Source of the DNA: an uncultured delta proteobacterium
GTDB taxonomy: Bacteria; Myxococcota_A; Polyangia; Polyangiales; Polyangiaceae
Assembly (NCBI GenBank): GCA_963696385.1
Contig: CAVOKF010000007.1
Coordinates: forward strand, 768,001 to 832,000
Direction of reading: 5' to 3'
Length of the DNA: 64,000 nt
In this document: positions 1-64,000 of the stretch, piece after piece
Layout of the letters: every line of letters starts with the position of its first letter
Position numbering within the stretch: the stretch's first letter is position 1
Notes under the pieces: generated by a model
What the model saw: only the letters and a program-made list of their open reading frames with translations
The model's database searches: none
What the model was told of the DNA's origin: nothing
Position numbers and translations under genes: made by a program

Positions 1-1871
1 GCGCGCGACGCGCAGAAAGCGAGGAGGTCCCCTCGCCGCTCCTCGCTCGACAAGTCTGTGACGGCGCGCGTCTCGCGCACGAGGCCCGCGGCGGTCGCCA
101 GGTCGCCGCAGAGAAGCAGCCCGGCTCTCGCCGCGGTGAGTTCGACGCCACGCATCCACGCCCCGATCCTCGCCTGTCCACCGCGCGCGTCGAGTGCCTG
201 AACCGCTTGGATGAGCGCCTGACGAGCCGGCTCGTCGATGCGAGTCGCGAGACGAGCACGCAGCGCCCGAATCTCGGGGGACGCGGCGGCCGACGCGCTC
301 TCGCGCAGACCGAGCTGCACCGTCGCAAAGAGTAGCTCGGTCAGCTCGTCTCGCGTCGGGTAGTAGAGAAGGACGCGATGCTCGGAGCGAAGGTAGGTCA
401 GGTGTCGAGCTGCGAGAAATGCAAAATCCTTCGCTGACCGTCCGGACAGCACGGTGCGCCCCAGCGCCGTCGACGGCTCGCGGGCTTGGATGACCTCGAT
501 GCCCGGCACGTGGTCGGCGGCGTAGAGATCCGGGCACCGGACCCCTAGAAACCGCGCCGCCCATTGAAAGGTGCGGACCACCGAAGCTGTGCTCGTCTCA
601 CTCAGCCGCTGTTCGCGATCCGTCAGCGGTAGCTTGCGGGCCGCGCGCAGGCTTTCGACCTTCACACGGATGGCCGCGTCCTCAATCCCGGCAAAGAGTG
701 CCGCCAGTACTTCGTCGTAGCCGGGAGCCCGCAAAAGCCCCCAAGCCGCCGCGTCAATCGGCGCACGCGCTCGGACGGGGCCGACCAATCGTGCGTGGTC
801 CACCAAAATCCGCTGATCCGACGAGAGGGCGCCGAGCTCCTCGAGAGCCATGGCCGCCAACAGCGCGCCATCGACGCTTCCGTTACGACGGTAGATTTCG
901 AACGCAGTCGCGTAAAGCGGCGCATGCATTGGAGCCCGAGCCGCCGTGGCTTCGATTTCGTCCAGCGTCTGGAGCTCGATCCCCGCGGTGCGAACGGCGG
1001 TTCCCGTTACCGCATCGTCCGCCGCCGCGAGGCTCCCGACTTCGCCGCGCGACTCGCCGGCCGCCGCGACAATCTCAGCCGGAGGGACCGCGACCTCGCC
1101 AACCGCCGAGGCCGCCCGGGGTTCCTGAACGGCGAACTCGTCCGTGACGTCGACCGCCGCGGGCACGGAGACGGCCCCCTGCGTGACTGCCGCCGTCGAG
1201 GGCTCGGGACCGACAGCGGAGACGCCAATCGCGGCTTCGCTGGAATCTGCACCGTGGCGAAACACGACATGCTCGGCCGCTGCGCGGCTCTGTAGAGAAC
1301 CATCGGCCGCCGCGTGCATCGCCTGCAGCACCCGCGCGACCGGCACCGGCGCAGCTTGCGGCCCGAGCGGAGCCAGGGCCGCCGCCAGTGCAGCCCGGGT
1401 GAAGGCGAACCGCCCGGGGGACTGGGAGGCGCGTCGCAGCGCTGCCAATACGGCGTAACCGTGGCTGGCGGTTCCCAGAGCCTCAACGGCCGACGCGAGC
1501 CAATCGCGCCCACTGGGCGCGGGGTCTAAATCATTCTCGTACGTCAAGTCGACCACGAACGAGAGGTCGGCAGGCCGTCTTGCCGCAAAGGCCTCGGGGA
1601 GCTGGCGCAGGGACGCGGAGCGACCGCCTCCAAAGGCGAGGCCGTCGGCTCCGAGCAGGCGCCCGCTCACGTGAACGAGCACCGAATCCCCCGCCGTGAT
1701 GCTCCGCGCCGCTTTTGCGACCGCGTCGTCTGGATGCTGGGCGGCGCCGACGATCACGACGTCGAACTTGGAGCGCGCGAGCTGGCCGCGCAGCCACGCC
1801 AGCGCTTCTCGACGGGACGCCGAATCGTCCGCCCGCGGATCCGATGGAGCGACCAGAAGGGCCAACCGCAT
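1..1871 (-). CDS. Hypothetical protein, runs off the window: degenerate caspase-like (peptidase C14 fold) N-terminus, low-complexity linker, myxobacterial C-terminal domain resembling a degenerate M48 peptidase
   Basis: Translated by hand (absent from ORF track because it has no stop in the window). ATG at 1871, open to position 1: MRLALLVAPS...DSVLVHVSGR...FVVDLTY...GYAVLAA...FTRAAL; C-terminal part ...FAFLAARHLTYL...WMRGVELTAARAGLLLCGDL. Confidence 0.75.
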   Translation of the reverse strand, partial: MRLALLVAPSDPRADDSASRREALAWLRGQLARSKFDVVIVGAAQHPDDAVAKAARSITAGDSVLVHVSGRLLGADGLAFGGGRSASLRQLPEAFAARRPADLSFVVDLTYENDLDPAPSGRDWLASAVEALGTASHGYAVLAALRRASQSPGRFAFTRAALAAALAPLGPQAAPVPVARVLQAMHAAADGSLQSRAAAEHVVFRHGADSSEAAIGVSAVGPEPSTAAVTQGAVSVPAAVDVTDEFAVQEPRAASAVGEVAVPPAEIVAAAGESRGEVGSLAAADDAVTGTAVRTAGIELQTLDEIEATAARAPMHAPLYATAFEIYRRNGSVDGALLAAMALEELGALSSDQRILVDHARLVGPVRARAPIDAAAWGLLRAPGYDEVLAALFAGIEDAAIRVKVESLRAARKLPLTDREQRLSETSTASVVRTFQWAARFLGVRCPDLYAADHVPGIEVIQAREPSTALGRTVLSGRSAKDFAFLAARHLTYLRSEHRVLLYYPTRDELTELLFATVQLGLRESASAAASPEIRALRARLATRIDEPARQALIQAVQALDARGGQARIGAWMRGVELTAARAGLLLCGDLATAAGLVRETRAVTDLSSEERRGDLLAFCASR

Positions 1872-1979
1872 TCGAACCGCTCTAGGGTAGAGGCCGCATC
1901 CAACACGGGCGAGCGCGACGGAAAGCGCGAGCGGGCGCATTCCAGCCCCAGCGCAGCATTGCGACCTGATGGCGCTTAT

Positions 1980-2037
1980 GGGTCGCGGTCGGGGTCGGGG
2001 TCGGGGTCGGGGTAGTCGGGGTCGCGGTCGGGGTCGC
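1980..2037. repeat. GGGGTC/GCGGTC short tandem repeat array
   Basis: GGGTC GCGGTC (GGGGTC)3 GGGGTA GTC GGGGTC GCGGTC GGGGTC, directly abutting the egtD stop codon. Confidence 0.9.
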
Positions 2038-3036
2038 TTAGGACAGACTGGACACGCGGGCTATGCACACCGCAAAGCGACCGTCGCTGATCCATTCGGT
2101 GAGTCGCAAGCCGCCCGCGCTGAGCATGTGCTCGGCGCTCTCGCGCGTGAACTTGCGGCTGATTTCCGTGAGGAGGTGCTCGCCCTTCGTCAGATCGACG
2201 TGCAGGTCGGCGAGGCGCAATGTGAGCCTTTGGTCGCGAGTCGACACCAGGTGCATCTCGACGCGCTGCCGCGCAGAATCGTAAAATGCGCAGTGATCGA
2301 ACGATTGCTCGTCGACCTCGCCGTCCAGCTCACGCGCGATGACCCTGAGCACGTTCCTGTTGAACGCAGCCGTGACGCCCTGGGTGTCGTTGTAGGCCGC
2401 GCGAAGCACCCTCGGGTCCTTGACGAGATCGAGGCCAAGCAAGAACCGATCGTGCTCGGTCATGAGCTCGGCAAACTTGCCGAGCAGCAGCGGCGCTTCG
2501 TTCTCGTCGAGGTTGCCGATCGTGCTTCCGAGAAACGCGAAGAGGCGCGGACCCGTCAGAGCGTGCGTCGCGGCGCCCAGTCGGTCGCAATCGTAGGCGA
2601 AGTCTCCGACGACGCCCCGGACTCGAAGCGTCGGATGGGCGGCAAGAAGCTCGGTGGCCGAGTGCTCGATGACGTCGGCCGAGATGTCGAACGGAACGTA
2701 CGACGGCGCCGCGGACCGACCGCACATGGCTCGGAGCAGCGCACCCGTCTTACGGGCCATGCCGCTGCCAATCTCGATGAGCGCGCCGGCACCCGCCTGC
2801 CCGACGATCGTGTCCGCATGCTCGACGAGAAGCGAGCTCTCGGCCCGCGTCAGGTAGTATTCGGGCAGATCGCAGATCGCGTCGAACAAGCGACAGCCGA
2901 CTTCGTCGTAGAAGTATTTCGACGGAATCGAGCGGGGGACGCGAGACAGGCCGGCGCGCACCTCGCGCGCCAAGGTCGATCGCCGCTCCGCGCGTGGACC
3001 CGCGCTTACGAGCTCGTATCGCGGTCCAACCTGCAC
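2038..3036 (-). CDS. egtD: L-histidine N-alpha-methyltransferase (ergothioneine biosynthesis)
   Basis: PSKYFYDEVG, LPEYYLTRAE, IEIGSG, FLGSTIGN, AYNDTQGVTAAFNRN, TEISRKF motifs. Confidence 0.92.
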   Translation of the reverse strand: MQVGPRYELVSAGPRAERRSTLAREVRAGLSRVPRSIPSKYFYDEVGCRLFDAICDLPEYYLTRAESSLLVEHADTIVGQAGAGALIEIGSGMARKTGALLRAMCGRSAAPSYVPFDISADVIEHSATELLAAHPTLRVRGVVGDFAYDCDRLGAATHALTGPRLFAFLGSTIGNLDENEAPLLLGKFAELMTEHDRFLLGLDLVKDPRVLRAAYNDTQGVTAAFNRNVLRVIARELDGEVDEQSFDHCAFYDSARQRVEMHLVSTRDQRLTLRLADLHVDLTKGEHLLTEISRKFTRESAEHMLSAGGLRLTEWISDGRFAVCIARVSSLS

Positions 3037-3117
3037 TCGACGACTCCTAGCTCGTCCCGTGCCATCCCAACGGGTCCTTTCCTCGAACGATCTTCTTGAT
3101 CCGGCCCCGGGGCGCGG

Positions 3118-3396
3118 TCATGGCCTGACGAGGTACTCGGTCGGAGGTCCGATCTTCGGTTCGACCGGTTCGCGCCGCACGCGCCAGACGCCCGAAGCGT
3201 CGATGACGACGTCTCGCCGTTCGCCCCCATCGCTTCGAAGCACGACGCGCAGCGGCGGCGCAGGCGTCCAACTCCATTCGACCACAGTCCAGATGTCGGG
3301 CCCCTCGTCGAGCTCGCGAGCCGCTCCGCTCGCCGCAAAAATCTCGAGGTTGTTCTTTCCTGTCTGCGTCGGGACTGTCGGGGGCATGCGGACCAT
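3118..3396 (-). CDS. Small hypothetical protein
   Basis: 92-aa ORF with protein-like composition, co-oriented with and just upstream of egtD; no recognised motif. Confidence 0.45.
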   Translation of the reverse strand: MVRMPPTVPTQTGKNNLEIFAASGAARELDEGPDIWTVVEWSWTPAPPLRVVLRSDGGERRDVVIDASGVWRVRREPVEPKIGPPTEYLVRP

Positions 3397-3771
3397 CGGT
3401 GGGCACCCTGTGGCTTCGCACGCGCGACCGCAAGCGAATAGCGCGAACGGCCCGGCCCCCGAACCCGGTGCGGGGGGCGAAACGCCTTCGCGAGGGGCCG
3501 ACCGGGTCGAGTGGGCGCGACGGGCGTGGATTCGGTCGGGAAACGGGAACGAAAGAGCGTTGCCGGGGCGCGCAACGCGGGCGGGGTGAGGGCCAAAGCC
3601 TGCTGCGTTTTGCCCTCAGTTCGAACTTTCGGGCCGTGCTTCGGGTTGACCGCGCGGCGCGCGACACCTCGAAATCGTTCGCGTTTTCTAGATTGGTTCA
3701 CGGTTGGCACGATTCGACTATGAGCGCAGCGCGCAGATGTGCGAAAGCCGTCGGCGGACAAGGAGGTGCTC

Positions 3772-4350
3772 ATGCTCGTGCCTGCAATCGCACTCTGCTG
3801 GTGGTTGATGTCGATTCCGGCGGCATCCGCCGCTCAGCCCACGAAGGTCCTACGAGCCGATGCTTCGCGATGGGACAGCGTTGCATCCCAAGCGATCGGC
3901 GCCTCGGCACGACGCGTCCAGTTCAATCCGAGCGACCCACCGGGTCGGGCCGGGGGTGCCGCAGCGGTCCACGACGCGACGGAAAACGCCGAGCCATCCG
4001 ATCCACCGGCGGTCCACGACGCGACGGAAGAGACCATCGCCGGCGCGACGCCGACCGTCAAGGACACGATCGAAGGAAACGAGGCCGACGCCCCAGCGGA
4101 GGCCAAGGACTCGACCGAAGAGGCCGAGTCCGCCCCGAAGACGGAGCGAACCGTCTATCGCGGGCTCATCACGCAAGAGATCGCGCGCGCCGCGCGCAGC
4201 TTCCTGGACTTGCCGATGGGCACGGAACGCGCCGGCGACGTGGAGGGCCGGCACTTTCTCTTCGTTCTCGAGCGGCACTATCATCCGCCCGGGTTCGTGG
4301 GCGCCCCGAACGGGTGGCACAAGGGCGTCACGGTTTACGAAACGCACTGA
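3772..4350 (+). CDS. Exported hypothetical protein with acidic linker
   Basis: AGGAGG at 3761-3766, signal-peptide-like start, duplicated AVHDATE, compact C-terminal domain ...ERHYHP...WHKGVTVYE. Confidence 0.65.
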   Translation: MLVPAIALCWWLMSIPAASAAQPTKVLRADASRWDSVASQAIGASARRVQFNPSDPPGRAGGAAAVHDATENAEPSDPPAVHDATEETIAGATPTVKDTIEGNEADAPAEAKDSTEEAESAPKTERTVYRGLITQEIARAARSFLDLPMGTERAGDVEGRHFLFVLERHYHPPGFVGAPNGWHKGVTVYETH

Positions 4351-4366
4351 GTCGCGTTCCACTCGC

Positions 4367-7303
4367 TCACACCGGGTCGCGCCGGCGCAGCGCGACCAAA
4401 ACGACCAGAATCGTGAACGCGGTCATCGCAAATAGGATGGTCGCGGGCAGCCATGGAGAACTCCACTCGGTAAAACCCCACGCGCCCGTGATCGAATCGC
4501 TCGCCATTTGCGCGATGGCGCACTGGAAGCGACCCGCAAACGTGAAATCGGGCAGGCTGGTCAGGTCGGGCCTGTGCAGGTCGATGTTCCACGCGGGTTG
4601 CGACGCGATCGCGGCGCGCTCGCTCGAGATCGCCGCCTCGAAGCCCCAGCGCGAAGGCATCAGGTACATGAGCGGCTTCAAGTTGGCGTTGGTCGTCATG
4701 GGGACCATCAGCCCGCCCAGAACGACCTGGGGGATGAGCGCGATCGGCGTCAGCGCCATGGCAGCCTCCGCGGACGTCACGACCGCGGAGATGCCGAGGC
4801 CGAGCGCCGTTGCGCTCATCGTCAGGGCGACGAGGTTGCCGAGTTCGCAAACGAACGCAACCGAGCCGCCGCTGAAGCCGAGCGCAAGGAAAACGATCCC
4901 GAGCAGCGTCGCGCACTGGACGACGCCAAAAAAGCTCAGCAGGACGTACTTCGAGAGCACGTAGTTGAAGAGCCCAAGATTGACCATCCGCTCGCGCAGG
5001 TAAATCGCACGCTCGGTGACGATCTCGCGCGCGGCGTTGCTCGTGCCGAACCAGATGCAGCTCACGACCACGAAGAACATGGCTGCGGTGTGGTCGGTGG
5101 TCGGCTGCATCGAGCTCAGCAAGTTGGTCGTCGTGGTCGCGCTCGTGTTGTTCTTCGCGGACAGCTCCTGCAGCGCGCCGAGGCACCAATACGGCACGGC
5201 GGCTTTTTGGGCACCGAACACGATCCACAGCAACGCCCCGATGACGGGCGCCTGGAGGAACATGATCGCCGCCCCGAGACGGTCGCGAATTTTGACTTTC
5301 CAATAGCGTGAGGTGAGAAGACCGAACTGCCGCGCATGGGCCACGGCGGCGCGATGGGGCACGCCGCGCGCACCGGCAGCTGCGCCGATCTTGCGGCGCG
5401 CCGAATACATCTTCTGAAATAAGGGATTGTCGTTGCGGAAAAACTCCGCCCGCCACGCCCTCGCGGCCTCCAAACGAGCCTCGCCACGCGTCGTCCGAGG
5501 GTTCGCACGCCGCATCTCGTCGAGCACCAGCCGCTCACGGGCGTTGAGCATGTCGAACATGTCGCGCGGGTTGTCGATGCGCTTGTGAGGCGGACTCGCG
5601 CGCGACGCGATGCCCCCGAAGAAATCGTAGGCGGCCTCGCCGGAGGGACCGAAGTAGGTCGGCGTGCCGCCGTAACCCATCACCAGGCAGATGTTGAACT
5701 TCTCGAACTCGTCTTTGGCCGGCTGATGGATCGTCGTAATGATGGTCTTGCCCGTCTTTCGTGCGAGCTCCGACAAGAGGTTGACGAGCGCCGTCGTGTC
5801 GTCCGCGGCGAGCCCGCTGGTCGGCTCGTCGAGAAAAAGGAGGACCGGATCGGTCACGAGCTCGAGCGCAATGTTGACGCGCTTGCGCTGCCCGCCGGAC
5901 AGGACCTTTTTCTCCGGCTTTCCGATTTGCAAGGTGGCGACGCCTTCGAGCCCGAGGTCGCGCAGCGTGTCGTCGACCCGACGGTCGATTTCTTCTTCGG
6001 CGTAATCGGGAGGGAGGCGGAAGCGCGCCGAGTACTTGACCGCTTCGAAGACGGTGAGCTCGGGGTGGACGATGTCGTCTTGCGGGACGTACCCGATGCT
6101 GCCGCGAAGCGCGTCGTAGATCGTGTACAGGTCCTCCCCGTTGATTCGGACCTGACCGCTCGTCGGCGGCAGGTAGCCGTTGAGCGCGAGCAAGAGGGTC
6201 GTCTTTCCGGCCCCCGACGGACCCATCAGAGCGATCATGTCCCCGGGGAGTGCCTTGAAGGAGACCTGGTCGAGCAGAACCTTCTTGCACGCCCTATCGT
6301 CTCGATCGGGAACCTCGAGGGACAGGTTCCAGGCTTCTATCTCGTAAAGGGGGCGACCCGCCCAGTTGACCTGGTCCTCGACGACGACGTTGACGCGGCT
6401 GTCGCCGATTTGAATCAATAGCGGCATGGGGCCGACGAAGACCTTCTCGCCGCTCCGGACGGGCACGCGTTGCCCCGCCGCCAGCCTCTGGCCGCGCACG
6501 AACGTGCCGTTCGCGCTGCCCCGGTCCTCCAGAAAGAGCTTTTCGCCCACCTTGACGATGGCGGCGTGCTTCGAGCTCACCTGCGGGTGATTGACGACGA
6601 TCTGGTTGTCGGACGTTCGTCCGATCGAGACGACATTGGCGTGGAGCTGATCGAGCGACAGCTCCCCGATGACGGTCCGATGCTTTCGGGGTGCGTCGTT
6701 CGGCGCGGCGACAGCGGGGCCGGGGGCCGATCCGGGCAGCGCCCCACCGAGCGGCACGTGCGCGAGCTGCGCGAGGACGGACACGGGCACCGGAACGGGC
6801 CCGAACGCGACGATCCCATGCGGGTCGATGGGGGTCGGATGATCGGGCGCAAGCTGCTGGCCGCCGACCCATGTGCCGCTCGTCGACCCATGGTCGACGA
6901 CCACCATCTTGTCGAGCATCACGGTGGCGTGCAATCCGCTGACCGCCGCGTGGGCGAGCACGAGCGAGACGCGGGCCGGATCGCGCCCGAGGACGACGTG
7001 CCCTGCCGGCACCTGAAGCTGGCCCGCCGACATGAGCATTTTCGCCAATGCCGGATGCGACAGCGGCACCGGCGCACCGCCCACCGCGAATGGGACGCGA
7101 AAGTCGAACGGGACCGGCTGCTGCGCGAGCACGGGAACCCCGTTGGCGGTTGAGACGCCGACGCCCAGGTCGACGAAAAACAACGGCCCGTTGTGCCGTG
7201 TGACCCGGGCGTGATGCGGCGCCACCCCCGACCCGGAGACCACCACGTCGTTGTCGGGGGCGCTGCCGATGGTGACGCTGTCGCGGCCGAGGGCGGCGTT
7301 CAT
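4367..7303 (-). CDS. FHA-domain ABC transporter, fused ATPase and permease (ABCG/Rv1747-like)
   Basis: Three FHA-like segments (IGS, LGRD, IGRT with S..HA and NGT), Walker A GPSGAGKT, LSGGQ, LFLDEPTSG, TIHQP, multi-TM C-terminus. Confidence 0.92.
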   Translation of the reverse strand: MNAALGRDSVTIGSAPDNDVVVSGSGVAPHHARVTRHNGPLFFVDLGVGVSTANGVPVLAQQPVPFDFRVPFAVGGAPVPLSHPALAKMLMSAGQLQVPAGHVVLGRDPARVSLVLAHAAVSGLHATVMLDKMVVVDHGSTSGTWVGGQQLAPDHPTPIDPHGIVAFGPVPVPVSVLAQLAHVPLGGALPGSAPGPAVAAPNDAPRKHRTVIGELSLDQLHANVVSIGRTSDNQIVVNHPQVSSKHAAIVKVGEKLFLEDRGSANGTFVRGQRLAAGQRVPVRSGEKVFVGPMPLLIQIGDSRVNVVVEDQVNWAGRPLYEIEAWNLSLEVPDRDDRACKKVLLDQVSFKALPGDMIALMGPSGAGKTTLLLALNGYLPPTSGQVRINGEDLYTIYDALRGSIGYVPQDDIVHPELTVFEAVKYSARFRLPPDYAEEEIDRRVDDTLRDLGLEGVATLQIGKPEKKVLSGGQRKRVNIALELVTDPVLLFLDEPTSGLAADDTTALVNLLSELARKTGKTIITTIHQPAKDEFEKFNICLVMGYGGTPTYFGPSGEAAYDFFGGIASRASPPHKRIDNPRDMFDMLNARERLVLDEMRRANPRTTRGEARLEAARAWRAEFFRNDNPLFQKMYSARRKIGAAAGARGVPHRAAVAHARQFGLLTSRYWKVKIRDRLGAAIMFLQAPVIGALLWIVFGAQKAAVPYWCLGALQELSAKNNTSATTTTNLLSSMQPTTDHTAAMFFVVVSCIWFGTSNAAREIVTERAIYLRERMVNLGLFNYVLSKYVLLSFFGVVQCATLLGIVFLALGFSGGSVAFVCELGNLVALTMSATALGLGISAVVTSAEAAMALTPIALIPQVVLGGLMVPMTTNANLKPLMYLMPSRWGFEAAISSERAAIASQPAWNIDLHRPDLTSLPDFTFAGRFQCAIAQMASDSITGAWGFTEWSSPWLPATILFAMTAFTILVVLVALRRRDPV

Positions 7304-7315
7304 GAAACGCTCATC

Positions 7316-7720
7316 TTAGGCGAATCGGGCTTTGACCTTTCGCAGCACCGCGAGGTCGGGCGGAGGAAATCGGGCGGGGTCGAGATCGCCGGCCACCGCC
7401 CATGCCAAATCGGCCACATCGATCGGCCGCGGCTCGGGGGAGCCCGGCACACGGGTCACCTCGAAGAACAGAAGCAAGACGGCTTTGTCGACCTCGCCGT
7501 ACCGATGAAATGCGACGTCCACGATCTCGCCGACGTCCGCGTCGATGCCAATTTCCTCGCGCAGCTCCCTGCGGAGCCCCTCCCTGGGATCCTCGCCCGC
7601 GAGCACCTTGCCGCCCGGGAACTCCCAGGTTCCAGCGAGGTGGGTGCCGGCCTTGCGCCGTGTGACGAGCACCCGGTCGTGCTCGACGAGGATGGCGGCC
7701 GCGACCACGACCGTTTGCAT
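7316..7720 (-). CDS. NUDIX hydrolase, MutT/NudG-like
   Basis: ATG at 7720; WEFPGGK...LRRELREEIG Nudix box. Confidence 0.9.
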   Translation of the reverse strand: MQTVVVAAAILVEHDRVLVTRRKAGTHLAGTWEFPGGKVLAGEDPREGLRRELREEIGIDADVGEIVDVAFHRYGEVDKAVLLLFFEVTRVPGSPEPRPIDVADLAWAVAGDLDPARFPPPDLAVLRKVKARFA

Positions 7721-7885
7721 GGCGGGCCATTGTACCCCGAGCCACGACCGGCAGACACGAGCCCGCGGAAACCTGCAGCCGCACCGCCCTTTTCTTTTCG
7801 GGCTCGCGGCAGCGGCCCTTGCGGTATCGTCCGCGCTCGCGACGATTTCAGGCGCGTGCCGAACCTGCGTCCATTCGAGGGTGTC

Positions 7886-10453
7886 ATGAATTACGGGGCC
7901 TTCCCTGCCGACGATGGCAATTTCAAGCGCGGAGCATTCAAGCCGATCGCCATTTTGATCGGCATCGTGCTGATCGTTGGGGCCGCGGCGATCGCGTTCT
8001 TGAGCATGCATACGGAAGCTCAGACGCTGACGAAAGAGCAGGTCAACCGCGAGATCCTGGATATTCAGCTCTTGCCGAAGGCCGAGCAGACGCCTCGGTG
8101 GCGCAAGTGGGCGGATGCCGAGAACGAACCCAGGCTCCTGCAGGAATCGTTCATTCACCTCGCTTGGGCGCGGGACAAGGCAAGCATCCCGTCGATCACC
8201 AGGGGCCTATCGAATCTCGATCACGGCGTCCGCGGCACGGCGGCCATGGCGCTCGTGGACTTCGGCTCGCCCGACGCCGACTCTGCCAAGCCGGCCTTGA
8301 TCAAGGCACTCGGAGAGGCCGACAGCAGCGACAAGCCGCAAATTTCATGGGCGCTCGTCGCTCTCAAGGAGTCGAGCGCGTTCGACGCGGTCCTCGCGGA
8401 GTACCGGCTCGGTCACCTCGCTCAGGTTCAGCGACTCGACGGATTTCCAGCGTTCGACGCCGACAAGTTGGCTGCGCTGGTGTCGCTCGACAGGGTGGCG
8501 GCCCTCGCCGCCGACGACAGCAACAGCGTGCGCCAGCTCGTCGCAACGACCCTCTCGCGCGACGCGGACCCCAAATGGACCGACACGCTCATCCGCCTCG
8601 TCAAGGACAAGGACATCGACGTCGCCCGCGAGGCCGCCGTGGGGCTCGGAAAGATCGGCAACGAACGATCGACCCAACCGCTCGTCGAGGCGCTCACCAA
8701 AGCCGACAAGGATTCCAGGGAGAAGTTCTTGCAGGCGCTACGAGACGGAATCGGCGCCAACGGCCTCGTACTCGCCCTGAAGACGATCAATCACGAAAAG
8801 GCGGATACGGAAAAATTCCAGACCAAACAGATCTTCGACATGCTCAAGGACCTCGAAGACCCCCGGGGAGGCGAGGCCCTCTACGGGTACATTGCGGGCA
8901 ACCCGAAGCCCCACTGGAAGGTGGAGGCGGCGATGCGAATGGCCGAAATCGGCGACGTCCGCGCAGCGGACGTGCTGGGCTGGCGCATGGAGCAGGACCC
9001 GCTCAAGCTCTACAACGAAGTCGACTGGCCGGAGCTGCGGCGCGACGACAACGAACGCGTCTTCGCGGCGCGCATGCTGGCCGATCTCGCCGTCATCCAT
9101 CCCGACAAGCGCGACTACCTGGTGAAGACCGCGGAACCCGGCGTTCTGTACTGGGTGGATCCCGACGTGAAACCGCAGCCCCATGCAAACGGGATGCGCT
9201 TTCTCGCCCTGATCGGCTCGCCGAAGGCCGTGACCTTGCTGCAGCGCTGGGCGGATCCCAAAGAGAAGCTTCCCCCCGAGGGGGCGCAGCCGCCCTTCCC
9301 CGACACGTGGGCCACGGCTCAAAGCGCGCTTCGCTACCTCGGCTGGACGAGAACGCCGCGCGCCTGGGGCATCCTCGAGAAACAGCTTCATCGGCGCATG
9401 AAGAAGCTCGACGTGTCGTGGGACTCGCTGAGCCAGGGCGGCCTGACCATCCTCGGGATGACGTTGCGCGCTCTGGGCGTGGGTGCGTCGGACGGATTCG
9501 CGCAGTGGGGCGACCCGAAAGCGTACGACGACCTCGTCAAGTACATCGAGGAACCGATGGAAAACGAGCAGTCGCGCACCGAAGCGTGTTTCGCCCTCTC
9601 GTGGGTCGCGAGCGACGATCAGATGAAAGACGTCGTGAAAAAGATTCACGACAGCACGAAGACGGATCCGAAATCGAATTTCCTTCGTGGCTGCTACCTC
9701 GAAACACTGATCCACCGGCCTGTCCCGGACGCGACGGCGGCGCTGGTGGACCTACTGACCCCGAGTGTGCCGGACATCGAAGTCCGCCACCAGATGGCGC
9801 GCGCCATCGGCATGGGTGGACTGACTCCCGCGATGGTGCCGCAAATCTTCGCCAAGCTGAGCGACGTGAGCCTGAAGGCCGACGCCGCGCTCGCGTTGAT
9901 CCTCGGCGCCGACGCCGACACGGCGGCGCGAGCGATCGCGACCTACAACGATCCGACGGTGCCCGCTGAAGCGATCGAAGAGTTGAAGGACGTCTACAAC
10001 AAGACGTTCGGGTACTGGAGCGATCGAAACTTCGAAAACGGCGATATCGCGCGGTGGGTCGACAACGCCGAGGCCATCGCGCACGTCAAAGTGCACGACC
10101 AGCTCCAAGACTGGCCGCGGCTCATTCTGGGTCGCAACCTGGTCGAATCGGTCGAGATCGACAACGGACCGCATTCGATGACGCGAGTGCAGCTGCGCGC
10201 ACGCCTGCTCGCCGACGCCCTCGGGACCAACGTGGCCAAGCGCACCCAGGCGATTCGGATCCTCAAGTTCACGAAGGAGAAAGGCGTGTTGATGGCGCTG
10301 CGCAGCCAGCCATCGCCGCTCGGCGACCTGGCGCGCCAAGCGTTCTTCGAGGTCATGAACCCCAAGGCCACCGCCGAAAGCGTCCCCGAGTCGCCGAAAG
10401 CGCAACGGCAAAACGACACAGCGCCGCCCGGGATGGGCGGCCCGCCGCGATGA
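7886..10453 (+). CDS. Membrane-anchored HEAT-repeat protein
   Basis: ATG at 7886, one N-terminal TM helix, HEAT/PBS-like repeats (VRGTAAMAL, VRQLVATTL, VAREAAVGLGKIG). Confidence 0.8.
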   Translation: MNYGAFPADDGNFKRGAFKPIAILIGIVLIVGAAAIAFLSMHTEAQTLTKEQVNREILDIQLLPKAEQTPRWRKWADAENEPRLLQESFIHLAWARDKASIPSITRGLSNLDHGVRGTAAMALVDFGSPDADSAKPALIKALGEADSSDKPQISWALVALKESSAFDAVLAEYRLGHLAQVQRLDGFPAFDADKLAALVSLDRVAALAADDSNSVRQLVATTLSRDADPKWTDTLIRLVKDKDIDVAREAAVGLGKIGNERSTQPLVEALTKADKDSREKFLQALRDGIGANGLVLALKTINHEKADTEKFQTKQIFDMLKDLEDPRGGEALYGYIAGNPKPHWKVEAAMRMAEIGDVRAADVLGWRMEQDPLKLYNEVDWPELRRDDNERVFAARMLADLAVIHPDKRDYLVKTAEPGVLYWVDPDVKPQPHANGMRFLALIGSPKAVTLLQRWADPKEKLPPEGAQPPFPDTWATAQSALRYLGWTRTPRAWGILEKQLHRRMKKLDVSWDSLSQGGLTILGMTLRALGVGASDGFAQWGDPKAYDDLVKYIEEPMENEQSRTEACFALSWVASDDQMKDVVKKIHDSTKTDPKSNFLRGCYLETLIHRPVPDATAALVDLLTPSVPDIEVRHQMARAIGMGGLTPAMVPQIFAKLSDVSLKADAALALILGADADTAARAIATYNDPTVPAEAIEELKDVYNKTFGYWSDRNFENGDIARWVDNAEAIAHVKVHDQLQDWPRLILGRNLVESVEIDNGPHSMTRVQLRARLLADALGTNVAKRTQAIRILKFTKEKGVLMALRSQPSPLGDLARQAFFEVMNPKATAESVPESPKAQRQNDTAPPGMGGPPR

Positions 10454-10454
10454 G

Positions 10455-11048
10455 ATGAGCCGTCACGTCGGGGCCGCGGTCGTCCTGATCGTTTCCTGTC
10501 GCCCCTGGGCATCGGCGCGTACGCCGTCGCCTCCGCCTCCGGTGGAGGCCATGCACCTCGCACCGCCACCGGGCACGACGCTTGTTCAAGCGTGCACGCC
10601 TACGGGGCCCGAGCTCTGCTTCAACGCCATCGACGACAACTGCAACGGCGTCATCGACGAAGGGTGCGGCGAAGCGACCGGGGTGCTGCAGTTCACGATT
10701 GCCTGGGGGTCGAGCCCGGCCGACGTCAACCTGACGATCGTCACGCCGGGCCAAGAGCGCATCCCCAAGGCCCGTACGCGCGCCACCAGCAGCGGTTTCC
10801 GCCTCGACCGCGACTGTCCGGGCGACGACGGGTGCGGCAGCCAGAACGTCGAGAACGTGTACTTCGAGGGACTCGACCCGCCCCACGGCCACTACGTCGC
10901 CGAGATCGCGCTGACCGATCTGCGGGGCGCAGAGACGCCCGTGGCCGTTCGGTTCGGGGCGCGGCTCGGTGGACGCGTGGTGGGCTTCGACGTGCAGCTC
11001 GCTCCGGGAGTGGACGACAAGAAGACTTTCGGATTCGACCTGCCCTGA
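10455..11048 (+). CDS. Lipoprotein with Cys-rich putative metal-binding motif and YfaP/DUF2135-like domain
   Basis: Lipobox-like LIVSC; ELCFNAIDDNCNGVIDEGC; W...DVNL..VTP...LDRD...ENVY. Confidence 0.7.
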   Translation: MSRHVGAAVVLIVSCRPWASARTPSPPPPVEAMHLAPPPGTTLVQACTPTGPELCFNAIDDNCNGVIDEGCGEATGVLQFTIAWGSSPADVNLTIVTPGQERIPKARTRATSSGFRLDRDCPGDDGCGSQNVENVYFEGLDPPHGHYVAEIALTDLRGAETPVAVRFGARLGGRVVGFDVQLAPGVDDKKTFGFDLP

Positions 11049-11701
11049 TGGTCCCGTTGCGGTTCTTTCCGTGGCCTCTCCTGTTCGCGTCGCTGCACGC
11101 GCAGGGCGCTTGGGGGGTCGCGTACGCCCCCGTGGACGTGACGGCGGCGCGACCCGCGATCGTGTTCCTGCACGGCATGTGGGCAAGCCCCGAGGACTCG
11201 TGCGGCGTCTTCGAGCGAGGAGCGACCCGGTTCGGCTTTCTCGTTTGCCCGAGGGGCAATGCGCCGCTCGGAGACGGAAGGATGTGGGCGGGAACGGCCG
11301 CCGATGCGGAGCGGCAGATGCGAGCAGCGCTCGCAGCCGCCGAAGCGATGGCGCCCGGAAAAATGGATCGCAAGCGCGGGACGCTCATCGGCTACTCGAA
11401 CGGGGCCTACTTCGCCGCGGAGCTGGCTTGCGCGCAGCCAGGGCGCTGGACGGGACTCGTGTTGATGTCGATGAAGATCACCCTCGATCCCGCGTGCTTG
11501 CGAGCATCCGCGGTGCGAAGGGTGCTCCTGGCTGCGGGAGACCAAGACGCGGCACGCGCGCCGATGGTCGGACAAGTCGATCGCCTCAAGGCCTTCGGGG
11601 TGGAGGCGAGGTTCGTCAGCCTGGGGCCAGGAGGCCACCCGTTCCCGAGCGACATGGCCGATCGGATGGTGGACGCGATCGCTTGGGTGCGGGGAGACTA
11701 G
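11048..11701 (+). CDS. Alpha/beta hydrolase (esterase-like)
   Basis: ATG overlaps upstream TGA; IVFLHG, nucleophile elbow GYSNG, GDQD, GGH. Confidence 0.8.
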   Translation: MVPLRFFPWPLLFASLHAQGAWGVAYAPVDVTAARPAIVFLHGMWASPEDSCGVFERGATRFGFLVCPRGNAPLGDGRMWAGTAADAERQMRAALAAAEAMAPGKMDRKRGTLIGYSNGAYFAAELACAQPGRWTGLVLMSMKITLDPACLRASAVRRVLLAAGDQDAARAPMVGQVDRLKAFGVEARFVSLGPGGHPFPSDMADRMVDAIAWVRGD

Positions 11702-11702
11702 C

Positions 11703-11720
11703 GACCCCGACCCCGACCCC
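11703..11720. repeat. (GACCCC)3 repeat between convergent genes
   Basis: Reverse complement of the GGGGTC unit seen at 1980 and 44277. Confidence 0.7.
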
Positions 11721-11723
11721 GGT

Positions 11724-13457
11724 CTAAAACAGGGCGTCGCCGAGCCTTCTTCGAAGCTGGTCAAATGCGCCGTCGACCATCGCGCCGTACACCTTTTCCT
11801 CGAAGTCTTCGAGACTCAACCCCTGGCCCTTGATCTTCCACGACTCGGCCGCACGCCAGGTCTTCACGGTCGCTTTCCACGGCGGCCCGTCGGGCGTCGA
11901 GAACGTCGCCGCAAACTCGAACGAGAGACCCACAAACACCGTCAGCGGCTTCGGACATGTGGTGTTGCCGCGAGACCACTCCGGCGCGTAATCGATGACG
12001 AGCGCGGGGACCGAAGACGGCGCCGGATCGTCCGCGCCGAGCGGTTCGGCCGCGTGGGCCGACAGCACGTCCGCCGGAAACACATCGGCGAACTGTTTGA
12101 CGACCGAATCGATGACCCCTGTTTCGTTTTGGCGAAGCGAGTCCGCCGTCAGGTACCGCGACGGAAGAGCTTCGGGGCCGGGATAACGAGGGCTCCTCAT
12201 GACACTCCTGTCTGCATCGGCCATCGAGGTCGACGGCCTCTCGCGAAACCGCACTTCGCATCGCGGTCCGTTCTGCTCGGTCCACGCGAGCAATCGATCC
12301 ATCAGGGCTTCGGTCGGGGCGTCGGGATGCGCTCGTGCTCTCCACGTCGCCAGCGCACGGACGAAAAGTGCGTGGCGCGCGGCGCGAAGTTCGGCGCCCA
12401 CGACCGGCGCCGGGTACTTGCGGGCAAATGCGTCGAGAGCAGAGACCGTGCCGGGCCTTTTCGCCTTCTCGAGCTCGATCAGCAACGCCAGCCGCAACGA
12501 CGCGTCAATCTCCGCCCCGATCTTCGAATCCGCATGCGCCTCCGCGAAGGCCCGCACCGCCTCGACCGTTCCCTTCGCCTCGGCCTCTCGCAGCTGGACC
12601 CTGGGCAAGAGCACGTCGCGAACTTCGTCGGAGTGCTTGCCGCGCTGCGCGAGGTACTGCTCGTAGGCCTTGGCGCTTCCATCCTGAGTGACCGCCCGGT
12701 AAGCGGCAGCATCGCTCCAGGCATTGCGCGCGGCCGCCAGTCCCTGTCCAAGAACGAAGCCGAGCACCGCGGCGATGGCCCAGTCGAAGCGGATCCAATG
12801 GGGTCTCGCGGGCGTCATCGCCTCCGTTGGACCGATTGGGCTCGACATCGCCCGGTCGTGCAGCGGATCGAGCTCCGCGACCGTTTGCAGATCCCCGCTC
12901 TCCAAAGCTAGCGCCAGGTCGCGCCGTCGCGGTTCGAGCGCGGCGGCCGCTTGCTCGGCTCGTGCCGCGCTCGGTGCTCGAACCGCGACCCGCGAACCGT
13001 CGCGCATCCGGAACACGAGTCCGAACGCCGGCGGGGCGAGCCGATCGACCGATTCGACCATCTCCATCGGCCACACGTCGAGCGTCGGACGACGCGCATC
13101 GACGACGCAGCCGGGGAAGACGTAAAGACCCGGCCGCCACGGCAAGGCGTCGAGCGTGGAGACGATGCCGAGCGCGCGCAGCACGCAGTACAGGGCGGTC
13201 GCGAGCAACACCACGTCGACCGTGACCATTTTTGGCCCGTGGATCGCCAACGGGTTTTGAACGTCTCCCCAACCGGCACTCAGCAGGGCGCCCTCGATGA
13301 CGAGCAGCACGGCGGCGGCGGCGAGAAACACCCACGCCGCCGTGCGACGCACGTTCTGGACGAGCAACGGTGCAGGAGGAGCCAAAAGGTGGGTTGCCGC
13401 GGCGAACCGGTCCTGAACCGGCCGCGCGAGCCCGTAGAAGTCGATCTTGCTCGGCAC
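11724..13457 (-). CDS. Hypothetical membrane protein with helical repeats
   Basis: Probable GTG start at 13457 (avoids overlap with the divergent gene); three TM-like segments; YEQYL/AFARKYP-type helical repeats. Confidence 0.65.
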   Translation of the reverse strand: MPSKIDFYGLARPVQDRFAAATHLLAPPAPLLVQNVRRTAAWVFLAAAAVLLVIEGALLSAGWGDVQNPLAIHGPKMVTVDVVLLATALYCVLRALGIVSTLDALPWRPGLYVFPGCVVDARRPTLDVWPMEMVESVDRLAPPAFGLVFRMRDGSRVAVRAPSAARAEQAAAALEPRRRDLALALESGDLQTVAELDPLHDRAMSSPIGPTEAMTPARPHWIRFDWAIAAVLGFVLGQGLAAARNAWSDAAAYRAVTQDGSAKAYEQYLAQRGKHSDEVRDVLLPRVQLREAEAKGTVEAVRAFAEAHADSKIGAEIDASLRLALLIELEKAKRPGTVSALDAFARKYPAPVVGAELRAARHALFVRALATWRARAHPDAPTEALMDRLLAWTEQNGPRCEVRFRERPSTSMADADRSVMRSPRYPGPEALPSRYLTADSLRQNETGVIDSVVKQFADVFPADVLSAHAAEPLGADDPAPSSVPALVIDYAPEWSRGNTTCPKPLTVFVGLSFEFAATFSTPDGPPWKATVKTWRAAESWKIKGQGLSLEDFEEKVYGAMVDGAFDQLRRRLGDALF

Positions 13458-13610
13458 GGTGCGTGGCGACCATCGTACGCGCAATTGAATTCGCCCGCGC
13501 GGTGCGGCGCGCCGTTTGACGCGATCCGCCACCCCCGATAAACCCCTGGCTTTGGCGATCCATCGGGCCGGCGTCCTCGACGCGCCGGCCCCAACCCGGA
13601 GCGAACGGCG

Positions 13611-15848
13611 ATGAGCCCGACGGCGATGCTCACCTTGATGTTCGCGGCGTTCGCAATGTTCGCGTGGTCCGCCAGTCGGCGATGGCGGCTGCTCGAAGTG
13701 GGCCGACCCTCGGATCGGTTGGACCACTTGGCGGTCCGGCTGAGGGGAACGTGGCGGTACGCGTTCCGCCAAGAAAAAATGGACTACTACAGCCCCGCAG
13801 GAGTCGCCCATAAGCTCATCTTCTCGGGCTTCGTGGTCCTGCTCCTACGGACGCTGGTTCTGTGGGGCCGCGGATTCTATCCGCCGTTCAACCTCTGGAT
13901 CCTGACGCCCACCGAGCCGATTGGGCTGGTCTACGAGTTTGCGAAGGACTGCATGGCGGTTCTGGTGATGGCCGGCGTGCTGGTATTTCTCTACTATCGC
14001 ATTGTCGTCAAGCCTGCCCGAATGGCCCTTTCGGCCGAGGGACTGCTCATTCTGGTCATCATCTTCACGATGATGCTCGCGGACGTGACCTACGACGGCG
14101 CATCGTTGGTCTTGTCTTCCAAACAAGTGGCATTCTGCAAAGCGTCGGGGCACGCGGGAACGGCGGCGACGTGCGCCGCCATGGGCACCCTACTCGCCCC
14201 GCTTCAAGGCGAGCGGTGGGGCGGAGCCTGGTCGCCGTGGCCGGCGCCCGCCGCGTCCCTGATCGCGTGCATGTTGCACAATGGATCGCCCAACGCGCTC
14301 GTCTGGGTCGCGCGCGCCGGATTCTGGACTCACGCGACGCTCGTCCTCTTGTTCTTGAACCTCTTGCCGCATTCGAAACATTTCCATGTCATCACGGCAA
14401 TCCCGAATGTCTTCGCGCGCAGCTTGGCGCCGGCCGGCCAGCTCGAGCCGATGGCCGAGAACGCCGAAAAACTGATGGAGAAAGTCGGCGCCGCCGGCGA
14501 GGCGGCCGATCCGCTGGCCCTGCCGATCGGCGTCGCCCGCATCGATCATTTCACCTGGAAATCGATTCTGGATTTCTACACGTGCACCGAGTGCGGGCGC
14601 TGCTCCGACAACTGTCCAGCGCACCGTACCGGCAAGGTCCTCAGCCCGAAGCACTTCACGATCGCGCTACGCGACTTTCTCTACGCGCACGAAGAGCAGC
14701 TGATCGCCCACCCCGACCTTGCAGGACTCGACCCGGAACACGATACGCGGCCGGGCCAGCCGGATCCCCCTTCGAACCGACCCGCGGACGAGCCCGATCC
14801 GCGATCGGTGGATCTCGTGCCGAACGTCATCCATCCCGACGTGCTCTGGGCCTGCACGAGCTGCCGCGCGTGCGAAGAGCAATGCCCGGTCCTCATTTCG
14901 TACGTCGACAAGATCGTGGACATGAGGCGAAGCCTCGTCATGGTCAAAGGCGAGTTTCCGCACGCGCTCACGAAGCCGTTCCAGGGCATGGAGTCGAACG
15001 GCAACCCGTGGAACCTCGCGCGCGCGGACCGCGCCGGCTGGTCGGACGGGCTGGGGCTACCGAAGATGAGCGAAAAGCCGGGGGCGACCGTGCTGTTCTG
15101 GGTCGGGTGCGCGGCCAGCTACGACGATCGGGCCAAGAGGATCGCACGGGCGACGGCGAAGCTCCTCAAGCATGCCGGCGTCGACTTCGCCATTCTCGGC
15201 GTCGAAGAAAACTGCACGGGAGACCCGGCGCGCCGCGCGGGCAACGAGTTTCTGTTCGCGACCCTGGCCGAAAGCAATGCCGCCACCATCTACGGCTACA
15301 AGCAACAGGGCGGGGCGCGCGTCGTGGTGACGACGTGCCCGCACTGCTTCAACACGCTCAAGAACGAATATCCCGACTTCGGTCTGCGCGTCGAGGTCGT
15401 CCACCATTCGGACTTTCTCTTGGGTCTGATGGCCGAAGGAAAGATCGTCCCGCACCATCCGGTCAAGGGCCGCGTCGTCTACCACGACTCCTGCTACCTC
15501 GGCCGCTACAACGGCATTTACGACTCACCGCGAGAAATCCTCCGGCGTATCCCAGGCGTTGAGCTCGTCGAGCCGGAGTACTGGACCAAGCAGCGTGGAC
15601 TCTGCTGCGGCGCCGGTGGCGGCCAGATGTGGATGGAGGAGCAGAACCACGACCGGGTGAACATCCGACGCACCTTGCAGCTCATCGACACCGGCGCGAA
15701 GACTCTCGCGAGCGCGTGCCCTTTCTGTATGACGATGCTGACCGACGGAATCAAGAGCAAGAACCTCGAGGACGAGATTCAACAGCTCGACGTCGCCGAG
15801 CTGCTCGAGAGGTCGGTCCCCGTCGACGTGGATCGCCCCCTCGAATGA
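13611..15848 (+). CDS. Membrane-bound Fe-S oxidoreductase with CCG domains (FadF/GlpC/HdrD family)
   Basis: TM N-terminus with SKHFH, two CxxCxxCxxxCP ferredoxin motifs, WVGC, TTCPHC, HDSCYLGR, CCGAGGG, ACPFC. Confidence 0.9.
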   Translation: MSPTAMLTLMFAAFAMFAWSASRRWRLLEVGRPSDRLDHLAVRLRGTWRYAFRQEKMDYYSPAGVAHKLIFSGFVVLLLRTLVLWGRGFYPPFNLWILTPTEPIGLVYEFAKDCMAVLVMAGVLVFLYYRIVVKPARMALSAEGLLILVIIFTMMLADVTYDGASLVLSSKQVAFCKASGHAGTAATCAAMGTLLAPLQGERWGGAWSPWPAPAASLIACMLHNGSPNALVWVARAGFWTHATLVLLFLNLLPHSKHFHVITAIPNVFARSLAPAGQLEPMAENAEKLMEKVGAAGEAADPLALPIGVARIDHFTWKSILDFYTCTECGRCSDNCPAHRTGKVLSPKHFTIALRDFLYAHEEQLIAHPDLAGLDPEHDTRPGQPDPPSNRPADEPDPRSVDLVPNVIHPDVLWACTSCRACEEQCPVLISYVDKIVDMRRSLVMVKGEFPHALTKPFQGMESNGNPWNLARADRAGWSDGLGLPKMSEKPGATVLFWVGCAASYDDRAKRIARATAKLLKHAGVDFAILGVEENCTGDPARRAGNEFLFATLAESNAATIYGYKQQGGARVVVTTCPHCFNTLKNEYPDFGLRVEVVHHSDFLLGLMAEGKIVPHHPVKGRVVYHDSCYLGRYNGIYDSPREILRRIPGVELVEPEYWTKQRGLCCGAGGGQMWMEEQNHDRVNIRRTLQLIDTGAKTLASACPFCMTMLTDGIKSKNLEDEIQQLDVAELLERSVPVDVDRPLE

Positions 15849-15885
15849 CCGACTCCGCGCGGCCCGCGCGCTATGCTGCCTGACG

Positions 15886-16104
15886 ATGGCTCATTGTCCA
15901 ATCTGCGGACGGACGGCCCAGGGGCGTCCGGAAAACGCGGCGTCGCCGTTTTGCTCTCCGCGCTGCCGGCAGATCGATCTCGGCTGCTGGCTCGACGAGA
16001 AGTACCGCGTTCCCACGTCCGACGCGGAAGTCGACGAAGCGGTCGGCGCGATGCAGGATGACCCGAGCGGCACGCGCGACGGTTCGCCCACCGAGAAGCG
16101 GTGA
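15886..16104 (+). CDS. yacG: DNA gyrase inhibitor, zinc-binding
   Basis: CPICG...PFCSPRCRQIDLGCWLDEKYRVP. Confidence 0.9.
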   Translation: MAHCPICGRTAQGRPENAASPFCSPRCRQIDLGCWLDEKYRVPTSDAEVDEAVGAMQDDPSGTRDGSPTEKR

Positions 16105-16976
16105 TGCGCCCGCTTGCCGCCTCCCGTTGGCTTCTGGTCGCCGCCACGTGCGCACGGCCCGCATGGGCTCAAACGCCGCCGCCGGCGCCCCCCGCTCCGG
16201 TTGGGCCCCCACCACCGGGATATCCGTCGGCGATGCCGGCCGCTGCCCCACAGCCCGCGCCGCCTTCCGCCCCGCCGCCGGGCTACCCGCTCACGGTCCC
16301 GGAACCCGGATCGCCGACCACGGGCCCCATCTCACCCACCCCGGTGCCCAGCACCCCTTCGGACGACGAGTCGCGCGACAGCGGGTTGGGGCTCGAGTGG
16401 GTTTGGATCCGGGCCGATCTGGGAGCCACGTACGTAGGGCTCGAGTCGATCAATTCGAGCAATCTGCAAATCCAGAACTCGGCCAGCGGCGGCCCCGCAT
16501 TCGGTTTCGCCGCCGGAGTTCGACTCTTGTCCTTCACCGTCGGCATCGCCGCCCGCGATCTGCAGCTATCGGAGTTCAACCTGTGGGAAGTGAACGGCGA
16601 AGTGGCCATTCACATGCGAAAGGATCGCCTGGATCCGTACTTCGGCGTGCGCGGCGGCTATGCCTTCGCCGGCACGTTGAGCGCGAACGCCGTCGATACC
16701 CCGACGGGAGGATCGGCGGGGGTGAGCGTCCACGGCTACAACGCCGGACTGATGTTCGGAGGCGACTATTACTTCAACCACTTCGTGTCACTCGGGATCG
16801 ATCTGAACCCCGAAGCGCTGTTCCTCCAACGACCGAAGGCCGCGCTACCGGCGAACTTCAGCCTGCTTCCGCCGAGCGTGCAAACGGCCGTTAAGGCAAA
16901 CCCCTTGTACCAGGCGTCGGGATCGAGCGTCGGCTTCGGATTCGTGGGAACGGCCCACGTCGGGGTTCACTTTTGA
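16104..16976 (+). CDS. Exported protein: Pro-rich N-terminus plus probable outer-membrane beta-barrel
   Basis: Signal peptide (AWA), Pro-rich tract, alternating amphipathic strands, ends VGVHF. Confidence 0.7.
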   Translation: MRPLAASRWLLVAATCARPAWAQTPPPAPPAPVGPPPPGYPSAMPAAAPQPAPPSAPPPGYPLTVPEPGSPTTGPISPTPVPSTPSDDESRDSGLGLEWVWIRADLGATYVGLESINSSNLQIQNSASGGPAFGFAAGVRLLSFTVGIAARDLQLSEFNLWEVNGEVAIHMRKDRLDPYFGVRGGYAFAGTLSANAVDTPTGGSAGVSVHGYNAGLMFGGDYYFNHFVSLGIDLNPEALFLQRPKAALPANFSLLPPSVQTAVKANPLYQASGSSVGFGFVGTAHVGVHF

Positions 16977-16980
16977 GGGT

Positions 16981-18591
16981 TCACTTTGGACGTGCGGCAA
17001 CGACTTCGAACGGTCGCATCATCTCGTTGGCGGCGTGCTCGAGGACGTGGCAATGCCAGAGGTAACGTCCGGCGAAGCCCTCGAATTTGACGATGATTCG
17101 GGTGATCATGCCGGGGTCCGCCCGAACCGTATCCTTCCACCCGGCCTCCTCGGGTGCGGGCGGCACGGCCGCGCCGACCTGTAGCATCGACCGCGACCGC
17201 AGGTATTCATCGGCGTCGAAAGGCTGACGCGCGAGGATTTGAAAGCGCACCAGATGCAGGTGGATGGGGTGCGAATCCTCGGTCAAGTTGATGAACTCCC
17301 AGATCTCGATGCTATCGAGCTCCGGCGTCTCCGTGACCGGCTCGTGCCAGCGTGTGCCGTTGAGCAGCATCAGCATCGCGTGCGTATGGGGGTCCATGTA
17401 CTCGTTGAGGGTCAGGCTACGAGTCTTGACCGCTTGGGACGGCGAAAGCTTGGGCATCGGACGCAACGTCGCGGGCAGCGGCTGCGCCGCTGGTCGCGGC
17501 CCGACGGCAACTCGAAATTGCATCAGTTCGAATGCTCCGCTTTTCAGGACGACGTCCTTTGCGGAGGCATCCCCGAAGTCCACGATCAAGTCGGCCCGCT
17601 CGGCCGGCGCGAGCGTGACGATCGCGACCGGGACGGGGGCCGGCAAGAGCCCCTGGTCGGTCCCCACCTGGCGAAACCGCCTGCCGTCGGACAGCGACAG
17701 ATCGTAGAAACGCGAGTTGGAGGCGTTGAGCACTCGAAACCGGTACCGGCGCGGCTCGACATCCAGATACGGGGCAATCGTGCCGTTCACGAGCCATGCG
17801 TCGCCATGGATCTCCGAGACCCAAGGAGCTTCCGGCACGCCGGAGGTCGGATAGACCAATTGACCGTCCGCATCCAAGAGCCTATCGGAGAGGACCAGCG
17901 GCACTTCGTACGGACCCTTCGGCAGGTCGAGCGCATCCTCGACCTCGTCGCGGATCAGGAACACGCCGAACAACCCCGCGTACATATTCAGGCGTTCGAT
18001 GCCCATGGCATGGTCGTGGTACCAAAGCATGGCCGCATCCTGACGGTTCGGATACCGGTAGAGCACAGAGTGCCCCGGGGCGTACCAATCCTCCGGGTAG
18101 CCGTCGCTTTCCGGAGGCGCCTTCGCTCCATGCACATGCACGACCGTTCGAACGTCCGGGACATGCCCGCCGGCGCCACACAGACTGTGATCGATCGGCA
18201 AGAAGTGGCGACTGGGCAGGTCGTTGTGCCACTCGATCAACAAAGGCGTTCCGCTGCGCGTCTCGATGGTAGGACCGGGCACGCTCCCGCCGTAGCTCCA
18301 TACCCTCGTGCGAGGCACGTCGCGGTGGACGCTCATCTCGGTTTCGCGCATCGAAATGCGGTAATAGGCAATCCGAGCGTCTGGGTCGTGGGGATCGGCA
18401 CGCAGGCCCTCGGCCTTCGCCACCTTCGGGATGGGCAGCGGATCGACGAAACGGCGCAACGCGGCCGGATGCAACGGCGGGCGCGTCGCTTGAGGGCGAC
18501 CGTGCAAGCCGCTGTGCGAACACGAGATGCGATGGCGGGTCCACGGCGTCGCAAGCGCCGTCGCGACCAGAAATCGCCTTCGGCTCAGCAT
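16981..18591 (-). CDS. Multicopper oxidase (CotA/bilirubin oxidase-like), Tat-exported
   Basis: SRRRFL Tat motif; copper motifs HVHG, WYHDH, HPIHLH, HCHVLEH..EMM. Confidence 0.92.
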   Translation of the reverse strand: MLSRRRFLVATALATPWTRHRISCSHSGLHGRPQATRPPLHPAALRRFVDPLPIPKVAKAEGLRADPHDPDARIAYYRISMRETEMSVHRDVPRTRVWSYGGSVPGPTIETRSGTPLLIEWHNDLPSRHFLPIDHSLCGAGGHVPDVRTVVHVHGAKAPPESDGYPEDWYAPGHSVLYRYPNRQDAAMLWYHDHAMGIERLNMYAGLFGVFLIRDEVEDALDLPKGPYEVPLVLSDRLLDADGQLVYPTSGVPEAPWVSEIHGDAWLVNGTIAPYLDVEPRRYRFRVLNASNSRFYDLSLSDGRRFRQVGTDQGLLPAPVPVAIVTLAPAERADLIVDFGDASAKDVVLKSGAFELMQFRVAVGPRPAAQPLPATLRPMPKLSPSQAVKTRSLTLNEYMDPHTHAMLMLLNGTRWHEPVTETPELDSIEIWEFINLTEDSHPIHLHLVRFQILARQPFDADEYLRSRSMLQVGAAVPPAPEEAGWKDTVRADPGMITRIIVKFEGFAGRYLWHCHVLEHAANEMMRPFEVVAARPK

Positions 18592-18632
18592 CGCGTGCGC
18601 AAAGACCTACCACCGAACCCGGGCGAAGCGGA

Positions 18633-20171
18633 TCACTCTCGGGTCTTGAAAACGTCGTCGCGATCGTCGGACGGCAGAGGCAGGGCCGGCTGCGGCCTCG
18701 CACGTACCGGCAACGCCGGTCCGGCGCGATGCGACGATGCCGAATCGGAATGTGGGTCCTTGCGCGGCGCGACCGCTGCGGACGTCGTGCTCGAAGGCAG
18801 CGGAAGCGCGGGCAGGGAATCGCGGGCGAGCACGGCCGAGGTCATTTCGGCTCCCTTCGTCTCTCGCAGCGCGGGCGGATCGCGCAGTGTCACGGGGGCG
18901 GGCGGGTGCACCCGCATCGAGCGAGCCAACGCAAAGGCGCCACACACGAGCACCAAGGCCACCGTCGCCGCTCCGCCCAACACACGCGCGCGCGCTTTGC
19001 GACGCGTGGTCCCGGCATCGATGAATCCGGCGTTCAGGGTTGCGCTCACCACGGCCGACGGCGGGTCGCTTGACGAACGGTCGTGAATGGACGTCGGGGC
19101 GAAGTCCGCGCCGGTCACGCGAGTCACGTCGCTCATAGGTCCGCCACCAAGCGTCAACGCCGTCCGCGTGCTCTCGCCCAGACCCGCGTCGGAGCCCGAC
19201 TGCGATTCGAGGGCCGCAACTTTTGCCATGCGATGGGTGAGCGATTCGATCGCGAGGGTGGCGACCCATTCGCCCACGGCGATCGATGGCTCCTCGCGGA
19301 TGCCACATTGGCCGAGCGCAACGCACATCTCGCGTGCGGTGGCGAACCGATCCACGGCCTTGGCGGCCAAGCCTCGCATGACCAGGGCGTCGAGCTCTTT
19401 GGGGACCTCGGCGACGAGCCGACTGGGTGGGTGGATGTCCCTTTTGAGCAAATTGGCGACCAGGTCGATTTCGCTCTCGCCCGTGACGAGGCGCGCGCCC
19501 GTCAGCATCTCCCACAGAATGACGGATGCCGCATAAATGTCGGTCTCCCGGGTGACTCCGCTGCTCATGAGCTGCTCGGGAGCCATGTACGCGAGCTTGC
19601 CTTTGATCTGCCCTTCCTGGGTGGTCTGAGCTCGACCCGCGGCCTTGGCGACGCCGAAATCGAGCAGCCGAGAGACGCCGTCGATCCCGACCAAAATATT
19701 CTGGGGGGTCACGTCCCGATGCACGATGTTGAGCGGAACGCCTCGCTCGTCTCGCGCCTCGTGTGCGGCGTGAAGACCCTGAAGCGCGTCGGCCATGATG
19801 CGCATGAGCACGGGCATCGGCACCCGTTGCCCACGCTCCTTGAGCCTTCGGGCCAAACGACTGAGCGTTTCGCCTTCCACGTACTCCATGACGAGAAACA
19901 GTTCGCCGCTGGCGGCCACCACGTCGAGCGTCGGGACCACGTTCGGGTGGCGAATGCGAGCGGCGAGACGCGCCTCGTCGAGGAACATCGTCACGAACTC
20001 GGGATTCTTGGCAAACTGCGGGTGCAAGCGCTTGATGGCGACCGTTCGGGAGAAGCCGCCCGAGCCGATGATCCGTCCAAGGTAAACGGTCGCCATCCCG
20101 CCCGACGCGATCTCGTCGAAGATCTCGTAACGTCCGACGACGCGAGGCACCGCGTCCGCAGACTCGCCCAT
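18633..20171 (-). CDS. Transmembrane Ser/Thr protein kinase
   Basis: GGMATVY, AIK, HRDVTPQN, DFG, GKLAYMAPE, TM helix; start at 20171 or 20222. Confidence 0.92.
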   Translation of the reverse strand: MGESADAVPRVVGRYEIFDEIASGGMATVYLGRIIGSGGFSRTVAIKRLHPQFAKNPEFVTMFLDEARLAARIRHPNVVPTLDVVAASGELFLVMEYVEGETLSRLARRLKERGQRVPMPVLMRIMADALQGLHAAHEARDERGVPLNIVHRDVTPQNILVGIDGVSRLLDFGVAKAAGRAQTTQEGQIKGKLAYMAPEQLMSSGVTRETDIYAASVILWEMLTGARLVTGESEIDLVANLLKRDIHPPSRLVAEVPKELDALVMRGLAAKAVDRFATAREMCVALGQCGIREEPSIAVGEWVATLAIESLTHRMAKVAALESQSGSDAGLGESTRTALTLGGGPMSDVTRVTGADFAPTSIHDRSSSDPPSAVVSATLNAGFIDAGTTRRKARARVLGGAATVALVLVCGAFALARSMRVHPPAPVTLRDPPALRETKGAEMTSAVLARDSLPALPLPSSTTSAAVAPRKDPHSDSASSHRAGPALPVRARPQPALPLPSDDRDDVFKTRE

Positions 20172-20254
20172 GCTCGTTAGCGTACGGGCTGGATCGGCAT
20201 GCGGCAACGGATGGAAGGTCATACGGCGGGTCGGGACCCGTCCGATCCGGGCCC

Positions 20255-21178
20255 CTAAAGTCCTGCGAACCAGGCGTACGTCTCGGCTATTCCGCGGCGC
20301 AGCGGGATCTTCGCCCGCCAGCCGAGCGCATGGAGCCGCGACACGTCGAGCAGCTTGCGGGGCGTGCCGTCCGGCTTGGTCGTGTCGAAGCGCAGAGACC
20401 CCGAGAAGCCGACGACGTCTTTGACGAGCTCCGCGAGATCGCGGATGGTCACATCTTCGCCGACACCCGCGTTCAGGATGCGAGGGTCGTCGTACTCGCG
20501 CATGACGAACAGGCACGCGTCGGCCAAGTCCTCCACGTGCATGAATTCGCGCCGCGGGGTGCCCGTGCCCCAGATGACCACCTCGGAGACGCCCGCTTGT
20601 TTCGCTTCGTGGAAGCGACGGATCATGGCCGGGAGCACGTGCGAGGTGCGCGGGTCGAAGTTGTCGTGCGGGCCGTACAGGTTGGTCGGCATCAGACTCA
20701 CGCCGCAGAACCCGTGCTGGCGGCGATACGCGTCGATCATCTCCAGACCGGCGATCTTGGCGAGCGCGTAAGGCTGGTTGGTGGGCTCGAGTGCGCTACT
20801 CAGCAGATACTCTTCTTTGATCGGTTGAGCGGCGTGCTTCGGATAAATGCAGGACGAGCCCAGAAACAGGAACTTCTTCACGCCGTTGCGAAACGCGGCG
20901 TCGATGACATTCGTCTGAATGAGCAGGTTGTCGCGAATGAAGTCCGCCCGGAACGTGTCATTGGCCAAGATGCCGCCCACGCGACCGGCTGCGAGAAACA
21001 CGTACGCCGGGCGCTCTTCGGAGAAGAACCGCTCCACGGCGCTCTGACGACTCAAATCGAGCTCGTCGTGCGTTCGAAGGACGAGGTTTCGAAAGCCTTC
21101 GCTCTTCAGCTTGCGCGTCAATGCGGAACCCACCAGTCCGCGATGCCCGGCGACGAAGATGCGCTCGTTATGCTCCAT
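20255..21178 (-). CDS. fcl: GDP-L-fucose synthase
   Basis: IFVAGHRGLVGSA, VGGILAN, LGSSCIYPK, PTNLYGPHDNF, WGTGTPRREF, KPDGTPRKLLD. Confidence 0.95.
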   Translation of the reverse strand: MEHNERIFVAGHRGLVGSALTRKLKSEGFRNLVLRTHDELDLSRQSAVERFFSEERPAYVFLAAGRVGGILANDTFRADFIRDNLLIQTNVIDAAFRNGVKKFLFLGSSCIYPKHAAQPIKEEYLLSSALEPTNQPYALAKIAGLEMIDAYRRQHGFCGVSLMPTNLYGPHDNFDPRTSHVLPAMIRRFHEAKQAGVSEVVIWGTGTPRREFMHVEDLADACLFVMREYDDPRILNAGVGEDVTIRDLAELVKDVVGFSGSLRFDTTKPDGTPRKLLDVSRLHALGWRAKIPLRRGIAETYAWFAGL

Positions 21179-21406
21179 GCCCGGCCATTCCCATCCAGAA
21201 GAAAAAGACCCCGCACGCCCACTGGGTGTTGGTGCCGTAGCGGTGGCCGGTTGATCCCCCTCGGAATCAGTGTACAGCAGACGCCCACGCACGCAAAAGC
21301 GGCGACTTCCAAGCTCGAGCGCCGGGGCGCGCCAGGGGGTTTTCCGTTTGCGCTGCGCAGCGACGCGCCCGTGCGGGTGGATCCGCGGGACGTACGAAAA
21401 CGGACC

Positions 21407-23152
21407 CTAGCGCTTGACCCGGGCGATCCGTATCGATTCGGACTCCGTATTCTGAAACTCGTACAGAGTCTCCTTTTCGACATCCGGCCACGCCGCGAAG
21501 CCGGGCAGCGGCTTACCGGTCGCCAAGTCGACCTCCTGGACCAGGTAAATGTCGCTGTACAGGTGCCGTGACAATTCGTAGAGCAGGCCGCGGTCGGCGG
21601 TCGAAATGTCCTCCGCGCCGTAGTCCATGACCGTGAAGAGCCCCGGACGGTCGCTCAAGATGAGGATTCGCTTGGTCCCTAGTTTCTCGAAGAAACGCCA
21701 CGTCTCCGCCGCTTGACGCGTGAGAATCAGGGTGTTGATGAACCGGGCTTCGCTCGCCACGGGAACATACATCGCGAACAGAACGCCGCAGGCGAGCCAC
21801 GTGACCGGAGCTCCGGACCGGCGCCCCAGCATCGAAAGCGGCACGGACAGGTGCTTGCCGACGACCGTCAGCAACCATGCCGCCGCGAACGCCACGAACG
21901 TGTCCAGCCAGACGAACAGGCGTGCCGAAGCGGCGTGCTCGGGCTTGCCCCAAGAATACGAAAAGCAGATGAGGCTTTCCAGCCCGAGAATCACCACGAT
22001 GAGGACACCCACCTGCACGAAACGCGGCGCGAGCCGTTTCGCCCGCACGTTGCGGATGAAACCGAACAGCAAGAGAGCACAACCAGCGGCCCCCAAAATC
22101 ATGAGCAGGGGCGCGTGCGGCCCATCGAAGTCCAGCGGATGAACGAACTGCCGGAAATAGTCGCGGGCATTTTCGCGGAAGCTCGCGAAGCTGAAGAGCG
22201 AAGCGCTGAGCGGCTGTTCGGAATCGTTTGCCTTCGCGACCGATTGCCAGTAGCGCGGCAAAAGAAAGAGCGGCGCCAAGGAGTAGACGAAGCCGAAGCC
22301 GCGGGTGTCGGCCCGCCGGACGATGCGAAAGGCCAGCAGTACCCCGGCGACCGCCGCGAGCAGCGCCCAGCTCTCGTATCGGATGTACGCCAGAAAACAC
22401 AGATCGAGCGTCAGAATGGCGAGACGACGGGGCGATCGCTCGGTCGTGTAGTCGAGAAAACTGTGAATGACCGCGAGCAGCAGGAACGTGGACAGAAAAT
22501 CGAAGCCCGCCGACCGGGCCGAAAAGAGGGTGTTCGGGTTCACCGCAACCGCCATCGCGGCCGCGACGCCGAACACCTCACCCCCCAGACGCTTGGCCAG
22601 TCGGTACGACGAAAATACGAAGAGAACGAAAACGATCGCGTTCAGATGGAAGGCATTTTGCGGGTGGTAGCCTCGGACGATGTGCACCAAACAGACGAAG
22701 AACGGGAACAGCGGCGGCCGCCGATCGGTCACCACGCCGAGATTCCAGTAATTGTCGAAGTACCATTTCCCAGTTACGGCAAAATCGGCTGTCTTGTTGA
22801 AATGCAAATTCTTGGAGACGCCGAGCAAATTGGTCTCGTCCGCCAGCACGCGGAATGCCGGCGACACCGAGAACAACACGATGGCGGACACCACCGTGGT
22901 GACGACGATCCCGGCGAGATTGTCTCTCGCCCAGGCTCGGAGCGACGGCCCGCTTCCGAGACCCGAGAGCTGGACCCCCACGTAAATCGCCAGCATGGCG
23001 AACAGCACGTAGTACGCGCTCGAAAGAAAGAACGGTTCGTTCCACGATCGATGCCGCAGCGTCGCACCCACCAGCCCAGCCGCCAAAAGCGGCGGCACGA
23101 AGAGCAGTGCCGTGCCGAGACGCCAATTTCGAATGGGTAGGCGAGCGTTCAA
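21407..23152 (-). CDS. Multi-pass membrane protein, probable GT-C glycosyltransferase (ArnT/PMT-like)
   Basis: Many TM segments, DE motif in first loop (LADET), RPPLFP, IRYE; start uncertain (23152 or 23197). Confidence 0.65.
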   Translation of the reverse strand: MNARLPIRNWRLGTALLFVPPLLAAGLVGATLRHRSWNEPFFLSSAYYVLFAMLAIYVGVQLSGLGSGPSLRAWARDNLAGIVVTTVVSAIVLFSVSPAFRVLADETNLLGVSKNLHFNKTADFAVTGKWYFDNYWNLGVVTDRRPPLFPFFVCLVHIVRGYHPQNAFHLNAIVFVLFVFSSYRLAKRLGGEVFGVAAAMAVAVNPNTLFSARSAGFDFLSTFLLLAVIHSFLDYTTERSPRRLAILTLDLCFLAYIRYESWALLAAVAGVLLAFRIVRRADTRGFGFVYSLAPLFLLPRYWQSVAKANDSEQPLSASLFSFASFRENARDYFRQFVHPLDFDGPHAPLLMILGAAGCALLLFGFIRNVRAKRLAPRFVQVGVLIVVILGLESLICFSYSWGKPEHAASARLFVWLDTFVAFAAAWLLTVVGKHLSVPLSMLGRRSGAPVTWLACGVLFAMYVPVASEARFINTLILTRQAAETWRFFEKLGTKRILILSDRPGLFTVMDYGAEDISTADRGLLYELSRHLYSDIYLVQEVDLATGKPLPGFAAWPDVEKETLYEFQNTESESIRIARVKR

Positions 23153-23230
23153 GGGATCGTCCACATCGCGGATGGTACACGCTCGGGCGCCCCCCAACGG
23201 ACCGGCGCCGGCATCGTGTCCGAAAAGCCG

Positions 23231-24778
23231 TCAGGTTGCCAAACGGAATTTTTTGAACGCAAATGCCGTCATCTCGAGGAGAAGCCAGCCGTGCGTGAAG
23301 CGGCTGATTTTCGTATCCCCATACGTTCGCGCGCGGTAGCGAACGGGAACGTCCACGATTTTTAGATTCAATCGCGCGGCTCCGAAGAGCAGATCGAAGT
23401 CTCCGAACGGGTCGAAGTCTCCGAAGAAGACTCGGTTGGCGGCGATTCGTTCGTAATCGCGCCGGTAGAGCACCTTGGTCCCGCAGAGAGAGTCCTTAAT
23501 GGGCTGCTCGAGAACCCACGAAAGCGCCACCGAAAAAAACTTGTTGCCCAGAAGATTCAGAAAGCGCATCGCTTGCCCCTCCATGGGGTAGACGAGGCGC
23601 ACGCCGTTGATGAACTCCCCCTTCGACGTCACGAGCGCGTCGTAGAACTTCGGGAGATCCTCGGGCGGCACGGTCAAATCGGAATCGAGGATCATCAGCA
23701 CCTCGTGCCGCGCGGCCGCAAACCCTTTGCGGACCGCATCGCCCTTGCCCTTGCCCTCGCCCTGTCGCACCAGGCGCAATTGGAGGGGGCCCGAGTAGGT
23801 CGCCATGGCGGCCTCGATCTCCTCGACCGTGCCGTCGGTCGAGTTGCCGTCCACGAAAATGAGCTCGGTGCGCGGCCCCATCAACGGCGTACGCTCAATC
23901 GCCTCACGGATATTGCCCCGTTCGTTGCGGCACGGGCACACGACCGAAACGCCCGGCGAAGCAGAGGGGACCGGAGTGGCCACCGGCCTCGCCACGAAAT
24001 ATTGAACGAGCGAGGCGGCGCGCGTTCCCGGCAATTTGGCGGCGACCCGGTTTGCGATCTCCGAGACCAGTGGAATTCGGACCGGTGCGAGCACTTCGGT
24101 GCCCGTGCGAACCACTTGATAGTTCGACAGGTACAGCAAGTTCTCGATGTCGTCCATGGAGAGCCAGTTCTGATCCGGCCAGGGCTGTTTGAGCTTGAGG
24201 TGCTCGGCGGCCTTCAACACGGGCTCCCAGACGAAGTTGTAATAGGTGACGATGACCCGGCCGCCCGGCGCAAGCAGCCGGTGGACACGCTCGAACGTCC
24301 GCTGCACGTCGTCCACGTGCCCCACGACGTCGGCGAAGACGACGACGTCGAAGGGACCTTCGGGCAGCGCATCTCGCTCGATGTCGACGACGCGCACGTC
24401 CGCTCCAGGATGGCGAGCCTTGGCGCGTTCGATGGTTCGGGGCGACACATCGATGCCGACCGATCGGCATTTCATCGCGTCGAGGCGAGCGACCAAGTCG
24501 CCCAAGCCGCAGCCCACGTCGAGCACTCGCGTTCCCGGCAGCACCACCGACTCGATGATTCTGTGGACCGTGTCGTGGTAGTAGCGGCTTTTCTCGAGCC
24601 ATTCGGCCCGACGCCAGGCGAGAGCGTCGTACTGCTCGATCCGGCGCAGCTGCCGCTCGTTCTCGCGCCGTTCGAAGTCGCTCGGCCGCTTGGGAATCGG
24701 CCGCAACCGCTCGGCTGACTGCATGCCCGTGGGCGCTGCATGCCTCGCCGCGGGATCGGTGGCGTCGACAGGGTTCAC
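23231..24778 (-). CDS. Fused class I SAM methyltransferase / GT2 glycosyltransferase (polyprenol-phosphate sugar synthase-like)
   Basis: VLDVGCGLG; SVVCPCRNE, FVDGNSTDGT, GKGDA, ILDSD, DSLCGTK; start uncertain (24778 or 24724). Confidence 0.88.
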   Translation of the reverse strand: MNPVDATDPAARHAAPTGMQSAERLRPIPKRPSDFERRENERQLRRIEQYDALAWRRAEWLEKSRYYHDTVHRIIESVVLPGTRVLDVGCGLGDLVARLDAMKCRSVGIDVSPRTIERAKARHPGADVRVVDIERDALPEGPFDVVVFADVVGHVDDVQRTFERVHRLLAPGGRVIVTYYNFVWEPVLKAAEHLKLKQPWPDQNWLSMDDIENLLYLSNYQVVRTGTEVLAPVRIPLVSEIANRVAAKLPGTRAASLVQYFVARPVATPVPSASPGVSVVCPCRNERGNIREAIERTPLMGPRTELIFVDGNSTDGTVEEIEAAMATYSGPLQLRLVRQGEGKGKGDAVRKGFAAARHEVLMILDSDLTVPPEDLPKFYDALVTSKGEFINGVRLVYPMEGQAMRFLNLLGNKFFSVALSWVLEQPIKDSLCGTKVLYRRDYERIAANRVFFGDFDPFGDFDLLFGAARLNLKIVDVPVRYRARTYGDTKISRFTHGWLLLEMTAFAFKKFRLAT

Positions 24779-24911
24779 TGCAAATTTAGTGTACCCCGAA
24801 GCGGGCGACGCAAGGCAATGAGCTCGTGCGCGAAACAAGCCACACCGAGGCCCGGAGGGCGCATCGGTTTGGGCGGCGGCTCCGAAATGGGTACGCTCGG
24901 CGGTCCCCTCG

Positions 24912-26225
24912 ATGGCCGGCGCCGTCACCCTTGTCCTACTCGTTGCGGCGGGCGACGCCACCAACGCCACGACGCGTTCGATGGCACGAGCCACGCGCGA
25001 GGCCCTGGGCCCGAATCTGCACCTGGTCGTCCGCCCCACCAACGGCGAGCCAACGGACGGCGAAGCCCTGCGCGTCGAGCGGAGCGAGGGGGCGGATGTC
25101 GTCGTCGAGCTCGCTTGGGCCGACCCCAAGCAACGCCAGGCGACGCTGCGCGTTCACCTCGCGCGGAGCGGGCACTGGCTGCAGCGATCCATCGGTTTCC
25201 AACCATCGGACGCCGAGGCCGAGCGCGGGCGCACGCTCGGATTCGCCGTGGCGTCGTTTCTTCCGGAGCCCGCCGGATCCGCCGCGCCGGAGGCCGAGCC
25301 GGCACCGACCGACCGCGCCGGGTCGAGCGGCGGGGCTTCTCCACCCACAACGACACCCGCGACGACCCCGGCGGCGCCCAGCTCCAAACCTCCCTCGACC
25401 GGCGCACCGACCACGGCCGCCCGGGAGACCCCCCGGCCGGAGGTGACCCCGTCGTCGACGCCCCCGCCGTCCGCCGCTGCCCCTATGCCGCCGGCCGTGG
25501 CTCCCCCGTCGACGCCCGCGGGAGTTCCCGCCTTGCCGCCGGCTTTGCCCCCGTCCTTGCCGCCGATGCCCCCCGCCGCTCCGACCCCGCTGGCCCTGGG
25601 CGAGCCATCCTCCGGCGCGACGCCGCCCCGCACCCTAGCCGCTCCGTCCGGGAAGTCCCCCGCTGGGGCGAGCCCGCCGGACCGAACGCAACCGTCGTTC
25701 CTGCTGGATCTGGTGGCGATCGGGATCATGCCGCCCTCGAGCTTCGGAGCCGAGATCTCCGGACAGTGGTTCGCGATCCGATCGGCCGGCTGGATCGCGC
25801 TTCGCGTCGGCGCCGGGGTGAGCTTCGGCAACATCGAGGTCGCGCCTCCCCCGACGAGCACCGCGCCGGCGACTTTTCCGTCGACGACGGCCATCGCGTC
25901 GGCAGGGCTCGTCGCCCACGTGTTGCGCGCATCGGCCCGGCGCCGGTTCGGGGCCACGCTTCGAGCCGACTGGTGGCTCGTCTACGAGCGGGTGTCGGAC
26001 GCCACGGGCACCCTGCTCAAGACCACCCCGTTCAACGACGGACCGGACCTCGTCGCCGACATCAGCTGGTTGGTGTCGCAGGACGTGGAGGCGACGGCGG
26101 GCGGTGGCGCCCAGTATGCGCTCGAGCCAGCCGAGGTAAGCGATGACCACCAAAACGTGGCGACGTTCCGCGGACCGAGCCAGTGGCGGGCGGTTTTCGA
26201 GGCCGGCTTGCGGATACGCTTTTGA
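24912..26225 (+). CDS. Exported protein with Pro-rich linker and probable C-terminal beta-barrel
   Basis: Hydrophobic N-terminus, long Pro/Thr/Ala linker, amphipathic strands, ends GLRIRF. Confidence 0.65.
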   Translation: MAGAVTLVLLVAAGDATNATTRSMARATREALGPNLHLVVRPTNGEPTDGEALRVERSEGADVVVELAWADPKQRQATLRVHLARSGHWLQRSIGFQPSDAEAERGRTLGFAVASFLPEPAGSAAPEAEPAPTDRAGSSGGASPPTTTPATTPAAPSSKPPSTGAPTTAARETPRPEVTPSSTPPPSAAAPMPPAVAPPSTPAGVPALPPALPPSLPPMPPAAPTPLALGEPSSGATPPRTLAAPSGKSPAGASPPDRTQPSFLLDLVAIGIMPPSSFGAEISGQWFAIRSAGWIALRVGAGVSFGNIEVAPPPTSTAPATFPSTTAIASAGLVAHVLRASARRRFGATLRADWWLVYERVSDATGTLLKTTPFNDGPDLVADISWLVSQDVEATAGGGAQYALEPAEVSDDHQNVATFRGPSQWRAVFEAGLRIRF

Positions 26226-26271
26226 AACGCCTGATCGCTTGGAAGTCGGGGTACTCTAGCAGCAGATCGTC

Positions 26272-26931
26272 ATGAGTAACGCTCGCAGTCAGCCCAAGTT
26301 ATGGCTGGTCCCGACGCCGCCGGCTGCCCCGGCGCCGCCGGCGCTCGACGACAGCGAGCTTCTCGCCGCGTTGCGTGCGGGAGACGCGGGGGCCGCGACC
26401 GCGCTGCACGACCGCGTCCGCCCGCAGATCGATCGTACGATTCGGAGGCTTCTCGGCGGGCGCGACTTCGATCACGACGACGTCGCACAGCAAGCCTTGA
26501 TCGAGCTCGTCAGCACCATCGAGCGCTACCGTGGCGACTGCTCGCTCGATTCGTGGACGGGCACGATCACCGCGCACGTGGTTTACAAGCACATTCGTCG
26601 CCGCAAGACCGAGCGACGCATCTTCGGCGCACTCGACGCCGAGCTCTTGGCTCAGACGCGGTCGTCGTCCCGTTTGGGTCGCGAAGCGATCGCGCGCAAC
26701 TTGATGGGCCGCATCCGAGACCACCTGAACGCGATGGACGAAAACAAGGCGTGGACGTTCGTGCTCCACGACGTGTGCGGCCACGATTTGCGCGAAATCG
26801 CGCAGATTACCGGGGTCAGCGTCGCCGCCGCCCAAACGCGCCTCGTCCGCGGACGACGAGAGGTTCACGAGCGCATCGCTGGAGACGCGGAACTCGCGAA
26901 CCTCCTCGAGTCGATGGAGGGGGACCCATGA
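26272..26931 (+). CDS. ECF RNA polymerase sigma factor
   Basis: ELLAALRAGD, DDVAQQAL (region 2), FVLHDVCG..LREIAQ..GVS....TRL.RGR (region 4). Confidence 0.9.
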   Translation: MSNARSQPKLWLVPTPPAAPAPPALDDSELLAALRAGDAGAATALHDRVRPQIDRTIRRLLGGRDFDHDDVAQQALIELVSTIERYRGDCSLDSWTGTITAHVVYKHIRRRKTERRIFGALDAELLAQTRSSSRLGREAIARNLMGRIRDHLNAMDENKAWTFVLHDVCGHDLREIAQITGVSVAAAQTRLVRGRREVHERIAGDAELANLLESMEGDP

Positions 26932-28022
26932 CCGCGCCTCGATACGCGACGTTGGCCAGCAAACTGCTCGTTCGCCACGATGCAGCGGCCGGTCCGGGAC
27001 CTTCGCCGGATGCGCGAACCGAAGCCATTGCGCGCGTCGCATCGGTGCTATCGGCCAAGGGCCGCAGGCGCCGGACGGCGCGCTGGGCCGCGGTGTGCGC
27101 AGCGGCCTTGGCTGCCACCGTCGCGGTTGCGGACGGGGCGCAGCACCTGCGCGGGCGGGGATTGTTCGTTGCGACGTCCCAGGCGCCTGCAAGCGCACGA
27201 AGCGTTCAAATCGTCGCTCATCCGCTGGGTGGCGGCGCAAGTGTGGTCGTTTCGGGATCTCCCGCGCCGCTCGCCGACGGACGGCAGTTGGCCGACGGCA
27301 GTCGTCTCGTGACCCCCGCGGGGGGTCGCGCCACACTGGCATTCTCGACCGGAACGAGGGTCATGCTCGGCGAAGCGACCGATGTGACGGTCAACGGCGA
27401 CGCGGCCATGCAGGTCCTTCGGCTCGGTGCCGGATGGGTCGGCCTGCACGTCGCGAAGGTCGGGCCCGGCCAGCGCTTCCTCGTAGATACCGGCGATGCG
27501 GAAGTCGAAGTGCGCGGGACGCAGTTTCAGGTCTCGCTCGTTCGGCCCGACCCGCAGTGCGGCCGCGGAACCCCGACGCGCGTGTCGGTCAGCGAGGGCG
27601 TGGTGACCGTGCGCCAGGGTGGGGCGGAAGTCCGCGTTGCGGCCGGAGAGCAGTGGCCGGCGGGGTGCGACCGAACCACTGGCCCGGTCGGGATCCAGGC
27701 CCGCGGAGCCGGCGCAGCGGCGCCGGTGAGAGCCGCCGGGCAAGGGTCGGGGTCGAGCCTGGCCGATCAGAACGACATCTTTGCGCAGGCCCTCGAAGCC
27801 AAGCGACAAGGCGACGCCCATGCGGCTCTTGCCGCGTTCGATCGATTCCTCGCCAAGTACCCGTCCGGCCCGCTGGCGGAAAACGCTTGGGTCGAGCGGT
27901 TGCGGTTGGTGCGCTTGCTGGCGCCCTCGCGCGCGCCCGTGGCCGCCGAGCAATACATCGCGACGTACCCCCATGGCTTCGCGCGCGCCGAGGCGGAGGC
28001 CATCGTCGCGGGGACTCTGTGA
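26928..28022 (+). CDS. FecR-domain anti-sigma factor with TPR-like C-terminus
   Basis: ATGA overlap with the sigma gene; TM helix; FLVDT..AEVEVRGTQF, VSVSEGVV; FLAKYPSGPLAE. Confidence 0.85.
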   Translation: MTAPRYATLASKLLVRHDAAAGPGPSPDARTEAIARVASVLSAKGRRRRTARWAAVCAAALAATVAVADGAQHLRGRGLFVATSQAPASARSVQIVAHPLGGGASVVVSGSPAPLADGRQLADGSRLVTPAGGRATLAFSTGTRVMLGEATDVTVNGDAAMQVLRLGAGWVGLHVAKVGPGQRFLVDTGDAEVEVRGTQFQVSLVRPDPQCGRGTPTRVSVSEGVVTVRQGGAEVRVAAGEQWPAGCDRTTGPVGIQARGAGAAAPVRAAGQGSGSSLADQNDIFAQALEAKRQGDAHAALAAFDRFLAKYPSGPLAENAWVERLRLVRLLAPSRAPVAAEQYIATYPHGFARAEAEAIVAGTL

Positions 28023-28741
28023 AGCACGCCGGAATCGCGGCGTGCGCAGCCCTGGCACTCGCGGCATGCGTGCCGCAAACGTTCTCCTTCGAAGACGTCA
28101 CGATGTACGGTTTAGGGCTATCCGACGCCGCGGCAGCCGACGTGGAGCCGGCAAGCGATGCGACGACCGCGTCCGATACGCCAGCATCCACCACGCCGGC
28201 ATCCACCACGCCGGCATCCAACACCCAGACGTCCGACGCGCAGCCGGCAAGCGACGCGGCGACCGCGTCCGACGCGAACGCCGAGACCGACGGGCGTCGG
28301 CCGCCACCCCGCAAAGACATGGATGCATCGGCCGGGGCCAACCCCGACGCGAATCCGCTCCCGGACTGCGCGAACGATCCCGCGTGTTCGCGGTGCAGCG
28401 TCAACGCGGACTGCTCGAAGGGCAGTCTGCCGGTTTGCGACATGACGTCTTTTCGATGCGTAGGGTGCCTCATGGATTCCGACTGCCCGGCGGACGGACG
28501 CTGGTTCTGCCTCGCCCAGCGCTGCGTGGCCGGATGTTCGGGAGACGCGATGAGCTGTGGCGAGTGGCAGTGCATCGTGGATGCCGGTTCACCCGGCTTC
28601 TGCTCGGACTGCGTGACCGATGCCGATTGCGACGGCCATCAGATGTGCAACGGGGGGCTGTGCGTCGAATGCGTGACCGACAATCAGTGCCACGGCAATT
28701 ATTGTTCGAAAAACGGGTATTGCGTGCAGCAGAGTCCGTAG
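28019..28741 (+). CDS. Cys-rich lipoprotein
   Basis: GTGA overlap; lipobox LAAC; (PASTT)3-like linker; repeated CxxCxxDxDC units. Confidence 0.75.
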   Translation: MKHAGIAACAALALAACVPQTFSFEDVTMYGLGLSDAAAADVEPASDATTASDTPASTTPASTTPASNTQTSDAQPASDAATASDANAETDGRRPPPRKDMDASAGANPDANPLPDCANDPACSRCSVNADCSKGSLPVCDMTSFRCVGCLMDSDCPADGRWFCLAQRCVAGCSGDAMSCGEWQCIVDAGSPGFCSDCVTDADCDGHQMCNGGLCVECVTDNQCHGNYCSKNGYCVQQSP

Positions 28742-28751
28742 AATCGATGAC

Positions 28752-29987
28752 ATGACTCGCGACGCCACGCCGACCCCGTCGGCCCCCCGGTTTGCGGCCC
28801 CTAGGTTGGAGCCGCTCGACTCCATCCTCCCCTCGGAGCCGCTCTTGCTGATGGGTGCCGGCCCGGTGCCGATCCCCCACGCGGTCGCGCGAGCGAACGG
28901 CGTGGTCATCAATCACCTGGGCCAGACGATGGAGCACGTCATCCGCAACCTGAAGCGGATGGCGCAGTACGCATTTCAGACCCAAAGCGACAAGATCATG
29001 GGGGTTGCCGGCCCTGCGTCGGCCGCCATGGAAATGGCCGTCACCAACTTGCTCTGGCGCGGACGCCGGTGTCTGTGCCTGGACACGGGGACCTTCAGCC
29101 ACCGCCTGGGTGAAATGGCCGTCTGCGTCGGCGCCGACGTCACGTTCGTCGAACCGGAGATGGGCAAGCCCGTGACAGCCGACATGCTGCGCCGGGCCTT
29201 CGACCGCGGTCGATACGACGTCGTGACACTCGTCCAGGGCGAGACGTCCTGCGGAGTCCTCAACGCCGAGCTTCCCGAAATTGCCCGGGTGGCACGCGAT
29301 CACGGCGCGCTGTCGATCGTCGACGCCGTCGTGACGCTCAGCACGATGCCCCTCGAGACGGATCGTTGGGGTCTCGACGCGGTGGTGACCGGCGGGCAGA
29401 AGGGGCTGTCGTCCATCCCAGGCGTTTCCCTCATCGCATTCTCCGACGCGGCGTGGCGCACGATCGAGACGCGCCGCGAGCCGCCCACTCATTGGTGCCT
29501 CGACGCCATTCGGGCGGAGCGGTTCTGGGGCGCGCACCAGTATCATTACACCGCCCCGGTTCCGGGGATCTTGGCGCTCTACGAAGCCTTGCGGCTCGTC
29601 TGCGAAGAGGGGCTCGTCGCTCGGCACGAGCGGCACCGCGTGAGCTCCCAATCGCTGCAGACGGGACTCGAGGCCATGGGGCTATCGCTCTTCATCCCGC
29701 CGGAGCACCGGCTGAATTCGGTCATCGCCATTCGAGTGCCCGATGGGATCCGCGCCCCGGAGGTCCTGTCGTACATGTCCCGCAAATTCAGCGTCGAAAT
29801 TTCCGGATCGTTCGGGCTCGACATCGTGCGCATCGGGCAGATGGGCGAACAGTGCCGGTCGCACAATCTGTTCAAAGTCCTTTATGCCACCGGGATGAGC
29901 TTTCGGCATTTCGGCGTAGAGCTCGACGTCAGCACGGGATTGGCGGCGCTCGAACGCGCACTCACTCGAGAGCTCGAGTTCGAGTGA
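28752..29987 (+). CDS. Class V PLP aminotransferase (alanine-glyoxylate / serine-pyruvate family)
   Basis: LLMGAGP, GETSCGV, VDAV, GGQKGL (PLP Lys), YHYTAP, RIGQMG. Confidence 0.9.
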   Translation: MTRDATPTPSAPRFAAPRLEPLDSILPSEPLLLMGAGPVPIPHAVARANGVVINHLGQTMEHVIRNLKRMAQYAFQTQSDKIMGVAGPASAAMEMAVTNLLWRGRRCLCLDTGTFSHRLGEMAVCVGADVTFVEPEMGKPVTADMLRRAFDRGRYDVVTLVQGETSCGVLNAELPEIARVARDHGALSIVDAVVTLSTMPLETDRWGLDAVVTGGQKGLSSIPGVSLIAFSDAAWRTIETRREPPTHWCLDAIRAERFWGAHQYHYTAPVPGILALYEALRLVCEEGLVARHERHRVSSQSLQTGLEAMGLSLFIPPEHRLNSVIAIRVPDGIRAPEVLSYMSRKFSVEISGSFGLDIVRIGQMGEQCRSHNLFKVLYATGMSFRHFGVELDVSTGLAALERALTRELEFE

Positions 29988-30006
29988 GATCGAGGCGGCT
30001 CGCCGA

Positions 30007-30171
30007 CTACCGACGGCCTCGCAGCAGCTGACTCACGCCGAACGCCGCGACCAGGCCCCCGACCACCATGAGCGGAGTGGACGTGCTGGTGCCCGGCAGG
30101 GCGAAGCGTCCGGTGGCTCCGGCGACGACGCCCACCAGCCCGAACGCAACGTTCCACAGCCCGGCTCTCAC
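30007..30171 (-). CDS. Small two-TM membrane protein
   Basis: Probable GTG start; two hydrophobic segments and a basic end (LLRGRR). Confidence 0.4.
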   Translation of the reverse strand: MRAGLWNVAFGLVGVVAGATGRFALPGTSTSTPLMVVGGLVAAFGVSQLLRGRR

Positions 30172-30295
30172 GGCCCGCGAGCATAGCGCGTCGGCGCCGC
30201 GGCGGCGCGCCGAACCCGACCCGAGCGTGTCGCCCCGGTCGGCTCGAAGCGACCCAGTCGGAGCCACCGCGGAGTCGCGCGTACAAGAGCGACGC

Positions 30296-30937
30296 TCAGA
30301 AGTCGACGCCGGTCGGAATCACCGCTGAGTCGTGCGTCGACAGCGGCAATTCACGCTGATAGGAAAATGTGTGAGCCCGCTTGGCGTGCTGCGAGTGACG
30401 GTCGCACCACCAATTGGCACCGTTGCTCGCGGCGCGCGCGCGCAGACAATCCGGACACGGCGGCTCGATGACGGGATCGTGCTTCTCGGGCGCGGGAGCG
30501 CGGGGGCTCGCGACCAACACCGGGCAGGGAGCGCTCGCAATGAGCCTTTCCGCGGTAGAGCCCAGGACCCAGTTTCGCAGATGAGGGCCCTTGCGCGAGC
30601 CGATGACGATGAGGTCCGCGCGCGCGTCGATCGCAAATTGGGCAAGCTCGTGCACGGGCTTGCCGGCGCGCAAGTGGATGCCCACGGTCATCCCTTTGAA
30701 TCCGCCGAGGGCCGCGGCCTTCTCGTTGACGTACAGGCGAAGGTGTCCCACCAGATCGCGCGAACGCTCGAGCGACGGCTCGGCATCGAAGACGTGCACG
30801 AGGTGCAAGGCACTCTTGGCCACCCGCTGGGCGATGCGGGCCGCCTGATCGAAGGCAGGACCATCGGCGTCGGTGAACTCGAGGCCGACCACCAAAGATA
30901 GCGGCGTTTGGGTCGTGGCGTTGGCTGTCGCGGTCAT
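30296..30937 (-). CDS. Universal stress protein with C-terminal Cys/His extension
   Basis: ATG at 30937 with GGAGG upstream; LVVGLEF, LHLVHV, ADLIVIGS, LGSTAERL...PCPVLV; tail CPDC...CDRH. Confidence 0.85.
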   Translation of the reverse strand: MTATANATTQTPLSLVVGLEFTDADGPAFDQAARIAQRVAKSALHLVHVFDAEPSLERSRDLVGHLRLYVNEKAAALGGFKGMTVGIHLRAGKPVHELAQFAIDARADLIVIGSRKGPHLRNWVLGSTAERLIASAPCPVLVASPRAPAPEKHDPVIEPPCPDCLRARAASNGANWWCDRHSQHAKRAHTFSYQRELPLSTHDSAVIPTGVDF

Positions 30938-31104
30938 GACTGCCTCCGTTGTGGTCGCGAGAATCGATTCGCGCGTTGCAAACCGGTCCGCTATGGCCGC
31001 CGGAGTGTACCCCAATTTTTGCAGCCATGGAGGCGCAATCGTGACGAAGCGCCGGCGCGAGCATCCGGCCGAGCCCCGACACGGACGCGACGACCAACGC
31101 TCGC

Positions 31105-33762
31105 TCAAATCCAGCGCCGTTGCAGCAGGAAGGTCTTCACCGCCTGCGTCAAGAGCAGGTAGCAGAACAGCGTCAGTGCGAGAAACGGCCAGTAGAGCGC
31201 CGGCAGCGGAGTGAAGCCCAAGAGTCGCCCGAGCGGCAACGACGGAAGAGCGAGGGCGATCGCCATGACGACGGCGCTCGTCACCATGACGGCGCCCGAA
31301 GCCATGCTCTGCAAAAACGGGATCTTGTTGGTTCGGATGACGTGAATGATGAGCGTCTGCGTGAGGAGGCTCTCGACGAACCAGCCCGTTTGAAAGAGCC
31401 GCGCGCTGTGCCCCGCGGCTGCGGGTGTCGACGTATTCCAGCAGTGGAACACGTCGAGCATCAGGAAAAACGTCGTGTAGTCGAATATCGACGAGCAGGG
31501 GCCGATGAAGAGGATGAACCGCGTGAGCTCTTTGAAGTCCCACGGGCGGGGCCGTGCGATCTGTTCCGGGTCGACCGCGTCGGTCGGGACGCTCGTCTGA
31601 CCGATGTCGTACAGCAGATTGTTGGTCAAAATCTGAATCGGCAGCATGGGCAGGTACGGCAAAAATACGCTCGTGCCGAGGACACTGAACATGTTGCCGA
31701 AGTTGCTCGACGCGCCCATGCGCACGTATTTGACGATGTTGGCGAAGACCTTGCGCCCCTCCATCACACCCTCGTCCAAAACGAGCAGCGATTTTTCGAG
31801 CAGAATCATGTCGGCCGCCTCTTTGGCGATGTCGACCGCGGTATCGACGCTGATGCCCACGTCGGAAGCGTGGATCGCCGGCGCGTCGTTGATTCCGTCG
31901 CCCAAGAAGCCGACGGTGTGCTTGCGCGACTGAAGGGCCCTGATGATCCGCTGCTTGTGGCCGGGCGACACGCGAGCAAAGAGCGTCGTCTTCTCCGCCG
32001 CCTCGGCGAGCTGATCCTCGTTCATTTGTTCGACTTCGTCGCCCAGCAGGACGAACTGGGTGGCGAGGCCGACTTCGGTGCAGATCTTGCGCGCGACCAG
32101 GTCGTTGTCGCCCGTGACGACCTTCACCGAAACGCCGTGGCGTCCGAGCGCCGCCAGGGCGGCGGTCGCGCTTTCCTTCGGAGGATCGAGAAACGCGACA
32201 TAACCATTGAGCACCAAATCGCACTCGTCGGCCTTTCCGTAAACCGGCGCATCGGCTCGCGGGTCGAACTCCTTGCTGGCGATGGCGAGGACACGAAAGC
32301 CGTCCGAGCTGAGACGCCGGTACTCGGCCTGCAAACCCTCGACGTGCGCGTGATCCATCGGCAGCAGCGTGCCGTCTTGCTCGAACCGCAGGCATTTCGT
32401 GAAGATGGCCTCCGGAGCCCCTTTCGACACGATGAGATGCTTGCCGGCCGGCGTTCGGACGACGACCGACATGATCCGTCGCCCGAAGTCGAAGGGAATC
32501 TCGTCGACTTTCGAGAAATCCGCGATGCTCTCGTGGGCGTGCGTCTCCTCGTGAGCCAGCACGGCGCGGTCGAGAACGTTCTTCAGCCCGGTCTGAAAGT
32601 GACTGTTGAGGTAGGCGAGCCTGAGCACGCGCTCGTCCGGGCGCAAGGCCACGTCGCAGTACCGCTCGAGGATGACGCGGTCCATCGTGAGCGTGCCCGT
32701 CTTGTCGGTGCAAAGCACATCCATCGCGCCCAGGTTCTGAATCGAATGGATCCGCTTGACGATGACCTTCTTGCGGCTCATCGCGACGGCGCCCTTCGCC
32801 AGGCAAACCGTGACGATCATCGGCATCATCTCGGGGGTCAAGCCGACCGCGACGGCCAAGGAGAAGAAGAATGCGTCGACCCAATTGCCTTTGGTGAGAC
32901 CGTTGATGAGAAACACCAGCGGTGCCATCACGGCCATGAAACGCAACATGAGCCAGGTGAAGCTCGCGACACCGCGGTCGAAGGCGGTTTCGGTCGTCTG
33001 CTGTGCGATCGACTGAGCCATCCCTCCGATGAGCGTGTCCTTGCCCGTCGCGACGACGACCGCGACGGCCGAACCGCTCTCGACGCTCGTGCCCATGAAG
33101 GCAATGCTCGTCAGCTCGATCGGCGACTTGGCGGCCCCGTTCGTCTCCGTATCGTGCTTCTCGACGGGGAAGCTTTCGCCCGTCAGCGATCCCTGATTGA
33201 CAAACAGGTCCTTGGCTTGAACGACGCGCACGTCGCCGGGGAACATGTCGCCCGCGGCCAGCTGAACGACATCGCCGGGAACGATCTGCGCCACGTCGAT
33301 CTCACGTGGGGCACCGTCGCGGAGCACGCTGGCGGTCACCGAGATCATCGCCTTCAACTTGGCGGCCGCGGTGTCCGCTCGAGCCTCTTGAACCAGTTTG
33401 AGGCCGACGCTCAAGAAGATCATCAAGGCCATTACCGAGGCCGATCCGGGATCGCCGGTCACGAGCGAAATCGTACCGAGCGCCGCGAGCAGCACGACCA
33501 AAGGATTGATGACCGCGTGCCAGAGGAGTCTGGCGATCCCGACGCGCTGGTCCTTCGCCAGGACGTTCAGACCGTACTCGGCCCGACGCTTGGCGGCTTC
33601 GTCCGCCGTCAGCCCCCCGGGGTTCGTGCGCAGCCGCCCGTAGACGTCGCCCGCGTTCAGCGACGCGGATTCCACCACGAGTGGGGAGACCCGAATCACG
33701 CGCGGCGCATGGCCCTTGCCCGGGTGCGGCACCGGGTGCAAGACAATCGGCGAAACCTTCAA
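31105..33762 (-). CDS. mgtA: Magnesium-translocating P-type ATPase
   Basis: TGES, GLTPEMMP, DKTGTLT, QTGLKN.LD, GDGINDAP, ASSNFGN, NNLLYD, FQTGWFVES. Confidence 0.93.
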   Translation of the reverse strand: MKVSPIVLHPVPHPGKGHAPRVIRVSPLVVESASLNAGDVYGRLRTNPGGLTADEAAKRRAEYGLNVLAKDQRVGIARLLWHAVINPLVVLLAALGTISLVTGDPGSASVMALMIFLSVGLKLVQEARADTAAAKLKAMISVTASVLRDGAPREIDVAQIVPGDVVQLAAGDMFPGDVRVVQAKDLFVNQGSLTGESFPVEKHDTETNGAAKSPIELTSIAFMGTSVESGSAVAVVVATGKDTLIGGMAQSIAQQTTETAFDRGVASFTWLMLRFMAVMAPLVFLINGLTKGNWVDAFFFSLAVAVGLTPEMMPMIVTVCLAKGAVAMSRKKVIVKRIHSIQNLGAMDVLCTDKTGTLTMDRVILERYCDVALRPDERVLRLAYLNSHFQTGLKNVLDRAVLAHEETHAHESIADFSKVDEIPFDFGRRIMSVVVRTPAGKHLIVSKGAPEAIFTKCLRFEQDGTLLPMDHAHVEGLQAEYRRLSSDGFRVLAIASKEFDPRADAPVYGKADECDLVLNGYVAFLDPPKESATAALAALGRHGVSVKVVTGDNDLVARKICTEVGLATQFVLLGDEVEQMNEDQLAEAAEKTTLFARVSPGHKQRIIRALQSRKHTVGFLGDGINDAPAIHASDVGISVDTAVDIAKEAADMILLEKSLLVLDEGVMEGRKVFANIVKYVRMGASSNFGNMFSVLGTSVFLPYLPMLPIQILTNNLLYDIGQTSVPTDAVDPEQIARPRPWDFKELTRFILFIGPCSSIFDYTTFFLMLDVFHCWNTSTPAAAGHSARLFQTGWFVESLLTQTLIIHVIRTNKIPFLQSMASGAVMVTSAVVMAIALALPSLPLGRLLGFTPLPALYWPFLALTLFCYLLLTQAVKTFLLQRRWI

Positions 33763-33788
33763 TGGCAGACCTCGGCGGCACCTGCGCG

Positions 33789-34286
33789 CTACGGTGCGGG
33801 CAAGACCGGCGACGGGTCACGCACGACGAGGACGGAGCACGGTGCGTGGTCGACGACTTTCGCCGCAGTCGTGCCGAGCACGTGATCGAGCCCTCGGTAG
33901 CCGTGCGACCCGATGACGACCAGGTCGACGCCGAGGCGCCGGGCGGCGTGGCAAACGGCATCCCAGGGCACTCCCACGACGACCTGGACGCCATCGGACG
34001 CGAGCAAATCGAGTGGGATTCGCGCGACACGCTCTTCGAGGTCCGCCCGCGCGTGGCTGCTCAGGACATCGAGCAGGGGCATATCGGTCGTCTTGTAGAA
34101 GTCCTGAGGCACTTCGGGCGATAGCCCGATGGCGCGGAGCGCCACGATCTGTGCGCCGTGGGCGCGCGCCTGATCGACCGCGGCTTGCAGCACGCCCGCA
34201 GCGCGCGCCGACCCGTCCAAAGCCACCAGGATTCGCTTCACCGGAGATGCGCCGGCGCGCAACGATGAAGGGACGGACTCCGCCAT
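33789..34286 (-). CDS. Universal stress protein
   Basis: RILVALDGS, DLVVIGSHG, LGTTAAKVV..APCSVLVV. Confidence 0.9.
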   Translation of the reverse strand: MAESVPSSLRAGASPVKRILVALDGSARAAGVLQAAVDQARAHGAQIVALRAIGLSPEVPQDFYKTTDMPLLDVLSSHARADLEERVARIPLDLLASDGVQVVVGVPWDAVCHAARRLGVDLVVIGSHGYRGLDHVLGTTAAKVVDHAPCSVLVVRDPSPVLPAP

Positions 34287-34447
34287 GGGCTCTCCTCGTG
34301 CGATGCTGGCTGGGCCGGTGCTCGTCGCCGCGGACGCCCGGGCCGCCTAGGCGCGCTGTTTACACCGTACGCCAAGCGCCGACAATGGATGCGACGCGCG
34401 CGAGGGCCGACTCGACACGTCCGCGGAATGGCCCTACACGCGGGCGC

Positions 34448-36951
34448 ATGGACATCCCTACCGCGCCGACGGGCGATTCGAGCGCAGACGGATTTGCCGA
34501 GCTCGCGGAGTTGGCTTTCGACCTGCGGTCCGCGTGGAATCACCGTTCCGACACGCTGTGGGAGCAGCTGGACGCCGAGATCTGGCGTGAGACCGGCAAC
34601 GCGTGGTTGGTGCTGCAAAGCGCCTCGCGCGCACGCGTGCGCGCGCTGTGGGCGACCGCGACCTACCGCGCCCAAGTCGAAGAGCTGCGGGAGCGGCGGC
34701 GGCGTGAGGTGACGGAGGCTCGATGGTTTGCGGGCCAGCCCGGTGCACGCGAACTCGGAGCGGCTGCGTTTTTCAGTCTCGAGTTCGCCGTTTCGGAGGC
34801 ACTGCCCATCTACTCGGGCGGACTCGGAAACGTGGCGGGCGACTACTTGAAGGCGGCGAGCGACCTCGGAGTTCCCCTCGTGGGGGTGGGCCTCCTGTAC
34901 CAGCAGGGCTACTTTCGCCAGGCGATCGACGCGGAAGGTCGGCAGCGCGAATTTTACCCGTTCAACGACACCCGGCAGATGCCCGTGGTCCCCGTCCGGG
35001 ATGCCAAGGGCGACTGGATCCGCGTTCGCCTGCCGAGACCGGGCCCGCCGGTGTGGCTGCGCGCCTGGGGAGCCCGCGTGGGGTACGTCGGGCTCTACTT
35101 GCTCGACAGCAACGATCCGCTCAACGCGCCGGCCGATCGCGGAATCACGTCTCAGCTCTACGGGGGGACTCCGAGGTCCGGTTGCTCCAAGAAATGGTGC
35201 TCGGCATCGGCGGATGGCGTCTGCTGCGCGCCCTCGGAAACAAGCCCGAAGTCTGCCACCTGAACGAGGGTCACGCGGCGTTCGTCGCGCTCGAACGCGC
35301 GCGCGACTTCATGCGCGACAGCGGCCAGCCATTCCCGGTGGCTTGGGCCGCGACTCGCGCCGGCAACGTTTTCACGACGCACACGCCCGTCGAGCCCGGG
35401 TTCGATCGCTTCCAGCCCGACCTGGTAGCCGGGCTTCTCGGCGCCTACGCGCGCGACGAACTCGGCATATCGATCGATGATCTGTTGGCGCTCGGCCGGG
35501 CTCGGCCGGGCGATTCGCGGGAACCGCTCAACATGGCGTGGTCGGCGACGCGGGGCAGCGGCGCCGTCAACGCGGTCAGCCGCCGCCACGGCGAAGTGAG
35601 CCGTGCGATTTTCCAGCCGCTCTTTCCGCGCTGGCCTCGAAGCGAAGTTCCCGTCGGGTACGTAACCAACGGGGTGCATACCGCGAGCTGGGATTCCGCT
35701 TCCGCAGACGCGCTCTGGACCGAAACGTGTGGACGCGATCGTTTTCGCGGAGACATGACCGAGGCGAAAAAGGTCGCCGCGGCCTCCGACGCCGCTCTCT
35801 GGGCAGCCCGCGCCAAAGCGCGCCTCGATCTCGTGACGTTCGCGCGCGACCGGGTAGCGCTGCAACTCGCGGCGTCCGGAGCCCAGGACGAAGTGCTCGG
35901 TGCGGCCTCCCGCGTGCTGGATCCCGACACATTCACGATCGGATTTGCGCGTCGATTCACCTCCTACAAGCGACCGACACTTCTGTTGAACGACCCCGAG
36001 CGGCTGGCGCGCATCTTGCGAAACCCCGCGCGACCCGTACAGATCGTGGTTGCGGGCAAGGCGCATCCCCAGGACGAAGAGGGCAAAGCGCTCCTGCAAA
36101 CCTGGGTGCACTTCGTTCGGCGTCCGGACATTCGGCCCCATGCCGTCTTCTTGGCCGACTACGATCTACGGCTCGCCGAGCGACTCGTTCAGGGTGTGGA
36201 CCTTTGGGTCAACACGCCACGGCCGCCCTGGGAGGCGTGCGGAACGAGTGGAATGAAGGTGCTGGTCAACGGCGGCGTGAACCTCTCCGCACTCGACGGC
36301 TGGTGGGCGGAAGCCTACCGGCCGGAGGTGGGCTGGGCGCTTGCCGGCGACGGATCCGACGACCGCACCGACGCGGCGAACCTGTACGATCTGCTCGAGC
36401 GCGAGATCATTCCGGCCTTCTACACGCGCGACGCATCCGGCTTGCCGCAAGCGTGGCTCACGCGCATGCGTGCCAGCATGGCGGAGCTGACGGCCACCTA
36501 TTCGGCCAATCGCGCACTGCGCGAGTACACCGAGCGCTATTACGTGCCGGCCGCCCGCGCGTTTGCCCAGCGAGCGGCCGAAGGGGGCAAAGCCGGCGCG
36601 CAGATCGTCTCGTGGGAGAACGATGCGAAGGATCACTGGTCCGCACTGCGGTTCGGCGAAGTGCGGGTTCGAACCGACGGCGGGCAGCACTTCTTTTCCG
36701 CGACGGTCTACCTCGACGATATCGACCCCGACACGGTGGCCGTCGAGTTGTACGCCGATGGTGACGGCACCCACGGCGCAAGTCGCGTGGTGATGCGCCG
36801 GGACGCACCCCTCGTGGGCGCTCGCGGGTACGTCTACGTCGCCGAGGCATCCGACGCGCGCGCCGCGGGCGATTACACCGCGCGCATCGTGCCATCTCAT
36901 CGCTTGGCAAACGTTCCGTTGGAGCTGCCGCTCGTGACGTGGGCCCGCTGA
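34448..36951 (+). pseudogene. glgP: Alpha-glucan phosphorylase, split by a one-base frameshift (real lesion or assembly error)
   Basis: YSGGLGNVAGD...QLYGG in one frame; DSEVRLLQE, HLNEGH, FTTHTP, TNGVH, FARRF..YKR, EACGTSGMK in another; junction at the G6 run 35162-35167. Confidence 0.85.
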
Positions 36952-37002
36952 CGGTCGGCGAGAGCAGAGCCGAGCGAAGCGAGTCGCTCTCCGGCTGGGG
37001 GC

Positions 37003-37027
37003 TCGAGGGGAGGGGCGCTCCCCTCAA
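37003..37027. terminator. GC-rich hairpin between convergent genes (no U-tract)
   Basis: GAGGGGAG-N5-CTCCCCTC perfect 8-bp inverted repeat overlapping the DUF4833 stop codon. Confidence 0.35.
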
Positions 37028-37566
37028 TCCTGCAGTTTCTCTTTCAAGAGGCGAGTGCCGTCCTTGGACCAGCCTTGCAAGAGCAAGTATTGCAAGCCGA
37101 ACGGCCACCGAAGACGCGCGTACACGTTGAACAGGTAGGCCGGGGCCCCCGCAATCGGGATCGTGGCGAGCGCGCGGCAAGCGCCGCCCGGGGCGTGCGA
37201 CGTTTCCACGAGGATCGGCCGGCTGGGCACAGCTCGCAACACGAGGCGAATGCTGCCGCCCTCGGCGTTGCGCGCCACGACGACCTGGCTCTCGATCCCG
37301 TAGGCGTCGAGCTCGCGCGAAAGCAGCGGCTCGGTTCGCGCCGGCCCCTTCTCGAACATCCGCCAGTACGCAACGATCGGATTGTCCGCGGCGGGCACGC
37401 AATCCGCGTCCACGCGAACGGCGTATTGCACCTGGTTCTTGTTCTCGCTCTTGGCGATCGTAAATACCGAAACGACGGACGGCGCGGCGCTGCGCGAATC
37501 GGCCAAGGCCGCGCCATGGTGCGCGACGACCAGCACGGCCAGGGTTGCAATCCGCTTCGGCCCCAT
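37024..37566 (-). CDS. Exported DUF4833-like protein
   Basis: Signal peptide; F.IAKSENKNQVQY, YWRM, E..AYG motifs. Confidence 0.7.
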   Translation of the reverse strand: MGPKRIATLAVLVVAHHGAALADSRSAAPSVVSVFTIAKSENKNQVQYAVRVDADCVPAADNPIVAYWRMFEKGPARTEPLLSRELDAYGIESQVVVARNAEGGSIRLVLRAVPSRPILVETSHAPGGACRALATIPIAGAPAYLFNVYARLRWPFGLQYLLLQGWSKDGTRLLKEKLQD

Positions 37567-37719
37567 AGCAATCCAGCCCGGGGCCACACGCTACAACGGA
37601 GTGCGCGCCAGCGCCTCGTCGGGTTGAATGTCTTCGGAGCCGTCATGGCGAGCGGACGCTCGCGATCGCCAGAAGGCATGCGAAAGGCGCGCCCAACCGC
37701 CGCGCGCCAGCCGAACCGA

Positions 37720-38049
37720 TCAGACCACGGCGTCTTTGATCGCCTTGACGGGCCTGGCACGCACCCCTTTGCTCGCCGGCTTGGCGGCGAACTTCTGCTT
37801 CTCTTTGGTGAAGGGATTGATCCCCTCGCGAGCGGGCCGCGCAGGCTTCTTCACCACCACGAATTTGGCGAACCCGGGCAGCACAAAGATGCCGTTTTTC
37901 TTCAGCTCTCGATGGCCCAGATCCACCAGGGTCTCGACGACCTGCTTGACCTGCTTGCGGGAAATCTCTTCCCCAACGGCCTCGGTCACTGCTTCGAGGA
38001 TCGCGCTCTTCGAGAGCGGCTTGTTGCTCTTCTTCTTCGCCGTCGCCAT
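37720..38049 (-). CDS. HU family DNA-binding protein
   Basis: ATG at 38049; LSKSAIL..., LPGFAKF, AREGINPFTKE. Confidence 0.9.
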   Translation of the reverse strand: MATAKKKSNKPLSKSAILEAVTEAVGEEISRKQVKQVVETLVDLGHRELKKNGIFVLPGFAKFVVVKKPARPAREGINPFTKEKQKFAAKPASKGVRARPVKAIKDAVV

Positions 38050-38327
38050 GTTCGAAATCTCCTCTGCTCTTGGCATGCTTACGGCCGTACGCCTCAGAAA
38101 GGCAAACTTTCGCTCAGATTTCGCTTCGGACCGCGCCTGAGGCGTGGCGTGGCCCGCCAGGGCGTGACCGTGAGGACCCCATGGGCGTTCGGTCTCGGTG
38201 GGACACGTCGCAGCGTCGCGGTGGCGCAGGTGCCGTAGCCGACGTGGCAGTAGCCGAAGCGAACCCATCCAGCACAAGGGAGATCGCCTATGCCGTTTCG
38301 CGGCACTCGCGGTAGGGTCTCGGCAGA

Positions 38328-41300
38328 ATGGCACGTTCGCCGTTGCCGCCGCGTCCGGGTGCCGGAGGGATCTTCGTCGGCGCTGCCTTTGGCCTGGCCG
38401 CCGTCGTCGTGCTCTTTGGGGGCGCATTCGGCGCGTATCTCTCGGCCGCTGGCTGGGTGGATCACACGCTTCAAGTTCGCCAGGGGGTCGCGGAATGGAT
38501 GGCGGCGGCCCGCGACGCCGAAAGCGACGCGCGGGACTACGCCGCCACGGATCAGCCCGTTTTTCGCGAGCACTACGAGGCCGCACTGGCCCGGGAGAGA
38601 GCGACCGAGAGCCACGTCATCGGTCTCCTCGCGGACAATCCTGCGCAAGCTCGAAACGTCGAAGCGACCGACCGAGAAGCTCGGGCCGCCGTCGATGATT
38701 TACGCGACGTGGTCGCGCTGGCCACCGCGGGACATCGCGATCAAGCGCTCGCTCGGTTCGGATCGAGCGAGCGCAAGGACCGAATGGATCAGTTTCGCAC
38801 GGATGCGCGCGGCATTCGTTCCGAGGAAGAACGGCTGCTTGTCGAGCGGCGCGCAAGTGCCAAACGACGGGGAGGGATCGCGCTCGTCGCTGCCATCGGA
38901 CTGGCTCTGTCGTCCTGTGGGCTTTTGGGCCTCGCGTGGAGGCGCGAGGGGTTGCATCGCCGGTTCGTCGCCAATCTTGCCACCGAGGCTCAAGAGCGGC
39001 TCGCGGCCCTGTCCGATCTTGCGGCGGCCCTCTCGGACGCGCGCACTCGTCCGCAAGTTGCGGGGGTGATCGTCGATCATGGAATGCGTGCGGCCGGCGC
39101 CGACACGTGCACCCTTTACGAACTCGACGAAGCCGGCGAGGTGCTGGAGCTCATCGGCCACCGTGGAGTCGCGCCCGATGTGCTCACCCAGGTCCGCCGC
39201 ATCACTGAGACGGCGGGTGCGCCCGCGACGTTCGCGACCATGAGGGCCGGCCACGCCACGTGGGCCGAGTGCGAAGCCGACTACGCCCATCTGCATCCCG
39301 CGCTCGCGACGATGAAGACCGAGGGCCGCAGAGCCAAGGCGTTCTGGAGCGTGCCTCTCGTCGCCGAAGGGCGGACGCTGGGTCTTCTGGGCGTCGGCTT
39401 CTATGAGCCCCGGCGGTTCTCCGACAACGAGAAGGGGTTCGTCGAGACGCTCACCCGGCACTGCGCGCAAGCCTTCTTGCGCGCACTTCGACTCGAGCGG
39501 ATCGACGAGGCCAGGCAATGGTTTGCCACCACGCTGCGAAGCATCGGCGATGCCGTGATCGCCACCGACGCCGAGGGGCGCGTAGCGTTCCTCAATCCTG
39601 TGGCGGAGATGCTGACGGGCTGGACCGAAACGGATGCTCGAGGGCGCCCCCTCGACGAGGTGTTTTGCATTTTTTCCGAGCCGACAAGCGCCGTCGTGGA
39701 AAACCCCGTGACCAAGGTGCTGCGAGAGGGGACCGTGGTAGGACTCGCGAATCACGCGATCCTGAGGTCGCGGCGCGGAATCGACGTCCCCATCGCCGAC
39801 AGCGGCGCGCCCATCCGCAGCGAAGGCGGGCGCATACTCGGGGTCGTGCTCGTGTTTCGCGACGTCACGCGCGAGAAGCGTGACCGCACGCGAAGCGAGT
39901 TTCTTGCAAAGGCGGGCGAGGCGCTCGCCGCGTCGATGGACTATCCCTCCACCCTGGCCGCAGTCGCTCGCCTCGCGGTCCCCATCCTGGCCGATGGGTG
40001 TGCCGTCTACCTGCAAGAGCCGGGGACGAAGACTTTGCGACAGGTGGCCGTCGCGCACGCGGACCCAGACAAAGCGCGCTTCGCTCGCGAACTCGGAGAA
40101 CGCTACCCGCCCGATCCCAACGCGTCGATCGGTGTGGGGCACGTGATGCGCACGGGCGAGGCAGAGCTTCATCCGGAGATCCCGCGAGCCCTTCTCGAGG
40201 CCACGGTACGGGACGCCGAGCAGCTGCGAATCCTTTGCGACCTGCAGCTGAAGTCCGCCATCGTCGTGCCCTTGCGGGCTCGTCGCCCCCCGCTGGGTGC
40301 GATCGCATTGGTCCACGCGGAGTCAGGGCGGCGCTACGAGGAAAGCGACCTTGCCTTCGCCCAGGACTTCGCGCACCGCGCCGCCATGGCGATCGAAAGC
40401 GCCTTGTTTCTCAAGGAGACCGAAGAGGCGCGCGCTCAGGAGCGCGTCCTGCGCGGCGAGGCGGAGCTCGCCAGTCGCGCAAAAGACGAGTTTCTTGCCA
40501 CCGTGTCGCACGAGTTGCGAACCCCGCTCAATGCCATCCTCGGCTGGACGACGACGCTCCGCCGACGAGGCCTGTCCGACGACGTGGATCGCGCCTTGTC
40601 CATCGTCGAAAGGAATGCACGTCTGCAAACGAAGCTCATCGAAGACGTGCTCGACATTTCGCGCATCATCAGCGGAAAGCTCGCACTGAGCCTCGGCCCC
40701 ACGAACGTGGCCGAGGCGGTCTCGGCGGCGCTGGAAACGGTCACCCCGGCCGCAGAAGCCAAGGGCATCATGACGTCGGTGGACGTGCCCGACGCGACTC
40801 TGACGATCACGGCCGACGGCGATCGCCTGCAGCAAATCGTCTGGAATCTTTTGTCCAATGCCGTGAAGTTCACGCCGAAAAGCGGTCACGTCGCGATCGC
40901 CGCGTACCGCGATGGCTCGGATGTCTGCATACGCGTGAGCGACAGCGGGGAGGGCATCCGTCCCGACGTGCTGCCTGTCGTGTTCGAGCCCTTCAAGCAA
41001 GCGGACGCGTCGACGACGCGGCGTCACGGCGGGCTCGGGTTGGGGCTTGCCATCGTCAAGCGGCTCGTGTCGGCCCACGGCGGGATCGTGCACGCCGAAA
41101 GCGAGGGCGACGGCAAAGGGGCCACGTTCATCGTACGCCTTCCGGCGCGATCGGCGGTGCCCGCCATCAGCCGCGGGGCGCGCGGGTCCACGACGATCCA
41201 AACGGCGGCGACCCCGATTGAAGATGCGCCGAGACTCGATGGCCTGCGGCTGCTCGTCGTGGACGACGAGGAAGACGCGCTGGGACTCGTGAGCGAGGTC

Positions 41301-41624
41301 CTTCGCGAACAGGGAGCTGACGTGCACGTCGCCGGATCGGCATGCGAAGCTCTGGAGAAGTTCGCGAGAGTGAGGCCCGACGTCGTCGTGAGCGACATCG
41401 GAATGCCCGAGGCCGACGGCCTCTCTTTGATCCGGAAGATACGAGCGCGGCCACCCGACCAAGGCGGGCGCACGCCGGCCGTGGCGCTCACGGCCTACGC
41501 GCGGGCGGAGGACGCCCAGCGCGCCTTTGCGGCCGGGTACCAAATGCACGTCACGAAGCCGGTCGAGCCCATGCAGCTCGCGACCATCGTGGCAAGCCTA
41601 GGCGGCCGCACCCTCGACGCATGA
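38328..41624 (+). CDS. Hybrid sensor histidine kinase (CHASE3-GAF-PAS-GAF-HisKA-HATPase-REC)
   Basis: WVDHT..V, AES..R.Y (CHASE3); SIGDAVIATD (PAS); SHELRTPL; NAVKFT; GLGLGL; VVDD, SDIGMP, KP. Confidence 0.93.
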   Translation: MARSPLPPRPGAGGIFVGAAFGLAAVVVLFGGAFGAYLSAAGWVDHTLQVRQGVAEWMAAARDAESDARDYAATDQPVFREHYEAALARERATESHVIGLLADNPAQARNVEATDREARAAVDDLRDVVALATAGHRDQALARFGSSERKDRMDQFRTDARGIRSEEERLLVERRASAKRRGGIALVAAIGLALSSCGLLGLAWRREGLHRRFVANLATEAQERLAALSDLAAALSDARTRPQVAGVIVDHGMRAAGADTCTLYELDEAGEVLELIGHRGVAPDVLTQVRRITETAGAPATFATMRAGHATWAECEADYAHLHPALATMKTEGRRAKAFWSVPLVAEGRTLGLLGVGFYEPRRFSDNEKGFVETLTRHCAQAFLRALRLERIDEARQWFATTLRSIGDAVIATDAEGRVAFLNPVAEMLTGWTETDARGRPLDEVFCIFSEPTSAVVENPVTKVLREGTVVGLANHAILRSRRGIDVPIADSGAPIRSEGGRILGVVLVFRDVTREKRDRTRSEFLAKAGEALAASMDYPSTLAAVARLAVPILADGCAVYLQEPGTKTLRQVAVAHADPDKARFARELGERYPPDPNASIGVGHVMRTGEAELHPEIPRALLEATVRDAEQLRILCDLQLKSAIVVPLRARRPPLGAIALVHAESGRRYEESDLAFAQDFAHRAAMAIESALFLKETEEARAQERVLRGEAELASRAKDEFLATVSHELRTPLNAILGWTTTLRRRGLSDDVDRALSIVERNARLQTKLIEDVLDISRIISGKLALSLGPTNVAEAVSAALETVTPAAEAKGIMTSVDVPDATLTITADGDRLQQIVWNLLSNAVKFTPKSGHVAIAAYRDGSDVCIRVSDSGEGIRPDVLPVVFEPFKQADASTTRRHGGLGLGLAIVKRLVSAHGGIVHAESEGDGKGATFIVRLPARSAVPAISRGARGSTTIQTAATPIEDAPRLDGLRLLVVDDEEDALGLVSEVLREQGADVHVAGSACEALEKFARVRPDVVVSDIGMPEADGLSLIRKIRARPPDQGGRTPAVALTAYARAEDAQRAFAAGYQMHVTKPVEPMQLATIVASLGGRTLDA

Positions 41625-41669
41625 TCGGCCATATGCGCCGAAATGCACGACGCCGACCGCCGACGCGGC

Positions 41670-42668
41670 TCACCTTCTTCGGAATCGCCGATCCATGAAG
41701 TTGGCGTCGGCGGGGCTCGGCATGCCGTCTACGCCGCCGAGAGTTCCCTGGGGGACGCCTAGGGTGTGGTCGGTCGGCCTGAAGAGAAAGTATCCACCGA
41801 CCGCTGCGCCCGCTGCAAGCGCAGCGCCCCCAGCGACCCAGGGCCAGATCACGCCACCCTTCTTTTCGCTCACGAGGGTGATCTCGAGCGTGCGCGTCTC
41901 GCGTTCGCGCAGATCGATGTCCGCTTCGTAGGCCACTTTCCCGGGCGCGGTGACCGTCACTTGGTGATGCCCGGCATCGAGCTTGCCATCGAACCTGCCG
42001 GTCGCCGAGGTGCGACCGTCGATGACGATGGTCGCGCCGGAGTCGGCCACGATCGACAGCTGTCCGGTGTGCACTTCCGGCACGAGAGTGAGCGTGGTGG
42101 TCGACGACGAACCTCCGGTCATTTCAACCGTCGCAGAGGCCACCTCGAAGCCGGCCTTCTGAACGGAGACAGTGTGCTTGCCGAGGTCGACCACCAGGGG
42201 TCCGTCGAGCGGTGAGGTGCCCGCGACTTCCCCGTCGATCTTGACCGTGGCCCCGGCAACGTTGGTCACGATCGTCAGCGCACCCACCAGATTGGCGGTG
42301 GCGGCCAATGCCGCGTCCGCCGAGGCCTTGCCCTCGGCGCTGATGCCGGCACCCGCCTCGCGCTCGTACTGCTGCAGGTACTTTTGCATACGGGCGTACG
42401 CGCGGAGGTTCTTTTCGCAAATAGCGATATTGAAGAGCAATCGAGGGTCGCCCGACAGCTGGTGGGCCTGATCGTACTTGGCGGCGGCGCCCGTGAAATC
42501 GCCATTGTGAAATAGCAAAGTGGCCGACGCGTAGGCCTCTTTCGCAGGTCCACTGAGGGCCTGGGCAAGCGGAACGTCATGGCGGGGCAAAGTCGCTTGC
42601 GCCGACGCGACGTCGGGGACAAGCAGCAGCGCTCCGCATAGGCACAAATACCGGAAACGGTTCGGCAT
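41670..42668 (-). CDS. TPR plus PEGA-domain exported protein
   Basis: Signal peptide, helical TPR-like part (LLFNIAIC), two PEGA-like units (GATVKIDG, GATIVIDG), C-terminal hydrophobic segment. Confidence 0.8.
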   Translation of the reverse strand: MPNRFRYLCLCGALLLVPDVASAQATLPRHDVPLAQALSGPAKEAYASATLLFHNGDFTGAAAKYDQAHQLSGDPRLLFNIAICEKNLRAYARMQKYLQQYEREAGAGISAEGKASADAALAATANLVGALTIVTNVAGATVKIDGEVAGTSPLDGPLVVDLGKHTVSVQKAGFEVASATVEMTGGSSSTTTLTLVPEVHTGQLSIVADSGATIVIDGRTSATGRFDGKLDAGHHQVTVTAPGKVAYEADIDLRERETRTLEITLVSEKKGGVIWPWVAGGAALAAGAAVGGYFLFRPTDHTLGVPQGTLGGVDGMPSPADANFMDRRFRRR

Positions 42669-42677
42669 GGCGCACAC

Positions 42678-44156
42678 TCACATCGGCTTGAGAGTCGAAA
42701 ACGGATCTTTAGCTCCCTGCCCGGCTGGCGGAGGGGACGGAACGGGGATCACCGAGGCCGCCGGCGACGGGCGGCGGCGAGGCGACGATCGAGTCGCGGC
42801 CTGGGAAGCCGCAGCGGCGGGCCCGTCACGCAGCTCGAATCCGCGATCGATAGGCGGCGGCGCACCCGCCGCGATTTCGCCTTGGACGGCAGCGCTCGGA
42901 GCCGCCGGCACTCGCGCCGGAAGCGGGTTGGCCGCCGGCGCCTGAACCGGCGGCGGATCGACCAGCCCGGCGGTGGGAGCCGTCACGGCAGAAGCCGCCA
43001 CAGTCTCGCGCTCGTTCTTTCCCGAAAGCCGACCTGCGAAGAGCGACGCGACCACCGTCAAGACCGCGACCCCCACGATGGCCGCCAACGCCAGGGCCAG
43101 GCGCCGACCCGACGGCCGCCCCGGTCTCGTGTACCCCAGTGCGGCAAAGGTTTCGGCTGGTTTCGGCGGCCCAGAGTCCGGAGCCAGACCGGTCGTGTCG
43201 ACCGCCAGCTCCGTTGACCCGGCGTTTGCGCGCTGGAACGTTCGCACGATGCGGTCAATCGAATGGCGCCCGCGGTCGGGCCCGAACGGCGCCACGGCCA
43301 TGGCGAGCTCCGCTACGCTGCGAAAGCGCCGTTCGCGATCCTTCTCCAGGCAGGTGAGGATCGCCGATTCGATCTCTTGCGGGGCGTCGGGCCGCAAGCC
43401 GCGGAGCCGAGGGGGAGCCATCGTGGCGATGCGCATGCAAACTTCCGGCAGCGTCTCGCCGAGGAAAGGAGAAGTCCCGGTGAGCAGCTCGTAAAGAATG
43501 ACGCCGAGAGCCCAGATGTCCGTACGGGAGTCGACCGTGCGAGAAGACGTCATCTGCTCCGGCGACATGTAGAGGGGCGTACCCATGAGGGCCGCGGTCC
43601 GGGTCATCGCGACGTCCGGCGTGGAGCCGTGCACGCTCGTCACCTTCGAAATTCCGAAATCGAGCACTTTGACGCACGGAAGGCCATCGGGCCGAATCGT
43701 GCAGAACAAGTTGGCGGGCTTCAGGTCCCGGTGGACGATTCCGAGCGTATGCGCTTCCGCGATCGCTTCGCAGGCTTGCAGCAGCAGCTCGACGGCTTCG
43801 GAGATCGGCAGCGGGCCGCTTTCTTTGAGGCGCGTGGACAGGTCGGCCCCTTCGAGGAACTCCATGACCATGTACGGCGAGCCGCTTTCGAGCGTGCCGA
43901 CGTCGAGAACGCGAGCCACGTGCTCGCTCGCGATTCGCACGGCCGCTCGGGCTTCGCGCTCGAAGCGGGCGACCGCCTCGGGGCTTTGCACCATCGGGGT
44001 GGCGAGAAACTTGATCGCGACGCGCGTCTCGAGCTGCAAGTGATGGGCCGCAACGACGACGCCCATGCCGCCCACGCCCAGTACGCGATCGACCCGGTAT
44101 TTGGCCACGAGCACGTCCCCGACGCGGACCCCGGAAACGAGTTCGCGATCGGACAA
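42678..44156 (-). CDS. Transmembrane Ser/Thr protein kinase
   Basis: GVGGMGVV, AIK, HRDLKPAN, DFG, GTPLYMSPE; TTG start with AGGAGGAG upstream. Confidence 0.93.
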   Translation of the reverse strand: MSDRELVSGVRVGDVLVAKYRVDRVLGVGGMGVVVAAHHLQLETRVAIKFLATPMVQSPEAVARFEREARAAVRIASEHVARVLDVGTLESGSPYMVMEFLEGADLSTRLKESGPLPISEAVELLLQACEAIAEAHTLGIVHRDLKPANLFCTIRPDGLPCVKVLDFGISKVTSVHGSTPDVAMTRTAALMGTPLYMSPEQMTSSRTVDSRTDIWALGVILYELLTGTSPFLGETLPEVCMRIATMAPPRLRGLRPDAPQEIESAILTCLEKDRERRFRSVAELAMAVAPFGPDRGRHSIDRIVRTFQRANAGSTELAVDTTGLAPDSGPPKPAETFAALGYTRPGRPSGRRLALALAAIVGVAVLTVVASLFAGRLSGKNERETVAASAVTAPTAGLVDPPPVQAPAANPLPARVPAAPSAAVQGEIAAGAPPPIDRGFELRDGPAAAASQAATRSSPRRRPSPAASVIPVPSPPPAGQGAKDPFSTLKPM

Positions 44157-44276
44157 GCACTCCTCCTGATTTCCGTCGACGGCGGCCGAGATTCAGGCCG
44201 TAGGCGCGCCCAACCCGGAATGACTGTGCCCGGTGGCGCAGCGGGCGTCAAGACTGTGCCGGGTGCAGGATCGGCC

Positions 44277-44434
44277 GGGGTCGGGGTCGGGGTAGTCGGG
44301 GTTGCGGTCGGGTCGCGGTCGGGGTAGTCGGGGTCGCGGTCGGGTCGCGGTCGGGGTAGTCGGGGTCGCGGTCGGGTCGCGGTCGGGTCGCGGTCGGGGT
44401 GGTCGGGGTCGCGGTCGGGGTGGTCGGGGTCGCG
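44277..44434. repeat. Compound G-rich tandem repeat with a 32-bp higher-order unit
   Basis: About three copies of GGGGTAGTCGGGGTCGCGGTCGGGTCGCGGTC plus shorter variants, between divergent genes. Confidence 0.92.
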
Positions 44435-44481
44435 CCGGGTTGGCGTGTTGCTCGGCTGCAGCCTAAAGGCAGGTCACCGTC

Positions 44482-45222
44482 ATGTCGGTCGCAACCGGTG
44501 AGCCGACTTGGCGTGTTGTGCTGCTGGTCGCGGCGATGATCGCGTGCGATACGGGCGACACGCGATTCGCGGTCCAATTCGCGTCCGACTTTGCAGCAAG
44601 CCGCCGTACGGTCTCGGTGCTGGGCGTATTCAAGGACGGTCGCATGTCGTCGAGCGGCTGGGAGACCCTCCGGCCGCACCTGGCTTCCGCGCTCGGGGGC
44701 GAACACTGCGACGTCGGCTACGACGCCCTCGGGTCCGATCGTGAGGCTCTAGCGGACGCGATCGACGGATACACTCGCGCCAATGGGCCGACCGACGATC
44801 TCCTGGCGCAAATCGCGCCCGCCGCGAAGGGCGACTTGGTCCTGGTGCTGACGTACGCGGGGGCTCTTCCTCGACGGGTCGCGTCGGATGCCGGGCTTCC
44901 GCCTAGCGCGCCGGCGCAAGGGATGGGCGGAGGCCGCGGCGGTGGCCGCGGAATGCGGGGAGCCGGTCCGTCCCGAGCGACGTCCAACCACCCAAGCAGC
45001 GTCGACACCAACGTGCTCGACATCGGCGCGTCGCTTTACTCGGTGGCCCAGTCCCGGTCCGTCGCGTCGGTCGCGATGCAGTATTCTGGCGGCAGCCTCG
45101 ACGAGGCCATGACGAGGTTCGCGGCGAAACTCGGCGAGTCGCTTCCGGGCATGTCGTGCGCCGGCTGGAACTGGGACGCGAAAGTCGATGTCGACCGGAT
45201 TCGCCAGAGTATCGACGAATAA
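44482..45222 (+). CDS. Hypothetical lipoprotein
   Basis: Lipobox-like AMIAC; Gly/Arg-rich insert; no recognised domain. Confidence 0.65.
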   Translation: MSVATGEPTWRVVLLVAAMIACDTGDTRFAVQFASDFAASRRTVSVLGVFKDGRMSSSGWETLRPHLASALGGEHCDVGYDALGSDREALADAIDGYTRANGPTDDLLAQIAPAAKGDLVLVLTYAGALPRRVASDAGLPPSAPAQGMGGGRGGGRGMRGAGPSRATSNHPSSVDTNVLDIGASLYSVAQSRSVASVAMQYSGGSLDEAMTRFAAKLGESLPGMSCAGWNWDAKVDVDRIRQSIDE

Positions 45223-45464
45223 TCGGGTTCGTTCGCGAACATAATATTATTCGAAATTCACTTTTCGAGTGTGGGCTTTGGGGGCCGCAGGTGACCTTCG
45301 AAGCGAGCGTTGAGTGGAGGCGGGCTTCGCGTTGGGGCAGGTCGCGGGCGGGCTCCCATGGGACGCACCCGCGGTACGGTTGCCTGCACTTTGGTGACGA
45401 GCGGTACGTATGGGCTGACCACGCGTCGTTGACCCCCTTGCGCTCGGAGCTACACATGTACCCC

Positions 45465-46790
45465 ATGAAATTGGTCTTAAGCCGAAAAGTGTCCGCATTG
45501 AGCTTGTCTGCCGGAGTCGTCGCGCTGGGAGGCGGGCTCTTCGCTTGCAGCGGCTCGTCGAGTAGCTCCAATACCGGCACGGGCACGGGCACGGGCACCG
45601 GTACGACCACGAACGTGAGCGATGCGGGCGCAGCGGCCGACGCCAATGCCAACACGACGACCGACGCCACGGCGGTCACCACGGGGACGTGTCCTCCTGC
45701 CGCCTACGTGACGGCATGCGCGGCCCCCGTCGACCAGATCGATTTCACCCCCATGTATTCCGCGTTCATTCCGGGGAGCACGGCGCACGTATTCCAGATT
45801 CCAGCCATCACCGATGACGGCAACCCCGGGACGACCTGGTGCGTAGGGGATTCGACTCAGGCGATCCTCGCCCCCGAGTCCTTTAACGGCCTGCCGGGGG
45901 TCATGATCAACGTCGAGGGCGTCGGGGCAGGCTCGGACGGCGACGCGGGCGCGCTCGGCACGATCCAGGTCTACGCGCTCGAAAGCGATGGCACCTGCGG
46001 GACGTCCACTCTGACGATTACGTCCACCACCGAGGCCGAGTGGACGCTTGGCAGCGCGCGCTACAACGACGACATCACGTTGACCGGAACGCGCACCGGC
46101 GAGGGCGCCCTCCTGGCGGGCACAGACGACGCCGGCAGCGTCTACGAGAAGGACGGCGGGACCGCGTGCACGAACTGCCATGGCCCCACCGCGACGACCG
46201 GACCCTACCGACAAGTGGCGCATTCGCCGGAGCAGACGGGCGGCTTTAGCGACCAAGTCCTCGTTGGGATCTTCACGCAGGGCAACGTTCCCGGCTGGAC
46301 TCCGACGCAACCGCCGCCAACGGACGGCGGCGGTTATTGGGATCCGTCCGTCATCAATGCCGCGTGCGACGCCGGTCCCCCCAACTACGGTCCGAATCAA
46401 TCCACGGTAACCGACCCCCTCATCCGCGACGCAGGCACCGAGCCATGCGGTACATGGGCCTACGACACCTGGCACTCGTTCCATCAATGGTCCGACATCT
46501 CCACGCCCCAAGAGCAAGCGGCCATCATCACGTATCTGCGCGCGATCGCGCCCGAATCGCAGAATGGTACCCCGGCCGAGAACTTTGGCGGCCGTGGCGC
46601 GCCGGGCGATGGCGGCCCTCGCGGGCGGCGTGACGGCGGCTTCCCCTTCGGAGATGGTGGCTTTCCCTTCGGGGATGGCGGCTTTCCCGGCGAGTTCGAT
46701 GCAACGACCGCCGACGCGGGTACGCCCGACACCGGCGCGAGCACGCCCGACACCGGCGCGAGCACACCCGACACCGGCGCAGACGAATAG
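45465..46790 (+). CDS. Lipoprotein with one c-type heme motif
   Basis: Lipobox LFAC; CTNCH at 46167-46181; ..IITYLRAIAP C-terminal helix typical of cytochrome c folds; repeat-rich tail. Confidence 0.75.
   Translation: MKLVLSRKVSALSLSAGVVALGGGLFACSGSSSSSNTGTGTGTGTGTTTNVSDAGAAADANANTTTDATAVTTGTCPPAAYVTACAAPVDQIDFTPMYSAFIPGSTAHVFQIPAITDDGNPGTTWCVGDSTQAILAPESFNGLPGVMINVEGVGAGSDGDAGALGTIQVYALESDGTCGTSTLTITSTTEAEWTLGSARYNDDITLTGTRTGEGALLAGTDDAGSVYEKDGGTACTNCHGPTATTGPYRQVAHSPEQTGGFSDQVLVGIFTQGNVPGWTPTQPPPTDGGGYWDPSVINAACDAGPPNYGPNQSTVTDPLIRDAGTEPCGTWAYDTWHSFHQWSDISTPQEQAAIITYLRAIAPESQNGTPAENFGGRGAPGDGGPRGRRDGGFPFGDGGFPFGDGGFPGEFDATTADAGTPDTGASTPDTGASTPDTGADE
46722..46780 (+). repeat. 21-bp coding tandem repeat (TPDTGAS) x3
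   Basis: ACGCCCGACACCGGCGCGAGC repeated in frame. Confidence 0.85.
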
Positions 46791-46830
46791 CCCGGAATAG
46801 CCCGGTCCTCAGTAGCTCGCGGGTGTCCCC

Positions 46831-48282
46831 ATGAAGCGCATTGCCATCGCGGTCGTCGGTCTAGCCACCGCGTGCGGTGGCAGCAGCGGTGAAGAGACCA
46901 GCGGGGGAGCCGATGCGGCGAGCGACCGGCTCGCCGCTCCGCTCGTCGAGTCCGGCGCCGGTTCGACGGGCGCCGATGCCGATGCCGAAGTGGCCGATGC
47001 GGCCGAAGCGGCCGACCCGTGCGCGGACGCCGGGGTGCCGCCGAGTACGCTGGCCTGCACCGGGCTCTATTCGGACTTTGCGACCCTGACCCTGTCGCCC
47101 AACGCGCAGGCGTATGCTCCCGCGGTCCCCCTGTGGTCGGATGGCGCCACGAAGGAGCGTTGGATCGAGCTTCCGCCGGGCCAGCAAATCGACGTGAGCA
47201 ATCCGAACGAGTGGACGTTCCCGGTCGGAACGAAGCTTTTCAAGCAGTTCACCTACGAAGGGGTGCGCGTCGAAACGCGGATGTTTCAAAAACTCGACGC
47301 CAATCCGAGCTACTGGGTCTACGCCACCTACGCCTGGAATACGGATCTGACGGAAGCCACGATCAATTACGGCTCGACCGTACCCGTGGGCGACGACGGT
47401 GGCACCTGGATCATCCCAACGAACGACGATTGCCTCTACTGTCACGAGGGAAGACAAGATCGCATCTTGGGGTTCGAGCAAGTCTCGCTCGGTCTCAGTG
47501 GGGCAACCGGGCTCACCCTTCTGCAGCTCGTCGTGCAGAATCTCGTCACGCCGCCGCCGACCCAGGTCAATCTATTCATCGGCGACGACGGGACCGGGCT
47601 CGATGGCCCAGCCCTGTCGTGGCTGCACATCAACTGCGGCGTGACGTGCCACAACGCGAACGAGAGCGCGCAAGCCTACGCGGCGGGGATGCTCTTGCGG
47701 CTGGATCCGACGCAGCTCAATGGGTCGCCCGCGACGACGACGAGCTGGAACGACTTGAATACGACGATCAACGTACCGTGCGTTTCGGGCAGCGTTGCGG
47801 GCACACCCCGCATCCAGCCCGGAGACCCGGACGCGAGCGCGATTGTTCAGCTCATCAGCGAGCGCGGCATTCTTCAAATGCCCCCGATCGCATCGCGGTT
47901 CGTCGACACGACCGATGTCGCCTCGGTCGTGGCTTGGATTTCCCACATGCCCGGCGTCGACGCGGGCGTCGAGGCCGGACCCGTCGCCGACGCGGCCAGC
48001 GAGAGCGGTTCCGACGCAACGGTCCCGGCGGACGCGAGCGACGGCAGTCTAACCACCGACGCCCTTTTGACGACGCCAGACTCCACGACGCCGGACGCCA
48101 CGTCGACGCCAGACTCCACGACGCCGGACGCCACGTCGACGCCAGACTCCACGACGCCGGACGCCGCCTCCTCACCCGACGCGGAGGAGGACGGCGGCGA
48201 GCCCGACTCCGCAGAAAACACGGCGGAAGCGAGCGAGGACGGCGGCTATGCCGACGACGCCAACGACGGGGGAACGGATTGA
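46831..48282 (+). CDS. Lipoprotein, probable diheme c-type cytochrome (SO2930-like)
   Basis: Lipobox ATAC; PLWSDGA.KER, FPVGT..K.F, VETR; CLYCH (47431-47445) and CGVTCH (47635-47652); MPP distal-ligand-like motif. Confidence 0.75.
   Translation: MKRIAIAVVGLATACGGSSGEETSGGADAASDRLAAPLVESGAGSTGADADAEVADAAEAADPCADAGVPPSTLACTGLYSDFATLTLSPNAQAYAPAVPLWSDGATKERWIELPPGQQIDVSNPNEWTFPVGTKLFKQFTYEGVRVETRMFQKLDANPSYWVYATYAWNTDLTEATINYGSTVPVGDDGGTWIIPTNDDCLYCHEGRQDRILGFEQVSLGLSGATGLTLLQLVVQNLVTPPPTQVNLFIGDDGTGLDGPALSWLHINCGVTCHNANESAQAYAAGMLLRLDPTQLNGSPATTTSWNDLNTTINVPCVSGSVAGTPRIQPGDPDASAIVQLISERGILQMPPIASRFVDTTDVASVVAWISHMPGVDAGVEAGPVADAASESGSDATVPADASDGSLTTDALLTTPDSTTPDATSTPDSTTPDATSTPDSTTPDAASSPDAEEDGGEPDSAENTAEASEDGGYADDANDGGTD
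48071..48165 (+). repeat. 33-bp coding tandem repeat (TPDSTTPDATS) x3
   Basis: CGACGCCAGACTCCACGACGCCGGACGCCACGT, essentially exact copies. Confidence 0.9.
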
Positions 48283-48331
48283 GGGGCCCTACGGCGGCCG
48301 TCGGCTTCGATGGCCCCTCGACGGCGGTGCG

Positions 48332-49612
48332 CTACAGGGACCAGTAACAAATATTTCGCTTCATGCTGGACGGATCGAAGACGCTCTTCACGTCGGCGAC
48401 GACGCCGCCGTCGCGCACCGTCGACAGCAGACGATCGGCGCCCAGGTTCAAGTACCAGGCATGGCGGACCGCCAGGACGACGGCGTCGAGTTGCACGAGC
48501 TCTTCGAACCCGGTCAAGCGCAGGTCGTACTCGTGCATCGCCTCCAAGGGGCTCGCGAGCGGGTCGTGCATCAGCGGATGGATTCCAAATTCGCGCAGCT
48601 CGCGGACGATATCGGGAACTTTGCTGTTCCGAATGTCATGGCAGTCTTCCTTAAAGGTAAGGCCGAGAATTCCGACGCGTGCGCCTTTGACGGCAATGCC
48701 GGCATGGACGAGGAGTTTCACCACACGCTGAGCGATGTACGCGCCCATGTTGTCGTTGATGCGCCGGCCCGCCAAAATCACTTCGGGCTGATACCCGAGT
48801 TGCTGGGCTTTCATCGTCAGATAGTACGGGTCCACGCCGATGCAGTGGCCCCCCACCAAGCCGGGCGAGAACCGCGAGAAGTTCCACTTCGTTGCCGCGG
48901 CCGCCAGGACGTCCGCCGTGCGGATGCCCATTCGGTCGAAGATGATTGCGAGCTCGTTCATAAGCGCGATGTTGAGATCGCGCTGGGTATTCTCGATCAC
49001 TTTTGCGGCTTCGGCGACCTTGATGGACGGAGCGCGATGGACGCCGGCGCCGACGATCGCCCCGTAGGCGGCCGCGACGCGATCGAGCGTAGGGGCATCC
49101 TCGCCGCTCACCACCTTCGTTATTTTTTCGAGCGTGTGTTCCTTGTCACCCGGATTGATGCGCTCGGGTGAATAGCCGACCGTAAAGTCGACGCCGCGAG
49201 TCAAACCGCTCGTGCGCTCGAGGATGGGACCGCACACTTCCTCGGTGACGCCCGGATAGACGGTCGACTCGTAAACGACCACGCCTGCCGGCGACAGCGC
49301 GCGTCCCACGGTCTCGCTCGCCCGTTTCACCGGCGTCAGATCGGGAACGTCGTTGTCGTCGACCGGAGTCGGGACGGCGACGACGAAAAACGTGCACCCA
49401 CGCAGATCGGCGGGGTCGCTCGTCCACTGCACGGTCGTCGACCGAAGATCGTCGGGCGACGCCTCGTGGTTGCGATCGTATCCGCGTCGAAGCTCGTCCA
49501 GTTTTTCACGGTGCGTGTCGAATGCGACGGTCGCCGCAAACTTGCGGGCAAACGCCAGCGCGACGGGAAGTCCGACATAACCGAGCCCGATGACGGCGAT
49601 TTTTTCGTTCAT
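48332..49612 (-). CDS. Nucleotide-sugar dehydrogenase (UDP-GlcNAc/GalNAc 6-dehydrogenase, WbpO/TviB family)
   Basis: GLGYVGLP, VAVPTP, ESTVYPG, SPERINPGD, ENTQRD.NIA, GGHCIGVDPYY, FKE...D.RNS. Confidence 0.93.
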   Translation of the reverse strand: MNEKIAVIGLGYVGLPVALAFARKFAATVAFDTHREKLDELRRGYDRNHEASPDDLRSTTVQWTSDPADLRGCTFFVVAVPTPVDDNDVPDLTPVKRASETVGRALSPAGVVVYESTVYPGVTEEVCGPILERTSGLTRGVDFTVGYSPERINPGDKEHTLEKITKVVSGEDAPTLDRVAAAYGAIVGAGVHRAPSIKVAEAAKVIENTQRDLNIALMNELAIIFDRMGIRTADVLAAAATKWNFSRFSPGLVGGHCIGVDPYYLTMKAQQLGYQPEVILAGRRINDNMGAYIAQRVVKLLVHAGIAVKGARVGILGLTFKEDCHDIRNSKVPDIVRELREFGIHPLMHDPLASPLEAMHEYDLRLTGFEELVQLDAVVLAVRHAWYLNLGADRLLSTVRDGGVVADVKSVFDPSSMKRNICYWSL

Positions 49613-49749
49613 ATTCACCGACCCGAAAGTCTAGCGAGCCGTCGTCGGCCACGATCTCGACACGCACCGACCCCGCGCAGCGTTTACCCGATTCGGCGCG
49701 ACCCGGGAACCGTCACGTCCCACCGGCAACGTTGGGGTTGTGCCTTTCG

Positions 49750-50982
49750 TCAGGTGGGCCGCTTTCGGAAGGTGAGCCAACGCACTTCGATGGGACATTC
49801 GCCTCTTGGCAGGTCAAAGACGTCTTGACCCGCTGCCCATCCCTCGAACCAGCCCGTTGGCGGCCATTGCTCCGCCGGAAGATGCGATCGCTCGTAGTCC
49901 AAAACGGACTCGTCCGAAATCATGTCGAACGGGAGTCCGCCCGCTGCGTCTTGCAATTCGCGAAACGTGAAAAGGGAACTCCACATCACTTGGCTCATCT
50001 CTCGCGCCACTTCGTCCGGCTCGTACCCCCGCGTCGGCAGGAATGCGCTGAACAAGAGCAACCCGCCCGGAACCAGCAGGCGGTTGGCCGTCTCGAAAAG
50101 TGCCCTCAATTGCTGGCTGTTTCGGAAGTGCGAAACCACCTCGGCCAGCAGCACCAGACGATAATGGTTTCGAGGGACGGAACTCGATGGATCGAAGACG
50201 TCTCCCTCATACACCCGAATCGGCAGGTGTTGCGTTTCCGCGGCTTGGCGAAGAATGTTGGCGAGTGGAGCCGTCAACTCGACGGCATCGGCTCGGAAAC
50301 CCTCTTTCGCCAGCGGAATCGTGTTGCGACCGGTGCCGGCGCCGACGTCGAGCACGGCGATTTCACTAGGGGGGCCGAGGGAACGCGCCACGTTCATCAC
50401 TTTGGCATCGGGATGGTGCCCAAAAAGCGGCGGCGGACGCTCGGCGACCCACATCGCATACTCGTCGGCGAGGGATGAATGACGAATCCCCATCTTCCAC
50501 GAGATCGTTGCCTTTGGAGGGTCGTCTGTTTCGTAGATGACGTGCACACTGGAGTACGGCGATTCTTCGAACGCCTGCCTGAGAGTCTGGCTCAGCACGT
50601 GACGAAAATAGTCGGTGTCCTTGGGGGTGAAGGGGCGCCCGAGAGCCTTCCAACCCTCGCTGAACCCCTCGACGTAGTGGTCGACCAGCCCGGGTACGGC
50701 GGGCAAGAAGAGCTCGGCCTTGCCTTTCAGTCGAAGCGGCAGGCTGCGGATCATGGCTTGCTGCATGGTCTTGCGCGAGATCTTCTTGGGACTGATCTTT
50801 TTTTGAGTTGTCTTTCTTGGATTCGTATTTTTTGGAGTGCTATTTTTCGGATGTTTATCTGTAGGAGTGACCTTTTTGGGAGGGATCTTCTTCGAAGAAG
50901 TCCTCTTGGGAGGGATCTTCCTCGCAGGGGTCTTCTTGGGAGAGGTCCTCTTGGCGGCGGCAGGCTTGGCCTTCGAGCGCAT
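49750..50982 (-). CDS. Class I SAM-dependent methyltransferase with Lys-rich N-terminal tail
   Basis: VLDVGAGTGRN, AVE; N-terminal 5-residue KKxxP repeats; ATG at 50982 (an internal start near 50767 is possible). Confidence 0.8.
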   Translation of the reverse strand: MRSKAKPAAAKRTSPKKTPARKIPPKRTSSKKIPPKKVTPTDKHPKNSTPKNTNPRKTTQKKISPKKISRKTMQQAMIRSLPLRLKGKAELFLPAVPGLVDHYVEGFSEGWKALGRPFTPKDTDYFRHVLSQTLRQAFEESPYSSVHVIYETDDPPKATISWKMGIRHSSLADEYAMWVAERPPPLFGHHPDAKVMNVARSLGPPSEIAVLDVGAGTGRNTIPLAKEGFRADAVELTAPLANILRQAAETQHLPIRVYEGDVFDPSSSVPRNHYRLVLLAEVVSHFRNSQQLRALFETANRLLVPGGLLLFSAFLPTRGYEPDEVAREMSQVMWSSLFTFRELQDAAGGLPFDMISDESVLDYERSHLPAEQWPPTGWFEGWAAGQDVFDLPRGECPIEVRWLTFRKRPT

Positions 50983-51226
50983 GAGCCGATGGTGCCCGAA
51001 ATTCGGCCTGGATAGACAAGGATCCGCCATCCGTCGGAGCGGCAAAACCTTCGTGTGTCGATCCGTCGCAGGCAGGATTGGAATACGAGCGAGTGCGGAA
51101 AATATCGGAAGGGCGGAAGAAATAGCGCGGATGCAAGCCATGGAGTCCATGGCGCTCATGCAACATGTCCAAGCGCTTCAAAGGCCCCTAGGCCATGAAG
51201 AGGCCATGCCGAGCGGCCCTCGCCAC

Positions 51227-51949
51227 TCAGGCGTTCGAAACGGCCCTCACGTGCAGGTACGCCCACAAGGCGCGCGGCAGCCGCGTCGCGAGCCGCTCGC
51301 AGGCGGCGACGACAGCGGTGACGCCGCCGTGCTCGGCAAGCCGAGGACGTCCGAAATCGGGATGGAAGAGGATGCGGTGAATCGGCATCGGCTGGTGGCG
51401 CGATCGGGACACGACTCGGAACCGCGGCTCGAGCAGCCGGGACAGAAAGCGCATCGTCGAGCGGAGCTCGCCACGCTCGACCGGCAGCGCCAGGGCGTGT
51501 GCCACGACCAGAGGATTGCCGCGGGAAGGCTCGAGCACGTCGATGCGACCGCCGGGGACCAGCACCCGCGCGCACTCCGCGACGAAGCGGTCGGGCTCGT
51601 CGAGGTGGTGAACCAGATCGCGCACCACAATGTGGTCGAATGCGCCATTTTCGAAGGGCAGGTCGTACACGGAACCGACGACGAAGCGACAGCGCGGGAG
51701 CGCCACACGAGCGAACGCGATCTTGTCTTCGAAGAGATCGATCCCTGTCGCCCCCTCGGGTTCACCCAGGTGGCGAAGCGTCGCTCCCTCGCCACAGCCG
51801 ACATCGAGCACCCGGGCGCCCAGCGGCATGAACGCGGCCTGCACGAGCTCGCGTTCGCGAGGGCCTACGTAGGGGTGCTCCGTTTGCCAGGCGTAGTGTT
51901 CGGTGGCGGCGCGACCAAACGAGGACTCCAGATGCGTTTCGGTTCTCAT
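51227..51949 (-). CDS. Class I SAM-dependent methyltransferase
   Basis: VLDVGCGEG, GID, LPF....FD, HHL, RVLVPGG. Confidence 0.88.
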   Translation of the reverse strand: MRTETHLESSFGRAATEHYAWQTEHPYVGPRERELVQAAFMPLGARVLDVGCGEGATLRHLGEPEGATGIDLFEDKIAFARVALPRCRFVVGSVYDLPFENGAFDHIVVRDLVHHLDEPDRFVAECARVLVPGGRIDVLEPSRGNPLVVAHALALPVERGELRSTMRFLSRLLEPRFRVVSRSRHQPMPIHRILFHPDFGRPRLAEHGGVTAVVAACERLATRLPRALWAYLHVRAVSNA

Positions 51950-52140
51950 CGGCGTTCAAGCGTTGTCCGCCGAGGGCCGGACCGCCAAGCACTCCGAGCG
52001 TCGCAGCCGGGCCCCGGGCGCCATTCGATGCGCCGGGTGGGCGCGCAAGACGTACACCCGTACGCCTTGCTCGGCCTTCCTTGTGGCGCATCGTGCGCGC
52101 TGGCTCTTGCGCGTTGGCTCTTCGGGGACCTCAGGCGAGT

Positions 52141-52836
52141 TTAGACGCCCGTGCCCGTGCCCGTGCCCATGCCGGTCCCCGTTCCCATGCCCATACCGGT
52201 CCCTTTTCCCATTCCCTTGCCGGTGCGGGTTCCGGTTCCCTTGCCCGTGCCCTTGCCCTTTCCGCCGCCGGTGAAGGTCGATGTGCCGCCACCCATCCCG
52301 GCCCCGGTAAAGGTCGACGTTCCCATGCCGCTGCCACCGCCCCCCCCTGCCACGCACTTGGCGAAGGCCCCACCACCGCCCTTGCCCTTGCCACCTTTGC
52401 CGCCGCCAGTGAAGGTCGACGTCGAGGTCGCTGTCGCGGCGCCCGTTTCGAGGGAGGTGCAGGTCTCCGTGCCCCCACCCATCCCCATCCCCATCCCGGT
52501 GTTCATCCCCATCCCCATCCCGGTGTTCATCATCCCGGGGGGCGTACCGGCGTCGTCGCCCTCGTTGGGGTTGGTGTCGGTGGCAGGTCCCGTGTTCTGC
52601 CCGCCCGCGCCAGAGTCCTCCTCGGGAGGAGTCGTGACCGTGCCGGGGTTGTTGTTCTGAGCGGGGCCGGTGTTCGTGCCCACCGCGCTGCTCGACGACT
52701 GGTTGTTGGGCTCGACGGTATTGCCCGAATCTTCAGTTCCCTGGTCACCCGATATCGTCTCCGTCGATGAGCCACCGCACGCAATCGTCGAGGCGAGTGC
52801 CAGCGAAACCAACCCCGGGACCTTCAATTTTCTCAT
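52141..52836 (-). CDS. Low-complexity Gly/Thr/Met/Lys-rich lipoprotein
   Basis: AAAGGTGA upstream of ATG 52836; lipobox TIAC; GC3-rich codons; TSTFTG x3, (GM)n and (GT)n tracts. Confidence 0.7.
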   Translation of the reverse strand: MRKLKVPGLVSLALASTIACGGSSTETISGDQGTEDSGNTVEPNNQSSSSAVGTNTGPAQNNNPGTVTTPPEEDSGAGGQNTGPATDTNPNEGDDAGTPPGMMNTGMGMGMNTGMGMGMGGGTETCTSLETGAATATSTSTFTGGGKGGKGKGGGGAFAKCVAGGGGGSGMGTSTFTGAGMGGGTSTFTGGGKGKGTGKGTGTRTGKGMGKGTGMGMGTGTGMGTGTGTGV

Positions 52837-53496
52837 GTCATCACCTTTTTTTGCCGACGTGCGGTTTGCCGCGTCAATCGATTTTAGCGTGTCGTCAGGG
52901 TCCACGCGAGCCGTGCCCCCAGAGTCCTCGGCCGTCAGTACCGTCACCCCCGCGCGACAAGGCAACCAGTGCAACGAGATGGCAGAGGGGCGACTGCACC
53001 TCGGCCGCAAGCCACCGCCAACCAAAAGCCGGGCGCGGCTTGCGATTGAGCCGAAAAACGCGCGACAGCGCACTCCATTTCGATAGGACACCCGCGCTCT
53101 TGCCCAAGTCACGGCCCGGTTCACGATAGCCCATTCGCCCGACGTTACGCCGGGCTGCCCGTCGGGACGGAACGAGAAGCATTCGCCCCCCGCTTCTTTT
53201 CAATCTTCCTCGACGAGCCGGCCGAGGACCGGTGACAAGGATGGTGCCACGGAAAAAATCCGACCCTGACCCGCAACTTTGCAATCATCGCGGTTCGCGC
53301 TTTTTTTTCCCTGAAACGCGGAAACCGCGACGTCCCCCCGATTCGCATAAGCCTTCGTCCGGCGACACTCACCCACGCACGCGCCTTCGGCCGTTGTTTC
53401 CATTTTTTCACGTTGCGTCGAGTCCAATGCCGCAACCGATCCAGACTCACCGGACGCGCGGAGCCGATCGCGCGGCCTGTCGAGGGTCGCGCCGTC

Positions 53497-53550
53497 CGGT
53501 GACCGAAGGCCGCGATCGCCGGGGAAACCTGGACCTCGCGGCGGTCGCCG
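53497..53550 (+). other. Extended hairpin with GAAA tetraloop in a divergent intergenic region
   Basis: Stems CGGTGACC/GGTCGCCG, GCCGCGA/TCGCGGC and CCGGG/CCTGG; the G-U pairs work only on the + strand. Confidence 0.4.
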
Positions 53551-53667
53551 TAGCTGGCGGCATGTCGGCGTAATTTCCAATGTTTCCCTTCTTTTGCACT
53601 CCCGCATGCAGACTACCCAGTACCTAGGCGTCCGACATCGACGCCGACGATTCGGAGTGATTCACGC

Positions 53668-54510
53668 GTGAGGCTATCGCTCAGTACCTGTCGCACTCTC
53701 CTGCTCATCACGGGTGTCGCTCTGTACGGATGTTATTCCGGCCTCGCACTCGACGACGACGGCGGTGCGTCGGAGCCAAGCGGTGGCGACGCCGCAGTGG
53801 CCAGCTCGAACACGAGTCGCGCGAGCGCGGGATCCGCCGTCTCGGCCTCGTCGTCAACCGGTTCGACCGTCGGGAACGCAAGGAGCGGATCGAGCGCGGC
53901 CGCGTCGACGGCGGGCGGCTCGTCGGCGACCTCCGGCGCAGCCTCGAGCGACGTTTCGCCCGCGGGGGACGCGTCGCTTCCCGGAAGTTCGTCGTCGAGC
54001 CGAGGCTCATCGTCCGGAAGCTCGGCGATCGATGGAGGCTCGTCGTCGAGCCTGGGATCCGGCTCATCGTCGTCGAGCAGCGCCGCAGCCGTCGACGCCG
54101 CAGTTTACGTGTACGACACACCGGTCGAATGCAGCAGCGGCAAGATGTACACGGGGGGCACCGGCCCGACCATGGAGCCCGGGTTGAACTGTGCGGAATG
54201 CCACGGCGGAACTCTTTCGATCGACGGCACGGTCTACAAAACCGGCCACGAACCGGACGGCTGCGACGGGGTCAATGCGACGGGCTTGACCGTCGTGATC
54301 ACGGACTCAACGAACGACAAAATTACGCTCACGCCGAATTCTGTGGGAAATTTCTACTATCTTCCGTCAATTTGTCCGCCCATTACCGCGACGGTCACCT
54401 ACAATGGGAAAACCACAGCGATGACGACGCCGCAGATGGTCACCGATTGCAACAGCTGCCACACCGAGGAAGGCGCCAACGGAGCGCCGGGCCGGATCGT
54501 CCTTCCTTGA
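53668..54510 (+). CDS. Lipoprotein with Ser-rich tether and small diheme c-type domain
   Basis: Lipobox LYGC; about 120-aa Ser/Gly/Ala linker; MEPGLNCAECH (54190-54204) and DCNSCH (54448-54462); GAPGRI. Confidence 0.8.
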   Translation: MRLSLSTCRTLLLITGVALYGCYSGLALDDDGGASEPSGGDAAVASSNTSRASAGSAVSASSSTGSTVGNARSGSSAAASTAGGSSATSGAASSDVSPAGDASLPGSSSSSRGSSSGSSAIDGGSSSSLGSGSSSSSSAAAVDAAVYVYDTPVECSSGKMYTGGTGPTMEPGLNCAECHGGTLSIDGTVYKTGHEPDGCDGVNATGLTVVITDSTNDKITLTPNSVGNFYYLPSICPPITATVTYNGKTTAMTTPQMVTDCNSCHTEEGANGAPGRIVLP

Positions 54511-54572
54511 ACCTGGACTCCTGCGCCCGGGCGTGAGAGTAGGGACGTGGGATTTTAGAGGCCCGCTTTTCC

Positions 54573-55802
54573 ATGTCGATTCGTTCTGCGTGGCGGTGGT
54601 GGACGCACTTCGCGATCGTCCTCGGTGCCGTCGGGTTTGTACTCACTTGGTCGTCGGCGGCGCACGCGTACCCGTGGATGATCCGGCACGGGTACACGGG
54701 ATGCAACGCGTGCCATGCCGACCCGTCGGGCGGCAGCTTGCTGACGCCGTACGGGCGCGCGCAGGGAGAGCTCTTGCTGCGCACGCGCTACGGCAGCGAG
54801 CTTCAGACCCAAGATCCCGGTGACATCGGCAACTTTCTCTTCGGCGCCGTGACGCTGCCGGATTCGCTCTTGCTGGGGGCGGACATTCGGGCCGCGGAAT
54901 ACGACGAGGCGATCCCCGGCGCCCCTCCCGTCACGGAACTCATCTGGATGCAGGCGGACCTGGAAGGTCAGGTGACGATCGCCGACCGAATCCGTCTGAA
55001 TGCGTCGGTCGGGTACGTCCCCCAAGGCGACTTGCCCGATTCGCTGACGAGATCGGGAACCGATAACCTGATCTCGCGCGTTCACTGGGTCGGGGTGGAT
55101 CTCGGCGCCGACAAGGATTGGACGCTGAGGGCGGGCAAGATGAACTTGCCGTTCGGCATTCGATCGGTCGAGCACACCTACTGGGTTCGAACCGCCACCG
55201 GCACGGACATCGACTCGACTCAGGAATACGGCGCCGCCGCCGCGTACAACGGCAACTCGCTGCGCGGCGAATTGATGCTCATCGCGGGCAACTTCGAGGT
55301 CTCGCCCGATGATTTCCGCCAGCGCGGGTACGCCGGGTACGTCGAGTGGGCGCCGATCGAGAAGCTCGGGGTCGGGGTGAGCTCGCTCGCCACGCATACC
55401 GCCGACGACATCACGCTCCTAACGCCCGCTTGGCGACAGGCGCACGGCGTCTTCGGGCGCTATTCGCCGTTACTGCCCCTGGTGATCACGACGGAATGGG
55501 ACGCGACGATCGTGTCGCAGCCGGCCACGGCGACCATCGCCGCAAAAAGCACGCTGGGCTTGGCCGGGATGCTGCAAGCCGATGTCGAAGTCCTGCAAGG
55601 CGTCCACCTGAGCACGACCGGCGAGTTTCTGAACTCGGATCTTTCCGGCATGCCCTCCTCCTTCGGGTGGTGGGCGACGGCATGGTGGTTTTTCGGACCG
55701 CACATCGACTTGCGAGCCGATGCGATTCTTCAAAACCTGCCGAGCGGCTCGACGCGGACGTCGGCGACGACGTTGCTCGCACAGCTTCACGCTTTTCTCT
55801 GA
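54573..55802 (+). CDS. Outer-membrane beta-barrel with N-terminal monoheme motif (Cyc2-like architecture)
   Basis: Signal peptide AHA, then YPWMIRHGYTGCNACH...LTPYGR; RAGKMNLPFG porin-type motif; amphipathic strands; ends QLHAFL. Confidence 0.75.
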   Translation: MSIRSAWRWWTHFAIVLGAVGFVLTWSSAAHAYPWMIRHGYTGCNACHADPSGGSLLTPYGRAQGELLLRTRYGSELQTQDPGDIGNFLFGAVTLPDSLLLGADIRAAEYDEAIPGAPPVTELIWMQADLEGQVTIADRIRLNASVGYVPQGDLPDSLTRSGTDNLISRVHWVGVDLGADKDWTLRAGKMNLPFGIRSVEHTYWVRTATGTDIDSTQEYGAAAAYNGNSLRGELMLIAGNFEVSPDDFRQRGYAGYVEWAPIEKLGVGVSSLATHTADDITLLTPAWRQAHGVFGRYSPLLPLVITTEWDATIVSQPATATIAAKSTLGLAGMLQADVEVLQGVHLSTTGEFLNSDLSGMPSSFGWWATAWWFFGPHIDLRADAILQNLPSGSTRTSATTLLAQLHAFL

Positions 55803-55983
55803 TCCCCGATGCCTGCCCCCCTCAGCGCAAGCGCGCGGCGAAGATCGAGGCGCTGCGCGCGTTGCAGGGGCTACGCGGGCGATCGCCCAGGTATGGCGTG
55901 CCCCGCGACAAGAACGGGCCGACCCGGGGGGTGGCTTTGGATCGCGCTGACCCGTCCGATCGGCACCGCGCGCGTCCGACGCA

Positions 55984-56490
55984 TTAGGCGGCGTTTGGCC
56001 CAAACCGCCGGCGTGCGAACCAGAGCCCAAAGACGGCGAGGAGCACGGCGCCGGTGACTCCCTCGCCCTGCCCGTGCACCGCTGCCGGCGCGAGCCCACA
56101 GCCGTAAAGAGTCTTCGGGGCGTCGAGCAAGATCTTATCGAGATTCGGGTTGGTGCCGCTCGTGATGTCGGCAATGAGCGGCCCGTAATACCCGTTGGCT
56201 TGGATGGCCGTAATGGCTTTGCAGGCGGTCCCCGCTCCCTGGTACGGCAACGCTCCGAACGCATACATCAGCGTGCCAAAATCGGACATGGGCAGGTTGC
56301 CCCCCGCATTAACGTGGCAAAGCTGGCAGCCAATGGGCGGAAACTGCATTTCGACCGTATCGCTCCCCGTCAGGTTCAGACAGGTGTCGACGTCGTGGGG
56401 AAACTCCGGGGTCGCGCGCGCGATCGACGCCGATGCCAGGGCACCGAGGAATGCGAGCGTGGCGAGCGTGGCTTTCGGCGCGTCGTTCAC
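55984..56490 (-). CDS. Exported monoheme protein with MYXO-CTERM-like anchor
   Basis: GTG at 56490, signal peptide ARA; CQLCH (56314-56328); tail GC...hydrophobic helix...RRR. Confidence 0.7.
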   Translation of the reverse strand: MNDAPKATLATLAFLGALASASIARATPEFPHDVDTCLNLTGSDTVEMQFPPIGCQLCHVNAGGNLPMSDFGTLMYAFGALPYQGAGTACKAITAIQANGYYGPLIADITSGTNPNLDKILLDAPKTLYGCGLAPAAVHGQGEGVTGAVLLAVFGLWFARRRFGPNAA

Positions 56491-56657
56491 TTCGGGGTCC
56501 TTCTGGCGGCGGCGAGCGCGGGTGCAGCGGCGGCCGCATCGGCGCCGAGGACCGTAACCCAATCGCCCCGAAAGTATAGATGCCGTCGCGCCGCGCGTCC
56601 ATATGAGCTGAAACGGACGTGAGAAGAGGGACGAGCCCCGACCCCGACCCGCGAATC

Positions 56658-59568
56658 TCATTTCCGAAGAGTTGCGCTTGCCTCGGCATCGTAATACTTG
56701 GTCGCGAGCGCAACGGCGTCGAGGCCCACGTGGTGGCCCACTCGGCGTCCCGCGAAGTCATCGGGCGCGATGTGGATGCTGCCCCAAAGGCGCGATTGCC
56801 CCGCTTCGTCGGATGCGTCGTAGTACGACGCCCACTGCAGGCGCACGTCCGTAGTCGGCCCTTTTTCGAACGTCAGGAACGTGTCCTTGTGGGCGACGAA
56901 CTCGCCAAGGCCGCCGGGAAAGTACGGGCTCCCGGTCAGGCTTGCGAGGACCTCGGCTCCCGCGCGGCTAAACGTACTGTGGCCGGAGATGAAGCCGGGA
57001 AACGCGGGCGTCACGAACGTGCGCCGCTGGTAGGTGATCCATTCCACGGCTCGGACCCATCCCACGCCGGAGACCTGATGAGCGCGATCGCCCGGCTCGC
57101 CCAGCCAATCGCGCACGGCGATCTGACCGACGAACGGCGCTAAGGCGGCGTGCCGCTCTCCGGGTGCGCTGCTCTCCTTGGTGATGACTTCGATCCATCC
57201 TGGAACGAGCGGCAGCCCATCGGGGTCGTAGGATGGGCCGTTCGGGTCGGACGACTGCCCCTTGCCTCCCATCCAGCGCACGAGCGAGATCGGACGCACG
57301 GTCGTAAAGCGGCGCTTGATATCCCACGCGGCGATGGCCGCGTCGTGCTCGGCACCGTTGAGGGCGAGGTAGACGTGCACGTCCCACGCCAGCGGATCGA
57401 TTGGATCGCCCTTTCCGAACAGGCGCCGCTCGACGCCCGGGGTGTCGCTGACGGCGTTGGCGATCGTGTTCCAGTGGCCCGGCGGCGTCTCCGAATTCGG
57501 CCCGTCGGCCCAGAATTCGGCCATGACCCTCGCAAAGTCGGCTCTAGGGACCACCTCGGGTGGGTAGGCCTCTCCGGTCACGGGGTTTTTGGCCCAGCCC
57601 TTCCCGTCGTTGGCTCCGAGTGAGTTGTGTCCGTAAGCGCCCGGCGAAATATCGATGGTCGTGGGATCGGACGGGTCGACCGCAGCGGTCTTACGAATCA
57701 CTTCCACGATCCAGGATTTCATATCCGCGCCCACGCGCGGACATGGACCCGGATCGCGCCACGGCACGGCGTTGGAGGATCGTCTCAACGCGAAAGGGGC
57801 CACGTCTCCCCATTGCGCGCCAACGTACGTCTGCACGCCCGCCGGCAGGATGATGCCGTTCTGCGTGGCGGCGAGCGAAAGATTGAGCGGCTGCCAGCGA
57901 TCGGGATCCTTGAGCGAAGCGCCCAGGCCGTCGTACAGGAGTGGCTGGTTGGGGGCTTTGTAGTCCGAGGGGTCCGCATAGTCGTCGGCTTCGTTCGCGC
58001 CGTCGGCGGCGGTCTTCGCGATGACGGTGTGGCCGACACGGTTGCCGAACGCCACGGGATCGTCGCCGGTGTCATGAACGTCGTCGGGGTCGTAGCCGAG
58101 ATCGGACATGACCGCGCGCAAGCAAGCCAAGGTCGTGCTGCCTCCGACGGCTGAGCGGTAGCGGTGCGTCAGGACGTCGTACGCGGCGTAGCTGATGGCG
58201 GCACGCCGGGATCGGTCCACGTCGTGCGACGCGTGCCGCTCGCGCACGAAGACGCCGTTGGCCGTGCGGTCGTATCCCGCCCACGCGTCCCACATCGCGG
58301 CCGAAACGTGAAAGAGATTGCGCGCGTGGACCGTGGGCCTCGGCAAGTCGAGGCGAATGGCGGCGAGGGCCTGTTCGTCCCAGCGTCTCGCGATCGATCC
58401 GTTCTTGCCGGCGGCCACGACGGAGGCCGGACAGACGACCTCGGCCCCCGCATCGGGCGGCACCGGGTCGTCGGCGATCACGACGGGCGGAACGGCAGAC
58501 CCGTAGTGCACGAGCATCCCGCCGTCGAGCGCCGGACTCAGCACGTTGCCGCCCGCGAACCACACGCCACCGGTGTCGTCGACGAAAATGGAGTGAAGCG
58601 ACGAGGTCGCGGGCAGCGCCAAGCCATGATCGACGGCGGCAAAAGCGGCCCCGGACGAGCGCGCGCGGGTGTAAATGGCGCCTCGTTCCCCACTCGCCCA
58701 GTCGCCGCGATCCGTCGCGAAAACGCCTTGCAGCAGCCCGACCCCCGGCGGAGACGCGTCGCGGAAGACCCCGTTGTCGGCGTCGAGGAGCACGCCGTTG
58801 CCCGCGCCGCCCACGGCGATCACCCGATCGCCGACCCCGTGGACCGTGAAGAGCGTGTCTTTCGTCGACGTGGGGACCACCCTGAACGGAGATCGCCCCG
58901 TCCGGTGCAGGATGGCCCCGCCGGCGCCGACGACCCAGACGTCCGCGCCTTGGCCCCAGACCTTGAAAAACCCGGGGGTCTCTCCGCTGGACATGCGCGG
59001 AACGTCGAGCGGAACGGTCTCCGATTCGAACCCGCCGTCGTGGTAGTGCCAGATGAACCCATTTCGCCCCGCCGCGCTCCCGACGGCATAGAAGTTACCG
59101 CCGTCCGTCCCCCAGACTCCGTAGACGGTCTGCCGTCCCAGACCGGGCGTCGGCATGCGATCGAAGTGTCGGCCATCGTACCGGAGGACGGTCGCGCTGG
59201 TTCCCGCCATCAAGACGGGCCCATTCCGTAGGGCCTGCACCCACCACAGGTCGCCCCGCCCTCCTGTATGGAATCTCACTCCATGCCTTGCCGTCGAAAT
59301 GAAGAACGAGCGGACCGTGGCCCTTGTCCGCCCCCACGGCGTAGATGTCGTTGGGAGAGCGCCCGCTCACCGAAAGCATCGCCGCAGGCAGTTCGCTCGC
59401 CAGCAGTTGCCATTGTCGCTCCGTGGCCTGCACCTCGGGCAACGCGTCGTGCTGGCAGCCCAGGATCCCGCCGAAGGCAGCGCCGGTGGCGACGGCCGAT
59501 GCGACGACGGCCCCGGCCATCCATCGGAGGCCTTTTCGCGGATCCGCCGCGTTCGTGACGCTCGTCAT
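56658..59568 (-). pseudogene. Lipoprotein: beta-propeller-like repeats fused to a vanadium-dependent haloperoxidase (PAP2 superfamily), with a one-base frameshift near 59268
   Basis: Lipobox ILGC and first repeat lie in ORF 59095-59568, the rest in ORF 56658-59279; K-X6-RP (KRRFTTVRP), PGFISGH and SR-X5-H-X3-D are intact. Confidence 0.8.
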
Positions 59569-60581
59569 GGGTTCACCAGCGTCGGGGCGATCTGGATGCG
59601 CGTTGTCGCCTTGGCGTTCGTGCCGGACGGGTCGGCCACCGTGACTGTGACGTCGAGCGGTTTGCCGAGAAACTGCTTGTAGTCGATTCCCTCGTTGTCG
59701 AGTTGATAGCGTATCCCATAAAGCTTGCAGTAGCCCCCCTCGTCCGGCGCGTAGGTGAATGCGAGAGTCGTAGGAGGAATGGTCACCCCCGTCTCGGGCT
59801 GCACCCCCACGATCCGCGTCGTCGATCCCGCGGCCCTCAGGTTCTTCATGCGCGTGGCAATCCAGATGTGGTGACCGCCTTGCGGGCCTGCCTCGGCCTG
59901 AAGCGTCTGATTCTTGGCGAGCGGCAAGTAGTAGGACTGGCCCGTGCCGATCTGCAGGTCGGGCGGGCCGCCATTTCGCGCTTTGCAGCGGTCCGGCGCG
60001 TTGCCCGGCCAGTTGGAGGCATAGGGCTCTAGGGTATTGGCAGGGACGTCAGGCGATTGACAGACCCCGTGGATGCACGTCCCTGGTTCGCTGCACGCCG
60101 GCCCGCTCAGAGGCCCCGGAACCTTGCTCTGGCCGCGTGGCGTCGGCGGGTAGACGATGCAACGCGACTCGAGCGGGATGCGGAGAAGCGACACGCGTCC
60201 CGGAACGAAGTGGGTGGACGAGAGGCGTCGGAACAGGGGGGCTGGCGCCGCCCTATCGCCGATCGCATCGACTTGAACGTCCACCTTGGCCGTTCCCTTG
60301 CCTGCGCCAGCGAGCCTCCTTTCCACGGGCTGAGGGAAGCCGACTCTCGAGCCGTGCGGAGGCTCGACCCACTCGTCGAGGGCCACCGCGCCCGCCACGC
60401 GGATCACGATATGAAGGGCCGACACGACGCCGCCCATCGGATCGCTTTGGATGCCCACGATGAGCTGGGTCGGATCGGGATGGCGGCAGGAGAGGCAGGC
60501 GAGCGTCCAGGCGAAGAGCAGTCCCCACGCGATCCGCAAGCCGGACGACGGGGGCAGGTCAAAGGCCCGATCCGGCGTCAT
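59565..60581 (-). CDS. Hypothetical lipoprotein, translationally coupled to the haloperoxidase gene
   Basis: ATG at 60581, lipobox-like CLSC, Cys-rich middle, GPQGGHHIW motif; ATGA overlap at 59565-59568. Confidence 0.7.
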   Translation of the reverse strand: MTPDRAFDLPPSSGLRIAWGLLFAWTLACLSCRHPDPTQLIVGIQSDPMGGVVSALHIVIRVAGAVALDEWVEPPHGSRVGFPQPVERRLAGAGKGTAKVDVQVDAIGDRAAPAPLFRRLSSTHFVPGRVSLLRIPLESRCIVYPPTPRGQSKVPGPLSGPACSEPGTCIHGVCQSPDVPANTLEPYASNWPGNAPDRCKARNGGPPDLQIGTGQSYYLPLAKNQTLQAEAGPQGGHHIWIATRMKNLRAAGSTTRIVGVQPETGVTIPPTTLAFTYAPDEGGYCKLYGIRYQLDNEGIDYKQFLGKPLDVTVTVADPSGTNAKATTRIQIAPTLVNP

Positions 60582-60801
60582 GGATCGCTTCTCTAGCAAA
60601 GCCCGCTCCACGGCACGGGAGGGGCCGCCCCCTCGGGAAAGATGCGGCTCGGAGCCCGGGTCGGGTGCCCGAAGGGGCACGCTTCGTCTTTGTGCCAAAG
60701 TGAGCACCTCCCGGGCAATCCCGTCCGGGTCCCTATCGACCTGAACGGCTCGCGGCGAGATTCCCAGCGAGAGTTGCAGCGAAAGAAAGGGCCGCACGCG
60801 C

Positions 60802-60817
60802 TGGCGCGGTCCATGCT
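60802..60817 (+). promoter_or_regulatory. Putative sigma54 (-24/-12) promoter
   Basis: TGGCGCGGTCCATGCT has exact GG-N10-GC spacing and lies about 45 nt upstream of ATG 60863, which has GGAGG. Confidence 0.5.
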
Positions 60818-60862
60818 GAGGGGCAGGTGGGGCTTGATGCACGCTGCATCGTGGAGGGTCTC

Positions 60863-62497
60863 ATGAATCGATCGGCAGCCGCTTTGGGAGTTTCTGTGGC
60901 GACGTCGGCGCTTGCCTTCGTTGGGGTACACGATGCAACGGCGTGCGGGGGGTGCTTTCACCCACCCACGCAGACGGTGACCGACATCACCGACGAACGC
61001 ATGCTGCTCGCGGTATCGCCGACGCAATCGACGCTTTACGATCAGATTGAGTATTCCGGTTCCCCCGCGTCCTTCGCTTGGGTTCTGCCGATCCATGGAA
61101 CGGTGACCGTGGGCCTCAGCGCCGACGTGCTGTTCGACTCGATCGACGCCGTGACGGCGACGCAGATCACGCCACCCCCACAGAATTGCCCGTTTCCAGC
61201 GGGCTGCGCTTTCCCCGTTGCCACCGCTGCCGTGGGAGCGGCCAGCAACGGCGCGGCCGAGGGCTCCGTGACGGTGCTCAAGCAGCAAAACGTGGGGCCC
61301 TACGCAACGGTGCAGTTGCAGGCGAGCGACTCGAGTGCCCTCAACAACTGGCTGATGCAAAACGGGTTCAACATCCCCGCCGCGGTCTTGCCGGTGATCA
61401 ACGCGTACATCAGCGAGGGGTTCGATTTTCTCGCAATGAAGTTGTTGCCGGGCGAGGGCGTCCAAGCGATGCGACCCGTGCGCGTCACGACGGCCGGGTC
61501 TTCACTCTCTCTGCCTCTCCGCATGGCCTCCATCGGGACGGGCACTCAGGTCGGGATCAAGATTTGGGTGGTCAGCGATGGACGGTACGAACCACAGAAT
61601 TTCCCGTTCTTTCATATCGACGACAGCCAGCTCGTATGGGACTGGAGCACCAACTCGAGCAACTACACGACGCTCCGAGCGGCCGACGAGGCCGCGCTCA
61701 ACTACACGGGCTGGGAAATCGAGAGCTCGCTCGAGCTCAACGAGCAGATCATCACAGGTGTCATCCTGAGCGGCGGCCAATACTACGGCAATACCCTCGG
61801 GGGCGGAGGCCTCGCAGCTCCGCCGCCCTCGGATCCGAGCATCGACTACCTGCCGGTGGGCGATCCGGACGCCGGTACCGATGGCGGCGCCGACAGCGGC
61901 GACTTCGAGTCCGCCGAAGAGGTGAGGACCGAGGACGTCAACGCGCTCTTTGCGGGATTGACCGGACCGAGTGTGCGCGTCACGCGGATGCGAAGCGACA
62001 TTTCCCACGCCGCCATGACGACCGACTTCGTGCTCCAAGCGTCCGCGGATCAGTCGGAACTTTCGAACATCCGCTACGTGACCCAAAGCGTCAACTTGCA
62101 ATGTCCCATCTACGGCCCGACCTGCAGCGTCGTCGGGACCGGAACAGCGGCCGAGGCCGCCGCCAGCGGACCCGATGGCGCGATCTCTTCCGCGACATCC
62201 GGCGCAGGGGTCGACGCCAGCGTCGCGGCGAATGGGGGGTCGGCGGACGCGAGCCCTTCGAGCGCTCAGTCCGGCGTCACGGCGGACGCGAGCGTCCCGA
62301 CGAATTCGGGCGCGGGGGCGAATGGGCTCAGCGGAGGCTCGCGGGTTGAGCCAGCCGGCACCCCGGCGGCGAGCGGAGGCGGCTGCGCGGCAGCGCCGCA
62401 AGGCACCGGGTCGGCTGCAGGCCTCGGATTCGGGGCGGGCCTGATGGGACTCGTGGCAGCGCGAGTCGTGCGGCGGCGGTCGTCCAAAAAGGCGTGA
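60863..62497 (+). CDS. DUF2330-like exported protein with MYXO-CTERM-like anchor (copy 1)
   Basis: ACGGCF, FAWVLP, VGPY, WL..NGF, FLAMKL, LPLR; tail GGGC...TM...RRR. Confidence 0.85.
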   Translation: MNRSAAALGVSVATSALAFVGVHDATACGGCFHPPTQTVTDITDERMLLAVSPTQSTLYDQIEYSGSPASFAWVLPIHGTVTVGLSADVLFDSIDAVTATQITPPPQNCPFPAGCAFPVATAAVGAASNGAAEGSVTVLKQQNVGPYATVQLQASDSSALNNWLMQNGFNIPAAVLPVINAYISEGFDFLAMKLLPGEGVQAMRPVRVTTAGSSLSLPLRMASIGTGTQVGIKIWVVSDGRYEPQNFPFFHIDDSQLVWDWSTNSSNYTTLRAADEAALNYTGWEIESSLELNEQIITGVILSGGQYYGNTLGGGGLAAPPPSDPSIDYLPVGDPDAGTDGGADSGDFESAEEVRTEDVNALFAGLTGPSVRVTRMRSDISHAAMTTDFVLQASADQSELSNIRYVTQSVNLQCPIYGPTCSVVGTGTAAEAAASGPDGAISSATSGAGVDASVAANGGSADASPSSAQSGVTADASVPTNSGAGANGLSGGSRVEPAGTPAASGGGCAAAPQGTGSAAGLGFGAGLMGLVAARVVRRRSSKKA

Positions 62498-62528
62498 GCG
62501 GCGGATCCACCGCATCGTGGAGGGTCTC

Positions 62529-64000
62529 GTGAATCGATCGGCAGCGGCACTAGGAGTCTCGGTGGCGACGTCGGCGCTGACCCTCGTCGGGGTACGCGAC
62601 GCGACCGCGTGCGGCGGGTGCTTTCACCCGCCCACGCAGACGGTGACCGACATCACCGACGAGCGCATGCTGCTCGCCGTGTCGACGACGCAGTCGACGC
62701 TTTACGACCAAATCGAGTACTCGGGTTCCCCTGCGTCCTTCGCTTGGGTCCTGCCGATCCATGGAACGGTGACGGTAGGCCTCAGCGCCGACGTGCTGTT
62801 CGACTCGATCGACGCCGTAACGGCAACGCAGATCACGCCGCCCCCTCAGAATTGTCCCGTTCCGGCGGGCTGCGCCGGTCTCCGCGCTGGCTTTGGAGGC
62901 CCCTCCGCCGCATTCGCAACCGCCGACGCCGCGGCGGCCGAGAGCCCTGTGACGGTGCTCAAGCAGCAAAACGTGGGGCCCTACGCAACGGTGCAGTTGC
63001 AGGCGAGCGACTCGAGTGCCCTCAACAACTGGCTGATGCAAAACGGGTTCAACATCCCCGCCGCGGTTTTGCCCGTGATCAACGCGTACATCAGCGAGGG
63101 GTTCGATTTTCTCGCGATGAAGTTGTTGCCGGGCGAGGGCGTCCAAGCGATGCGACCCGTGCGCGTCACGACGGCCGGGTCTTCACTCTCTCTGCCTCTC
63201 CGCATGGCCTCCATCGGGACGGGCACTCAGGTCGGGATCACGATTTGGGTGGTCAGCGATGGACGGTACGAACCACAGAATTTCCCGTTCTTTCATATCG
63301 ACGACAGCCAGCTCGTATGGGACTGGAGCACCAACTCGAGCAACTACACGACGCTCCGAGCGGCCGACGAGGCCGCGCTCAACTACACGGGCTGGGAAAT
63401 CGAGAGCTCGCTCGAGCTCAACGAGCAGATCATCACGAGCGTCATCCTGAGCGGCGGCCAATACTACGGCAATACCCTAGGCGGCGGAGGCCTCACAGCT
63501 CCGCCGCCCTCGGATCCGAGCATCGACTACCTGCCGGTGGGCGATCCGGACGCCGGTACCGATGGGGGCGCCGACAGCGGCGACTTCGAGTCCGCCGAAG
63601 AGGTGAGGACCGAAGATGTCAACGCGCTCTTTGCCGGATTGACCGGCCCGAGTGTGCGCGTCACGCGGATGCGAAGCGACATTGCCCACGCCGCTATGAC
63701 GACCGACTTCGTGCTCCAAGCGTCCGCGGATCAGTCGGAGCTCTCGAACATCCGCTACGTGACCCAAAGCGTCAACTTGCAATGTCCCATCTACGGCCCG
63801 ACCTGCAGCGTCGTCGGGACCGGAACAGCGGCCGAAGCCGCCGCCAGCGGACCCGATGGCGCCGCGACTTCGAACGGCTCCGTGGTGGATGCGAGCGTGG
63901 CGGCGAATGGCGGGTCGGACGACGCGAGCTCTTCGAGCGCTCAGTCCGGCGTCACGGCGGACGCGAGCGTCACGGCGGACGCGAGCGTCCCGACGAATTC
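62529..64000 (+). CDS. DUF2330-like exported protein (copy 2, tandem paralogue, truncated by window end)
   Basis: GTG at 62529 with the same GGAGGGTCTC leader; open frame colinear with copy 1; absent from ORF track because it has no stop in the window. Confidence 0.88.
   Translation, partial: MNRSAAALGVSVATSALTLVGVRDATACGGCFHPPTQTVTDITDERMLLAVSTTQSTLYDQIEYSGSPASFAWVLPIHGTVTVGLSADVLFDSIDAVTATQITPPPQNCPVPAGCAGLRAGFGGPSAAFATADAAAAESPVTVLKQQNVGPYATVQLQASDSSALNNWLMQNGFNIPAAVLPVINAYISEGFDFLAMKLLPGEGVQAMRPVRVTTAGSSLSLPLRMASIGTGTQVGITIWVVSDGRYEPQNFPFFHIDDSQLVWDWSTNSSNYTTLRAADEAALNYTGWEIESSLELNEQIITSVILSGGQYYGNTLGGGGLTAPPPSDPSIDYLPVGDPDAGTDGGADSGDFESAEEVRTEDVNALFAGLTGPSVRVTRMRSDIAHAAMTTDFVLQASADQSELSNIRYVTQSVNLQCPIYGPTCSVVGTGTAAEAAASGPDGAATSNGSVVDASVAANGGSDDASSSSAQSGVTADASVTADASVPTN

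Follow-up and report, generated by a model that had tools for sequence, protein, structure and literature searches.

Cyc2 is the main genetic marker for calling iron oxidation in metagenomes. Cyc2-type proteins are believed to use no other substrate than dissolved Fe2+ entering the pore. In MtrCAB, the outer cytochrome MtrC is a lipid-anchored lipoprotein. Cyc2 is defined by the motif AXPXFAR[Q/K][T/Y] upstream of CXXCH, and Cyc2 of Mariprofundus PV-1 has been shown to be a c-type cytochrome (Keffer 2021, PMC8406198). In the models of that study, the Cyc2 heme lies on the periplasmic side and hands electrons to periplasmic carriers, and a 16-strand pore does not offer enough room for a cytochrome to pass from one side to the other (Keffer et al. 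2021, PMC8406198). In conduits of the MtrAB type, a separate decaheme protein is enclosed in a barrel of 26 strands (Keffer 2021, PMC8406198). Surface sorting in myxobacteria can involve the MYXO-CTERM domain, which sends TraA and MXAN_4924 to the cell surface with the help of myxosortase and type II secretion (Guo, Haft and Wall 2025, PMC11980579). The clients tested in Myxococcus are lipid-anchored surface proteins, and the working model includes an inner-membrane-anchored intermediate (PMC11980579).

We analyzed a window of 64,000 nucleotides from an uncultured delta proteobacterium of the Polyangiaceae. The features relevant here are as follows.

53668..54510, plus strand: ORF A, a lipoprotein of 280 aa with lipobox Cys22, a tether and a C-terminal diheme domain (ORF list, composition)
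54100..54510, plus strand: diheme domain of ORF A, ~136 aa, with CxxCH sites at 54190-54204 and 54448-54462 flanking a beta-sandwich core (alignment, AF2)
54573..55802, plus strand: ORF B, a fused monoheme cytochrome-porin of 409 aa (ORF list, alignment, AF2, Foldseek)
54573..54668, plus strand: N-terminal Sec signal peptide (residues 1-32) of ORF B, with the cleavage site predicted between AHA and Y (sequence reading)
54669..54758, plus strand: heme module of ORF B, residues 33-62, YPWMIRHGYTGCNACHADPSGGSLLTPYGR (alignment A1, hhalign)
54702-54716, plus strand: CxxCH of ORF B, within the heme module
54858..55799, plus strand: beta-barrel of ORF B, with 16 strands over roughly residues 96-409 (AF2/DSSP, Foldseek)
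55984..56490, minus strand: partner of ORF B and convergent with it, a c-type cytochrome with one heme site and 168 aa, starting with GTG at 56490 (hmmsearch, E 2e-13)
56314-56328, minus strand: CxxCH of this partner cytochrome, within 55984-56490

ORF B combines a heme module with a predicted porin. Its product runs from the signal peptide MSIRSAWRWWTHFAIVLGAVGFVLTWSSAAHA across the predicted cleavage site into YPWMIRHGYTGCNACHADPSGGSLLTPYGR, followed by ~315 residues that form 16 strands in an AF2 model. The A-x-A of the cleavage site stands directly before the heme motif across alignment A1, and the CxxCH (residues 44-48) lies 12 residues past the predicted site. The AF2 model, built from a 29-sequence alignment, has a pLDDT of 75.2 and a pTM of 0.74, with its 16 strands assigned by DSSP. 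The heme module has a pLDDT <50, and its placement relative to the barrel is therefore not fixed by the model. Foldseek places ORF B closest to the OmpT, PorB, OmpF and OprP porins in the PDB (E 2.7e-12 to 1e-9). ORF B matched zero NCBIfam families at E<=1, and a sequence search of solved structures with the A1 profile returned 0 chains at E<=10.

These fold matches are relevant to a reading of ORF B as a standard OprO/OprP-like solute porin, whose N-terminal heme would be a redox-sensitive plug or sensor outside any electron path. OprP structure 2o4v is among the Foldseek matches (E 1.3e-9), and NCBI names one homologue an OprO/OprP family porin. Residues 143-270 also match Pfam Porin_O_P (PF07396) weakly (E 7.2e-4), although the score of 19.3 bits is under the gathering cut-off of 20.9. 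The OprO/OprP phosphate-selective porins (PF07396) share the 16-strand barrel with ORF B but have no heme module. Furthermore, the strict coupling to a second cytochrome described below would be unexpected for a gated solute channel, and we consider this reading very unlikely.

The heme module is strongly conserved. CxxCH and 60-odd further columns are invariant in all 29 aligned homologues of ORF B (alignment A1), including M36, Y41, C44, C47, H48, A49-G54, L56-T58 and Y60-R62. The invariant module reads AYPWMIRHxYxxCxxCHADPSGGxLLTxYGR, with the P position often A in the family consensus. Among the representatives listed by an exhaustive HMMER search, 99 were at least 360 aa long, and 97 of these had a CxxCH within their first 150 residues; of the other two, one has a misjoined or extended frame and one is cut at the N-terminus. 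This conservation confirms that the architecture of ORF B is real and beyond chance.

ORF B shares its layout with Cyc2 and differs in the defining motif. Like Cyc2 of Acidithiobacillus ferrooxidans and Mariprofundus PV-1, it has a signal peptide, one CxxCH that follows the mature N-terminus within ~12 residues, and a 16-strand porin with an OprO/OprP-like fold in a protein of ~400-450 aa. Cyc2 is recognized in part by a signal peptide with a single CxxCH near the N-terminus and by a fused 16-strand porin of at least 365 aa; ORF B has both, the latter by AF2 and Foldseek in a protein of 409 aa. It does not have AXPXFAR[Q/K][T/Y], since the aligned A-Y-P-W-M-I-R-H-G keeps A, P and R only. Nor does it have the PXL found 4 residues after CXXCH in Cyc2: the corresponding stretch is H-A-D-P-S-G-G-S-L-L, with Pro at +3 and then S-G.

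The family comparison shows the same mixture. We assembled a Cyc2 reference set of 60 full-length proteins with the defining motif, taken from metagenome contigs, which has the pattern A-[VL]-P-S-F-A-R-Q-T-x3-CxxCH...LTP[FY]GR. The ORF B family has A-Y-[AP]-W-M-I-R-H-x-Y-x2-CxxCH...LLTxYGR. Common to both are A(-1), P(+2) and R(+6) at identical spacing before the first Cys, as well as LTx[F/Y]GR after the heme site, while F-A-R-[Q/K]-[T/Y] in Cyc2 is M-I-R-H-x in the ORF B family.

Profile comparison also links the two heme modules. A profile of 31 Cyc2-motif proteins (A2) was used as a stand-in for the FeGenie Cyc2 cluster HMMs. The hhalign alignment of A1 with A2 has a probability of 94.9% (E 4.2e-8) and covers the heme module only; without signal peptides, the probability is 93.9% (E 1.5e-7, score 37.0). 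Against this score of 37.0, two control profiles with CxxCH gave 22.3 and 26.6, and 1 of 200 column shuffles with CxxCH fixed reached it. Other CxxCH profiles scored 31-33 against the Cyc2 module, a modest margin below 37.0. The barrels of the ORF B family and the Cyc2-motif proteins had no significant hhalign alignment (E 0.099), and HMMER cross-scores between the ORF B family and the Cyc2-motif profile were at most 19.3 bits, at the N-terminus only. A search of the source genome with a profile of Cyc2-motif proteins found nothing at E<=0.01, ORF B included.

Judging from these alignments, ORF B is probably a remote and non-canonical relative of Cyc2 that belongs to a separate family. The preliminary description of this DNA had anticipated much of this. 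Both ORFs are as it described them, co-oriented with a gap of 62 nt; ORF B has the Cyc2-like architecture it proposed; the CxxCH on which its reading depended is invariant among homologues; and the family it suspected to be distinct from classic Cyc2 lacks FAR[Q/K][T/Y], yet is tied to it through the heme module.

The likeness of ORF B to Cyc2 rests on ~30 columns, which would also suit a reading in which the CxxCH holds no heme, serves metal binding or a disulfide, and resembles Cyc2 by convergence. We regard this as extremely improbable. The CxxCH, including its histidine, is invariant in ORF B homologues, its setting parallels that of the proven c-type cytochrome of PV-1 (Keffer 2021, PMC8406198), and three neighbouring gene families likewise have an invariant CxxCH.

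The most conserved partner of the ORF B family is a monoheme cytochrome with a MYXO-CTERM-type tail. We compared 82 loci, 80 of which were picked by motif patterns and best score and include related, non-independent genomes. The partner cytochrome (~165 aa) adjoins the porin in 74 of these loci, and in 70 it is directly downstream on the same strand. The porin was found in 45 of 401 sampled Myxococcota genomes. The partner was matched strongly (E<=1e-19) in 41 of the 401, all 41 of them porin-positive, and the two genes are adjacent in 40. The second porin copy in the source genome has the same porin and partner pair.

The partner in the window is a divergent member of its family. It was detected with a profile built from the genes downstream of the porin at other loci. 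AAGGA lies upstream of its GTG start, it has no DSDGDG repeat, and it is on the opposite strand to ORF B. Invariant positions in an alignment of partner cytochromes (A3) are P51, C55, C58, H59, F71, G130 and C131. The tail begins with the invariant Gly-Cys, continues as a hydrophobic helix and closes with a cluster of Arg, and most copies have this tripartite form. In the window copy (YGCG) and the second genomic copy (HGCG), the Gly-Cys is likewise followed by a hydrophobic stretch and RRR.

This tail resembles that of the surface proteins TraA and MXAN_4924. The MYXO-CTERM sorting-domain models (TIGR03901 / TIGR03382) have as their signature an invariant Cys, a TM helix and an Arg cluster, and some partner copies pass one of them. 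Seven copies were scanned: L061 passes the MYXO-CTERM model (22.5 bits, cut-off 20), L009 passes GC_trans_RRR (17.1, cut-off 15.85), two are just under the cut-off (L078, 19.6; L003, 17.6) and three have no match. The window partner and the second genomic copy had no match among NCBIfam models at E<=10, MYXO-CTERM included. The word “cytochrome” is absent from the cited portions of the MYXO-CTERM literature, including PMC11980579, whereas the partner here is a cytochrome. Similarly, coupling to a cytochrome with such a tail goes unmentioned for Cyc2 in the cited portions of Keffer 2021 (PMC8406198). No Cyc2-type protein has so far been tied this strictly to a cytochrome bearing a surface-sorting tag, so that the coupling would be a novelty, and an outside partner could widen their substrates to insoluble or macromolecular ones.

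The location of the partner separates this arrangement from the exact Cyc2 mode, in which dissolved Fe2+ would enter the pore and be oxidized by the porin heme, with a partner in the inner membrane or periplasm as the immediate acceptor and ORF A as another. The Cyc2-similar motif of the heme module and the equal strand number of the barrel fit this mode, as does the periplasmic-side heme with its periplasmic carriers in the models of Keffer et al. (PMC8406198). A partner retained inside the cell would also be consistent with the missing MYXO-CTERM match of the window copy and with the inner-membrane-anchored intermediate of the sorting model (PMC11980579). However, the tripartite tail occurs in most partner copies (A3), the scan of seven copies yielded matches above and just below the cut-offs besides three copies with no match, and the tested clients of the tag are surface proteins (PMC11980579). 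The organism names found in the family include no known iron oxidizer, and the family is without the defining FAR[Q/K][T/Y]. We therefore consider the exact Cyc2 mode unlikely.

ORF A is an accessory partner of the porin, not a dedicated one. It starts with a lipobox-like ...GVALYGC, continues with a tether of 119 residues (44 Ser, 24 Ala and 19 Gly) and has its CxxCH sites at residues 175-179 and 261-265. Its 49 homologues share the C-terminal domain only, in which both CxxCH are invariant (42 of 42 aligned sequences). An AF2 model of this domain has six strands (pLDDT 70.9). Foldseek found no PDB match at E<=0.001, and the best VIA-align matches, to transthyretin/carboxypeptidase-regulatory-like sandwiches, are generic (Z 5.8). 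Matches of Z<=5.8 to a generic beta-sandwich led us to assign no fold family.

An ORF A-like domain is found within 6 kb of the porin in 27 of the 82 loci; in 22 loci it is co-oriented with the porin and no more than 1.6 kb upstream of it. We class it as accessory because it also occurs in 65 of 356 porin-negative genomes and in five copies in the source genome. Thus, the pairing with a diheme lipoprotein put forward in the preliminary description holds at a subset of loci but extends to genomes without the porin, and its view of the neighbourhood captured the upstream diheme gene while missing the near-universal monoheme cytochrome.

Other loci have different upstream genes. YceI-like proteins accompany the porin in 37 of the 82 loci, and two such upstream genes pass the PF04264 gathering cut-off of 23.7 with 68.2 bits (L005) and 59.1 bits (L008); in the window, the 6 kb on either side of ORF B hold no YceI-like gene. 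In the 30 loci with neither YceI nor diheme genes, no conserved upstream partner was found among 18 upstream ORFs scanned from 18 loci. These ORFs variously match a permease, an AAA ATPase, a kinase, ATP synthase delta, a response regulator or, once, a FecR domain, families with no relation to one another, or have no match.

The FecR-like anti-sigma factor, directly upstream at one locus (L057), could point to iron acquisition instead of respiration: the surface cytochrome would reduce Fe(III) outside, and Fe2+ would enter via the porin. The adjacency of a putative surface redox protein and a small-solute porin agrees with this idea. Conserved iron-uptake or regulator genes did not turn up, however, with FecR seen once in the 18 scanned ORFs, and the porin's own invariant heme module is left unexplained. 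Iron acquisition is thus a quite improbable function.

RNA-library contigs from relatives 90-95% identical span the ORF A/ORF B junction in 3 of 4 runs, although such contigs can contain DNA. One contig of 4010 nt spans both this junction and the partner gene, which is no proof of a single transcript. A promoter and terminator scan of 53100-56800 gave three terminator-like sites against 3.4 expected, which is uninformative. A VCPO-like neighbour (56658-59279) was set aside as a functional clue, its cluster being present in 3 of 81 clustered loci.

The best explanation, in which we have moderate confidence, is that these genes encode a compact conduit for electrons in the outer membrane, which ORF A may feed from the periplasm as an optional component. 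ORF B would be an outer-membrane protein of the Cyc2 kind, with one c-type heme on a ~30-residue module at its mature N-terminus and a variable linker tethering this module to the 16-strand porin. The conserved functional unit would comprise two genes, the cytochrome-porin and the ~165-aa monoheme cytochrome with its MYXO-CTERM-type tail. We infer that their two hemes together provide a minimal route for electrons through the outer membrane. The heme tethered to the porin would be located at the barrel's periplasmic mouth or inside it, and the partner cytochrome on the outer face; the two proteins may be in contact. Given the narrow 16-strand pore in the models of Keffer et al., direct heme-to-heme transfer to a surface protein would need a special geometry.

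In such a conduit, periplasmic carriers would feed or drain the redox path. The carrier in this window may be ORF A, whose diheme beta-sandwich could sweep the periplasm on its disordered tether of ~119 residues; at other loci, its place would be taken either by a YceI-like protein that binds lipid or by nothing conserved. Iron as Fe(II) or Fe(III), Mn and humic substances are candidates for the substrate in the soil and peat habitats where the sequence occurs. Metal redox is a plausible function of the cassette.

MtrCAB, PioAB, MtoAB and Geobacter Pcc have a logic like that proposed here, namely an outer-membrane barrel with cytochromes on its periplasmic and outer faces. In contrast to these systems, the cassette has a 16-strand barrel and a fused heme module, and would carry 2 hemes in all, or 4 with ORF A. 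ORF B shows 16 strands and a single fused heme site, not a large barrel (26 strands in MtrB) around a separate multiheme cytochrome.

More tentatively, the conduit could be a minimal trans-outer-membrane wire of an undescribed kind, formed by a heme tethered inside the barrel and the heme of a docking surface cytochrome, that gives soil and peat myxobacteria a direct electrical connection to extracellular iron, manganese or humics. We see this as possible rather than probable. The second heme would belong to a surface cytochrome with a lipid anchor, docked on the 16-strand barrel or extending into it, and the wire would have 2 hemes versus 20 or more in MtrCAB. Tethered diheme lipoproteins and lipid-binding YceI/lipocalin proteins could then be interchangeable periplasmic connectors.

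The published Cyc2 definition requires FAR[Q/K][T/Y], so the myxobacterial ORF B family would escape detection by it. If the family is redox-active, widespread soil, peat and wetland bacteria carry an uncounted outer-membrane electron path. The family is large, with 1187 representatives at 50% identity (HMMER). Matches in a protein atlas comprise Myxococcota clusters and one Thermodesulfobacteriota cluster, in which 12% of members have Porin_O_P. An apparent YceI-porin fusion (P0268 frame) was rejected as evidence, as both of its ends look frameshifted or misjoined. All organism names found among family members are myxobacterial, and cultured carriers include Labilithrix luteola DSM 27648, Minicystis rosea DSM 24000, Archangium minus and Cystobacter fuscus.

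A fused cytochrome-porin and a small monoheme cytochrome form a recurrent gene cassette in Myxococcota. The preliminary description of the fusion, ORF B, and of the tethered diheme lipoprotein upstream, ORF A, was accurate: its coordinates, 62-nt gap (ORF list), signal peptide, Ser-rich lipoprotein tether, and CxxCH motifs were all recovered. The genes concerned are:

53668-54510, plus strand: ORF A, diheme lipoprotein, 280 aa (ORF list)
54573-55802, plus strand: ORF B, Cyc2-like monoheme cytochrome-porin, 409 aa (ORF list)
55984-56490, minus strand: monoheme partner cytochrome, convergent with ORF B; the copy is divergent (E 2e-13 to a profile that excluded it)
G000:C5:1222555-1223745 plus flanks, minus strand: second cassette of the same genome (locus L082), with the partner directly downstream, the usual order

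ORF B has a typical Sec signal peptide ending in AHA, followed by YPWMIRHGYTGCNACHADPSGGSLLTPYGR and then about 315 residues. The barrel proposed for this region is borne out. An AlphaFold2 model from a 29-sequence alignment (pLDDT 75.2, pTM 0.74) has 16 strands across residues 99-408, and 16-strand porins rank first in a Foldseek search of the PDB (OmpT 6ehe, E 2.7e-12), followed by PorB, OmpF, and OprP (2o4v, E 1.3e-9). Residues 23-88, heme module included, have pLDDT below 50. By sequence, the Pfam Porin_O_P match is sub-threshold (19.3 bits; cut-off 20.9), ORF B matches no NCBIfam family, and the family profile finds no solved structure. As a reading of the cassette, a redox-gated solute porin is very unlikely.

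The ORF B family is large. A word-seeded search returned 909 homologues, and an exhaustive HMMER search 1187 representatives at 50% identity (E<=0.001). Scanning one genome per species with motif seeds gave 206 loci, of which 80 were kept; their record titles place all of these in Myxococcota, among them Labilithrix luteola, Minicystis rosea, Archangium, and Cystobacter. Of 401 Myxococcota genomes sampled evenly, 45 contain a porin match at E<=1e-20; for the family that the window belongs to, 19 of 29 genomes match, and the distribution elsewhere is patchy. The window's genome carries two full ORF B-type copies.

Conservation among the 29 aligned homologues peaks in the heme module, where M36, Y41, C44, C47, H48, A49-G54, L56-T58, and Y60-R62 are invariant in all 29. 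Among the matches listed, 97 of 99 representatives of at least 360 aa have CxxCH within the first 150 residues; of the remaining two, one is a misjoined frame and the other is truncated at the N-terminus. Conservation of the motif, on which the original proposal depended, is thus upheld in both sets, and it is highly improbable that the protein binds no heme at all. Longer homologues have up to about 200 acidic or Lys-rich low-complexity residues inserted between heme module and barrel; in P0213, P0238, P0244, and P0251 (520-584 aa), inserts of about 100-200 residues with recurring FDSFDSF occupy this junction. Because such long inserts separate the two parts, the heme module acts as a unit on a tether to the barrel.

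ORF B is probably a remote homologue of Cyc2, judging from sequence comparison. According to Keffer et al. 2021 (PMC8406198), Cyc2 is characterised by a signal peptide, a single CXXCH, an OprO/OprP-like porin of 16 strands, AXPXFAR[Q/K][T/Y] ahead of the heme site, and PXL behind it; their tree excluded sequences lacking the upstream motif. We scanned metagenome contigs with the back-translated upstream motif as a source of Cyc2-type references. The motif is abundant there (at least 120 stretches), and 60 of 80 loci (L084-L163) yielded full-length proteins, of 423-529 aa. These 60 read A-[VL]-P-S-F-A-R-Q-T-x3-CxxCH-(3-5)-P-E-L-T-P-F-G-R, whereas the ORF B family reads A-Y-[A/P]-W-M-I-R-H-x-Y-x2-CxxCH-A-D-P-S-G-G-x-L-L-T-x-Y-G-R. 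LTx[F/Y]GR is common to the two, and in both the cleavage-site Ala, the +2 Pro, and an Arg six positions ahead of the first Cys are identically spaced. The F-A, Q/K, T/Y, and PXL spacing of Cyc2 are absent from the ORF B family.

Profile-profile alignment of the 29 homologues with 31 of the 60 Cyc2-motif proteins gave a probability of 94.9% (E 4.2e-8, 54 columns), and 93.9% without signal peptides (E 1.5e-7, score 37.0, 29 columns). As controls, two unrelated CxxCH profiles gave scores of 22.3 and 26.6 with the heme module, and one of 200 column shuffles with CxxCH fixed reached 37.0 (mean 25.9, sd 8.8). The margin over these controls is real but modest, since the same two CxxCH profiles give 31-33 with the Cyc2 module. 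The two barrels did not align (profile-profile, E 0.099), HMMER cross-scores between the two groups are at most 19.3 bits, and the Cyc2-motif profile has no match at E<=0.01 anywhere in the window's genome, not even ORF B. As the ORF B family falls outside the published definition of Cyc2, we file it as a sister family, not as Cyc2. FeGenie-type Cyc2 calls in Myxococcota genomes are reported in a preprint, and the tree of a 2025 paper contains deltaproteobacterial Cyc2 sequences; these could be canonical Cyc2.

The most constant neighbour of the porin is the monoheme partner. We compared 82 loci, comprising the 80 fetched, the window, and the genome's second copy; L001 is near-identical to the window, and the counts hold for this subset, as the fetched loci were picked by motif and best score. 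A partner of about 150-190 aa occurs in 74 of the 82, directly downstream on the same strand in 70. Downstream sequence extends for 700 nt or more in 77 loci, and 70 of these have it. Aligned partners share a signal peptide, A-T-P-x-F-P, an invariant P-x(1-3)-CxxCH, G-T-x-x-T-P-F-G, usually a DSDGDG calcium-binding-type repeat, and a tail of invariant Gly-Cys, hydrophobic helix, and Arg cluster. Some copies pass the NCBIfam MYXO-CTERM models and others fall just below; neither copy of the window's genome is matched. The G-T-x-x-T-P-F-G after CxxCH resembles the P-E-L-T-P-F-G-R of the L084-L163 Cyc2-motif proteins. With an hhalign probability of 77% (E 2e-5, 25 columns) between Cyc2 module and partner profile, the two heme domains may be related.

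Partner and porin also co-occur across the 401 genomes, where the partner profile matches 48 at E<=1e-8. All 41 genomes with strong matches (E<=1e-19) are porin-positive, and the partner adjoins the porin in 40, the exception being a fragmented assembly. The other seven matches are weak (E 1e-10 to 1e-8) and lie in porin-negative genomes: six are tail-only, inside 808-1582-aa frames, and the seventh, within a 452-aa frame, covers positions 13-114. The partner is missing from four porin-positive genomes, three with a distant porin only (E 1e-24 to 1e-30) and one 88% complete. No statistics are attached to these counts because related genomes are not independent.

The diheme lipoprotein is a less exclusive companion. 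In ORF A, a lipobox-like GVALYGC precedes a linker of 119 residues (44 Ser, 24 Ala, 19 Gly), and CxxCH lies at residues 175-179 and 261-265, both motifs being invariant in 42 of 42 aligned domain sequences. The domain model (pLDDT 70.9) places a six-strand beta-sandwich between the heme sites; Foldseek gives no match for it at E<=0.001, its structural matches are generic sandwiches (Z<=5.8), and it does not resemble class I or c3/c7-type cytochromes. The pairing with the porin recurs, as 27 of 82 loci have a similar protein no more than 6 kb away (directly upstream in 22), but not as a dedicated pair: the domain occurs in 87 of the 401 genomes, 22 of 45 porin-positive and 65 of 356 porin-negative. 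The window's genome has five occurrences; the others (46-66% identity) lie at C7:833968-834363 (minus strand, about 2 kb past the window's end), C7:1301733, C5:482253, and C5:1062902. A separate 483-aa lipoprotein-like protein (46831-48282, plus strand) has two CxxCH and a Thr/Pro/Asp-rich repeat tail at its end; it scores 117.8 bits against the SO2930-family diheme cytochrome model TIGR03806, far under the cut-off of 313.3.

YceI-like proteins passing the Pfam PF04264 cut-off lie upstream in 37 of 82 loci. By presence of YceI, diheme, and partner genes, 30 loci have the partner alone, 19 YceI and partner, 13 all three, 12 diheme and partner, and 8 other combinations. Among the 30 loci lacking YceI and diheme genes, 18 upstream ORFs from 18 loci fell into unrelated families or none; therefore, the minimal unit is porin plus partner. 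The second cassette has an upstream lipocalin (PF08212, 119.5 bits), also with a GC, helix, and RRR tail. YceI has a lipocalin-like fold, and on that basis the upstream slot would often be occupied by a lipid-binding barrel protein. An 873-aa protein (56658-59279, minus strand) lies 168 nt upstream of the window's partner on the same strand, and its cluster occurs in only 3 of 81 clustered loci; matches to DUF6851 (63 bits) and the VCPO second helical-bundle domain (31.1 bits) suggest a vanadium haloperoxidase or acid-phosphatase-like enzyme.

We favour, at somewhat better than even confidence, reading the cassette as a compact electron path across the outer membrane. According to PMC11980579, MYXO-CTERM sends TraA and MXAN_4924 to the cell surface. 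If the partner takes this route, one heme would lie on the far side of the outer membrane and the other at the barrel's periplasmic end, with the ORF A diheme domain, on its long flexible leash, a plausible periplasmic connector; this placement on either side is why we favour the path. The chief physical objection is that a 16-strand pore is narrow in modelling (Keffer, PMC8406198); the two hemes may or may not be able to approach to transfer distance. Were the partner to stay periplasmic, the system would instead be a Cyc2-type Fe2+ oxidase, the main rival, which we consider unlikely; a role in iron acquisition is less likely still. Neither the ORF B family nor a MYXO-CTERM cytochrome is described in the accessible portions of the literature on Cyc2, fused cytochrome-porins, MYXO-CTERM, and myxococcotal porin-cytochromes; "cytochrome" is absent from the searchable MYXO-CTERM texts, and no literature combining Cyc2 and YceI was found.

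The stretch is present in 14 DNA runs labelled soil, peat, or wetland metagenome (share of words 0.23-0.77). From four RNA libraries, contigs 90-99% identical to the window were mapped onto it. Three runs have contigs that span the junction between ORF A and ORF B, one of 4010 nt (53645-55865 and 55984-56556), one of 1306 nt (53989-55290), and one of 401 nt (54379-54779). Such contigs would fit expression and co-transcription of both genes in relatives, although RNA libraries can hold DNA and a two-gene contig is no proof of one transcript.

Elsewhere in the window, a 327-aa predicted lipoprotein (52141-53124, minus strand) with long GMGTG/GKG low-complexity repeats has no family match in Pfam or NCBIfam. 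A DUF2330 protein (60827-62497, plus strand; 105 bits) ends in GGGC, a hydrophobic stretch, and RRRSSKKA, which looks like another MYXO-CTERM tail.
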